A stretch of 64,000 bases of DNA from Callorhinchus milii (taxonomy: Eukaryota): contig NW_024704742.1 of NCBI RefSeq assembly GCF_018977255.1, positions 84,384,001 through 84,448,000 on the forward strand. The letters run 5' to 3'. Of this stretch, positions 1-64,000 are shown piece by piece (position 1 is the first letter of the stretch; every line of letters starts with the position of its first letter). Position numbers and translations under genes: made by a program. The notes under the pieces were generated by a model that saw nothing but the letters and a program-made list of their open reading frames with translations, was not told the DNA's origin and made no database searches.

Positions 1-412
1 TAGGCTCAATTGATAGCTCTCTTTCCTCTGAGTCAGAAGGTTATGTGTTCCAGATATGTCTCACATTGAGACTTTGAGCTCAAAGTCGAAGTTGACACTC
101 CAATAGTGTTGGGTGTGCTGCATTATCTGAGGTACCGGCATTCGGATGAGACATTAAACTGAGGCCTTATTTGCCTGTTCAGATGTATGTTAAAGGTCCC
201 ACTATTTGAAAAAGAGCAGGGCCTTTTTCCCAGTGTCCTGGCCAACAAATAAAATTGGCCGTTCACTTCATGGCTGTTTCTGAGACATTGCTGTGCTCAA
301 ACTGGCTTCACCTTAAAAACAAAAGTCATACTTTACAGGAAATCCAATGAAGCACTTTCCGATGTTTCAACAACTTGATAAGACACTATCAATTGCAAGG
401 ATTATTATAATA
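1..412 (+). mobile_element. DeuSINE-like SINE (SacSINE1/AmnSINE1 type), degenerate
   Basis: Head 'ctctgagtcagaaggtt', Deu-domain-like core 'ggatgagacattaaactgaggcc' and tail 'tgcaaggattattat'. Related copies near 7450-7720, 9463-9750, 11540-11900, 40270-40610 and 45300-45670 (-). Confidence 0.65.
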
Positions 413-715
413 AATCTTTCAGAGAGGAAAGAGAGGTCTAGTGAGCAACCATTGAATGTTCTAATCTTTGGCTTTCAACCAGTTAGAAACTCAATGGTGA
501 GAGAATGCCTTCTCAGTAGCCTGCCGCTGTTCTGCACAGTTTATTATATAACTTAAATCGCAGCTGTACCGTTCTGTTGCTGAAATCCTTCCCCATCCCA
601 TGCAAGCTTTGTATTGTCATAATCCAGTCTACACTTTACAGTATATTCTGTGAAGCGCTTTGAGACGTCTCGAAGACGTGATCTTGTTGTTGTTGTATCA
701 GGCGCTATCAAAAAC

Positions 716-2775
716 GCAACTACAACAACAACAACAAGATTCCGTTTATAAAGCGCCTTTCACGTCAGGAGGACGTCCCAAGGCGCTGCACAGTTGGGTC
801 ATGACCCGAGCAGGGGGGAAATGGTCAGGGTGAGGGGAGGGAAGGGAGGGAGCGAGGAGGGGGAAATGGTCAGGGTGAGGGGAGGGAAGGGAGGGAGCCA
901 GGAAGGGGAGAAATGGTCAGCGTGAGGGGAGGGAAGGGAGGGAGCGAGGAGGGGGAAGAGAGTCGAGGGGGGAGCTGAAGGCTCGGTCAAAGAGAAAGGT
1001 TTTGAGACCGGCCTTGAAGGAGGAAAGGGAGGAAGCGGCGAAGGCACTGGGGGATGGAGTTCCAGAGCCTGGGGCTGAGAGGCTGAAGGCCCGACCACCG
1101 ATGGTAGGGCGGTTGGGGCGGGGGACGTGGAGCAGACCGGAGCCAGAGGAACGGAGGGTACGGGCAGGTAGGTAGGGGGATAGTAGGTTGGAGAGGTAGG
1201 AGGGAGCAAGGCCGTGAATGGCCTTGTAGGTGAGGATGAGGATCTTGAAATCAATCCTCTGGGGGATGGGGAGCCAGTGGAGGCGAGCGAGGGTGGGAGT
1301 GATGTGGTCCCGAAGCCTGGTGCGGGACAGTACACGAGCTGCAGAGTTCTGAATGACCTGCAGCTTGTGGAGGGAGGTGGCGGGAAGGCCGGCGAGGAGA
1401 GAGTTCCCATAGTCCAGCCTTGAGGTGACAAAGGCGTGGACCAGGGTTTCAGCAGCGTGAGGGGTGAGGTAGTGCCGTAGTCTGGCGATGTTCCGGAGGT
1501 GATGGAAGGCGGTGCCAGTTGTGGTGCGGATGTGAGGGAGAAAGGACAGCTCAGGGTCGAACAAAACGCCGAGGTTCCTGACTGGCTTTGAGAGGTGGAG
1601 AGTGCAGCCTTGGATGCTGATGGTGTCAGCGCCTGAGGTGCGGAGGCGCTGACGTGAGCCAATCAGGAGGGCCTCGGTTTTTCGCACGTTGAGCTGAAGA
1701 AAGTTGTCTCTCGTCCAGGACTCGATGTCGGACAGGCAGCTGTCAGGACATCGGTGGTCGTGGAGTTGAGAGTAGAGGAGGAAAGGTAGAGTTGGGTGTC
1801 ATCCGCATACATGTGGAAGTTAACCCATGTCTGCGGATGATGTCACCACAGGGGGAGCATATAGAGGGTGAAGAGGAGGGGACCGAGGACAGAGCCCTGA
1901 GGGACACCACATGAGACAGTGCGGGGGGTGGAGGAGAAGCCATTTGTCGAGACAAAGTGAAGACGGTGAGAAAGGTACGACCTAAACCACTCAAGGACAG
2001 TGCCTTGAAGGTTGAGGTGGGAGGACAAGCGGTGGAGTAGGATAGCGTGGTCGACCGTATCGAATGCTGCCGATAGGTCGAGGAGGACGAGGAGGCAGAG
2101 GGAGCCCTGGTCACAGATGGTCAGGATATCATTGGTGACCTTGACCAGGGCAGTTTCTGTGCTATGGGCAGCACGGAAACCTGACTGAAGGGGTTCGAAA
2201 AGAGAATGGGTGGAAAGGAAAGAGCGCAGTTGGGAGGCGACAACTCTTTCCAAGACCTTGGAGAGAAAGGGGAGGTTGGAGATGGGCCGGTAGCTTGATA
2301 GCTGCGACGCATCAAGGGAGGGTTTTTTCAGGGTGGGCGTGATGGTGGCAGTTTTTAAGGGAATGGGGACAGAGCCAGAGGAGAGGGACAGGTTGATGAT
2401 GTCAGTGATATGTGGGGCAAGAAAGTGGAGCTGGGAGATAAGGAGTGGAGTGGGGATGGGGTCAAGGGAGCAGGTGGTTGGTTTTAGGGATAGGATGAGT
2501 TCAGTGACAGAGGGTGGGGAAACGGGTACGAAGGTGTGTAGGGGAGGATGGGTAGGAGTCGGAGTGTGGGAGGGAGGGGGTGGGGGGTGGGTGGATGTTG
2601 GAGGGGAAGTGACCGCGGAGCGAATTCCCTTGATCTTGGATTCAAGGAAATCCAGCATCTCCTCGCAGTGAAGGTTGGAGGAGATGACCTGCGCGGGGTG
2701 GCGGGGGGGACGGAGGAGTCGGGTTGTGGTGGAAAACAGTAGCCTGGGGTTGTTCTTCGCCTCCAGGATTATCCT
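716..2775 (-). mobile_element. L2-clade LINE, 5'-truncated and young; RT region with frameshifts plus 3' tail
   Basis: ORFs 1843-2823 and 917-1687 give RT motifs [44 protein letters not shown], and the L2 C-terminus SRLDYGNSLL/LHWLPI. (TTG)n tail at ~716-737. Confidence 0.93.
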
Positions 2776-3102
2776 ATTATTATTATTACTACTGATGGAT
2801 ACTGTCCCAGTGATATTTTTCATTCCTCCCCTTTTTCTTTTTCTCTCCCCACCCCCACCCCCCCCTCCATCACCATTCCTTGAACACCAAAGGGTATATG
2901 ACAGATGTCTTCGTTAAAAGACAGGGAACGGAAAGAAAATCTATGATGTTACAATTTGACAGTGGCCTACAATGGAAATAGAATTCTGTAATGAAAAATT
3001 ATTGTCCTGTGAATTTATATTGCAAAATATGAGTCTGGTCAGACTCGAGTAATAATTTTTGCTACTTTGTGGCACACGCAAGAAACATCCTCCTGTTTGG
3101 GA

Positions 3103-3438
3103 GTAATCCTGTAGCTCAGTGGTTAGAGCATTCCCAGCAGCACAAAGTGTTGGGCAAGTTTCCTTACTCCACATGCCTCAGTTTACTTAGCAGTAAGTAG
3201 GAACCCGGTTGTTAGTCGATTGCCAGATCGCTTTTCCGGGGATAATAATCCCTAAAAAAAATAATAATTTGGTCACTGAATCCACGACTGTTTGTGGGTC
3301 ATTGCTGTGCGCAATTGGCTGCTGCATTTTGCCCACAAATATACGGTCAATTCACTTTACGGTATATTCTGTGAAGCACTTTGAGGCGTCTAGAAGACGT
3401 GAAAAGCGCTCTATCAATACAAGGATTATTATTATAAT
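3103..3438 (+). mobile_element. tRNA-derived SINE
   Basis: Head 'cctgtagctcagtggttagagca' (A-box), body 'ttgggcaagtttccttactccac', tail 'aagcgctctatcaatacaaggattatt'. Many family copies in the window. Confidence 0.85.
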
Positions 3439-4073
3439 CAATGGCTCCTATTATTAGGAATAGTACATTTTGTTTTGCACTTCCCTACACCAATCATTGG
3501 TCTCAGCCTTTTCCTTTGTGGCACATTATTCAATTCCTGAGATTTCTCAGTGGTTTTGCTAGTTCGTCTCGTTCATTTCCTGGCATTCTTTCATGGCTCT
3601 TGCTCCCAAGAAAAACAAACAAATCTCTTGATGTCAGTCCAGTTGTTTGAATACTTTCATGATTTTTTTTTACCATATTGAAAAACATTACTGAATTAGT
3701 TTGTAGCCTATACTGTTAAAACTAATCCGTACCCTGTTTTAAAACGGAGAAGTTGCATTGTTGTTACAGTTCCATTTTCTCAGGGAATTCTACGTGCGTT
3801 TTATACAACAGTATCTTGATCATGCCCAATAATAGTCACAATACATATAGACAAGATTACATTAGCATAAAGATTGGTGAAAATATCTTATCATAGCAGT
3901 TAGAGCTGGAAAAGGCATAAAGGAAAGTGAGAATAATGAGAACGATACCAGCAAGGTAAGTCATGACGTGGTGGTTCCAGACAGCATTCTGAACTGAGAC
4001 ATTCCTTGACAGCTAGAAGCTTCCAGCATCATTACAACACCAGAAGCTCCACATCTGGAACTAATCTGTAACC

Positions 4074-5100
4074 AACAACAACAAAATTACATTTGTAAAG
4101 CGCCTTTCGTGTCGAGAGGATGTCCCAAGGCGCTGAACAGTCAGGGATCAGGACCCTGGGATGGGATGAGGGAGGGCAGAGAGGTAGGAGGGCGGCTGAG
4201 GGCAAGGTCAAAAATGAGGATTTTCAGTTGTGCCTTGAAGAAGGCGAATGGATTGTGAGTTGGAGTTCCAAAGGGTGGAGGCAGAGAGGCTGAAATCCCG
4301 GGTGCCAATTGTAGGGCGGGTCGCGTAGGAGACATGGAGTAGGCTGGAGCCCGCTGAGCGGAGGGAGCGGGCAGGTTGATAGGGGGTCAGCAGGTCAGAG
4401 ATGTAGGAGGGGGAAAGGCCACGGAGGGCCTTGAAAGTGAGGACAAGGATTCTGAATTCTATCCTATGTGGGATGGGGAGCCAGTGGAGCCGGGCGAGGG
4501 TGGGAGTGGTGGGGGGGTCACAGAGCCTGGTGGGGGAGAGCTGCAGAGTTGTTCTGGATGACCTGCAGCTTGTGGAGGGAAGAGTTGGGAAGGCCGACAA
4601 GGAGGGAGTTTCCCTAGTCGAGCTTGAGGTGACGAAGGCGTGTATGAGGGTTTCAGTCTGAGGGGTGAGGCAGTGGCACAGTCGGGCAATGTTGCAGAGG
4701 TGGGGTAAGGCAGAGCAGGTCATAGCACGGATATGGGGAAAAAAGGACAGTTGAGGATCAAACAAGACCCCCGGGTTCCTGACTGGCCGGTGAGGTGGAG
4801 TGTGCAATCGTGGATGCTGATGCTGCCAGTGCCTGAGGTGCGGAGGCTCTGGCGAGAGCCAATCAGGAGAGCCTCGGCCTTGCTGACATTTAGCTGTACA
4901 AAGTTGGCTCTCATCCAGGACTTGATGTCAGACAGAGATTCTGTCAGGACCTCAGTTGTCCTGGAATCAAGGGTGGAGGCAGAGGTAGAGTTGGGTGTCA
5001 TCCGCATACGTGTGGAAGTTGACTCCATGTCTGATGTCACCAAGAGGGAGCATGTATAGGTTGAAGAGGAGGGGACCGAGGACATTGCCCTGAGAAACAG
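4074..5100 (-). mobile_element. L2-clade LINE 3' fragment, older
   Basis: ORF 4208-4807 is homologous to the L2 C-terminus (RNPGVLFDPQLSF, LARLHWLPI); tail at ~4074-4090. Confidence 0.88.
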
Positions 5101-7733
5101 CATACCAGACTGTGGGGGGGGTGGGGGACTGAGACAGTTAGAGATTACTACCAGTAGTATTTAAGAAAGGATCCATGTTTTTCCTGATTCAACTGGTGAG
5201 GATAAATATGTCTTTTAAATAGGGCATATTCCAGAGTATAGATGCCCCAATACATGCTATGCATATCAAGTCTTCTGTCCGTCATCACAGAATTGGATAG
5301 GGTAAAAGAGCCTGCCCACAGCTATGCAGAGGTTATTTCTAGCAAACATAATAAGTGCTGGTTGGGTTCAAAGGAAAAGCTGGGCCTTTGTTGTTAAGCC
5401 ACAGGACCTTATGCCAAGTTGACTGCTTTTTCAATATGTTTTCAAATTGTGCACTTACCAATGAATACAAAATTACCATACTAGCCTTGTGCTGCATTGG
5501 AGGAATTTTTACTTTTAAATTGAGATTTTATAATATATACGTAGGAATTTGTTTTGTTCTCGTTTTCTGGGTTAAAAAATACAGGAGTTTCATGTCAATT
5601 TTTTTGGGGTAGCGGAAATGCATCTTAACGTTGTGGTAAACATGGTGGGCGGGGGTGGCAGACTGACTCTTGGATTGTAGCCAACCAGCAGACATATAGC
5701 TGGGTCAGTAAGGATTATGGGGCCAGTTATGGTCTTTCTTGGCTGCTGAGAATAGATGTGAAACCACAACTGGAACGTGTGGGAGTCTGTACTGGTTATA
5801 GCCATTTAAGCAGTTACACATGTGAAATTTATCGAGTTTGTTTGGTCGGAGTATGGTTGGTTCTTGATTGGCCCTTGTGCATTCTGGTGCACAGGATGGT
5901 GGAGCTTTCATTTTAAATGGGATTGTTTTAACCCACTGAAGAAGGTGAACATTACCTTTTTGTTACTCATAGAATCAAAGAATTATACAGCACAAAAGGA
6001 GGCCATTTGGCCCACTGTGTCTGTGCCATCTCTTTGAAAAGAGCTACCCCAATCAATCCCTCTCCCCCTGCACTCTCCCCGTAGCCTTGCAAACTTGTTC
6101 TCCCTTGTTTAACAAACTGTTTAACTTCTTTAGTTTCTGAATTGATTAGCCATACTTGAAGGATGTGTTTTCAGTTGTGCTCTTTTGAACCTTTAACATT
6201 TGAATTTTGATAGTTTAAAATGTATGACTTTTTCCTCCATCTTTCTTCTGCAAAGTATTTGTCAGAGCAGTTTGCAATTGCATTTCTATTTCCTTTATTT
6301 CCTCTGAGTCTTGCACTCTTCGGTTAACACAAGACATATTATGATACATAATAATCGACCAGATTTGCACCCTGAGTGGGTAGAATGTATATCTGAAAGT
6401 CTCCAACATGAAATAGAAACATCCAGTTTCTTCTCCAGTTTTCTCTTGCGCTTTTTCAGACATATCCTCCTCGCTCCCTCCTTTCCCTCCCCTCCCCTGA
6501 CCATTTCGCCCCTGCTCGGGTCCCGACCCAACTGTCCAGTGCCTTGGGACGTCCTCCTGACGTGAAAGGCGCTATATAAATGCAATCTTGTTGTTGTTGT
6601 TTAAACAATTATTTCAATGCTTTCTATGTTATTCCACTATCCAAATGTAATTAAAATATAGTGGACTTGCAGATGTTGGGTTTCCTTATCCTGGATGAAA
6701 AAATAGATATTATACTGTAAATGTAATACTTTAAGCCTGAATTCAGATTTTTTTTGAAGGGTTAGGCTCATCTCCCTTTCTTTAAATTAGATTCACATCC
6801 AGCACTTTGAGTACCATATTAGTTAATGTGTAAATCTTCAGCCTTATTCATGGTCTCCTGCTGGACACTTGTCAAAATGTATCTTGTTTGCCAATGGTGA
6901 CTAATTTACCTGTAATTCTTAATTGACTCTTCTCTCAATTATGTGAATAGGGTGGGGGTCATGGACTCTCAAAATGGCTATTTAAGTTGTAGTCTTTGAG
7001 CACTGCCGCACTTTCTTTGCAAATTAAGCACACAGGTTTTCCACCCACACTGGTAAAAAAAATTTAGAAGTCCATTCTTTGTTGAATATTCGACCTTCAG
7101 GGTCCACTTTCCGTTTCTTTGATAAACTCATTTCGAACTAACGTCCTCTTCATTGAAAAGTATTGCCGCAGTTGCCGCTGAAAAGTATTGCCCTGGTTGC
7201 CACACGCACATGTTTGAAAATTTGGCGATCTGTCCATTTCTGACATCAGCCGGATTCAACACTGAAGGGAGCGCACACTGAGCAGTGTGATTGGCTGATG
7301 TTCCCGGTCAGATTCAAATGCAAAATTTGTGAGACTTTTTTGGGACTGAACAAACTATAATTTTTTTCTATTGCTAGACACAATGACGGGACGGACAGAA
7401 TCATTTGGCGGGCAGGATATGGCCCCCGGGCGTCTTTTGCCCAACCGTGGTCTCGGCTGAGACTTCAATGCAATGTTTGAGAAGTGCAGTTTTATGGGAG
7501 TGCAGTCCTTCAGATGAGAGACTATTTGGGTGGATGCCCTTGACACTGATCAAAACGTGAAGGGAATTTCTCCCTCTGGCCAACAATTCTCCAGATAAAT
7601 TGGTCATTCACTTCATGTTCAACCTTGCTGTGTGAGAATTGACTGCTGTTTGTCTACAAATATGAACTTGTGACAACAATTCGCAATTAAATGTTTTGAG
7701 GTGATATATACGCTATATTAACTGGAAAGATTA

Positions 7734-7959
7734 CAGTAGAACCCAGTTATATGGGGGAAGTTAAGCTCCACAAAATCCTAATCAATCTTGTCTGATCAGT
7801 GGTCACCACTTCCACATGATGTTAGACAGGACTTGCGACATTATAACAGTGTGCATAGCAAGCCAAACAGTCTGTGCCAAGCAAACTATGGGGCCATAGC
7901 ACATCCACACTATAAGTGATCCATCATTCTAAAGAGGGCCTTATAACTGGGTTCTAATG
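7734..7959. mobile_element. MITE of Tc1/mariner (pogo/Tigger) type
   Basis: 18-bp terminal inverted repeats CAGTAGAACCCAGTTATA (7734-7751) and TATAACTGGGTTCTAATG (7942-7959), one mismatch, each flanked by TA. Confidence 0.8.
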
Positions 7960-8087
7960 TATTATAACAATAGTGAAGGTTGTAAAATGAATTAGGTGTT
8001 TATAGTATCTTGTCCAAATTTTTAAATACAGTTCCAAGAGTAAGTCCTTAAAACTTCAACAAACTATCCTTTTTTTCCTTCACGTAG

Positions 8088-8195
8088 AGGCAGTCCACGA
8101 GTAAAAATGACAGCAGGATACAAGGAGGAACAATGTGCCCCATCCCTAAGTCTAGAGATGAAGAAAGTGCTGGATTTTCAAGTGCAAATCACAAG
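8088..8195 (+). CDS. RIC1: RIC1 coding exon (first in window; ~human exon 4)
   Basis: cacgtag|A...AG|gtaat; encodes GSPRVKMTAGYKEEQCAPSLSLEMKKVLDFQVQIT, matching RIC1 KEEQCAPAL.LEM.K.LD. Confidence 0.9.
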
Positions 8196-9059
8196 GTAAT
8201 CCTTGCACCATTTTCTGTCTTGTATGTTGCATATGGCTTTGTAAATATATGAAGCAGTTTATTCCAACCTGGACTTCTGCCCTTGTATCTTGTTTGGTAG
8301 TTTGATTATAGGCATTAAAAGGTTGTACTACTGATTTATGTAGTAAATGTAAACCATGGCATGCCACCACATCCCAACTGACATCTTTGACCTACCCCTA
8401 CCATGGGGAATTATACCTTCACCGTTCAAAGGGACTGTCATCGCCACTTTGACTTTTTTCCCGGTTCAATTTTCTATCTGCCATTTCTAAAACATTGGAA
8501 ATGACCAATACTGCCTAACTATTTTTGCCATTCCTTGTCCAAGACCATCCAGTTCAGCTTTCGACTTACCCAGAGCATTGAGACTGCCTTGGTTAAAGTA
8601 CTAGGTTATCAAGTAGCAGATGAGCCTATGCTGTCTTCAGTTAAATACAAACAAAACCCTTTCTCTATTCTGTCTTCCTTATGCTCTAATCATCTCCATA
8701 ATAACACTGAACCCCCAATAGACCACCCTTTATATCCCTGTCCTAACCTTCAATTCCTTTCATCATCTTATCCTCTTCCCACTTAAGGCAATTTCTTTCA
8801 ACCTGTACCCTTCACTCTTCAATTCTTATTTATTGCTCATTCCTCACTCCCTCCATCATAGACTCTTAATCTAAATACAAGTATTTGAATTGTGATATGT
8901 TATATATTTTTAATTTTTGCCATTACTACAACTGAAACTAAATGTTCTCTCTTTTTGATGGTAAGGGCTCTGAGATGCCTCCCTGGGTGGAGGGCGCTAT
9001 ATAAGTACAAGTTGTTGTTTTTTTGTGGTAATAACCGTCAAATTTTCTCTCTTTCTCAG

Positions 9060-9202
9060 TTTGCAGTCTATGCAAGATGACTTAGTAATTGCTACTAATG
9101 ATGGGATACTCCATCTTATTCACTGGGATGGTCTGACGAATGGAAGGAAAGCCATCAACCTTTGTACCATTCCCTTCTCTGTAGATTTACAGTCTTCAAG
9201 AA
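9060..9202 (+). CDS. RIC1: RIC1 coding exon (~5)
   Basis: tctcag|T...A|gtaagt; [47 protein letters not shown]. Confidence 0.95.
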
Positions 9203-12200
9203 GTAAGTTCTTATAAAGTTAATCGATCTGAACTTTTGCTGATTTCAGTTTGTAAAGATATTGATCTTTACCATATACTTTAGGGATGTTACGATTGCAA
9301 ATAATAATCTTGCTTGTGATATAGTGCCTTATTGTGTCCGGTTGAGATATCTCAAAGTGCTTCACGGGATCTGCTGTAAAGTGATGAGTGTGTTTTGTGG
9401 GTGGAAATGATAGCTGAATGGTGGAAGTAAATTTCCAGTAGATTAATTGTTTTTAAATGTGCTTTGGATGAGACGTTAAAACAAGGTCGCATCTGCCTGT
9501 TCAGGTGGATATTAAAGACCACATGGCACTATTCCATAAAGAGAAGCGATTTTATCCCAGTGTCCCGACCAACAATCCCCCAAATAAAATTGGTCATTCA
9601 TTTCATGGCTTTTTGTGGGATAATGCTAGGTACAAACTGCCACCACACATTCGCCTACAAAATAGTCACAACATTTTACAGTATATCCTCTGAACTCCTT
9701 TGAGACATCTGCTCGACATGAAAGGCACTATATTAAATGCAATTATTATTATAAATATCTAATTCTGATTGTTGGTTGATGTTTCTCAGTCCTGGCTTAG
9801 TGTGAGAGGAGTTTCCATATTGAATATATGGATAAAAATGTTAAACCCTGTAAGATTGTATTATAGAACAAATAATCTATCATCATAACTTGGCCATAAC
9901 AAAATATATCTGATGGTCTCAGAATTAACTTTAATTTTAAAAAACATTTTAAAATTATGCTTGAAAGGTTCCTCACAAATGAACAATTCTTTTCAGCATC
10001 TAAATACCTTGTCTCCATTGCAAAATGTATGCTGAGACCATGATATTGATGACCAGAATCCTGTGATCACAAAAGTAATTAGATGAGATGCCCATTGAGC
10101 AATCTGAAATTTGGCTGAGGTTTCCTTTCTTCTGATGGCCAGTTTTCAGAAGTGTGTTTTCAAATGCTATTGCCTCCTAAGTGGGGTACCGGCCTAGTTT
10201 TGTTGAGCCATGTTAAGGTGGGAGGCTGGAACTTTTTTAAAAAAAGTTTACTTTCATCACCCTCTGCTATGGTTTTGTGTTGGTTAGTGTGGTTCAGTGG
10301 AACTAACTGAGCGGGAGGAGGTATCAGTGGATTTTGTTACTCTGTGGCCTAACTCCAGTAGTTGCCAGATGTCGAGTGTTCTGTAATAAAAGCAGATTTG
10401 ATGACACCTGGCATTTTGGACTTTCTGCAGAGTTTTTGTGCAGAGTGGGGGCGTGGGAGAGGGATGTTGGCTGTGAGATTGGGAAATTAATGGAAGAATT
10501 AACACTTGTCTTTCTGCAGACCCTATGCAAGTTCTATTTTGCTTGAATTGGGAAGGTACTGAAATTAAACCAGACGTGCACATGCATGTGTGCGTATGCT
10601 GTATTTGGCACAAGTGTCGCATTCCTTTGGCTGAACATTGTTCATGCACTCCTTTCATTTATGGAATGCTGCTATTGAATCTGGGTTTTCATAAGTCCAG
10701 GAAAACAGATTGTGTTAGATGTAGATGAATGCTCAAGTAGTGCACACTGTGATAATCAATCCAAATCTACCATATAATGTGCTTTCTTTGTGCTTCATTC
10801 AATGGTTTAATTTCAGGAATGTGGAGATTGGACTTTAGGAGTGTGATTCAGAAACTAGAAACATTGCTTAACTAGACTTTTTGATCTTATGTGGAACCGT
10901 TCAAAGCTGATGGTTCAGTGATTAATTTGAATAGTGTTTCTATGAATAATAGGTTATTTTTCAAATGCTTCACAAAATAAGTGAATTGAATATTGGTTAT
11001 TCAAATTTTTTTGTATTGAAGTACTACAAAATTATCTGAATTTACAGCATGTATGTCTTCCATGTTATTTAAATGTCAATCAAATGACAGATAATGTTGA
11101 CATGCATACTGTTATTACACCAAAATATTAAATTTTTTACCTTTCGTATTCACCCCAACTAAATTTTGTATAGGCTGCTGTCTCTTAGTGTTGTAGTGCT
11201 AGTACACTAAAATTTTCAGAAGCAAGACGATGAGAACATAGGCGTGAAGCTCATTTAAATAGTTTGGCTGGCTTTGTTTAAGCTGTTGAGGATTTGTGAC
11301 TCTTTGATGAATTATTCCCCCTTTGACTGTTTCACCTGAATTGATCTTTACTGTGAGATGGTGGCCTGTTTCATAAGTAGAGTTTATTGCTTCCTAAGCC
11401 TAATCATGTCCTTTGAGTCTTTTGATTTTTTTTGAGTAAAATATTTCTATATACAATGAATCTGCATTATTTTAAAACCTTAAAGAGTATGGTTCCCTCC
11501 CAGCTTCCATTTTTTTCCACTTGGATTGTGTGTTATCTTTGACTCAGTTGGTGGAACTCCTGTCCCTATGTCAGCAGGTTGTAGATTCAAGCCTCATGTC
11601 AGGGCTATAAACTCAGTCTAGATGACACTCCAGTGCAGTCCTAGGGGAATGCTGAATTGACAGAGTTGCCATCCTTTTGATGAAATGTTCAGATGAGGTT
11701 CTGTCTGCCTGATCAGGTAGGCATTCTAGATCCCATGGCACTATCAGAATAATGTAGAGTTTCTCCTAGGTTCCTTGCAACACTCCTCCAGGTAAAATCG
11801 CTCATCCACTTCATGACTGTTTATGGGATACTGCTATATGCAGATTGCTTCCTTAGCTTACCTACAAATAGTACCATTCCTTTGTAGCAATTACAGCAAA
11901 ATGATTTGAGACACTGCACTACATATTTACTACTATATATTTTTTAAGAATTGAAAAATTGAAATGAGTAATTGTTCTCATTGGATCTCTGAATCCTTGT
12001 CACTCAATGTTAGCGCCAAACTGATGTTCATATCTATGCTTTCTAGTGCTTTATAAAGAAAAAATATATGAAAGAAATGGAAATAAATGGATAGCTTTTT
12101 CAGAAAACCGTCACAGGCATGATGGGCTAAATGGCCTGCTCTGCTCTGTAATGTTCGATGATTCTCTGTGCCTCTAGTTACCATACAGTGTTGCTCCTAT

Positions 12201-12519
12201 TGGTAGCCTGAATTTTGGCAGTAGCTTTTTTTTNCCTGAGCACAAGCAGCCTGGGTACTCCTGAAAGAACTAGTTTACTTTCATCTGTGGTAAGGAAACC
12301 CAAATGTGTTGATGTGAATATTGGTCATTTTGTGGCTTCACTCATTCATTAAAGGGCATAAAGTGTATAAGCACTACATATTAACGTGTCTGATGCTCAT
12401 GTCCAATTATCTTCAAGATGGAAGATATATTAAATAATAAAAGCTTTCATGAGCAGAGTACAATTGTAACCGTATGTAATGTAACCGCTAAAAGATAACT
12501 GTTCTTGTTTTGCTAACAG

Positions 12520-12653
12520 GCCCCTTGTTGGATTTTGAATGTGTGCATATCCGAGGTATGGAATACGCTGCCACTCTTGACGGGTTTGCTGTGGTTTTTG
12601 ATGATGGTCGGATTGGCTTCATCACTCCCATGTCCAGCAAATTGAGAAATGAG
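12520..12653 (+). CDS. RIC1: RIC1 coding exon (~6)
   Basis: ctaacag|GC...GAG|gtattg; [44 protein letters not shown]; phases fit neighbours. Confidence 0.92.
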
Positions 12654-13909
12654 GTATTGCTTTGTTTGTTGCATTTGTTTTTGCATGTTGTTATGAATCA
12701 TTTTAATACTACAGCTTATGACAATAAAGGTTCAGTGAATGTGCAATCTGCTCTGTTTGTTGAATGATGGCATCACAATATTGCGGCGGTTACAATTGCA
12801 TTATAGTTTTAGGAATAGTTCATCTTTGCTATTTATTTTAAGTATAAACTTTTCTTTATATATCATCCCTGAATGAGAGGACGGACAGCCTGCTCTCAGC
12901 CTCCTACCAATATTGTTCTATATGAATGCAAGTTGTTGTTGTTCTGTGCTCAGTTACTTATAGGTGCACAACAGTGGGAGTGACAGACTAGGGAGATGCT
13001 CCTTACCTGGTAGAAGCATGTTGACCTCTGCTGTACATCACCACACAGTGGCATTGCTAAGTAAATGTATGTATGGGGATCACTGGCACAGACCTAAGTT
13101 CTACCACTCCATGTTGTAGTGTGTTGGTGCACTGTGTAACTCTCACATCTCAGTTTTTCACTTCACTGTGAGAGATGTGAGAAAGGAAAGAGCTTTGGAG
13201 TCGAGTCTTGTTGGGTTAGAGTGTACCAAGCTTCACGTATGCAACCATAGATTGGAGTGTTTGCTGATATAAGTGGATGGTTTTAGTTTTCTGAGCACAA
13301 AACACCCCACCAAAAATACCAAACTAATTTGAATGGATTATGAAGTGATGCATATCATAGTAGCTGCTATTGACCGAGTTTTTCATGAGGGTATTTTGGA
13401 AATGGCGGATAATTTCTTCAAAGTATATTACAAATAAGGTATGGTTTAAAGTTGCATTATGTTATTAAGCATGTGTAGAATCAAAATAGTCCAGATAAAA
13501 CAGAATTTTGTGAGAGACACTTGGTTAAGGGAAAGCAGTCAGGGTATCAAAGCTTTGTGAATGTGAAAGCAGGTTAGTAAATGTTTTTGAGTAACTTTCA
13601 GAGTAAGGTGAAAATTTCTATGTTGCAGAAAAAAAACTCTGAACCAGTCATTACTTTAGTAATGAGAACAACTCACTATTCAGACCACTTCCCCCCACCA
13701 CCTATTTGAAACTGTTTGCCAGAATTCAAACCCACAAATGAGAACACTTCCTTTAAAAAATGTCCTTCATTTAAAAAGTGTGTTCATTGTTGACTGCCTC
13801 CAATTGTAAGTTTATATTGGTGGAAGAAACTACTTGTTTGATTAGACCTAGCTAAGAGCCTATTTGTTAGATCTGTCTACCTCATGCTAAATTGTTTTTT
13901 ACTCTTCAG

Positions 13910-14001
13910 GATTTGCATGGTGTCTGGGCACAGGACATTACTGATGGTACATGTGTGGCAGTAAACAGCAAGTACAGGTTAATGGCATTTGGGTGTGCAA
14001 A
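13910..14001 (+). CDS. RIC1: RIC1 coding exon (~7)
   Basis: cttcag|GAT...AA|gtaagt; [30 protein letters not shown]. Confidence 0.95.
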
Positions 14002-14224
14002 GTAAGTGAGCCCTATTCTGTTGGTAACTTAAGTTTCAATTTTGTGTAAACATCAGGTCACAATTGTTTATGAATTACATCTCAATGTAAATTTTAGATA
14101 GTCTATTTCTGACTTTTTACCATAAATGGCAATTAATTGTACATATTTTGTTTGCAATAAGCTGTTCAATACTGAAAATGTCTTAACATTTTTAAAACCC
14201 GGTTTTGTTTAATACTTTCCACAG

Positions 14225-14313
14225 TGGTTCTGTTTTGGTTTATACAATGGATACAACTACAGGAGCGATGCAGATATCCCACAAATTAGAATTGACTCCA
14301 AAGCATTATCCTG
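14225..14313 (+). CDS. RIC1: RIC1 coding exon (~8)
   Basis: ccacag|T...G|gtaagg; [29 protein letters not shown]. Confidence 0.95.
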
Positions 14314-15014
14314 GTAAGGGAGAATTCATGGTTTATTTTGTGTAAGTAACTGAGCTGACAGATAAAATGTCAGCTTATTTATGCAACAGGAGCATCCGCT
14401 ATGATGAATGTTTCACAAGTCATCCAGCAGTACCTTGCCAACATATGCTGTTCCTTGAAGTGGTACGTCAAGGGAAATAATCTTTGTAATTTCTTCTCCC
14501 TATTTTATCCCCAACCTGTCCCAAAGCAGTGCGAAATTTCAGTTTGGGCTCAGCTAAGAATGACTTTAGAGTGCTTCCTGGCTGAAGAATATTGGGTAAA
14601 TCGATAAAAATGGCAAAGCATACCAAGACAACATTTCTGAGTGTTATTTTAATACTTAGGAAATCTAAATTAAAAACACAAGTCATCGAAATCCACTGCA
14701 CTTCATACATTTGAAAGAGAATAGGATAACTTTATGCCTACAAAATAGTGAATCCTGTGAAGTCCTTTGAGACTCCATGTTGATGTGAAAATACAAGCAT
14801 TATTATTTTTCAGGTATGACTGTGTGAATTATCTTTCAAATGTTTTGAGTAATCTGTATTTGTGTACCAGAAATTTCTGCAAAATACTTTTCTGCGTGGA
14901 TTTTACTTCCATTTGCCAACGGGTCATTGTAGAATTTCTACACAGCTGTTCTATAAGATCTTAATCTAGAATTTAGTGTGCTTCGATTTAAGTTATTTTT
15001 TTATTTTTCAACAG

Positions 15015-15159
15015 ATATCTGGAATAAAACGGGTGCTGTTAAACTGATCAGATGGTCACCTGATTGCAGTGTTGCTATGGTAACGTGGGAATGCGGCGGT
15101 TTATCCTTGTGGAGTGTTTTTGGGGCTCACCTATTTTGCACACTAGGTGGAGATTTTGC
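15015..15159 (+). CDS. RIC1: RIC1 coding exon (~9)
   Basis: caacag|AT...GC|gtgagt; [47 protein letters not shown]. Confidence 0.95.
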
Positions 15160-15743
15160 GTGAGTATTTCCTTCAGACATTATTGGATCTTTAACATTGC
15201 ATGAGATAATGTACATTATACAGTAAAGAAGTTTCCTCTTCATAAATCAGTTTTGGACTAACACATACTTAGGCTGGTATTTAGCTGCCTCTTACTGATG
15301 AAATAGAATTGTTAAAAGCAATTTCAAAGTAAAGTAGTGTGATGCATTATGCAATTCTGTACTGATCTGAATACTACTGTGGTATTAGTGTCATTTTCGA
15401 CAACTTAAGAAGGTTTTCAAGCTCATTCCATTTTCTGTATAAATCCATTTCATCGTATAAATAACAATTAATTGTGGATTTTTCCTGCAATACAAGTTAC
15501 AAATATTTTTTCAAATCAGGAGGACATCTCAAAGCGCTGAAAGCAAAGCGTAAAATATAAATCTACAAACAAAAACTGAGTTTTGCCTTTAAATGACTCC
15601 ACTGCATTGCTCCACTTTATCTCTGGTATTTTTGCCCGAGATGAGAATTATTTATCGTTACTTTTGCATTCTGTAGATCTCATTGTTCAATAAATTACAT
15701 TCTTCAACTAATATGTACAACTAAACATTTTTTTTAAAAAAAG

Positions 15744-15792
15744 CTATCGTCCTGATGGCACGAAAAAGGAGCCTATAAAGATCAGCTCTATG
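15744..15792 (+). CDS. RIC1: RIC1 coding exon (~10)
   Basis: aaaag|C...ATG|gtgagt; YRPDGTKKEPIKISSM. Confidence 0.92.
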
Positions 15793-16506
15793 GTGAGTGA
15801 CCTCTTTTGAAATATGACCAAAGGGATATTGCCGCTACTTCTAAGCGTTTGAAAATTATGCCGGTTTCCTGTCTGAAATGATGATTATTTTCTTAAAATT
15901 TATTGTGGTCAAAATTATAGAATTCTGAAATTATTCTATTGCTTAATTCAGATGTTTTGAAATACCTTTAGACCCCTTCTGATGTCTCAATAATCGTTAT
16001 TTAGCAAGGAAACCTCTGAAATAGAGCTGCAAATGTATCAATAATCTCACTAGTTCCTTTTCCAATTAAAAAATAACAGGTTTTAAATCTCAATACTCTT
16101 AAGTAAATATAATTTAAAATATATTTAATGCACATGGTGGAAGGAATGCTTTACCCATAAATTTTGTAAAGGTACTTTTCTTCACAGCACAGGAAATAAA
16201 CTGGATGTGTGCTTTTTTTTAAAAAAAGCCTGGATTCACAAAATACCAGCTAGTGCTATCTCAGGTGGTCTTTTTGGCCTGGAAATAGCACGTGGGGAGA
16301 GCAATTTTCCTACTTGCTCAAAATTGCTTCTTAAGGTCAAATAACAACAACTTGCATTTATATAGCACCCTTCACGTGGGGTAGCGTCTCGGACTGCTTG
16401 TAGTAACTGAAAATTATTTATCTTTTGATATCCAGTTTGTGAGAAAATTTGAACACAAAATGCTTTTGTTTTGATTAGCCATTGTTGACGTTGTTCCATT
16501 TTGCAG

Positions 16507-16659
16507 AGCTGGGGTGCTGAAGGCTACCACCTTTGGGTGATTTGCAGTGATGGCGCTCCTCAAACAGAAAATGATTTGGAGAACAAAAATGCAGTTCAGC
16601 AAGGAGAAATTCTACAGTTCCAATTCATAAAAAGTGCTTTAACCGTCAACCCATGCATG
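16507..16659 (+). CDS. RIC1: RIC1 coding exon (~11)
   Basis: ttgcag|AGC...ATG|gtaggt; [12 protein letters not shown]...[14 protein letters not shown]. Confidence 0.95.
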
Positions 16660-17084
16660 GTAGGTTACAAAACCAAGAGTGACTCCTGATAGCATTTTAG
16701 TTACTGGCTGGGGTCCTAAAACATTTAATACTGCCCTGGGGGCATAGTCCTGGATCACACATTTTCCAAAGAGAATGTAAAAGTCCAAATATCAAAGGCT
16801 ATTGAAATGTACCATCATTAGCCATATCAGTTCTTTCATTTGCATGGGATCCCTTTTGATACACTGCTGCCTCACTTAAGATTGCTGGTGAACTTTGGAC
16901 CTGCTGTATCCATTTCTATGGTTCTAGCCATCTTCCTGCATTTTTTAAAAAAATCTTATATTGCTTCTTATGCTTTACACAGAAAGTACCACTAACATAA
17001 TTTTCTGCAAGCTGTGCATGTGACAATATTACTGATATTGTGATAATGTTACTGATGTTAATGATAAGGCTCTGGCAGCATCAA

Positions 17085-17845
17085 CCTCCATGGTTGCACA
17101 CTACAACTCACCAAGCCAGAAGGAACCTAGGTGTCTTGTTCGTCCCTCAACTGTCTTTTCTTCCCCACACCCAAGCCATGACCTGCTCTGCTTTCCCTCC
17201 CCTCCGCAACATCGCCCGACTCCGCCACTACCTCACCCCTCAGGCCACTGAAACTCTTGTTCATGCCTTCATCACATCCAGACTTGACTATGCAAACACC
17301 CTGCTTGTCGGCCTTCCCAACTCCTCCCTCCACAGGCTGCAGATAATCCAGAACTCTGCAGCCCGTGTCCTCTCCCGCACCAAACTCCGTGACCCCATTT
17401 CTCCCATTCTTGCCCGACTCCATGGGCTCCCTATCCTTCAGAGGATCCAGTTCAAGATCCTGGTCCTCACCTACAAAGCCTTCCATGGCCTTGCCCCACC
17501 CTACCTCTGTGACCTACAAACCCCCTACCAACCCGCCCGCTCCCTCTGCTCAGCCGGCTCTGGCCTGCTCCACGTCCTCCGACCCACCCGCCCCACCATT
17601 GGCGGGAGACCCTTCAGCCACTCTGCCCCCAACCTCTGGAACTCCATCCCCCAATCATTCTGCCTCACCCCCTCCTTCAAGTCCCGCCCCAAAACCCTCC
17701 TCTTCGACCATGCCATCGCTCACCCCCCCCCTTCCCCTCCCTTCTCCCTTCCTGACCCCAGTTCGGGTCTGAATGCTGTACACTGTCCAGCGCTTTGGGA
17801 CATCCTCCAAATGTGAAAGGCGCTATACAAATGTAATCTTGTTGT
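17085..17845 (+). mobile_element. L2-clade LINE 3' fragment
   Basis: ORF 17040-17816 (RNLGVLF, SRLDYANTLL, RIQFKILVLTYKA); tail 'aaaggcgctatacaaatgtaatcttgttg'. Confidence 0.9.
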
Positions 17846-19080
17846 CATCGTTGTTGATAAGTCACTTCCTTTGTGAAGGGAACACTGCTGTCATCGCTTC
17901 CTTTGCAATGTAATGTCTGTAGTGTATCTTGCAGAAAGCTATATTCACAGTGTGCAGGAAACAGCATTAGCTTCCTGTACTTGACGCACAACACACAGTA
18001 ATTGACATCAACAGCAACCTGACAACTGGAAGTTGCCGTTTTTGCACCTTGTTTTACACCCAATTTATTTACAGTAAATTGAAGACATTGTCCTTCATAC
18101 CAGGAATGGGTTTATTTTGATGTCTGCTTTCGTGTACAATATATGCTTATATCTGGTGGAATGAACATTTAGCCTGCATAGAATCAAAGAGCATCAGGGA
18201 CTCTCAAAATAAATGACTTTCCACTCAATGCCGATAAATAAATACCGAAACATAGTGTTTTTGGGACTGTGTTGCAGTTGTTTTATTGGATTTTTTTTTA
18301 CTTTCAACAATTTGGTTCGGTTCCAGTTTAACATGAAAGTTTCCCTTCTCTGAAACTTTTTTGGATCCTACATGAAATGAATTAGGTAATTGTAACCTAT
18401 TTTCTAGGAAAAGAGGCCCATCATACAAACTGTCCAGTTTTCTGACCATTGGGGCAGTGTGTAGAAAATGTAAAACTGTTTACACTGGCTCAGTAAGGAG
18501 TGGAAGGTACTAATGTTGAAATGTTCTATTATTAATGACACATTTCACCTTGATAAGCACTAAATTCCATGGATATCATTTAATTTAAAAATCGCAATGT
18601 TAAATTTCCCTTTCCATTTTACTATTTGCATACTTTAAACATGATTAACTTTCAGAATAAACTGCTGTTTGAATAGAGGCTTGAACTCTGTCTTTTCAAT
18701 ATCATAGCTATTAGACCCTGGTGTGTTTACATGCAAGCCATGCTGCGTGTCTCTTCTAAATCAGGTTTTCAACTGCTTTTGTCTCCTATCAATCATAAAA
18801 ATGCAAAAAAAGTGTAATGTTACTGTTTCACTAGAAAAGATTTAACCAGCAAAGATGTCTGTCATTAACCCCAAACTGATATTAAGTCTTGATTTATGAG
18901 ATATAAAATGCAGCGGATTCTATAAGTCAAGAAAAGAAATCTTATACTTTCATAACCATGGAAAAAGATTTATATAACATTGGTGTTTTATTTGACACAT
19001 AGCCATATCATTATCATTAAGCCATGTCTTACAAAGCACTTCACAGAATGAGTTAAGATACAAAGTGATGATTTTTTCAG

Positions 19081-19281
19081 AATAACCAGGAACAAGTGCT
19101 GCTCCAGGGTGAGGATCGCCTGTATTTGAACTCCGGTGATGCTTTACATCAGAATTCAAGCACCGCTTCAGCTAACTCAGGCCATCAGCCGGTCAGGGAA
19201 AAGAACCCTCTGTTGGATGATATTGCTGTTCCTCAGAGTTTAAGCACTTTATTAGGGCACAGGCACTGGCTCGTTGTACAA
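19081..19281 (+). CDS. RIC1: RIC1 coding exon (~12)
   Basis: tttcag|AAT...CAA|gtaagt; [17 protein letters not shown]...[14 protein letters not shown]. Confidence 0.95.
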
Positions 19282-20204
19282 GTAAGTCTCAACAAGTTCT
19301 CAGAATGACATGAATTTTTCAGGCAGGTATGTTTGATACTTAACATGACGTGCATTTTGTGGCATAACTTACCCTAGATATTCAATCAAAGGGTTACCAA
19401 TCAATTTATTCTGAAAAAAGTTTAACTTAAAGTGCAGCTGTGTATGTCTTGGGTTCTGTCAAATGTTTTCCCAACTCCAGAAATAGTTTTGTAATCCACC
19501 CTCTTATAACTGGATTCCTGAACTGATGACTTAGTTGAGTGAATTTCAGCTGTTGTGTGGCTTGTAGATCATTGTTGCCAGTGCTGAGCCTCAACTGCAC
19601 TTTAGGGTTTAAAGTAACTATCCTACATCGAGTTTCTCTTATCCTTTTAAATATTTTCCCCCCTTCTTACTCATTTTATGTTAAATCTGATGAATTTGTG
19701 TGTTCATTAATCTGACAGAAAAAGCACACACAATTCCAAATTAATCTCTGGCTACAGTACCAATTACACCAAGACAACAACAACACCTTGTATTTATATA
19801 GCACCCTTCAATCAAGGCAGCATCTTGAAGTGCTCAGAGGCAGAACTATTGTCTTGGTCCATTCCCTGTCTGAGCATTAAATCTTCCTCCTTTAAGGATT
19901 TGGTCCCTTCTTGCAAGACTCATACTAAAATAAACATTTACACACTTGCATTCTTCAGTATCTTCAAATTCTCAAAACCCCGAAACTACTTTCAAACAAT
20001 GCATTTTCCTGATTTTACCAGTTTGTCTTCAATATAATATAACCACACACCTGATTCAATTGTCTCAATCTTCCAGTATCTCAGGATCAAGTCTTCGCTC
20101 CCAATAATAAATTTCTTGCTAATCTCATTTTGATCAATGCTGAGCTAGTGTCTCCAGAGGGGATGGCAATGGAGCAAAAATGTTAACCTTATTACACCAG
20201 CTGT

Positions 20205-20522
20205 GGAGTCCTGTTGCTCAGTGGTTAGAGCACTCGTCTTGCAAGTGAGACACCTGGGTTCAGTTCCAGGAAGGGCAAAACCTTGGGCAAGTTCCCTTAT
20301 TCCACACGCCTAATAATAATCCATCCAAAACAAAACAATAATAAATTGGTCATTTTCAATCCACGACTGTTTGTGGGACATTGCTGTGTGCAATTGGCTG
20401 CCGCGTTTCGCCCACAAATATACAGTCAATTCACTTTACAGCATATTCTGTGAAGCACTTTAAGACGTCCAGAAGACGTGAAAAGCGTGATATCAAATGC
20501 AAGGATTATTATTATTATTATG
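20205..20522 (+). mobile_element. tRNA-derived SINE, near full length
   Basis: 'ggagtcctgttgctcagtggttagagcactcg...ctgggttcagttcc' A/B boxes and (ATT)n tail. An oppositely oriented copy follows at ~20605-20860. Confidence 0.88.
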
Positions 20523-21194
20523 TATGTGGTTAATTTGGCCCTGGTCTTCCCAGAGTGTGGTGAGGAGGGAGAAAAATAGAAGGAGGTTAGGGATATTCAT
20601 TGTTAATAATAATAATAATCCTTGCATTTGTTATAGCACCTTATCATCGTTGAGACATCTCAAAGAGCTTCACAAAATATACTGTAAAGTGAGTTGACTG
20701 TATATTTTGTGGGTGAAACAGAGCAGATAATTGCACACAGCAGTGTCCCACAAACAGTAGTGGATTGGGATACCACATTTTTTTTATTTTAAAGAGTTTA
20801 TTAACCCTGGAAAGCGATCCGCTAATTGACTAACAACCAGGTTCCTACTTACTGCTATATATGTAATTATTTAATTAATGGCAGTTAATGAATTAACTGT
20901 AACTATAGTTATTGTAAGCTGCTTCGTATATCAGTAGAGAGCAGGATTGTACTTTCCCATGAAAATATTCCCCTGTACTTCGCTTTAAGTATTCAGATAT
21001 TATTCTGTGCCATTTCAGCGCCTTGGGACGTTCTCCCGACGTGAAAGGCACTATACAAATGTAATCTTGTTGCTGTTGTTGTATTTTATATGAAGGGGGC
21101 TATATAAATGCATGTGGTGGTGGTTGTTGTTTAGATAAATTGTGACCTCCATGTTGTGTTTTTTAATGTAAAGATATGTATTATTTTTCCATAG

Positions 21195-21233
21195 ATTCAC
21201 AGCACCTATCTAGAAAGTAATTGGCCGATAAAG
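21195..21233 (+). CDS. RIC1: RIC1 coding micro-exon (~13, 39 bp)
   Basis: ccatag|ATT...AAG|gtgagc; IHSTYLESNWPIK. Confidence 0.92.
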
Positions 21234-21327
21234 GTGAGCTATAGTTTTGCTCTTTTGAAGTTAAATAGTGGAATTGGTCATTCCTATTGGTGATGTTTTA
21301 TTTTGTATTAATTCTTTACATTCTCAG

Positions 21328-21438
21328 TTCTCGGCAATAGACCGTCTGGGCCAGAGTGTGGCAGTGGCAGGCCGATATGGAATTGCACATTATTCATTGT
21401 TTACCCGAAAGTGGAAACTTTTTGGAAATATTACCCAG
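21328..21438 (+). CDS. RIC1: RIC1 coding exon (~14)
   Basis: tctcag|TTC...CAG|gtatgt; [37 protein letters not shown]. Confidence 0.95.
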
Positions 21439-22464
21439 GTATGTCATCAGTGTATTTTGTTTTGATATTTCTTAAAATCTTTTGCCATATTTTAATAGTA
21501 GTAACATGTGGTAAAGAGCCATAAGTGTCTCAAACAGCTATTCCAATAGTCTTATACAGAGATCATCTGGCAATTCGGGGTTAAGTCACATGCATGCTAG
21601 AAATCCAATATCTTCCTCGAGGGAGAAAGGATTTCATTTTAACAGCAAGTAAAGCGCTGTTTGTAATGACAGCCAAAGCAAATCGATTACAAACTATAAA
21701 AAAAATGCATTGTTCTTCTGCTTCTCCAAGCTTGGAATGTCTCCTGTAATTTATCCAAAGGTAGATCTGGTTACATATCAAATCTATTGCATGTTGATAA
21801 CTCGGGTAGCATTTTTTGTATTCTATTGTGTAACTAACCCTCGCAAAAAGGAGCAGGTGGGTGAGTAGTTTCTTCCTTTCCTAGCCTATCCAAGAGCCTG
21901 CAACATTGTGAATCTGATATTTTATAATTTTTCTGCCTCGCATCTAAGGATTTTTTTTAGATATTTATTTTCCAGTGTTCATCTGCTAAGGAGGACTGAA
22001 ATGAAAGCTCTCCTCAATTTTTAGTGAATTTCAGCTTGAGAGTCCTCGAGCCAAGAATGCTCAGTCGATTACAAGTTATTTTTTGCCCAAAGTGAATGCA
22101 TATTTCTGCCATCCTCGACAGATCAACCCTGGGAAAGAAATATCCAGCAAAAATACTTGGGGCCTGATTGAGGGCCCACAATTTGCAAAATAAGAATAGT
22201 CAATATCAGAAGCAAAAATGCGGTGAGTCTAGGACCCAGGAAGGAAGAAACCACTTACTGAGAGGCATGTGCTGCCACCTGGTCAGTTACTTTGACAAAT
22301 CAGAAAAATGCAGAATTTACCCACATTATTCTGAACCATGTATTTTCAACTACTTCATTTCAAAGACAATACTGCAAAACTTCTATTTGTGCATCCTCAA
22401 TGTATTCTGTAACATTTTCTAACACAAGTTTGTTTCCTCTGTGCTATGAAGTTGCTTGGGTTTC

Positions 22465-22650
22465 TATTTCCTTGAACATATTCAAGACTGAGATAGATAG
22501 ATTTCTTATTGCAAAAGGGATTAAGGGATATGGGGATAAGGCAGAGTCAGGTTATTAGCTGGAGTTAGATTAGAAGATCAGCCATGATTGAATGGTGGGG
22601 CAGGCTCGAAGGGCTGAATGGCCTACTCCTGCTCCTACATGTTATGTTAT
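22465..22650 (+). mobile_element. CR1 LINE 3' end
   Basis: FKTEIDRFL..KGIKGYG C-terminus, 3' UTR 'ggcctactcctgctcc' and (TATGT)n tail; near-identical inverted copy at ~33600-33790. Confidence 0.85.
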
Positions 22651-23133
22651 TCGGATGTTTAGTGGAATCTCTCTCCTTTCGATATGCATATGAAGGTTCA
22701 GTGTAGTTTGAGGCATTGCTTCCTTTCTCAGAGTATATAGCGAGTACTTTCAAATTGTGTTTACATATACAGAGTATATGAAAGATAGGAAAGATACTCT
22801 CCTATCTAGCAGGTGTTTGGAGATAGTGCTTGTGGTAGAGGAGTCTGGAAAAAATCAAGTTTTACTTTTCACTTTAATTCTTTCTCATTATTCAATATAA
22901 CCCAATCCTAAGCTAAGTCTTGTCTATTCATATAGAAAACAACTGTAGCTTCACCACTGATCCCTGGAGAATATCACTTGTCATAGTAAATGTTCTCACC
23001 TTGGTAATTAACAAAATGTACTCCGCCAAAGATCTTACTTACTGTTTAATAAAGTCTAGCAAGGGAGACAATTAGACTTAATGTAAACTTTACCTTCAAA
23101 CAAGAGGACCCAAAACTCCACATTCTGTTTTAG

Positions 23134-23223
23134 GAACAAAACCTGGCAGTGACTGGAGGTTTGGCATGGTGGAATGACTTCATTGTGTTAGCGTGCTATA
23201 ATTTGATTGACCAACAAGAGGAG
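23134..23223 (+). CDS. RIC1: RIC1 coding exon (~15)
   Basis: ttttag|GAA...GAG|gtaagt; [30 protein letters not shown]. Confidence 0.95.
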
Positions 23224-24234
23224 GTAAGTACATTATACATTACACTAAAGAGACAAATCTTAAATTCTAGAGATTTCAGATCCTCCAATGGCTCAATTTA
23301 TTCTTCTCAAGATCATTATCCATTTTCCTCCCTTAGAATTGACTCTCAACATTTTCCCCGCACTGATTAGACTAACTGGCCTGTAGTGGGTAAAAGCAAA
23401 GCACAAAGACTTCGAGAGCAGAATTTCAGTCTTGAATGCTGGACGTGTTGAAATAGCTGGTTTGAGCAGAGCCGCAGTTGGGACACAACAACTGACTTCA
23501 GTGGCCCTAGAGGCAATACCCAGGGTTTCCATTTGTGACTCTTATTGCTGATTAAAATGAAGATGCTAAACCTGGGAACTATAGGCCAGTTAGTGTCATC
23601 AATGGTGGAGAAAAAGGTTGGAGTCGATTCTAATGGGGAGAAAATGGATAAGCTTTGGGAAGAGGATAAGTTCATCAAGATAGTCAGCATGGATTCATGA
23701 AGGGGGCAAAGAAAGCTGGCAAGAAGGCAGATTGGATTCTGGGTGTTGTAAGCCATAATTTTGAATAGAAACTTATGGAAGTTGTGTTGGCATTGTATAG
23801 GGTATTGGTAAGGCCATACTTGGAATATTTGTTTTGGACTTTCCATTACTTGTTGTATAAATGGAGAGATAAAATGCAGATTCATTAAGAGATTAAATAT
23901 ATGGGGGATGGCATAGGAACAGAATATCTGGTAGAGGTGTGTATGACACTGAAAGGACATTATAGGCTAGAGAGGAGAAAAAATGACCCTTTACATGGGG
24001 AATCGATGACAATGCACCCACAGCATATACAATTAATTAAACTTTACACTATATTCAGTGAAGCTTTGAGTTGTCTCAACAACGTGATAAGGTGCTATAT
24101 CAAATGCAGGTAATATTAATGGGGCATAATCTCAGGATTTTTAGCAGAAAAATGAGCTTTTTTGACCCCTTAGGATTTGGAATTTATCACCACCAATGGT
24201 TCTTGAAGCTGAATAGAATTGTCTATAAGGAAAA

Positions 24235-24460
24235 CACAAAATACTGCAGATACTGGAAATCTGAAACAAAAACAGAAGTCGCTGAGAACACTCAGCAGGT
24301 CAGGCAGCATCTATGGAGAAAGGAAAGTGAGTCAACGTTTCGGGTCCACGATCCATCCCGGCTGTTCTGACAAAGGGTCGTGGGCCCGAAACGTTGACTC
24401 ATTTTCCTTAAACCATAGATGCTGCCGAGCTGCTGAGTGTTCCCAGCGACTTCTATTTTT
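24235..24460. mobile_element. Palindromic element, probably derived from a Penelope-like terminal repeat, with a minimal hammerhead-like core
   Basis: Inverted arms ~24268-24354 and ~24375-24460; CTGA-CAAA-GGGTC-GTG-GGCCC-GAAA-CGTT at 24367-24395. Confidence 0.7.
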
Positions 24461-25034
24461 GGCTACAAGGAAGCTGGCTAAGCACCTGAGCAATAAAACT
24501 ATTTAGGGGTATGGGGAGAGAACTGGGAAGTGGGTTTATTTTAATAAATTTAATTTATTTTATTAAAGAGGCCTCGCTCGCCCCTCCCTTGCCTCTTTCA
24601 AGGCCTGTCTGAAGACCCTCTTCTTCGAGGAGGTGCTATATAAGTATAATTTTATGTTGTTGTTTAGTAAGAATGCTGATTTAGAAAAGAGGCAGCAGTG
24701 GCACATTCATAGTAAACCAATGGCCCTTTCCAGTACAGAGATCTATCAAACATCCAATCAATTCAAATGCTGTAATAAGCAGTTTTTTTTAAATGGTGCA
24801 TGAATAATCTTGCCAATATTTATATTCTTTTAAATTACTGATTATTTTGCTAATCTAGAAAGGTGGCATCAAAAAAAATTTTCTGGTAACATCACTTCTA
24901 ATCTTTTGGGTTGGGATTAGAAAATAATTCAGGTTTTCAGTGCATAAGCAACAATTTCTTTTGTTTTTTTTAAAAAAAGGATTTTTCAATTCGTAATACT
25001 TCATACTTTTGTACCTGTGTATCTGTTTTTACAG

Positions 25035-25195
25035 CTGAGACTGTATCTCCGGACATCTAACTTGGACAATACCTTTGCTCACATTACCAAAGTGCAATCA
25101 GAGACTTTATTACTGAATGTCTTCAGGAACATGGTAATATTGTTCAGAGCAGATTGCTCCATTTGCCTATACAGTATTGACCGGAGAGATGATGG
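25035..25195 (+). CDS. RIC1: RIC1 coding exon (~16)
   Basis: ttacag|CTG...GG|gtaagt; [19 protein letters not shown]...[17 protein letters not shown]. Confidence 0.95.
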
Positions 25196-25664
25196 GTAAG
25201 TAACCACACTTACCTTCCAATATTCCTGCCTTCAAAAGTTAGTACTGTGCTGAGAAACTAAGGTTTCTTACACAGAATGCGTCTCTTTCAAGTAGTGGTT
25301 TGTGGCTATTAAACACTTCGTAATATTAACATTGCACAACTTCACACTATAATTTTAATGGGATGTCAAACTTTCTTTTAAATCTTATACTGAAAATTTA
25401 ATTGGAAAATCTAATTTGGAAGAAATATATCTTTTCAGATAAGGTTGCAATCAAAGCCTACCTCTCCTAAAGTACCTATGTGCCTGAACCAAAAATGTCA
25501 AGATAATTAAATACTGTATTATAAAGTGTTCTGTTTTTCTATGAAACTATATACCATGACACGTGAACACATTTTGCAGGTACCTTTAAATAAACACTTT
25601 AAAATTATTAGTTTGTAATGTTTGTGTCAACTTGGCTCAGTTGGTAGTACTCTTGCCACGTGAC

Positions 25665-26252
25665 TCCTACAAGCCTCTTATGTGGTGGCACTTTATCAAA
25701 CGCCTTTTGAAAATCCATACAAACTACATCAACTGGACTGCCTTCATTCACCCTCTCCATTACTTCATCAAAAAAAACTCTTGTCAGGTTTGTTTGGCAT
25801 GATTTGCCTTTAACAAATCCGTGTTGGTTGTCCTTTATTAACTCATATTTTTCTAAGTGAAAATTTATTTTTTCCCTGAATATAGTCTCTAGAAGTTTCT
25901 CCAAAACTGACGTTAGGCTGATTGGCCCATTGTTCCCGGTTTTATTCTTCTGCCCCTTTTTGTACAGGGGAGTAACATTTGCAACCCTTCTCTCAATAAT
26001 TTAGGATACATCCCGTCCTGACCGGGTGACTTATCTACCTTGAGCACCGACAACCTTTTTAGTACCTCCTCTCAGTTTATTCTTATCTTATCGAATTTCT
26101 CTACCCTCTCCTCTGATACCATGGAATTGACTGTATCCTCTTCTTTTGTGAAGACAGATACAAAATACTCATTCAGTACGTCAGACATGCCCTCTGCCTC
26201 CACAAGAAGATTTCCTCTTTGGTCCCTAGTTGGACCCACTCTACCTTTGAAT
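25665..26252 (-). mobile_element. CR1 LINE internal fragment (RT N-terminal part)
   Basis: ORFs with QHGFVKGKSC, DFQKAFDKVP and LNEYFVSVFTKE. Confidence 0.88.
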
Positions 26253-27163
26253 AACATTATATTCTTATGTCAACTAGGATGTCACCTATTTTGCATTGGT
26301 CATTAAATATTTAAATCCAAATTTCATCTCAGCAAGTACATTTTTTTCCATTAACAACAAATGCAACACTTATCATCCTACCAGATTGTTTTGTACTAGG
26401 TCAGAATTACATAACCGCTCACAGTAACAGAGTAATCGTACACAGTTGTTCAATGTGTATATAGTAGAGCCTGTTTTAAAGGTGTAATTGAGTGAATAAA
26501 ATCCCGATCAGTACCAGAATGGAGTATAATTACCAATCAGTGCTTCTTCATTCACTGCACATTAATGCAGAAAAACTGCTGAATTCATTAGTTCTTCAAA
26601 ATACTGGCCAACACGTGGGAGCTCTACTGACTGATCTCTGAAGCGTTGCTACTTCTTGTGTAGTACACAGATGATGATCCAGAGGTTGGCTATTTTGTTT
26701 TCCTGCTTACCAGCGTTTTGAAGCACCAACAACTACTTGCATTTACGTAGTGCCCTTCACGCAGGGCTGCGTCTGAACTGCTTAAAATGGAGTCGTAATG
26801 AGTATTTTAGATTTTTGGTAAAGCCTAACCAGGTTGGCATCTACCATTAATGAATGTTTGAGAATATATAACTTTGCAATAAAAATAATTAAGGTTTCTT
26901 AAAGTGTGTAGTGCTGACTCTTTAGTTAATGCTTAATTCGTACATAGTAATCAATTGTAAATAGATCTAAGAAAATTGATCTGACATTTAGGCATGATCA
27001 TCAATAACTAAGCATGGGTTAGGGATTTTAAACGTGAATGTGACAGTTTTCTCTCTTCAAAGTTGAATTTCAGCAATGTTATAATCTCACTTTGGAAGGG
27101 TCAACTGGGTGACGGGGATTCTAATTTGATTCTGATGTGTACATTTTTGTTTTTAATTTTTAG

Positions 27164-27302
27164 CCCTAATCCCAGTGCCATTGTTGAGGTTCTGCAGGAG
27201 GTATCCATGTCTCGTTATATTCCCCACCCAACACTTGTGGTGTCAGTAACTCTAACTTCTGTGAGAACAGAGACAGGCATCACCCTGAAAATGCCACAGC
27301 AG
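27164..27302 (+). CDS. RIC1: RIC1 coding exon (~17)
   Basis: ttttag|C...CAG|gtactc; [46 protein letters not shown]. Confidence 0.95.
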
Positions 27303-27539
27303 GTACTCGTTGAATTGCGTACAAATCTAATACTAGTATATTTTACAGTCATCAATTTAATTTTCACACAAAGGATTTCATAATGTCATGAGTGAATATT
27401 TGTTGAACTACTACCTATGAAGATGTGGTTCAGAGTGTTTCTTGGGGGTTCTTTTATAGAATAGTAATAGAATGTTGTAACTTATTTTGTTTTAAATTGT
27501 CCATCTTACAAATATCATTGGAGAGTTAACAAATACTGC

Positions 27540-29350
27540 GCCAGAGTCATGTTCTTAAGCGATGCGGAGGAAAGAGTGTAGAAAGGTGGTGGTGGTAGGA
27601 GTAGATGATGAGGAGGGTTAGGGGGACAGAGAGGGCGTGGTGGTGGGTGACAAGGTGCAGGTGGATGAGGCTGCCTGGCGGATGTTCAGTATTTTAGTTG
27701 AAAAGAAGTCCATGACCTCCTCGCACTTGGCATTTGAGACGAAGATTGAGGAGGCCTGAGGGGGGGGGCACAGAAGAGGTGGTGGGAAAAAAGGATTTTA
27801 GGGTTGTGTTTAGCCTCCAAGATGATGTTGGAGTAGAAGGCCGTTTTTGCACATGTCAAAGAACGGTGGTAGCTGTGGAGATGCTCGAGCCACAGTTGGT
27901 GGTGAACTGTTAGGCCAGTTTTCCCCAATCTGCGCTCGAGCAGACGGGTTTGGGTTTTTAGGCGGTAGAGATGGTTGTTGTACCAGGGGGATCGGGTGGG
28001 TTTGGAGATGGTCCTGGATTTCAGGGGGACGAGGGAGTTGAAAGTGGAGGAGAGGCGATCATGTAGTAGCTGGACGGCTGCTTCAGGATCTCAGTGGTTG
28101 GAAGGCCAGGTGGATAGGATGTTTGAAGATGAGAGGGCCTTTTTTAGGGTCTCGGGGGTAGCCTTTTCCAAGGGCGGTAGAGGATGGTTGAAGGCTTGGT
28201 GGAGAAGAGAGGGATTGAGAGGAGAAGCAGATGAAAAAGTGATCCGAGATGGCCTTGTCCACTATGCTGAGGTCGGAAATGTCAAGGCCGTGGGTGATGA
28301 TGAGGTCAAGTGCATGACCACGGTTGTGGTTAGGTGAGTTTATATGGAGGGTGAGGTTTAGGGAGGAGAGGAGGGCAGTGAAATCGGTAGAAGTGGTGAA
28401 GGGGAAGTTTAGGTGGAGGTTGAAATCGCCCATTATGAGTAGGCACTCAGAGCAGAGGGACAGGGAAGAGAGGAGAGTAGAAATGTCTGTGTGGAAGGAG
28501 CTGGGGGGCGGTAAACAAGGAGAATTTTCAAAGGGAGAGAGGGGTGGAAAAGGGTGAGGTACTCGAAGGAGGGGAAAGCAGTCAGAGGAGTAGGGGGTGA
28601 GACCAAGGGAGGCTTTGGAAATGAAGGCCACCCCGCCACCAAGTTGGTTTGGACGGGGGGTGTGGTGGAAGGTGTAACCTGGAGGGGAGGCTTCCACTAG
28701 GGGGACGGGGTCATTGGGGGAGAGCCAGGTTTCGGTGAGCCCAAGAATGTCGAGGTGCTCATCCAGAATGAGGTCGTGGATGGTGAGGGCTTTATTTGAG
28801 AGGGAACGGACATCTTGGAGGGAAATGCGGGGGGTTTGCTGGACCGGGGGGAGGGAGGAGAGAGTGATGTGGAGAGGATTTTGGGTTGTATAGGAGAGAT
28901 GGTTGTGGAGAGTGGTGTGAGTGGAGAGTTGGGGAGGGTGTGTATGAGGGAAGGGGGAGTTGGGTTTGTGTTAAGGAGGCGGTTTGTGCGGAGGGAGTGA
29001 ATGATGGGACACGTGGGGTTGTTGCTCTGGGACAGCCAGTGCTGGGAGCCACGATTGGCCCAGCGGAGGATGCCCAGGCTGGAGCAGAGGGAAGTGGTGA
29101 TGGGGTCGAGGACAGAGAGAAGGAGGGGAGGGCGGTGGGAGAGAAGAACAGAGGGGGAGTAGCTGATAGAGGGGGGCGGGAAGAGAGACATTTAGGGGAG
29201 TGGGAGGACACACATTTAGGGGGAGGGTCGGGGCAGCAGCCAAAATGCGCACTCAGAGACCAGGAGCAAGCGATCAGCAAGACGGCATCAGCCCACGCAC
29301 GGGCTTTGCCTGCCAGTTCATGGCTGAGTGGCAGTGGCTGCCAGGCCATT
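27540..29350 (-). mobile_element. L2-clade LINE 5'/APE-endonuclease portion, degenerate
   Basis: ORF 28083-28697 has APE motifs PGYTFHHTPR...GGGVAFI, MGDFNLH, GHALDLII, SDHF; downstream IILEAKHNPK matches the L2 at 716-2775. Confidence 0.85.
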
Positions 29351-30414
29351 GTTGTTGTTGTTGGGTTTTTATATAATTTTTTCATTAACTGTGATGACAC
29401 ACTGACATCACTTTGTGAAACACGCCCCACCCCCTCACTTACCTCAGCTCCTACCTCCGCTCCCGACTGAGTGGCTCCTCACCTGGCTGTGCTTCATATA
29501 CACAGCTAGGCCTCAGCTCCACCCCGCGCTCTCCTACCTTAGAAGATATACTACAACCTTACACCTACTTCACCCTCTGCACCGATTTCCCACTCTCACC
29601 CAATTCCTTCTCACTCCAGGCCCTCTGCTCGAGTGAGGCTCTCACAGCTATCCCCTTTTTATACCCTCTGGATGCAACCAGTTTCCGATTGGTGAGCAGT
29701 AATTTAGAATTAACACCTAATCAAGTGATTAATCAGTGTGTTACTTGCTCCGCTGACCAAAGCAGCATTCCTCATTCGCTCTGACGCTGGGGTTGAACTT
29801 TTATGTTGCAGCATGTAGATTGTTGCATCAGATGTTTTGCTGGATCGCCTCCAGTTATAGTAAGGGAGGGATAGGCAATGACATCTGTAATCTCCATACA
29901 TCTTCCTTTTAAGAAATGATGTGGGTAATTCCACGAAATACACACCCTCTACGCTTTTGTTTACTAAAACACCACAATCATAATAATAGACAATTCCTCC
30001 AGCATACTATCTTGTATCTCTGCTAAAGGTGCATTGCTTAGCTTCAATGCTCCCTGCAGTTGAATAGTTTGCTGACAAATTACAAAGCGGGAATGAACAA
30101 TGGCCACTTGGGTGATGTTCTGTAAGGCACCTATGGAACCGTATGCCATTAAATGGGAAAAGAGGAGTTGGTCATACCTTCAGGAAGGAATAAAATTGGC
30201 AATTTTTATTTACAAAATTTTAGCATAAAATTTGAAAATCTTAAATAGACAGTCTTTTCCATTGTTTCACAAATTCAGTTAGAAATCAATTGGAAACTTA
30301 ATAAGAAGGAAAATTGGGAATTGGGGATTAATTGATTTCTTGATACTTGTTAAATTTATCAGCTGATGTATGAAATCTACTGCTGACTTTACTGAATATT
30401 TATTTTTGTTTCAG

Positions 30415-30528
30415 GCTTGTGCTGCAGAGAGCATTATGCTTAATCTAGCAGGACAACTCATCATGTTGCAGAGAGATCGATCAGGTCCTCAGGTACGAGA
30501 GAAGGATAGCATTCCCAAACAAAAACTG
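30415..30528 (+). CDS. RIC1: RIC1 coding exon (~18)
   Basis: tttcag|GCT...CTG|gtaagt; [38 protein letters not shown]. Confidence 0.95.
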
Positions 30529-30759
30529 GTAAGTAACTCACCAGAAGAGTACATTGTTTTGTTCATAATTATTTTGTAACTACTGTTTTTGTGTGTGGAG
30601 TTACTTTTGTACACTCAAACTGTATCAGTGAGGACTTCGAATAAAATTATGACAAACCTAACAGCAATAGAAAAATGTACTTTTAGATTTACTGTTAGTG
30701 TTAGTTACAAAGAGGGTGTTTCATATTGTTTCTTGATTTAAGAGGATAACAGAAGTAAA

Positions 30760-33700
30760 TATCATAGAATCATAGAATTTTACAGCACAGAAGGAGGCCA
30801 TTCGGCCCATCGTGTCTGTGCCGGCTCTTTGAAAAGAGCTTTCCAATTCAATCCACTCCCCTGTTTTCTCCCCATAGCCCTGTAAACTTGTCCTCCCCCT
30901 CGCCACATAATTATGCATTCCAGATCCGAACAACTCGCTGTGTGAAAAAATTTCTCCTCACCTCCCCTCTGTTTCTTTTAACAACTATTTTAAATTAGTG
31001 TCCTCGAGTTACTGACCCACGCGCCAGTGGAAATAATTTCTCCTGTTCACCCTCTCGAATCTCCCCCATAATCTTGAAAGCTTTTATTAAAACTCCTCTT
31101 AACCTTCTCTGCTCCAAGGAGAATAATCCTACCTTCTCGAGCCTCTCCTCATAACTGAAGTCCCTCATTCCTGGTACCATCCTGGCAAATCTCCTTTGCA
31201 CCCTCCAATGCCTTGACATCCTTCCTGAAGTGTAGTGCCCCAGAACTGAACACAGTCTCTCGCTGAGGTGTAACCAGTGTTTTATAAAGGTTCATCATAA
31301 CTTTCTGACTTTTGTATTCTATGCCCTATTTATATAGCCTAGTATCCCTTTTTTTAACCAGCTTTATCTAACTGTCCTGCCACCTTCAAAGATTTACTTA
31401 TATGACCCCCAGGTCTCTCTGTTCCTTCACCCCTTTAAAGATTGTACCATCGGCGTATATCGCCTCTCCTCATTCTTCCTCCCAAAATGCATCACTTCAC
31501 ATTTCTCCACATTAAACTTCATCTCCACGTGTCGGCCCATTTCCCAGTCTGTCTGTGTCCTCGTGCAGTCTGTGACTATACTCTTCACTGTTTACTACTT
31601 TTCCTCGCTTAGCGTCACCTGCAAACTTGGAAATTGTACTCCCTATACTCAAGTCCAGGTCATTTATACAGATCAAAAACAACAGTACTGACCCCTGGGG
31701 GACACCACTGCACACTTCCTTCCAGTCAGAAAAACAACCATTCACCCCCACTCACTGCTTTCTGTCCCCCAGTCAGTTCTGTATCTATGCTGCCACTGTC
31801 CCTTAAATACCGATGGCTTCTATTTTGCTTACAAGTTTCTTATGTGGCACTTTTTCAAACGCCTTTTGAAAATCCATATAAACTACATCAACTGCACTGC
31901 CTTCATCCACCCTCTCCATTACCTAATCAAAAAATTATTTTATCAGGTTTGTTAGAGATGATTTGCCTTTAACAAATCTGTGTTGGCTGTCCTTTATTAA
32001 CCCATATTTTTCTAAATGAAAATTTATTTTGTCCCGGATTATGGTCACTGGAAGTTTCTCCACTACTGACGTTAGGCTGACAGGCCTGTAGTTCCCGGGT
32101 TTATCCTTCTGCCCCTTTTTGTACAGTGGAGTAATATTTGCAAACTTCCAGTCCTCTGGCACCACCTCAATGTCCAAGGAGGATTGAAAGATTGTTGCCA
32201 CAGCCCTCCATTATTTCCACCCTTACTTATCTCAGTAACCTAGGATGCATCCCATCCTGACCGGGTGACTTATCTACCTTTTTAGTACTTCCTCTCAGTT
32301 TATTCTTATCCTATCCAATTTCTCTAACCTCTCCTCCGATACTGTGACATTGGGTGCATCCTATTCTTTTCTGAAGACAGATGCAAAGTACTCATTCAAT
32401 ACATCAGCCATTCCCTCTGCCTCCGCAAGAGGATTTTCTCTTTGGTCCCTAATTGGACCCACCCTACCTTTGATTAATCGTTTATTCTGTATATCCTTAT
32501 AAAATACCTTAGGCTTCCCTTTTATGTTACCCGCTAATCTTTTTTCATACAATCTCTTTGCCCCTCTTATTTCCTTTTTTGGTTCTCCTCTGTACTTTCT
32601 ATATTCTATTTGATTATCTTCTGTATTTTGGACCTGACATTTATCATAAGCCTCACTTTTCTGTTTTATCTTAATCCCAATTTCCTTATTCATCCAGGGA
32701 GGTTTGGATGCCCTACCTTTCCCTGTTCTGTCCCCGAACTAACTCCTCCTTGAAGGCTTCCCATTGCTCGTTAGCTGTTTTACCTGCCAATCTTTCTTTC
32801 CAATCCACCTTGGCTGGGTCACATTTTAACTCACTGAAATTAGCCCTCTTCCAGTTGGGTATCTTCACCTTTGATTTCTCCTTGTCCCTTTCCATAAGTA
32901 CTCTAAACCTAATGATGTGATCACTGTTGTCCAGATGCTCTCCTACTGAAACCTACTCCACTTGCCCCACTTCATTCCCCAGAATTAGATCCAGCGCTGC
33001 TTCCTTCCTCATTGGACTGGAAACATACTGATCCAGAAAGTTATCCTGCACACATTTCATGAATCCTTCCCCTCCTTGCCCTTTACACTGTTATTTTGCT
33101 ATGTTAAGATAATTGAAGTCCCCCATTATCACTACTCTATTGGTTTTGCATCTTTCTGAAATCTGCTTGCAGATTTGCTTGTTTATCTCCTTCCCACTAT
33201 TTGGTGGTCTATAGTATACACCTAACAGAGTAACAGCTCCTTTTCTGCTTGTTAATTCTAACCAAATTGAATCTGTTTTTGGACCCTCTCGCACATCGTC
33301 CCATTCCAGGGCCGTAACCGTGTCTTTAATTAATATTGCCACCCCCGCCTCCTTTTTTTCCTTCCCTATCCCTCCTGAATACATTGTAGCCAGGAATATT
33401 CAGCTCCCATTCCTGCCTTTGCTTGAGCTAGGTCTCCGTTATTGCCACTACATCATAACCCCATGTGGCAATTTGAGCCTGTAGCTCACTAATCTTATTC
33501 GTCACACTCCGTGCATTTACGCACATGCATTCCAAGACTGACTTAGTCTGTTCTGTATTTCTCCCCCGTCTAACCCCTCCTTTTTCTGGATTACTCCTTA
33601 TTACATAACATAACATAATACGTAGGAGCAGGAGTAGGCCATTTGGCCCTTCGAGCCTGCCCTGCCATTCAATTATGGCTGATCTTCTAATCTAACTCCA

Positions 33701-34115
33701 GCTAATACCATAACCCTGCCTTATCCCCATATCCCTTAATCCCTTTTGCAATAAGAAATATATCTATCTCAGTCTTGAATGTGTTCAAGGACTGAGCGTC
33801 AACAGCCCTTTGGGGTAGTGAGTTCCATACATTCACCATCCTTTGAGTGAAGAAGTTCTTCCTCAACTCAGTGCGAAAGGGTTGGCTTCTGATTTTAAGG
33901 TTGTGACCCCTGGTTTTAGTTTCTCCAACCAGAGAAAACAATCTCCCACTATCTACTCTGTCATGTCATTAGCATTACATTGATATTCGTCTCTCCCAAC
34001 CCTCTATGTAACTTGTTTGCCTGCTCTAATGCTACATCCTGATTCCCTTCCCCCCTCAAAATTAGTTTAAACCCTTCCCCACAGCACTAGTTAATCTCCC
34101 TGCAAGGACATTGGT
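30760..34115 (-). mobile_element. CR1 LINE with most of ORF2 (APE+RT) decayed; a second CR1 3' fragment is nested at ~33600-33960
   Basis: In order: [62 protein letters not shown]; 3' tail 'catagaatcatagaat' on + at ~30763. Confidence 0.92.
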
Positions 34116-34524
34116 ATGAATATCTGAAAATGTTATAAGTGACCCAGTTCGATTCCCAGGCAGGACGAAATCTTAGGCAAATTTCCTACACCACACGCTT
34201 CTGTTTATCCTAGCAGTAAGTAGGAATCTGATTGTTAGTTGATTGGAGGTTCACTTTTCTGGTAGTAATAATCCCTTCAAAAAAAATAATAATTTGGTCA
34301 CTCAATCCATGACCATTTGTGGGACATTGCTGCTGTTTTTCACCAACAAAATATACAGTCAATTCACTTTACAGAATGTTCTATGAAGTGCTTTGAGACA
34401 TCTCAACAATGTGATAAGGCTCTATATCAAATGCAAGAATTATTATTATTATTGCCTATTGCAAGCTTTGTTGTAGATATTTATTTTAAGCACATGAAGT
34501 TTCTAACCATTTCCTCTCTTGTAG

Positions 34525-35292
<768 letters not shown>

Positions 35293-36701
35293 TAGACATC
35301 TTGAGTTCTTGATGAAGGGTCAATATGTAACGTATCTTTCGCTGAATATAACTCAAAAATGTAACCTATCTTACTCTTATTAGATCCTGATTGCCCTGTG
35401 TTTCCTCTGCTTACTGTACATTATGCATTCAGCGTTTGTATGTTTCTCCTTCATAGTGAAGCAAGTTTGCTATCACTCATTTGTCTGCAGAGAGATTGTG
35501 TTCTGAAATGTAACTATATAAAATTACTATATAAGCAAATTTGCAACAGATAAGTAATAGTATGTGAAGAATGCAGTTGACGTGTGTAGACAAGACCTGG
35601 AAGTTTACTATTGAATTTGTTGGTGTACATTTGATGTATGGCATGGAAATCTCTCCTGAAATTCAGAGAGGAGAAACCTTGGAGTTTTGGTAAATAAGTT
35701 GCTAAAAACAGCTCCAGCTCATTCAAAACTCGACTGCCTGCATCCTGACTTGCACCAAACTCAGTTTGCCCGTCACCCCAGTCCTTGCCAGTCTCCACTG
35801 GCACTTTGACCTCCAACAGATGATTTCATAATCCTCACCTATCCTTCACATCCTGTCACCTCCTTGTTTTCTCCAATCTCACTCCTTCTTAGCCGTTTGA
35901 CTTAGCAAACTTGGGCCTGTTGTGAATCCTATGCCCCCTCCACACCACCATCAGTGGCCGAGCCTTCGTGAACTATAAGTCTTACCATTTGGAAATCGAC
36001 TCTTCATTTGCTCTCCCCTCCCTCCCGTCTTTAAAACCTGCCTAGAAACTTGGCTCGTGGCTGTCTGTCACCTCCCCTTCCTCCCTTGTTCAACATCCAT
36101 CATGACCATCCTCTTGGGGAGGGGAGAGGGAGGTAATCAGGGTTTCCTTGGAGCTGAACTGGCTCCAAGGTGACATGCCTGGCAACAGAGTGGCAGAATC
36201 GAGCCAGCCCCCTGTGGCAGTCTCAGTAGTCCGGTTCCTGAGCCAGGCAGGTCCACAGTATTCCAGGGCCCTGCTGATGACAGGATAGTCATCGCCTGGC
36301 TCATCGGCAGGACCTGGAAGTCCGTGCTGATTTTTCTGATCTCAGCTGGGTCTGCTTGGTTGATAAACTGGCCCAGGCCTTCTCCAGATTAGGAAAGGGA
36401 AAACCAGCCACGTTTACTGGTACTGGTTCCACTTCATCGCCCTCTATTGATAGTGCATTGTCACAGCTGAGTGGAGAGAGGTGAGGCTAGGTTATGGTGC
36501 TCTCTACAGTCAAGCAGACTGTCAACATCCCCTGCAAAAGTCACGCATGAACAATGGCTGTTTTGGAAATTTTAAATCCGTGTGTTCATAACACAAAATT
36601 GATTCTTCTGTAATCTTGTGGTATAACTTTTAGACGCTCCACTAGTTAATTTACTGCAGGATTGATTTTGTTTTTTTTAATTGTTTTTTTAAACCCGATA
36701 G

Positions 36702-36860
36702 AACATGGAGGCTCCAGCAGTCAGCAGGCAACATGCTACACTACTTTTTAATACTGCCTTGGAACAAGGAAAATGGGATCTTTGTCGCCACATGATCCGT
36801 TTCCTGAAAGCAATTGGCGCTGGAGAATTGGAAACTCCGCCACCTACTCCAGCCACTCAG
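36702..36860 (+). CDS. RIC1: RIC1 coding exon (~20)
   Basis: cgatag|AAC...CAG|gtatgt; [39 protein letters not shown]. Confidence 0.96.
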
Positions 36861-37221
36861 GTATGTGTGAAGGTATTTTTTTTCCAGTGTCCATTGATAC
36901 ATATTAAAGACTGACAGCTTAATTTCCCAGTAGGATCACTTGCAAATATAATTTATACGTTGCTTACGCTTTCCGTCACCAGCAGTGGTGAAGTTCCTCT
37001 GTGGTTATACTCTCTGCGTCCAGCAGATGTTGGAGAACTGCCAGTGTTCTTAGAACAAAAATAAGAGGATTTTTGTTTCTAGACCAGGTGGTTCAACTGA
37101 AAGAGAGTGGGGGAAGAGTGATTGATTGTGTGTGTGAGAGAGAGGTAAGGAAGGGTGAATGAGAGAGAGAGTGTTGTGAGAGGGAGGGGAATTGAGGGAG
37201 AAGCAGAGGGGAGAGAGAAGC

Positions 37222-37482
37222 AGAGAGAGTGGGGGAGAGTGATTGAGAGTGGGGGAGAGTGATTGAGAGTGGGGGAGAGTGGGGGAGAGTGATTGAGAGT
37301 GGGGGAGAGTGATTGAGAGTGGGGGAGAGTGATTGAGAGTGGGGGAGAGTGATTGAGAGTGGGGAGAGTGATTGAGAGTGGGGGAGAGTGATTGAGAGTG
37401 GGGGAGAGTGATTGAGAGTGGGGGAGAGTGATTGAGAGAGGGGGAAAGAGTGATTGAGAGAGGGGGGAGAGAGTGATTGAGA
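37222..37482 (+). repeat. G-rich 20-bp minisatellite (GAGAGTGGGGGAGAGTGATT)n with degenerate purine-rich flanks
   Basis: About a dozen tandem units read directly from the sequence. Confidence 0.92.
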
Positions 37483-38019
37483 CAGGGAGGAGAGAGTGGG
37501 TGTGAGTGGGGGAGCGAGAGAGTGCATGAGAGAAAGGGTAGATTGGGGGTGGGGGGAAGTGTGATTTTTATCATGGCTGTTCACGGGAGTTTGCTGTGCT
37601 GCCATGTTTGCAAGTAAAAACAAAGGTAATTCCAACAAACTGGTGGCATGTGATAAGGTGTTACAGCAAGTTCTTTCTGTGTCGATCTTCCCTCTGCTTG
37701 CTTTCACTTCTCTTCACCCCATAAAATAATAGGTGTTGTTGCTGTTTTGCTCTTTGGTGCATATCAATGCATATGTCGAGTTTTGCTGATGCAATTCATA
37801 ATTGTTAAAGACGACTAAAAGGACTTGTTTTGTGGACTCTGATTCTGGTGTAGAACAATTCATAATTAACTCACATTATTTATATGGTCCCCAGCTACAC
37901 AAAAGGCCTAAGAGGGATGTGCTCTGGTACAGCAGCATTCTGCAGATTCATAAATCAACAGTAGTTGTATTTCATAGCCTTGTTGCCCCCAATAGTATTT
38001 TAAGTTTCTTTTAAAACAG

Positions 38020-38156
38020 GAACCAAGTTCAACGGGAGGTTTTGAGTTCTTCAAGCATCGCAGCATTAGTTTCTCACAATCAGCAGAAGGATTAGGCACC
38101 AGTAAATGCAACTTGCAGAAGACATTAAGCATGCCAGCAGGGCCTTCAGCCAAGAG
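38020..38156 (+). CDS. RIC1: RIC1 coding exon (~21)
   Basis: aaacag|GAA...AG|gtaact; [23 protein letters not shown]...[14 protein letters not shown]. Confidence 0.95.
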
Positions 38157-39006
38157 GTAACTTCAGCATTTCATTTTCTCACCAGATTCTGACTTTAAGT
38201 AGATCATGTTTGTACAACGTGCGATTCTGATCGATGCTATGTGAGGGCCTGGCTTTATCTGCAGGCAGTTTGACCTTTTCATATAAAATTAATGGAACAC
38301 ATTGCCAACTGTGAACAGGAAAAGCTAAAGGGCCTATTAACATTATTTCAAGTTAGCATATAAAATGAGATGCAGAGATTAGTTGCAAAAGTTGATAATT
38401 TCCGCAGTTTGTGGGTCATATTTCACATTTTATAGTGTACTGTAGGGAAAAGTTTAAATATTTGCAGTCTGAAACCTAAATTGCTCCTTTGGAGAAAAAC
38501 ATTAAACCTGGAAAGCTATAGGTTTGCACAAGCACTACAGACTGGGTTCTACAAGATATTATAATTCTCTTTCTGATAGACTAAACAAAATTCAGTTATT
38601 AGATTCTCAGCTTCAGGTTTTTCTATATATTGCTGCCACCCTTTTCAGTAAGCACACGGTGGAATGCTGATTTTAAGTTAAATGTACAGTTTATTAATTT
38701 GCCATGTCCTGCATGGAAATGTTCTCTAGACTACTCAGGGATGCACTCTGGATGTGCGTAGGAACACGACAGGTTAATCCCACTCCAGCTCCTTCCGCCT
38801 GGGATGCAATGAGATGATGCACTCTCTCACTATGAGCATTTTAAAAATGTTAGGAATGATCCAACCTGCTATATCCATCACACAGGGTTTTTCCCAAAAC
38901 TTTGAAAGACCACTAGAAATGTTCTTCTAAAAGTAAAAAGTCTTAATTTCACATGTGAAGAATCTAATCTGGATGTGTATAATTTCTTTGTGGCCTTTAT
39001 CTTTAG

Positions 39007-39296
39007 GTGGAGTAAGGATGGTGACTGTGCTGAGAATATGTACATTGATGTTATGCTTTGGCGTCATGCACGAAGACTGCTGGAGGATATGAGGCTGAAA
39101 GACCTTGCTAGCTTTGCCGCACAGCTGGGTTTTGAGCTCATAGGCTGGCTCTACAAAGAAAGGACTCGGGCCGGCCGGGTAGAGGACTTTGTTAAAGCTC
39201 TAAAAAGGCTCCATAAGGACTTTCTTTGGCCTTTTCCAGTTATTCCTTCCAGCTCTTTAGTAAATTCACCGTTTAAAAATGGTAAATACAAAACAG
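39007..39296 (+). CDS. RIC1: RIC1 coding exon (~22)
   Basis: ctttag|G...G|gtaata; [27 protein letters not shown]...[10 protein letters not shown]. Confidence 0.96.
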
Positions 39297-39983
39297 GTAA
39301 TAACAGTACTTCATAGCTAAATCTCATTAAAGTGCTCTGTAATATAGAATATAGTAGAGAGTGTGATATCTGCATTCATTGGGAACAACCCCATTGTGGA
39401 TATAAAAACTGCATATAATTGGTCACCCCTTAAATCCAATGTACAGTACTAACCAAAAACTTTCTCCACCGCCCTGTGGATTTGTGACCAGCTTAAAAAG
39501 TGGTCCAACTTCTAGATCATCAGGTCGCTGCTGATGTCACTTTCAGGGCATTGCAGTGACGTCACATTGTGGAAAGCTGATAGATTGCATTTTAAGATTC
39601 GTTGGGATTGTATGAATCTCAACTATTGTTGTAACCAGGTCTACTATACTCTCAACAGTTCCACTCTCCCACACAATGCCATCCTGCCTTCCTCACCTGC
39701 CAGTGCTTCTCCTTCCATCACCAATTGGTATTCTTTGTAATAAATTGCTAAATGATTAATTACCTCACTTTTCCAGTTCAGTCATACTGGCCAAATTGTG
39801 TACCTACCAACTTCACAACCAATTTGTCACACTTCCGCATTGTAGCCCAATGGGGATTAACCAACATGCGGATCATAGGCATGCAGCATTCCACTGTAAC
39901 TTTTAATTTAAATAGTCAAGCTGAGTATGGTAACTGCTCATTAATTGATCTTTTTCTTTCTCTTCCCCCCCACCCCCATTCAG

Positions 39984-40172
39984 TTGGAGACCAGTTTCTT
40001 AAATCTCAGTCAACTGAGATTTCGGTAAACAAAGAGGTGGAGAGTGGCGTTATAACTGCACGTGGGAGCCACATCTGCCTGAGCTTAGCCACTGCACCCA
40101 GAGAAATAGATGCTGGCTCATTGCAAGGTCCTCAGACACAGGATGCATTCTTATCACCTTTATTTCCTAAAG
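39984..40172 (+). CDS. RIC1: RIC1 coding exon (~23)
   Basis: attcag|TT...G|gtaaag; GDQFLKSQS...GPQTQDAFLSPLFPK. Confidence 0.93.
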
Positions 40173-42129
40173 GTAAAGAATTTATTTGGTTATTATTCAA
40201 AAACGTGAATTAAAGATATACAAAAGTACTAAGCATAAAATCATACGCAGGAAGTCATGCAACAAACTCGTAGCACTTGCGTCTCTGAGTCAGAAGGTTG
40301 TAGGTTCAAGCCCCACATTGCGACTTGAATTCACGTAGTCAAAACTGATACTCCAATGCGGTGCTGGAGGGGTGTTTGCATTGTTGGAGGTGCCCTTCTT
40401 CAGATGAGAGGTTAAAACTGAGGTCCCATCTGCCTATTCAGGTGCATGTTGAAAATTCCATGGCACCATTCGAAAAGAGAAGGGAGTTTCTTCTGGCAAC
40501 CTGACCAACAATCCCCCGATTAAAATTGGTCATTAAGATTCATTTCCTGACTGTTTGTGAGCCTTTGCTGTGTGCATATTGCCTGCTGCATTTGCCCACA
40601 AATACACAGATCCTCCACTGGTTAGGAGAATGAGCTGAATGGGTAAACCAACACCAAATGCCAGCCTGTTGTAACAGTAATGAGGCGAATTGAATTTGGC
40701 TATTTACTGCGTTGAATGACCTGTTGACTGTGAGCTCAAGCCCAGACTTGGGGCTTAAACCCAAATCAGAGGTGGGAGTGATACCACAAGAGAGGCTGAC
40801 AGTCCAGGTCTACTGGGACTGTGCTCTATTAAGGTTCAACATCGGAAATATGTTTCAACGTAGGAAGTGAGGTGTTACTGTGGGCCAAGACAGAGCTCCT
40901 CCAATGACTGGATAACTACTGTAACACCCACAGTTTATCAGGTAGAACCCAAAATAAATAACATTAATATTACACTTGTATATCTTGACGTAAAATAGAA
41001 ACCGAAAAATCCTAGTGGTAAAATGGAAATTTAGCTAGGTCAATAAACATGACCAGATTTTATTAAATTAAACCTTACATTTTTGTGCAAATGCAGGTTC
41101 AGTAGAACAAACTGCTCTGACCCCTTAGTGTTGATACCCACCATTAAATTTTAATAGCGGATTGTTTTAATAAATAAAATAATAATAATCAGGCGTGTGG
41201 AGAGAGGAAACTTGCCCAAGGTTTCGCCCACTTATAGTCCTTTAAATAACTATATATGAGAAAGTCTCTATATTTTAATATCTACAGCACTTATGCACAG
41301 AAAATCCAGGAGATGTGCCAGATGTGGGGGATCAATATCAGCTTCTTGCCATCCACACAGCACTTCTACCCATTATTGAAGTAGTATTTTGTTTAGCCAG
41401 ATACCTGGGATAATAGTCATATAAAGCGTTTCTTCAATCTGATACGATACAGCATTGAATGAACTGGAAGTGCATGGAATCCTGCTGAATACTGCAAATG
41501 TCACTTTAAACAGGATTCCTCTGCTTTTATGATTTGTTTTAATTTGTTCTGCTCTGCTTGCCATGGGTAGTTGGAGCAGCTACAAAGGAGATTCACAAGA
41601 GATACGAGATTAGTGTCCTTTTTGAAGCATGTGAATTCCCTCATTTCACTTGCTCATGTAATGCCCCATATGAACTGACCTCAATTTTTAAAATTCTGTT
41701 ACATCATTCTGTTTATCCTGAGTGTCGGAGGTGGGAGCATCTTAAGTTTCAAATGTTTTTACTGATCTGTGTTTTCATACAAGGTTAGATTTTTTTTAAA
41801 ACAGAACTTCTGTTTATCCTTATTGCTGTAAGACTGGTATCAGTTACTAAAAGGCGTCACTCTCCTATGAAAGCGTGCATCTTCTTTCCCCGCTGGTTTT
41901 CTAACTCAAGCCATGTGCCTACAGTTGAGTGGTTCTTGGGGAGCTACCAAAACCCAAAGAAGCTTAGTTGAAAGCTCCCGTCTGTTTTTTTAACCCTCTG
42001 AGTACACCAGGAAATTCAGCAGGTTGGGTGGTGGTTTCTGTGTCCTGTCCCTCTGCCTCCCCCCCTCCCTTGCCTTCTTCAAGACCCAACTCAAGACTCT
42101 CCTCTTTGACCGTGCTTTCGATCTCCCTG

Positions 42130-42846
42130 CTTCCAGACTACGGCATTACCTCACCCCTCACGCTGCTGAAACCCTGGTTCACCACTTTGTCACCTCAAGG
42201 CTGGACTATGGGAACTCTCTCCTCGCCGGCCTTCCCGCCACCTCCCTCCACAAGCTGCAGGTCATTCAGAACTCTGCAGCTCGTGTACTGTCCCGCACCA
42301 GGCTTCGGGACCACATCACTCCCACCCTCGCTCGCCTCCACTGGCTCCCATCCCCAGAGGATTGATTTCAAGATCCTCATCCTCACCTACAAGGCCATTC
42401 ACGGCCTCGCTCCCTCCTACCTCTCCAACCTACTATCCCCCTACCTACCTGCCCGTACCCTCCGTTCCTCTGGCTCCGGTCTGCTCCACGTCCCCCGCCC
42501 CAACCGCCCTACCATCGGTGGTCGGGCCTTCAGCCTCTCAGCCCCCAGGCTCTGGAACTCCATCCCCCAGTGCCTTCGCCGCCTCCTCCCTTTCCTCCTT
42601 CAAGGCCGGTCTCAAAACCTTTCTCTTTGACCGAGCCTTCAGCTCCCCTCTCGACTCTCTTCCCCCTCCTCGCTCCCTCCCTTCCCTCCCCTGACCATTT
42701 CCCCCCTCCTCGCTCCCTCCCTTCCGTCCCCTCACCCTGACCATTTCCCCCCTGCTCGGGTCATGACCCAACTGTGCAGCGCCTTGGGACGTCCTCCTGA
42801 CGTGAAAGGCGCTTTATAAATGGAATCTTGTTGTTGTTGTTGTTGT
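42130..42846 (+). mobile_element. Young L2 LINE 3' fragment nested in an older L2 3' end (~42050-42130 and ~42847-42976)
   Basis: Near-identical reverse complement of ~725-1485; long (TTG)n tail; a second L2 tail ends at ~42976. Confidence 0.9.
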
Positions 42847-43471
42847 TCCGCCCCTCTGTCCTCCACCCACTCCCACCCCGACCCCAGCTCGGGTCCGTAA
42901 CTCTGTCTGTCCAGCACCTTGGGACGTCCTCCCGACATGAAAGGCACTATACAAATGTAATTTTGTTGTTGTTGTTGGTACCATCTTGAGCCCTTTCCAT
43001 TCAGTACCAAGCTGAGTGCTATGTATTGGAAGCAACTGAGGCAAGATGTTTCTACCCCTCCCCCCAGACACTGCTATACACTTGCGCCCAGTATTTTTCT
43101 TTATCTTGCCTGAAGGCATTGAGTTGTGCTGGGACACAGTTTCGCTGTGTTAGCTGTTCTTTGCCACTTCCAAATTCTGGCTCATAAAAGGACAAGCCAT
43201 GGAGGGAGGGGAAGATTACTGGTATCCTTTTGTCAGACTGATTATATTTGCAGAGAGAGCTGCAGCATTCCGATTGGGATTGGTAGATTTGCCTTTTTTG
43301 TTCCCTCCCCTCCTCCCCCATAATGCCTGTCTTCAACAAGGAATTTATTGGCTTTGAAATCAATTTTAAATGATTTCAGCTAAAATATCTGCTAGGTTAG
43401 ACAGAGAGAAGTTAGCACTAGTCCATTTTAAATATAATTAAATAATATGGTGATATGATTTTATTTTTAAG

Positions 43472-43649
43472 GTGATGAATGCAGCATTGGTTCAGCTACT
43501 GATCTCACAGAAACCAGCTCTATGGTGGATGGTGACTGGATGATGGTAGATGAAAGTTTTTCAACACTCAGTCTAACACAGTCTGAACTAGAATATATAT
43601 CCATGGAACTGGCCAATAAGGGTCCTCACAAGTCGCAGGTTCAACTACA
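43472..43649 (+). CDS. RIC1: RIC1 coding exon (~24)
   Basis: tttaag|GT...CA|gtaagt; DECSIGSATDLTETSSMVDGDW...ELANKGPHKSQVQL. Confidence 0.95.
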
Positions 43650-44288
43650 GTAAGTGGGCTGCTATCCTTTTATTCATTTCTACAAGACCAACCCTTAGAC
43701 CACAACAGTATTTTCAAAACGGCAGTTAGGCAAAAATGGTAGGTTACACGTTTGGTTTTATAAGAATAGGTTACACACTGGTTTCATTGGTGTGAGAATT
43801 TTATCCCTTAATTCCCCACATGCCAAGTGATTTCTTTGAAGGTGCAGGTGGAACAATGATTAAGCAGCAGGGCATCTCTATCTTATCAGTGGCTAGAGAA
43901 AAATCATAGAGTTAGTGCTATAACCTTGATGCACCTAAAGTCTCCACGAATGGCTTGACAGGAGCCTAACAGTACCTAACTACTTGGATGCTGAAACATA
44001 TAGGGACCAAAAATACTTTTAAGTTATGAATAAAATTGGATTTAAAATATAGAGAAGTTGAAGAGAACAATTGCTATTTAGTGGGTATATTTTTTTAACT
44101 GGGATTATCTTAGTTTAAATTTGTGTGTAGAAAGATTTGCATATTTGATTTAATATGAATTTTGAAAAATAATTATAACCAGCTCACTTGAGTGAGGAAT
44201 CCAAAGGTTAATGTTTCTGCAGGTTCTTAAAATGCCAGTTTCCTGCAGTAGGTTTTCTAAACCTTCTGTAATACCTCTGTTTCTTCAG

Positions 44289-44477
44289 GTATCTGATGTA
44301 CGTTTTTATGGAGGCTGGGTGTTTGGAGTGGTGTATAATAACAGCACTAATTCTCAAAGATTCTGCTGTCATAAGTCGGATCATGAGTTCATTGCAGCAC
44401 TCTGAGATTCCCATGGAAGTATTGCAGGGCATTAAGGATGGGCTCCTAGCTGTCGATGGATGGGCTGCAACAGACTG
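44289..44477 (+). CDS. RIC1: RIC1 coding exon (~25)
   Basis: cttcag|G...TG|gtaagt; YLMYVFMEAGCLEWC...GLLAVDGWAATD. Confidence 0.95.
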
Positions 44478-46685
44478 GTAAGTGTTGCTCTGTAAAAGTT
44501 ACCAAATCCAATTTTGTACCTGCGTGTAGAGACAGAATCAATAGGGATGTTTAAACAAGAGATAGACAAAATAGAGGGGTTAAAGGGATAGTGAAAGGGT
44601 GAGCATCAGCATTAAGAGATCCTGCCGAGGTTCAAAAAGCTGGTGGATCAGAGTTGATGGGCTGAGTGGCCTCCTTTTGTTCCTGTTTTCCTGTGTTCTT
44701 ATACTTAACTGACTCAGGCTCCTCTCTTTACCTGGTAAACAATAGTACAAGGCGCTATATCAAATGCAAGGATTATTATTATTACATTGAGTCCCCTGTA
44801 CATACTAAATGCTATTAAAAGTGAATAACCAGTTTAAAATGTGCTGACTTATGTTCCTAGAATATAGAAATAAAATTTGCTGCAAGTACTGTTCAATGTC
44901 ACATGTCGAACCTGTGATTGTGTATACTGGTATTGGTTGTTAATATTAAAGGGGAATGTTTCACGATTAATGGAAGGAAAAGGAGAAAAATGCCACTAAT
45001 ATAGCTGCTGTGGGTGATGCATGCTCCAGAGTTCCATGAGAGACTAAAGCCAGGAAAGAAGGAAGCTATTTTGCACTCCCAGTGCCTGAGATTAAGATCC
45101 TTTTCCTGATTATTAATGCCTCCACAGTCACATCCCACCCTAACCATTGAATCCTCTCGCCCCTTACATCCTAGCCCTTTGCCATTCTATTTCTGGTTTA
45201 TTACTCACTTTTCTACTCACTAATGTCTCTGGCTTCTGGAATAGTATAAATCAATGTTTTTAATACAAGGAACTGGCTTGATTTTTTTCTTAAGTGGGTA
45301 AATGATTGATAATAATCCTTGCATTTGATATAACAACTTGTTACATCATCAAAACAAGTCTGAGCTCCCTGCAGGATCTTACCGTGTAGTGGCTGTTTGT
45401 AGACGAATGTGGCAGCCAATTTGCTCACAGCAATATCCCACAAACAGCCATAACCAATGTTATCTGAGGTATTGTTGGTGCTGGACACCAGGAGAATTCT
45501 GTGAATGATGCCCTGGTGGGATCTTTTAATATATGCCTGAACAGGGACATGAGACAGCACAACCGAAGAAAAATGCTTCTGACAGTGCAACACTCCTCCA
45601 GCACTTAACTGGAGGATCAGTCAGGTGATTAGCTTAAAGCCCTGACTTTTGGCTTGAACCCACTTCCTCAGATTCACAACAACAACAACAACACGATTCC
45701 ATTTATAAAGCGCCTTTCACGTCAGGAGGACGTCCCAAGGCGCTGCACAGTTGGGTCATGACCCGATTCAGGGGTGAGAGTGCTAACTGAGCATGTTAAT
45801 AATTCACTGATAATGAAGTTATCACAGAATTGTGATGATTTTTGGACCAGTTAAGAAACACTGCTCTAGAACTCTTGTAAAACTAAGATTGGAACTGTTG
45901 CCTTGCTACCTTGCCCTGCTTTCAATAATCCCCTAAAAGCTATCTCTTCAACTGTGCCTTTGGTCATAATCTTTCTTGTGGCCTGCTGTATCGTTCTACT
46001 GTACGTTCACATTTTCTTCCGTAACAATAAGCATTTTCTTGTAGACTATCTGTAGAAAATCGGATGGAAAATAAGCGGTAAACTCAACTTCCATTGAGAA
46101 TATATCAGTTGCGCCCCAGGGTAACTTAATGATGTAAATTTCCTCAACAGCCTTGGAGGTAAAAGTTACCAAAATCCAACTTGCTAAGTCACCCCCCCAC
46201 CCAATGATGGACCATAAAATACTGCAGGAGTTGAGCTGCAGATATCTGCCACAATGTTTCTGTGTTCAGTGAGCAGGATCAGGACAATAAAGGGAAATTG
46301 GTGGAAGGGGAGGAGATCTGTGTACTTTGATAAGGAAAAGCCAACCCACCAAGTAATGTTTCATTGGGCAAAGACAATTGAGTCTATCAACTGCTGGAGG
46401 CTTGCATTGAAAATGTATAGGTTTCAGTTCACAGGTAAAATTAGTATTGCATTATTCATATAATAATCCTTGCATTTGATATACTGCCTTATCATGACTT
46501 TGAGGTGTCTCAAGGCTGCTGCCAGTGCCCACCTCAGTCTGGGCATTGTAAAACAAAATTTGTGTATATCCTGAACAAGTATTTCATTGGGTCACTGCAC
46601 GTTATGCAATTATGAGATCATAACTACAGTTTATTTAATGCACAAACTTGTTGTTTTGTTCCCCTGTGCTGACTTGTATCACCAG

Positions 46686-46983
46686 CCCTGGATACAAGCC
46701 ATTTCTGAATCGCATCAAACCTCAGCTGCAGAAGTTGAACGAGGTCACAGAGGAGCTGATTGAGCCTGAAGCCTTTCAGCCTTCAGCACGCCTGAGCATA
46801 TCAAAAGCAGTGGAGCCACCGAGCCCTTGGGCAGAGGACAGAAATACTGTGAGCCACAACAACAGTAGCCAGAACGATGTTAGTGGGATCAGTAGTAGCA
46901 GCAGACAGGAAGAAGACAGCCAGGGAGAAGAAGAGGAGCAGCAGCAAGTAGAAGAAGGGAGCTATGAGTGCTCTCTATCATGA
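46686..46983 (+). CDS. RIC1: RIC1 last coding exon
   Basis: caccag|C; PGYKPFLNRIKPQLQKL...EEGSYECSLS*, TGA at 46981-46983. Confidence 0.95.
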
Positions 46984-49970
46984 ACACTCCTTCACAGAGT
47001 CTGAACTGAAAAGGGACATGAATCAACGGTGCCTTGTGTCAGTGTTGTGTATGTATCTTGCCATGCATCATGGGAGAATATTGGGCCGAGATATTGCCAT
47101 CACCACCACCAAATAAGAGTAACATTTCAGCCTTCACCTTTTTTACTTTGCAGGGGTGACATTTTAAACTATGAAGCAAGCAGTATTCTGAATATATGCA
47201 AGCTGACGGGAAACAAGACAATGTTTTAATCCAGGGATTTCCATGGTAGCAAGTATTTTTTTCTCAGCACCCTGATATACTGCAATGCGCAAATTGTAAT
47301 CCTTTCCTGTGTGGTAGTATGTCTTCAGAGTTAGCAGAGTCTGAAAACACATTGATTAAAGGCCCCGTATAGAAATAACTGGAAGAGTTTTCTGATGTTC
47401 GTGGCAGGTTCTTGTCCTCCATATTGTGAATGCCTTTGCACCACTTTAGAACCACTTGCATGACTCCTTGCACGCAGTCTTTGCTTGAGTGAGACCATCT
47501 CACAAAGGTGGCATTGATGCAAGATTAAATTCACCAAGTGCCATTGCAGTATTTGTGTAAATCAGCCCAGAGCAAGTTACTGCAGGAAGAAATCCAAATG
47601 AATAGTTCAGAGTGTACAGGCCATGCGAAGAATGTTGAAACTGAGAGAAGGGCTGCTCGTAATTGGTCAGCAACACTGGTAGTTGCACATGTTGATATAT
47701 AGTTAACACTTTTGTTTTTGTGGGTTTCTTTGTGCTGCATTTAACCTGACAACTCATGTGGATTTTGTGAGTCAAATATCATAACTAGTTGGTTACACTT
47801 TATCTGCTGTGATTCACCTATGTTTGTGGTGACAGCTTAAAAATCCCTCTCTGAGGTTGGGATATGATGCAGTGGTCCTAAACAAAATTTCTTACCAGAG
47901 AGCCTCTTTGCTTGAAATGAAATGAGATTTGATGAAGTTCGACACTATTTATTGCAAGTATAATCCCACTCCCACAGACTATTGTACAAGATGTGCACAG
48001 CATATGCACACGGCTCTGTTGTGTCCAGAGTTTTAATTTCTTAAACCTGCTATGTTGGTGCTTTTCAAAGTGATCTTCTGTTCTAAGTATTTTGTACAGA
48101 CTTTTTTTGAATCACTAACCTACCTGCTATTGCAGCAGCTGTTTATATTGTACAGGACCTGGTGCAGTTATTTGTTAATGCAGGCATGTTGCATGTGCCC
48201 AAAATAGCTGTGAAATGTTAGGAAACTGTGATGCTGTTTGAATCTGGATTTGGTACTGTACCCTGTTATAAGATCCTTGTGTGATTTTCATTGTAAAATA
48301 AATACCATTGCTTTGTAGAGGGAGGGGACCATAATACGACCCTTTTTAATGAAACTTATACATAATCAGGAAGACTATTTTAAACAGGTTTTGAGTTTAG
48401 AGATGCCGTTATTTATTGCTTTCCCCAAATGTCGAGTTTTTTGTTCCCAGATGAAAAAAATATTTTAATGTAAATATAATAGTTATGTAATCATGTGTTT
48501 ATACTTGCTAATTAGGTTTTGGCAAGATGTACAATAAATATCTGAACAATAACAAGTGACATGCTTTTCAATAGCTTTCACTAAAAGCAGTCCTAACTCG
48601 AGTGTGATTAAGTATTCAGCTGTTTCAAGGGAACAAACCCAGACACTTGATTTCCTCCGACCCCTTCTCCTCGCCTCACTCAGTGCTATCAGACACTAAC
48701 CTATTGGAGCTAACGTGCTGCAGGTTTTACATGGTACCACCTACTTAGCTGTTTCCCCTACATCCCAGTATAAATAAAATAAAGTACCCAAAGCAGTATT
48801 AAAGACTTAAGATGATAGGGTATATTTGTTACAGTGCAATTTGAACAAACAGAATGCAAAATGTTGCTTATTTTATACAACAAATTGTAGTCTATTTTTA
48901 TAGTTCAATGGAATATAAGTAAATTTTGACTTGGACCAAATTAGTGATTAAGCTGGAATGGTAACTGATATACTAACTGAACTGTGTTAAACAAATACTT
49001 GCTTCTGAAGCTGCTTCATTTGTAGAATAGGTTTGAAATGGCATTATTTTAAAAAGGTTTAATTTCAAAGGGATTCTCTTTACAACACTTTATTTTGTTT
49101 GATCAGATCCCAATATGAGGAAAGTTAAAAATCCAGTAGCCCAGCCAGGCTTCATGCTGTAAGTGTATTATCTAATGAGAGATGTACCTCCTAGAGAATA
49201 CATAATAAATGACATAATACAATTAGTGATGTGTTCAAACTAAAGTAAAGTCAGATTCTTCTCATTTTTAAAATTGTGAATATCAATAATGAATACTATA
49301 GGGTTAAATTATTATATTGGATTATCATCAATTTGAGTTATTTTCTGATCAGTTATTTTACATACATTTGCATCTATTCAGTTATTTCTAGCACTATATT
49401 TATAATTGCTTACATTAGAAAGCACCTGACTGATGTAATGCAACATCGGTGTATTCAGTATTCAGAACAATATATTTACAACCTTTGCTAACCTATTATC
49501 TGATATATTAACGTGTTAAACACTGCAATCCTAATTGGAAACAACCCATAATAGCTTGAAATTAGAAGATGGATCCAGATTTGTTGAGCATTTTTCTTTT
49601 ACTCCCAACTTTCTAAAGCGTGATCTAGTTTTTGGTTTATCAATGAAGCAAAGCTATTTTTTTAAATGAGCACCATTCTTGCTGTACCATATTTAGAACA
49701 ATTTAATATACAGATCAGATGGTTTAAAAAGAAACAGCAGTCTGCCAATTTAACATGTTCTGTGACTGACAGAACTTCATTGGCAACTTTGCAAGGTGGG
49801 CATAAATTAGGGTTGTTTCTCCAAGAATCATTGGAAAAACATTTTGCGGTGCACAATGCTATTTTGTGGTAGTCCTTGTCTGTATTCCTATCAGAAATCA
49901 TCAGCTATCTATTTTGTTTTCTGTTACATGTACAGATTTACAGCAATAAAGTAAAAACATTTTGACTGAC
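46984..49970 (+). other. RIC1: Probable RIC1 3' UTR with candidate poly(A) signals AATAAA at 48297, 48533, ~48773 and 49945
   Basis: AT-rich, no recognisable repeats; the 48533 and 49945 hexamers have an upstream TGTA. The true end cannot be determined from sequence. Confidence 0.55.
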
Positions 49971-51247
49971 AAACTGTTCTGGTTTCCATGCTGTTCTTAA
50001 AGTGTAATTTGTATTACCTATGGGTTGACTCCTCAAATTATATATGTGGATGGAATTAAATATTTGCCGTAAAAGATGATATATTGGGGAAAATTTATTT
50101 TGGGTTATGATAACATTCTATCAAATTTGACAACAGTCCCTGCAATTCTTTTTTACTCTTAACAGAAAATTCAGGATTGACTCTTTCCAGCTGTGAACCA
50201 TGAGAGTAGTATAATTCAATGGGAATATTTGTTCTGATCAATGGGAATACACTGGGACGCTACACTCGTTCTCACTCACTCTGACTGCTGAGATTCTCTT
50301 GCTTCATCACTTTCAGGCTCTATTACTCCAATGTGCCACTCACTGCCCAATCGGCAGACTTCCCAGAACTCTGCAGCCCATGTATGTCTTCTGCAGCATT
50401 AGGTTCCATGAGTCTATCACCACCTCAAACATACAGCAACAGGAGGGGTGTAAGGTGGCAAATCTGATGCCCTTCAAAAAAAAATCTAGAAGATTAGAGG
50501 AACATCATCTTGCTCTATTTGTTGGAAAACTACTGGAGTCTGACAACTGGAAAGAAATGATTAAACACTTGGAAAATTATGAGTTATCGAGGCCACTAAT
50601 TTTGCACCTATAGAACCTTATAGAATGCAGTGGTTTATATAAGTTTTCAAAAAAGCATTTGAAAATTATGATATAAACCAATATCTTTTAACTATTGACT
50701 GGTTTGGAATTAAACACCCCTTTTCCATCCCGTTGCACCGACTTTGGGCAGTGGTTTAGCTCAAAGCATCTTTTCAAATTGCTCTGCATATTTTGTGGGT
50801 GAAATGCGAGAGCAGCGTCCCACAAACAGTCGAGGATTGAATGGCCAAATTATTTTTTTGAGAGATTATTACCTCCAGAAAGCAATCCGCCAATCGACTA
50901 ACAACTAGGTAAACAGGTGTGTGGAGTAAGGAAACTTGCCTCAGGCTTCATCACGCCCCAGAATCAACTTGGGTCCTATCACTTACGAGGTGAGTATGAT
51001 AACCACTACACTAATGGATCCAAACATTGTGCTAAAGTCAGGGAATATTCAGACAGTTGATAGTAGATTACTGTTAACTAAGGAATAGGAATTCTTCCTG
51101 AGTGGTATAAATGTGTATATCATTTTCATTGTGTCTTAGTTTTGTACGATTAGCAAAAAATATTGAAGATTAGGCAAGAAGCCCTTTAGTCCAACACGTC
51201 TGCCACTTTTTGGTGGATCTCGACACCATCTGTACTTCTAGCCACTG

Positions 51248-51525
51248 TTTATTTAGTATTACCTCCAGTTGTCTCTCGTGACCATATATACTGTTTACTT
51301 CAGCAACAATTGCTCAGCTCTCCAAGCCAAATCTCTGCTGAGCCTGTTTCCATCCTCCTGGTGTCCCTCAGTCTGGCAGATGTACTCGCTGTAATCATTC
51401 AGAATTAGCTGCCGCACTCCCATCACCTGCTATACTGAGAGCAGCTCATGTTTCTGGGTCCTGTAGTTCTTGAGCATCTCCCCAAACTCCTTTGTGTTCT
51501 TTGTCAGCTGAGGTCTAGGAGAGAT
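51248..51525 (-). pseudogene. Disabled terminal exon of an insulin/relaxin-like paralog (copy C)
   Basis: Acceptor tttgttccag|AT and start DLS*TSADKEH are homologous to copy B (DHSQTLADKDH) and copy A (DPFLPSADKEY). Contains stops and frameshifts; shifted frames give RLSR-DL and LSNCC*SKQ. The adjacent intron matches copy A's intron. Confidence 0.8.
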
Positions 51526-51716
51526 CTGGAACAAAATTAGCATTCCGTCAAAACTAATCAGTTAAACACCAGTATTATCAGTATTATTGTGAGTTGTGCC
51601 TTGAGCCCCAACAGCTTGCTTCTGATTATTCAGTGTGATACTGCAGGGCTGAACCCTCTCAAACATCATGCTTACTGTGCTCCCCATCTCTTCAGATATC
51701 ATACACAGAGGGCAGA

Positions 51717-52113
51717 ATCCTAACAGTTCAAAATTACAGCAATTGGCCAGAGTCGGGTTAAAGATACAACACTCAACTGGTAAGAAGACCAGGGGAAGCC
51801 TGGCTGAAGGAATGGAGACGGAAACTGCTTAAAGCACCAGGCACTGGATCAGCCCTTTAATTCTGTCCTTATTTTAAAGTGGAGACAGTATAGTAAATGG
51901 GAACCAGTTTATCTACTCTTACACCTGGCTCAGGGAACAACCTTTATTCACTGGTTGTCTACTTCTGTTATGATTTTATTCCTGGATTTTTCCATTGTGT
52001 GTTACGAACTTCACAGTTTGAATATATACTATCTGGTCTGAAGCTATAAACACTGCTCTGTTATCTGTTTGGCATTGTTTGGAATCTATCATTACATCTC
52101 ACCTGACACACCT
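51717..52113 (+). repeat. Local duplicate of 63386-63770 (intron sequence of relaxin-like copies C and A)
   Basis: Long identical runs, e.g. 'agatacaacactcaactggtaagaagaccaggggaagcctggctgaaggaatggagac'. Confidence 0.95.
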
Positions 52114-53546
52114 GACTGAATTGTTACACAACCACAGTTGTCCACCAGCGCTGGACTGTCCAGATCTGTTACTTTAATCTTAGCTGTCAAGCCACAGCAG
52201 CAAAGCCTGTTCCCAGCCTTGTTCAGTTATTTCCTACAGCTTTATTTTCTTCATTTTAAGATTTGGAGTACGGATTTGAATCAGATGTTATTCTAATCGA
52301 TCAAATTTTGGATACATTGGTTCGTTTATCCAAAAATGTTGCAAACATTGTGATTCAGTCTTTCAGTTCTTCTGTATTAACTTGCCTCCGACTGACTGGG
52401 TCCTGAGAGTGATTTTATAAAATTAACATGACGCAGTGCCAGTGGATCTGTCCCTTGGTAAAAGAGAACGGGAGTCATAAACACCATTCAATAACCAGTT
52501 TGGTACTGTACTGGCCTGACAATCAGCTTTGAGTTTGTGGGTCATTTTCTGAAAATGGCAAAACACCACCAAGCAGGCTCTGAAGATGCATTGGCCTCAA
52601 TACTTTCCATTTCTCTTCCACTGAGCAAATGCAGCAGCTTTGTCCATTCACCATCTCTGGGTACTGTTCTCTGTGTAAATTGGTAAAGTGTCTGTTTGGC
52701 CCTCTGGAACAACAACAAAAAAAATTACATTTGTATAGCGTCTTTTACGTCAGGAGGACGTCTCAAGGCGCTGGACAGACAGAGTTACAGACCCAAGCTG
52801 GGGGTCAGGGTGGAATTGGATTTGCTCAGTCCCTCACCTCATTTAAGGTCTGTATCTTGGTCATCTTTCTCCTTCCTGCCCTCTTTGGCTTCCAACTCCC
52901 CCCCACCCCACACCCACCCACCCAAGCTGAGGTGCCTAGGCAGCGGTATTTCGTATTGAGATGTCCTCCTGACATAAAAGCCGCTGTATAAATGTAAATT
53001 GTATTGTATTTGGACCAGAAATCTTCAAGTGTTAAGTTCAATCCTTGGCCTGTGTTGATTTAGCTCATTTCTGCCACGGCAGCAACTGTGGTGCTGCAAA
53101 TGTAATCAGCGGCCCTGGTTTAGGGAGACCTTGTTGTACAGAGACATCTGTTGGAAGGTAATAGTTGTGTGGATGAGGTGAGGATCAGGCTCAGCTGTGA
53201 TACTCATCACTGTCAAAGAGCTGCCAACACTCAGCTGTCAAGGCTTGCATGAGGTACAGAGAGCATCTGGTGCCTGTTGATCTGTCCCTGAGTAAAAGAA
53301 AAAAGCAGTCAAAACATGTTTCAATAATCAGCTTGATAATGTACTGCAAGGACAGCAGGAAGGGTATTCTGGAAAACTGAGATCATATAGGCCAAAAGGT
53401 CTTCATCTGTATATCTCATGATCTTTAGGGAAGGTGGGCGAAAAAATTGACAGAAAAAAACAAAACTTTGCCCTTCAGATAGTAAGTTGTGAGGCTGTGC
53501 TGGAGGTGAACACATTACTGAGGCATCTGCTTTGACCTGGTATTTG

Positions 53547-53560
53547 GTGCCACCTGCTGG
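53547..53560 (-). promoter_or_regulatory. Candidate CTCF site
   Basis: Minus strand CCAGCAGGTGGCAC matches the consensus CCASYAGRKGGCRS at every position. Confidence 0.5.
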
Positions 53561-53614
53561 TGGATCAGAAACCACCTATTGGGGATATCCAGCAACCACC
53601 AATGTAGATCTACA

Positions 53615-54200
53615 ATCATATCTGACCACTGTATATCTGTAGTGATAACTGACCCACTGTATATCTGTAGTGATAACTGACCCACTGTATATCTGTAGTG
53701 ATAACTGACCCAGTCTATATCTGTAGTGGTATCTGACCCACTGAATATCTATAGTGGTATCTGACCCACTGTATAATTGAGGTGACATCTGACCACTGTA
53801 TATTATAATAATCCTTGCATCTGATATAGCGCCTTATTACATCGTTGAGACAGAATATATTGTAAAGTGGATTGATTGTGTATTCTGTGGGCGAAACACG
53901 GCAGCCGATTTAGCACAGCGGTGTCTCAAACACAGTCGTGGATTGAGTGAGCAATTTTTTATGAGGAATTATTACCCCCAGAAAACGATTTGCCAATCCC
54001 AATCAACTAACAAGCTGGTTCCTATTTACTGCTGGGAAAACAGAGGTGTATTGCAGTGATATCTGACCACTGTATATCCTCAGTGATATCTGGTCCAGAT
54101 TAAGTGTAGTGACGTCATGCAGCTGTTTATCCAGTGATATCAGACTGCTTTAGAAGTGTAATGATATCAAATACTGTCTAACCACAGTGATATCAAACAT
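53615..54200 (+). repeat. 28-bp minisatellite (CTGACCCACTGTATATCTGTAGTGATAA)n interrupted by a SINE (~53805-54050, -)
   Basis: About 6-7 clear units at 53615-53803; degenerate units resume after the SINE. Confidence 0.85.
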
Positions 54201-55106
54201 ATGCCCTTTTTTATCAATAAGTGCCTGTCTGAAATTATTGTATTGTTCGCATTTGCCCTTGCACCCTCTCAAACAGCTTATCTCCCCTTTATTACATGAC
54301 CAATTGCCAAATGAGAATGATACGTGGCATTCAGCATTTCCTCTCGCTATATCGTGAAGTTGAACCTACCTTTATGGTCACATTGCCAATGAACACATGG
54401 TAGAAGGCAGACAACTTATAACCATCAGCAGTGTTTCCATTGCACATTTAAACAGCACACAGCCATACATGGCGTGAACACATTGTCCTCTCACCTTGGG
54501 CACCTGCTGGCATCACACAGAGTCCAAACCGATGGAGTGAAAAATCTCTCTACTCATTGTACTTGTCACTGTGATCGCGCTTTCGGTCATATTTCTCTTC
54601 TACACCTCCTTCGGCTCCCTCCCAATGATTGCTAAGTGCTTTGGGATACGTGTAAATTTGTATTACTGTATAATTGTAAAGTAAGAGTCTTACATTGATA
54701 CTTCTATGCAGCTTCTCACCAGTCATTGTCGCACATTTGGTCCCAATTTACAATGCCTCAGTGACTTGTTGAATCAGTTCTGATATTGGGTACAGGAGAC
54801 TATCATTACTGATTGAAAACATTATCATATTCCTCGTCCCATGTCCCATTCACATTGCAAGTTATATGTACTCGCTTGTGATTGGCACTGTGACATTTTG
54901 GCTATACTGTGTGTTGTCTATCCCAGGACTTCAGAAATGCCAACTAGCTTTAATTAAAGTACATCATGTAATTTTGAATTAGAACATCATGCTTGGTTTA
55001 AGGTTTGTTTAGACAAAAAGACTTCATTTAATGATTTGAATTTTTATTAAATCTTTTATTGCAGTACAGCCTTTCAATCAAGTTCAAGTTCAAATTAACT
55101 ATATCT

Positions 55107-55430
55107 TTAATAATAATAATAATAATCCTTGCATTTGATACAGCGCTTTTCACGTCGGGAGGATGTCCCAAAGCGCTTCACAGAACACACTGTAAAGTGA
55201 ATTGACTGTATATTTGTGGGCGAACGCGGTAGCCAATTGCGCACAGCAATGTCCCACAAACAGTCATAGATTGAAAATGACCAATTTATTATTGTTTTTG
55301 GTTTTGGAGGGATTATTATTCGGTGTGTGGAGTAAGGAAACTTGCCCAAGGTTTCGCCCTCTGCCTGGAATTGAACTCAGGTCTCTCACTTGCAAAGCGA
55401 GTGCTCTAACCACTGAGCTACAGGACTCCA
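55107..55430 (-). mobile_element. tRNA-derived SINE, near full length
   Basis: Reverse complement of the family head and (ATT)n tail. Confidence 0.88.
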
Positions 55431-56682
55431 CTTTACACAAGTAACAACGAGAAAATCAAGCAGTTGGTAAACTTAGTTGCAGAATATTTCTTGCTGATAT
55501 TCTCATCTTTTATCTGAGACTGTGGTGAGACTGAAAGTGAAATTGAATCTGTGACAAAGTGTATGATGATTGTGGTGACAATTGTTACTAAACAATCGTG
55601 ACTAGCAGATGTCTAGGGAATGCTTCCTTCAAACACGACTTCCTCCACTTTATTCACCACATTGATATATCATAGTTGTCCTTTTGGCTGTATCGCAGTT
55701 GTATTTGAATTGGAAAGTGTGGTGAGACTTATATCCCTCATCATATTTTTAATAATGAAACTCAGTTACATTAATTGAGTGTGTATATTATGAATATACA
55801 ATTTGAACTAGTCCAAGATTTAAGTGCTCTATTGTGAAACTGGCCAAAGCACCCCAGAGACATCAGTTTCATGGTCTGAATGTAACATCTCCCAGTAACA
55901 TGGGCAGTCTGCAGTATTGTAAAAGGTCTCTGAGGGATTTATGCACCCCACTTCAGAGGCTCAGCACTTCAGGGGCTCAGCACTTCAGGGAAGTCACCTA
56001 GAATATCACAGAGGCTGGTACGATACAAGCTGTCCTGTAAAGGTCCTTGTGATGTTCATTGAATACCTGTTGAGAAGCCTCTGAGGCTTGGGATGACAGT
56101 TGCTGGAAGGTTTTACTTGAATTCTAGGAACACATAAATCCAGGGCTTGGCATCCATGGCGATTAGTTTGCATCAAGGTAAGATGATTTTGCTCAAACCC
56201 TGTGGCTCTGACTGGTGGAATCTTTGCTATATGGGTATAGATGTGTGTGTTATGGGCAGGAAGATGGTAACAATGCTCTCATGCATTTCATGCTGAGCTG
56301 TGCTGCTCACCTGATAGCTCACAGGTAGTTCCTAGTGAGGGCTCAAACCTGCGCTTGTCAGATGTCAAGTGACTAACCAGTGACTATCCTCCTGGGAGTG
56401 GGGGAGGGAACTGGTTCCATAGTGACGGCCTTGCCAACAGAATATTGGAATCAAGTCAATCCTCTGTGGCAGTCTCGGTTGGCCAATTCCTGGGCCAGGT
56501 GGGTGCCCAGTACCTCCCAACACTGCTGATCACAACACAACCAGGCTGGCTCATCAGAGAGACCCAGAGGAACAGATAATCCCAAATTCGCTTCAATCGG
56601 TCAGATTTTTTTTATTTTGCTCAGCCAGGTATCTGACATATATGGAAACTCATCACCTTGCTTAAGGATATAAAATTCATGT

Positions 56683-56853
56683 GTCAATTCTGCATAAGCA
56701 AATGTTAGTCAATTCTGCAGAGGCAAATGTTAGTCAATTCTGCAGAGGCAAATGTTAGTCAATTCTGCAGAGGCAAATGTTAGTCAATTCTGCAGAGGCA
56801 AATGTTAGTCAATTCTGCAGAGGCAAATGTTAAGTCAATTCTGCAGAGGCAAA
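56683..56853 (+). repeat. 25-bp minisatellite (GTCAATTCTGCAGAGGCAAATGTTA) x ~7
   Basis: Near-perfect tandem units read directly. Confidence 0.95.
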
Positions 56854-57877
56854 AGGTCTCCCTTACAGAATTCACACATATATTTTATTTCTTTGCTACA
56901 GAAATAAATGTTAGACAGTATTCCTTGATGTACGTAGGTAAAAGCTGCACTAGTGATCATAAGTGATCATTTTGTGCCATACTTCAATTGTTTTGGCCTT
57001 CTTTTCAGGTTTTGCTTTCTCTTTACTGATTTGCCAACCTTTGGCAATAATCTATTTCTAATTATTCTATCGTAGCCCTTCAGAATCTTAAAAGCTTCCA
57101 TTAGGAAACCCATTAATCTTCTCAGCTTTAGTAAGGAGTCCTGTAGCATATTGGTGAGAGCACTCCCCACCCAAGCAAGAGGATCTGGGTTTGATTCCCA
57201 GGCAGGGTGAAACATTAGGCAAGTTTCCTTACTCCACGTGCCTCTGTTTACCGAGCAGTAAATAGGAACCCAGTGCTCTATTTTTAGTTTGTGCATGACC
57301 CCATTGACAGCCTTCTCTGCTGGAAATGTGAAAATGGGGAGGAGCTCAGGCCTATAGATAAATAATAATCCTTGCATTTAATATAATGCCTTATCACGTC
57401 GTTGAGACGTCTTAAAGCGCTTCATGGAATATACTGCAAAGTGGATTTACTGTATTTTGTGGGCAAAATCGGGTGCTAAGAGAAATTGATGCATTACCAG
57501 CCTGGTGCTGTCAGAAGCTCTCAGGTGTTACACTGAGAGTGTTACAGAAATCATTCGGAGGAATATGTCAATGAGTAAAATACATTCTTTCCACAAACCA
57601 CTTTGATAAGAAATGAAAAAAACTCTGAAATGCTACAATCATTTAATTGTCATTTCATTCCTTCAGCCTAGTGGCCTTGACAATAACCATATTAAAAATT
57701 ACAGAAAACTATATTTGGGATATTCCACATCTCAAGTCATATGGTTTTCAAGTTGTAAGAACATAAGAACATAAGAATTTGCTAGGCGAAAGAAGACCAA
57801 CGTCCATCCTGTTCGCCTTCCATCATCCTGGCAGTCGAGTGCACATGTCCATGTTAAGAGTGAGAACAGATGTACGG

Positions 57878-58086
57878 TCAACCTGGGCAGAGTGTTTTGA
57901 GATCGGTTATGGTGCAGCCTCTAGCACAGCAGTCTATGGCCAGTCTGCCAATTGCACAGAATGTTTCAATTGACATTCGTTGCTGCAGTGCTTCACCCCG
58001 CCTACATTTCATAACCATCCTCCTGAGCTCCCTCACGTTGGCTGTCTCCTCGGGGTGGTCTTTGTCAGCTAAGGTCTGGGAGTGAT
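57878..58086 (-). CDS. Insulin/relaxin-superfamily gene copy B, exon 2 (C-peptide + A-chain)
   Basis: ttccattccag|AT (phase 1); HSQTLADKDHPEETANVRELRRMVMKCRRGEALQQRMSIETFCAIGRLAIDCCARGCTITDLKTLCPG*; canonical CC-x3-C-x8-C; candidate ATTAAA at 57642-57647. Confidence 0.9.
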
Positions 58087-58769
58087 CTGGAATGGAACAT
58101 AACACTCCTGTCACAAAGCGCTTTACGGATTATATTATAGAGTGGATTGACTTTGTATTTTGTGGGCAAAACGGGGTAGCCAATTGCACACAGCAGAGTC
58201 CCACAAACAGCCATATATTGAGTGACCAAATTAATTTTTTGGGGGTTGGAAGGATTATTACCCCGAGAATGTGATCCGCCAATTGACCAGGTTCCTGCTT
58301 ACTGCTAGGTAAACAGAGTCGTGTTGAGTAAGAAAACCTACCTAAGGTTTCACCCTGCCCGAGAATGGAACCTGGGTCCTCTCACTTGCGAGGCGAGCGT
58401 GCTAACCACTATGCTATATGACTCCTTACTCCCCTCCATGTGCACAGGCACGTCTGAATCTTCTCATTACAAGTTAGTGAAAGCCACAAAAGACCCTGAC
58501 TTTTTAGATCTCCAAAAAATGCTAAAAACGAACCCCTGAAAAATGAAATGTTTATAAATCCTGAAAAACAGAATCTCTAATTATAATATACAAGAGTAGG
58601 AGAGGTCCCAGCACCAACCCATGAGGTATTCCAATTAATGTAATTCCCCTATTTTCACACAGTTTCCCTGTGACTACCCTCTGCTTCCTTACCTTTAATC
58701 AGTAACTAAGACACATCCATATCCTACTCTTGATACCCAGTAAAATCAGTTTGTAATGGAGTGCTACTC

Positions 58770-59250
58770 TGCCAAAGACTTTTTGGAAGAACAAAGCAGA
58801 CCTGGAGTCAATGCTGGAGGAGGCAAAGTAGATTTGTGTGTCATCCACATACATGTGGAATTTTACCCTGTGTCTGCGGATGAAATCATTAAGAGGGAGT
58901 ATATAGATGAGGAAAAGAAGAGGCCAAGGATGGGCCCTGGGGTACCCTACATGTGATGACCAGGCGGGGAGCGGGAGGAGAAACCATTTGCCGAGATAAA
59001 ATGGAGGCGATTGATTAAGTTGGACTCGAACTATGTGACTGCAATCCCACTAAGGTCAATGACGGAGAAGATGCAGTGGAGGAGGATGGTGTGGTCGACT
59101 GTGATGAACACAGCAGAGAAATCCAGGAGGACGAGGAGGCAGAGGGAGCCCTGGTCACAGATAGAGAGAACGTCATTTGTGACTTGGATAAGTGCTATGT
59201 CTGTGCTGGGGCAGGGTGAAAACCACACTGCAGGGGCTCAAGGAAGGAGA
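58770..59250 (-). mobile_element. L2 RT fragment inside the intron of copy B
   Basis: ORF 59031-59228 [26 protein letters not shown]. Confidence 0.85.
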
Positions 59251-59976
59251 GGTGATTTATGATTAATTTGTGATTCATCTCAACTGATTTATGACTGAGT
59301 AAAACATAACTGTGTTCTACGTCATTAAACTTAGTCCTCATACCTCTAACGTTTACCCATCTAAAGATATAAACTGGAGTTTGGATGCAGACTTGGGACA
59401 AGTTGTTCTCCCTATCTTGGCCTTGTACTCTGCAACAAACTCCAAATGTTATTCTGACCCGTTTCTCCTTAAGGACATCTAACCAGAGAATTTCACACCA
59501 CTGCTATTTTGAGATGCTGCCGGGAAGAACAATAACAAAACAAAATTACATTTGTAAAGCGCCTTTCACGTCGGGAGGATGTCCCAAGGCGCTGAACCTT
59601 CGAGGTTTTCCTTACATAAACAGAACCCTCTCCACCTTTTCTATCCACCATATCATTCCTGAATTTGTGTACCCTGGTAATTGATACTTACTTCCATCAC
59701 CCTGGTTTACATTTCTGTGATTTTTACCACAGTAATCACTGGTTGTTGTCCGTGCTCTCATTCCATTGTTTTATTTCAAGCGCTTCTGGCATTATGTACT
59801 CGAAAGAGAGAGAAAAATAATGTGGTCACTCAACCATGATTGTGTGGGATACTGCTATAACCAATTGGCTGCCATATTTCACCCACAAAATATACAGTAT
59901 ATCCTGTGAAGCACTACTCACTCGGGCAACAGCGTTAAAGAAACAATAGTTAATGGAAGTGATTTTAAATCCTTAC

Positions 59977-60118
59977 CAACATAATGGCGTCTTTTGAAAG
60001 AGTCTGGACAAGCATCAGTCACTGCCTTGTAGAACGGTGGCCCACACAATAAATCCTGAGGCAGTACAGAGCCAGGCACGGAGGAAAGGAACAGCAAAAC
60101 ACACATCATACACTTCAT
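59977..60118 (-). CDS. Insulin/relaxin-superfamily gene copy B, exon 1 (signal peptide + B-chain)
   Basis: MKCMMCVLLFLSSVPGSVLP-QDLLCGPPFYKAVTDACPDSF-KRR-HYV then G|gtaagg. Hydrophobic leader, LCG...C with 11 residues between Cys, basic site, and a phase-1 donor in frame with exon 2 (116-aa precursor). Confidence 0.9.
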
Positions 60119-60270
60119 CTCAGCTCACAAGTGATCACTCTCAGAGACTGTCGAACCAGACCATACGCTTTAATGGTATCTTTCTTCACCTCAGATGACT
60201 CGATTTCAAGTCAAGTACCTCTTTCTTGCTCTCTCTCTCTTGCTCTCTCTCAATTTGCCTCCTTCCTTTC

Positions 60271-60278
60271 TTTTATAG
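60271..60278 (-). promoter_or_regulatory. Candidate TATA box of copy B
   Basis: CTATAAAA on the minus strand ~155 bp upstream of the ATG. Confidence 0.5.
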
Positions 60279-61419
60279 CTGGCGTGCTCTCTTATTCTAA
60301 CTGAGAATTTGAAATCACTTTTCACACCCCTTTCTCTGATGACCTCAGACATTTTCCAGCCCCTCATATCATATGTGATAACAGCTCCACAGCTACATTA
60401 ATCAGGATCCAACTTGAGAAGGAGAGTACACGATGACTGTGGCTAAAGAGGACAAATGGGCTATGTTATAAGGAAGTCTGTTATGAAAGAGCCTGTCTCA
60501 GGATGTTGGACACAGGCTTTCACTCTAGATGTGGGTTTGCTGCACCAAGTCAGATGTGGAAACTGGCCATGAGCTGAGTAATGTGTGATTCTGACAGAAA
60601 CCTCTGCCTCAGACATGTTCAATATCACAAGCAGAGCAGTTTTTTGTACAGACTACAGCAAAGAAACACGCCACTTGCCCAACCAGTCAATGTCAGTGTT
60701 TATACTCCACACAAAGCCCCATCTATCCTTACTTCCTACCATACCTTTCTATTCCCTTTCCCTCAATTGAAGGTCTAATTTCCTCTTGAATGTATCTACG
60801 CTATCTGATTCAACCACCGCTTCAGGCAGGGAGTTTCACAGTAAAACCCTCTGTGTGAAATAGTTCCTCCTAAATTGCTTTTTAGATCCTCTGGTCACTG
60901 TTTTATACTTGTGTCCCCTGAATATGGACTCCCCAACCAGTTGAAATAGCTTATTTATGCTAATCTTATCAAACCCTTTTATAATTTTAAACACGGTGGT
61001 GATGCTGATAGGATGGGAGATGTGAAGCAGGCTGGTATTTTCTGAATGGAAGGAGCGGCCGGGGCAGTAGGAGACAGAGGTAAGGTGTGGTGAGGTCTTT
61101 GAGAGATTTGAAATTGAGGACTAGGGGAGCCAGTGGAACCAGATGATGAGCTTGTGGAACTTGGTGTAGGAGAGGAAACGAGCTGCGTTGTTCTGGACCA
61201 TCAGTAGTTTGCGAAGGGAAGAGCTGAAGAATCGGGTAAGTGGAGCATTGGAATGATCACTCCACTCCAGTTACTACAAATCCCTTCACACCACAACACC
61301 AACTGTCTCCATACCTTCTCCTAAGCCCAGTCTTCTGCTCGCACCTTCCATTCGGGTAACTTAAGCCAGCTTTGTATACCCCGCTCCCCACTATCATGAA
61401 TACATCCTCATATGCAGTG

Positions 61420-62130
61420 TTTGTCAATGAATAAAATACATTCTTTACACAAACGATTTGGATAAGAAATGAGAAGACTCTGAAACATGCACAGTTGCAA
61501 ACATTTTATTCTCCTTCTTAGATCTTCAGGGTGATACAAAGCTACACTCTAAGTCCTGTAGCTCAGTGGTTAGAGCACTCGCCTGGCAAGCAAGAGACCT
61601 TGGTTCGATTCCCGGCAGGGCGAAACCTTGGGCAAGTTTCCTTACTCCACATGCCTGATAATAATCCCTCAAGAAAAAAACCAATAATAAGTTGGTCCCT
61701 TCAATCCACGACTGTTTGTGGGACGCTGCTGTGAGCAATTGGCTGCCGCATTTCGCCCACAAAATATACAGTCAATTCACTTTACAGTCTATTCTGTGAA
61801 GCGCTTTGAGACATCTAGAAGATGTGAAATGTGCTATATCAAATGCAAGAACTATTATTATTATCATTACACTTTTGAAGCAAGATCAAGAGGAGGATAA
61901 GTCACCTGTATAAGTGAGGTTTCCATTGGTGATATAAAGCTGAGCCTGACACAGTCAGCATTGTCGAAGCACCACTTGCAGGAGTTTTTGTGTGGAAGTT
62001 TATTTGTTTCTTGTGAAAATGCTCTTGAGATGGTTCAGGGTCTCATTTCTTCCTCAGCGTCATTTCTGGATGTTGAATTTTGACTAAAGTTCCCAGTACA
62101 GGGCCTTGAAAGCATCTCCCCAGCTTTTCT
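61420..62130 (-). pseudogene. Probable degenerate terminal exon and 3' UTR of a further relaxin-like paralog (copy D), split by a SINE
   Basis: 61420-61530 is homologous to the 3' flanks of copies B (57565-57680) and A (62525-62590), including AATAAA. 61940-62130 reads GEML (shared with copy C) ... SCKWC in one frame with an intervening stop. Confidence 0.5.
61551..61868 (+). mobile_element. tRNA-derived SINE, near full length
   Basis: 'gtcctgtagctcagtggttagagcactcg...tggttcgattcccgg' with intact A and B boxes; (ATT)n tail. Confidence 0.9.
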
Positions 62131-62812
62131 GTCTCGATTGGACAATAAAATAAAATGGTAGTACCTTTCACGTCAGGAGTACATCTAGAAGTGCTTCACA
62201 CAGCTGAAGAGACGAGGAGGGGGTAAGATGACCAAAAGAACAGTCAAAAAGATAAGTCTTAAGAGTGGGGTTTTAAAGTTGGATAGGGAAGCAGATGAGG
62301 TGAAGGGTTTCTGTGATGTAGTCCCAGAGAGTGTTTGACAATTAAACATTTGACCATCTAGTTTGTAACTTGCTGCAAACTTCCTGATGAGCCTCCCTTT
62401 CTCATGGCTTTGCCACAACAGTTGAGTCTGAGGGAATCAATGCTGCAAATCAGGAAACTGACTGAATTAAGTCAGTCTTACACTGTTCCTCTCAGTTTTT
62501 ACCTGATTATTTGGACGGATGACGGCAGAAACACTGAAACGTGTACAGTAGCAAATATTTTATTCTCATCTTAAGATCTTCTGGGTGTTGACTACAGGCA
62601 CTGACTTTGACCAGACTAAAAACATACAGTAAATATGTTAGAATGATATTCAATATAGGTGAGATTTGTAAACACATATCTCACACTTACTATAACCAAA
62701 CTGCATTTAAGTTCATATTTACGACAACAACAACAAATTACATTTGTATCGTTTCTTTCACATTGGGGGGACGTCCCAAGGCGCTATTTACACAATAAAG
62801 ACAGACATAAAA

Positions 62813-63036
62813 TTAGGGTTTGCAGAAGGTATTCATATCATGTCTGCTACACCCAACTTTGCAACATTTATTGATAATTCCATAAGTGTTTGCCCTTCTT
62901 TCTGCGGTCTGGTACACTGTAGCTCCAAACGGCTGTATTGGTGCATTGTATTTCCCATTCTCAAGCCTCCACTCAAACGCCTTCATGTTATCTGTTTCCT
63001 CGGAGTATTCTTTGTCAGCTGATGGCAAGAAGGGAT
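62813..63036 (-). CDS. Insulin/relaxin-superfamily gene copy A, exon 2 (C-peptide + A-chain); exon 1 lies beyond the window
   Basis: tctcttccag|AT (phase 1); PFLPSADKEY...TAE-RR-ANTYGIINKCCKVGCSRHDMNTFCKP*; dibasic site and CC-x3-C-x8-C; AATAAA at 62559-62564. Confidence 0.92.
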
Positions 63037-63045
63037 CTGGAAGAG

Positions 63046-63320
63046 AAATAATAATACTTTGATATAGAGTTTTATCATGCTGTTGAGATGTCTCACAGCC
63101 TTTCACAGGATAAACTGTAAAGTGAATTGACTGTATTTTGTGGACAAATCACGGCAGCCAATTGCTCACAGTAATATCCCACAAACAGTCAACGATTGAG
63201 TGACTACATTTTTTTTTGAGGGATTATTACCCCCAGAAAGCAATCCCCCAATCGACTAACTTACTGCTAGATAAACAGAAACGTGTGGAGTAAGGAATTT
63301 GTTTAAGGTTTTGCTCTACT
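63046..63320 (-). mobile_element. SINE body and tail abutting the copy A splice acceptor
   Basis: Family body 'ccttactccacacg...cagtcaattcactttacag' and (ATT)n tail ending ~10 nt before the AG. Confidence 0.8.
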
Positions 63321-64000
63321 CAGAGCCTACTTTCAGTGAGCACTGCAGACGATCCAGACAGGCACTTTGAACATCGTATTCAGAGATCCTAACAGGTCAG
63401 AACGACAGCAATTGGCCAGAGTCGAGTTAATAGATACAACACTCAACTGGTAAGAAGACCAGGGGAAGCCTGGCTGAAGGAATGGAGACAGAAACTGCTT
63501 AAAGCACCAGGCACTGGATCAGCCCTTTAATTCTATCCTTATTTTAAAGTGGAGACAGTACAGTAAATGGGAACCAGTTTATCTACTCTTACACCTGGCT
63601 CAGGGAACTACCTTTATTCACTGTTTGTCTGCTCCTCTTACAATTTTCTTCTTAGATTTTTCTATTCTATTCACAGTTTGAATATATACTATCTGGTCTG
63701 AAGTTATAAACACTGCTCTGTTATCTGTTTGGCATTGTTAAAAATCAATTACATTTCACTTGATACACCTACTGCCATCAACCTGAATGTCAAATGAGCT
63801 AACGAGATAACTTCTGAGACAGAATAGAGCTGGTAAAAGAGCTTCAGCCCGAGACTCACAAAACACTTTAGGAATGAATCTTTCACAAGCGATTTGCTAG
63901 CATATTTCAGAATTGTCAACCCTTTTCTTCTTCTCAGATCACAAATGAATAGTCTCAGTGCCTCTGACTTAGAGTTCCCCTGACAGCTATTTCAACGTTT

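Follow-up and report, generated by a model that had tools for sequence, protein, structure and literature searches.

The 64,000-nt window that we analysed, the whole stretch C1:84,384,001-84,448,000 in an assembly of 991.5 Mb, contains an intact insulin/relaxin-superfamily gene in two exons, hereafter copy B, whose B chain has lost the receptor cassette of relaxin. Copy B lies on the minus strand within a cluster of about 24 kb beside RIC1, where relaxin-like copies are found both intact (at least four: A, B, C and E) and decayed (at least four: F, D, G and H). The account that we favour, at somewhat better than an even chance, is that copy B is a live, orphan and lineage-specific relaxin paralogue whose product would be secreted and processed and would not be canonically RXFP-active.

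All features of copy B given below are read on the minus strand. The coding part of exon 1 spans 59977..60118 and is translated as MKCMMCVLLFLSSVPGSVLPQDLLCGPPFYKAVTDACPDSFKRRHYV with one extra base; it encodes a signal peptide (amino acids 1-16 or 1-20), the B chain up to F41, KRR42-44, the residues HYV and the first base of the codon for D48. The coding part of exon 2 (57878..58086) is translated as HSQTLADKDHPEETANVRELRRMVMKCRRGEALQQRMSIETFCAIGRLAIDCCARGCTITDLKTLCPG and then stops. It contains a C-peptide-like region, the dibasic pairs RR69-70 and RR76-77, the extra cysteines C75 and C91, the A-chain core and a TGA codon at 57878-57880. Between the exons lies a phase-1 gt...ag intron (58087..59976) made up largely of SINE and LINE fragments, with a canonical donor (TTG/gtaagg) and a canonical acceptor (ttccattccag/AT). 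The joined exons form a 116-aa ORF in which D48 is the split codon. The predicted N-terminus looks like a signal peptide, in which MK, a hydrophobic stretch and VPG come one after another; its identity to the signals of the paralogues is 55-75%. Upstream of it, a TATAAAA box was read directly at 60271..60277, 153 nt 5' of the ATG, and the proximal 5'UTR (60119..60158) is common to the paralogues and the canonical relaxin gene. The presumed 5'UTR also carries a short, 7-codon uORF at 60141..60164 (ATG, six codons and TGA), for which no counterpart was found in the aligned 5'UTR of paralogue E. A candidate ATTAAA polyadenylation signal is located at 57642..57647, about 230 nt 3' of the stop codon. 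An earlier note on this DNA, centred on 59977-60118, had described a 116-aa relaxin-like precursor with intact splice sites, KRR site and TATA box. Re-reading of the ORF, the phase-1 intron and the gt/ag sites bore out this description, and each of the listed features was found in the sequence.

Several lines of evidence place copy B in the insulin/relaxin family. The precursor carries the six framework cysteines, two in the B chain (C25 and C37, C-x11-C) and four in the A-chain core L96-G116 (57881..57943), where C100, C101, C105 and C114 form the pattern CC-x3-C-x8-C. A search of the 64-kb window in all six frames gave only two occurrences of this pattern, each in a relaxin-like gene. The signal-B-C-A order, the two coding exons and the phase-1 intron in the C region are the same as in copies A, C and E and in the canonical relaxin gene of the species (R). 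The best sequence matches to the A-chain core were the A chains of INSL3 and INSL5 in the PDB (2h8b, E=0.025, and 2k1v, E=0.23). The match to INSL3, with 11 of 19 aligned residues identical, is limited to the A chain, and the B chain of copy B presumably lacks the receptor-contact residues of both INSL3 and INSL5. In the ESM Atlas, the first match of exon 2 was an insulin-family cluster (0.93, 219 shared features), and exon 1 aligned with R at E=1e-6 in a local tblastn search of 114 kb. Exon 1 or the B chain returned nothing at E<=10 against PDB sequences. The exons were scanned separately against Pfam: exon 2 scored 11.9 bits with PF00049 (E=0.49, cut-off 23), exon 1 scanned alone had no Pfam match, and exon 2 of copy A scored 21.7 bits with the same family.

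The B chain is where copy B departs from relaxin. In PMC551602, RxxxRxxI/V is given as the B-chain motif specific to relaxin that marks a functional relaxin and RXFP1 (LGR7) agonist. As first delimited, the B chain of copy B runs from Q21 to F41 (59996..60058), with 11 residues between C25 and C37. The earlier note had claimed that this chain keeps a structural scaffold but has neither the cassette of RXFP1 ligands nor an RW/W terminus, and our translation agrees with it on both counts. The scaffold reads L24-C25-G26-x-x-F29-x-x-A32-V33-x3-C37; P27 and K31 occupy both Arg positions of the cassette; C37 is followed by P38, giving CP rather than CG; and the chain ends in S40-F41 before K42-R43-R44. 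Beyond what the earlier note had listed, T34 stands at the I/V position, which leaves none of the three cassette positions (P27, K31, T34) as in a functional relaxin. Agonists of RXFP3/4 of the relaxin-3/INSL5 type carry a B-chain C-terminal Arg-Trp after CG(G)S. This Arg-Trp is present in the B chains of R and of the canonical paralogue on C5; copy B instead has C37-P-D-S-F and then KRR, a tail of only four residues after C37. Canonical relaxin-family B chains are basic, and the net charge of the copy B chain is -2. Since all residues of the RXFP1/2-contacting motif RxxxRxxI/V and of the RXFP3/4-activating C-terminal R-W are replaced, the copy B peptide most likely does not signal canonically through the relaxin receptors. 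Binding to the insulin and IGF receptors depends on a C-terminal strand of the B chain and on a Tyr before the last A-chain Cys; copy B appears to have neither, and this possibility was set aside.

The likely processing of the precursor can be read from its basic residues and cysteines. KRR42-44 (59987..59995) follows the B chain and is predicted to be a prohormone-convertase site. Towards the A chain, the closest dibasic pairs, RR69-70 and RR76-77, stand 29 and 22 residues in front of CC, and the translation of the copy B precursor contains no dibasic site adjoining the A chain; R has RRKR and copy A has RR 10-12 residues before CC. The earlier note had started the B chain at Q21, with the signal cut after P20. 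We revised this boundary, because the paralogue position (...SVLS/Q) has Pro at -1 in copy B and is thereby disfavoured by the -3/-1 rule; the signal peptide is probably cut after G16. In the proposed pathway, the 116-aa precursor would enter the secretory pathway, lose its signal peptide, likely after G16, and be cleaved by convertases at KRR42-44 and at RR69-70 and/or RR76-77, and three canonical disulfides would then yield an insulin-fold peptide. Mature copy B would have a short acidic B chain of 21-25 residues and an unusually long A chain of up to 39 aa. C91 would be left unpaired after a cut at RR76-77, and a fourth disulfide, C75-C91, could form if RR76-77 stayed uncut. Such a peptide would neither engage RXFP1/2 nor activate RXFP3/4 in the known way. 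The two additional cysteines were considered as a sign of selection and dropped, because a stretch of 50 random codons would by chance include about 1.6 Cys. Pro27-Pro28 after CG and Pro38 in place of Gly after C37 lie at structurally sensitive places, and folding may therefore be impaired. A complex prediction for the exon-1 and exon-2 products of copy B gave a score of 0.05 and a mark of 0.34.

We then placed copy B among its neighbours, using window coordinates continued past 64000 into the fetched flanks. The large RIC1 exon (34525-35292, plus strand; Pfam RIC1, E=9.5e-48, along with the second beta-propeller) lies upstream of the cluster and is the sole RIC1 match in the genome. Next comes relic F, an exon 2 on the minus strand (51440..51526) that has no A chain and runs into an in-frame TAG three codons past the acceptor. 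The segment 51713-52118 beside it is 89% identical over 408 nt to the copy A intron (63381-63774), which indicates that relic F is a recent duplicate and is already dead. Copy A is intact and also lies on the minus strand, with exon 2 at 62813..63036 and exon 1 beyond the window end (flank L009:511-676). Five further copies follow in the flanks. Copy C is intact on the plus strand at about 66.2-67.5 kb (L009:2181-3461). The exons of copy D, on the plus strand (L009:4431-6330), lie at about 68.4 kb (exon 1) and about 70.2 kb (exon 2), and the frames of exon 2 are apparently disrupted. Copy G is a signal-peptide-like relic on the minus strand at about 71.0-71.1 kb (L009:7032-7121). Copy E is intact on the plus strand at about 74.1-75.4 kb (L010:149-1440), and copy H is a C-like A-chain fragment with a stop on the plus strand at about 75.6 kb (L010:1583-1642). 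The next recognisable gene on the downstream side is a tyrosinase-domain exon (PF00264, E=3e-6; plus strand, L013:8245-9003), about 38 kb beyond the window end. The intact ORFs of A, B, C and E are 129, 116, 127 and 113 aa long, and all have a phase-1 intron with gt/ag sites. RxxxRxxI/V is absent from all four, and none keeps the Gly after the second B-chain Cys. Copy C has 12 rather than 11 residues between the B-chain cysteines and no dibasic site before the A chain. Our literature search found no description of this relaxin-like cluster in the sources it covered, which excluded subscription-journal papers, and the supplement of PMC11122137 holds no elephant-shark sequence. Between relic F and copy B, at 53600-53830, the minus reading shows units of about 31 nt (cagatatacagtgggtcagttatcacta...) repeated in tandem.

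The canonical relaxin gene R is located at C1:77.93 Mb (L014:3653-7435), with a B chain reading ...KLCGRDFIRAIIYTCGGSRWRR; the UniRef entry V9LCU5_CALMI ('Relaxin 3', Callorhinchus milii) matches it at 99% identity. R lies 6.5 Mb from the cluster on the same chromosome, and a JAK-type gene is found 38 kb from it; directly 5' of the ATG of R stands a long (ACC/CAC)n-like repeat. C5 carries a second canonical relaxin-3-like gene, with another JAK gene at a distance of 220 kb. Copy B and R have in common two exons, a phase-1 intron, the six-Cys framework, the signal peptide, the proximal 5'UTR and an exon-2 start of the form SQT.ADKD, which E has as well. They differ in that the 172-aa precursor of R alone contains the complete R-D-F-I-R-A-I-I cassette, CGGSRW with RR behind it, and RRKR immediately in front of a short A chain, whereas copy B is 116 aa long and has P27/K31/T34, CPDSF and two extra cysteines. 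Over 20 codons, the signal peptide of copy B shares 75% of its amino acids with R and 70% with E. Of the 20 nt that immediately precede the ATG, copy B has 18 in common with E, 16 with R and 13 with C. With E, similarity further extends over the promoter, the 5'UTR and the beginning of exon 1 (60056-60408): the alignment covers 378 nt, about 290 nt of them promoter, and is 70% identical. Of the mature parts, the A chain is conserved best, with 47% identity to R. An EET(D) segment is common to the cluster members and absent in R. The conservation of the UTR suggests that the cluster copies are duplicates of the relaxin gene and not ancient 2R paralogues. On these alignments, copy B is a product of tandem duplication from the canonical relaxin gene of the species and a member of the birth-and-death cluster beside RIC1. 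On human 9p24, JAK2 stands next to the RLN, INSL4 and INSL6 genes and RIC1, and by that gene order the relaxin (RLN) paralogon would include the cluster.

We further explored whether copy B bears signs of constraint or of decay. It has kept its start codon, splice sites, TATA box, six framework cysteines, Gly26 and the residues L24, F29, A32, V33 and A36, a pattern in which core residues are kept and receptor-contact surface positions are replaced. All length differences between copy B and its paralogues are in frame. In the signal region, dS between copy B and the cluster members is 0.48-0.57, measured over 20 codons only. Neutral evolution was simulated from the copy B CDS by substitutions only, at d=0.25 per site, about half of the signal-region dS, in 20,000 trials. 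An intact ORF survived in 3.0% of the trials, all six cysteines in 2.9% and both in 0.125%; indels were ignored, so the simulation is conservative. Whole-gene dN/dS between copy B and the paralogues is 0.55-0.77, a range that does not demonstrate constraint because dS is saturated and the regions compared are tiny (19-33 codons). A dN above dS in the B chain was not taken as proof of positive selection, given the uncertain alignment there, the saturation of dS and the chance that gene conversion has lowered dS in the signal region. The conservation of the 5' region could likewise reflect gene conversion rather than selection. The copy B intron has no unique similarity to the intron of any paralogue, though the promoter, 5'UTR and signal region align. 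The earlier note had argued from the intact features that the gene is live. The intact features, the kept core and the simulation argue for past constraint on copy B, and to this extent, for the past only, the claim stands.

Transcript and protein collections were searched for products of the cluster. No RNA run was among those listed as containing window sequence; the four that do contain it appear to be genomic and belong to one study, and putative RNA runs contained 0.00-0.05 of the words. In the contig sets X5-X8, likewise putative RNA, there was no cover over 60042-60275, a span that takes in the copy B 5'UTR and 77 nt at the start of exon 1, and the depth elsewhere came mainly from SINE/LINE repeats. 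One 189-nt X6 contig matches copy A at 62882-63036 without a mismatch and stops exactly at the copy A acceptor (63036) with 34 nt left over, which is consistent with a spliced copy A transcript. The copy B protein is absent from a database of 5.8 billion proteins that holds the canonical relaxin R of the species, and none of A, B, C and E is present in this database. Exon 2 of copy B, searched against the same 5.8 billion proteins in the near length range, gave no candidate; an exon-1 alignment of the four paralogues, run against longer proteins, gave none at E<=1 among 1721 candidates; and an exon-2 profile run against 1.84 billion representatives found no orthologue. The sole match of that profile (P0004, E=2e-4) was discarded as an unrelated 264-aa protein with four insulin-like repeats.

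Orphan members of the relaxin family offer the closest comparisons. The receptors of INSL4 and INSL6 are described as unknown in PMC12702675. Like copy B, these mammalian genes are lineage-specific, orphan duplicates of the relaxin locus in the JAK2-RIC1 neighbourhood. They differ from it in stemming from independent duplications in another lineage, while copy B has extra cysteines and no A-chain junction site. Orthology of copy B with INSL4 or INSL6 is unlikely, because copy B shares UTR sequence with its own species' relaxin. From the male Atlantic stingray, a glycosylated relaxin-like molecule was isolated as a protein (Bullesbach, Schwabe and Lacy 1997, as cited in PMC551602), and PMC551602 states that it was made in a male reproductive organ, that its B chain is without the relaxin-specific motif and that it is 'not a functional relaxin'. 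By that description, it resembles copy B in being a cartilaginous-fish relaxin-like peptide with a motif-less B chain and differs in being glycosylated, whereas the paralogue alignment shows no N-x-S/T sequon in copy B. By analogy, copy B is probably comparable in function to INSL4/INSL6 and to the motif-less stingray molecule.

Other explanations of copy B have to be weighed against a live orphan paralogue. The main one, to which we give a substantial chance that stays well short of even, is that copy B is a silent or dying duplicate, long constrained and now unexpressed or useless, in which no disabling mutation has yet occurred. The company it keeps speaks for this explanation, as at least four relics (F, D, G and H) lie within the same 24 kb; with about half of the cluster copies dead, copy B may be the next to go. 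Its protein is absent from the databases searched, the A-chain junction has no dibasic site, the extra cysteines, the PP and CP substitutions and the uORF are all present, and overall dN/dS against the paralogues is 0.55-0.77. Against this, the start codon, splice sites, TATA box, signal peptide, six cysteines and hydrophobic core are intact, no length difference from the paralogues breaks the reading frame, and the younger copy F is already broken, whereas intactness such as that of copy B is unlikely under prolonged neutrality according to the simulation. That the ORF is a chance or mis-modelled one, with two exons that do not belong to one gene, is very hard to credit: no transcript of copy B was seen and the Pfam score is below threshold, but exon structure, intron phase, splice sites, 5'UTR and signal peptide are common to four paralogues, as is the ADK..EET start of exon 2, and a cDNA-supported relaxin is among the four.

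For the action of the peptide, the earlier note had offered another receptor, antagonism or a non-endocrine role. The copy B peptide might still act on RXFP1-4 through non-canonical contacts, as agonist or antagonist, with K31 standing in for one Arg and the A chain contributing. At the second Arg position the change to K31 is conservative, and the A chain, with its 47% identity to R and its INSL3/INSL5-like matches, is the best conserved mature part. Set against these points are the cassette, none of whose three positions is kept exactly, the net charge of -2 where canonical B chains are basic, and the missing C-terminal R-W, with only four residues after C37; on balance we consider such an action improbable. 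A broader proposal, which is speculative and rather unlikely, though less so than action on RXFP1-4, regards the whole cluster as fast-diversifying, secreted, relaxin-derived peptides in which the signal and Cys framework are kept, the mature surface is hypervariable and the use is a non-RXFP one, copy B being a four-disulfide or free-thiol peptide with its own non-RXFP target. Were this proposal true, a role in reproductive-tract secretion, like that of the stingray molecule, would be possible, and orphan insulin-like hormones would have had an independent origin in cartilaginous fish.

The loss of the motif is real, takes place within a larger birth-and-death cluster and has clear precedents. 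If copy B is live, as we favour, the relaxin locus would repeatedly spawn orphans that keep the insulin fold and drop the receptor cassette, with independent births in the chimaera and in mammals (INSL4/INSL6), and a slowly evolving vertebrate would become available for seeking the targets of orphan peptides. If it is silent, copy B would be an ordinary decaying duplicate. The cluster itself provides a natural series of hormone-gene birth and death, which runs from the canonical parent through the four intact, divergent copies to at least four relics.

Elsewhere in the window, minus-strand fragments of LINE reverse transcriptase/endonuclease at 1846-2913, 25611-26000, 28086-28970 and 33094-33399 explain GC-rich, skewed segments, and a single N stands at position 12234.
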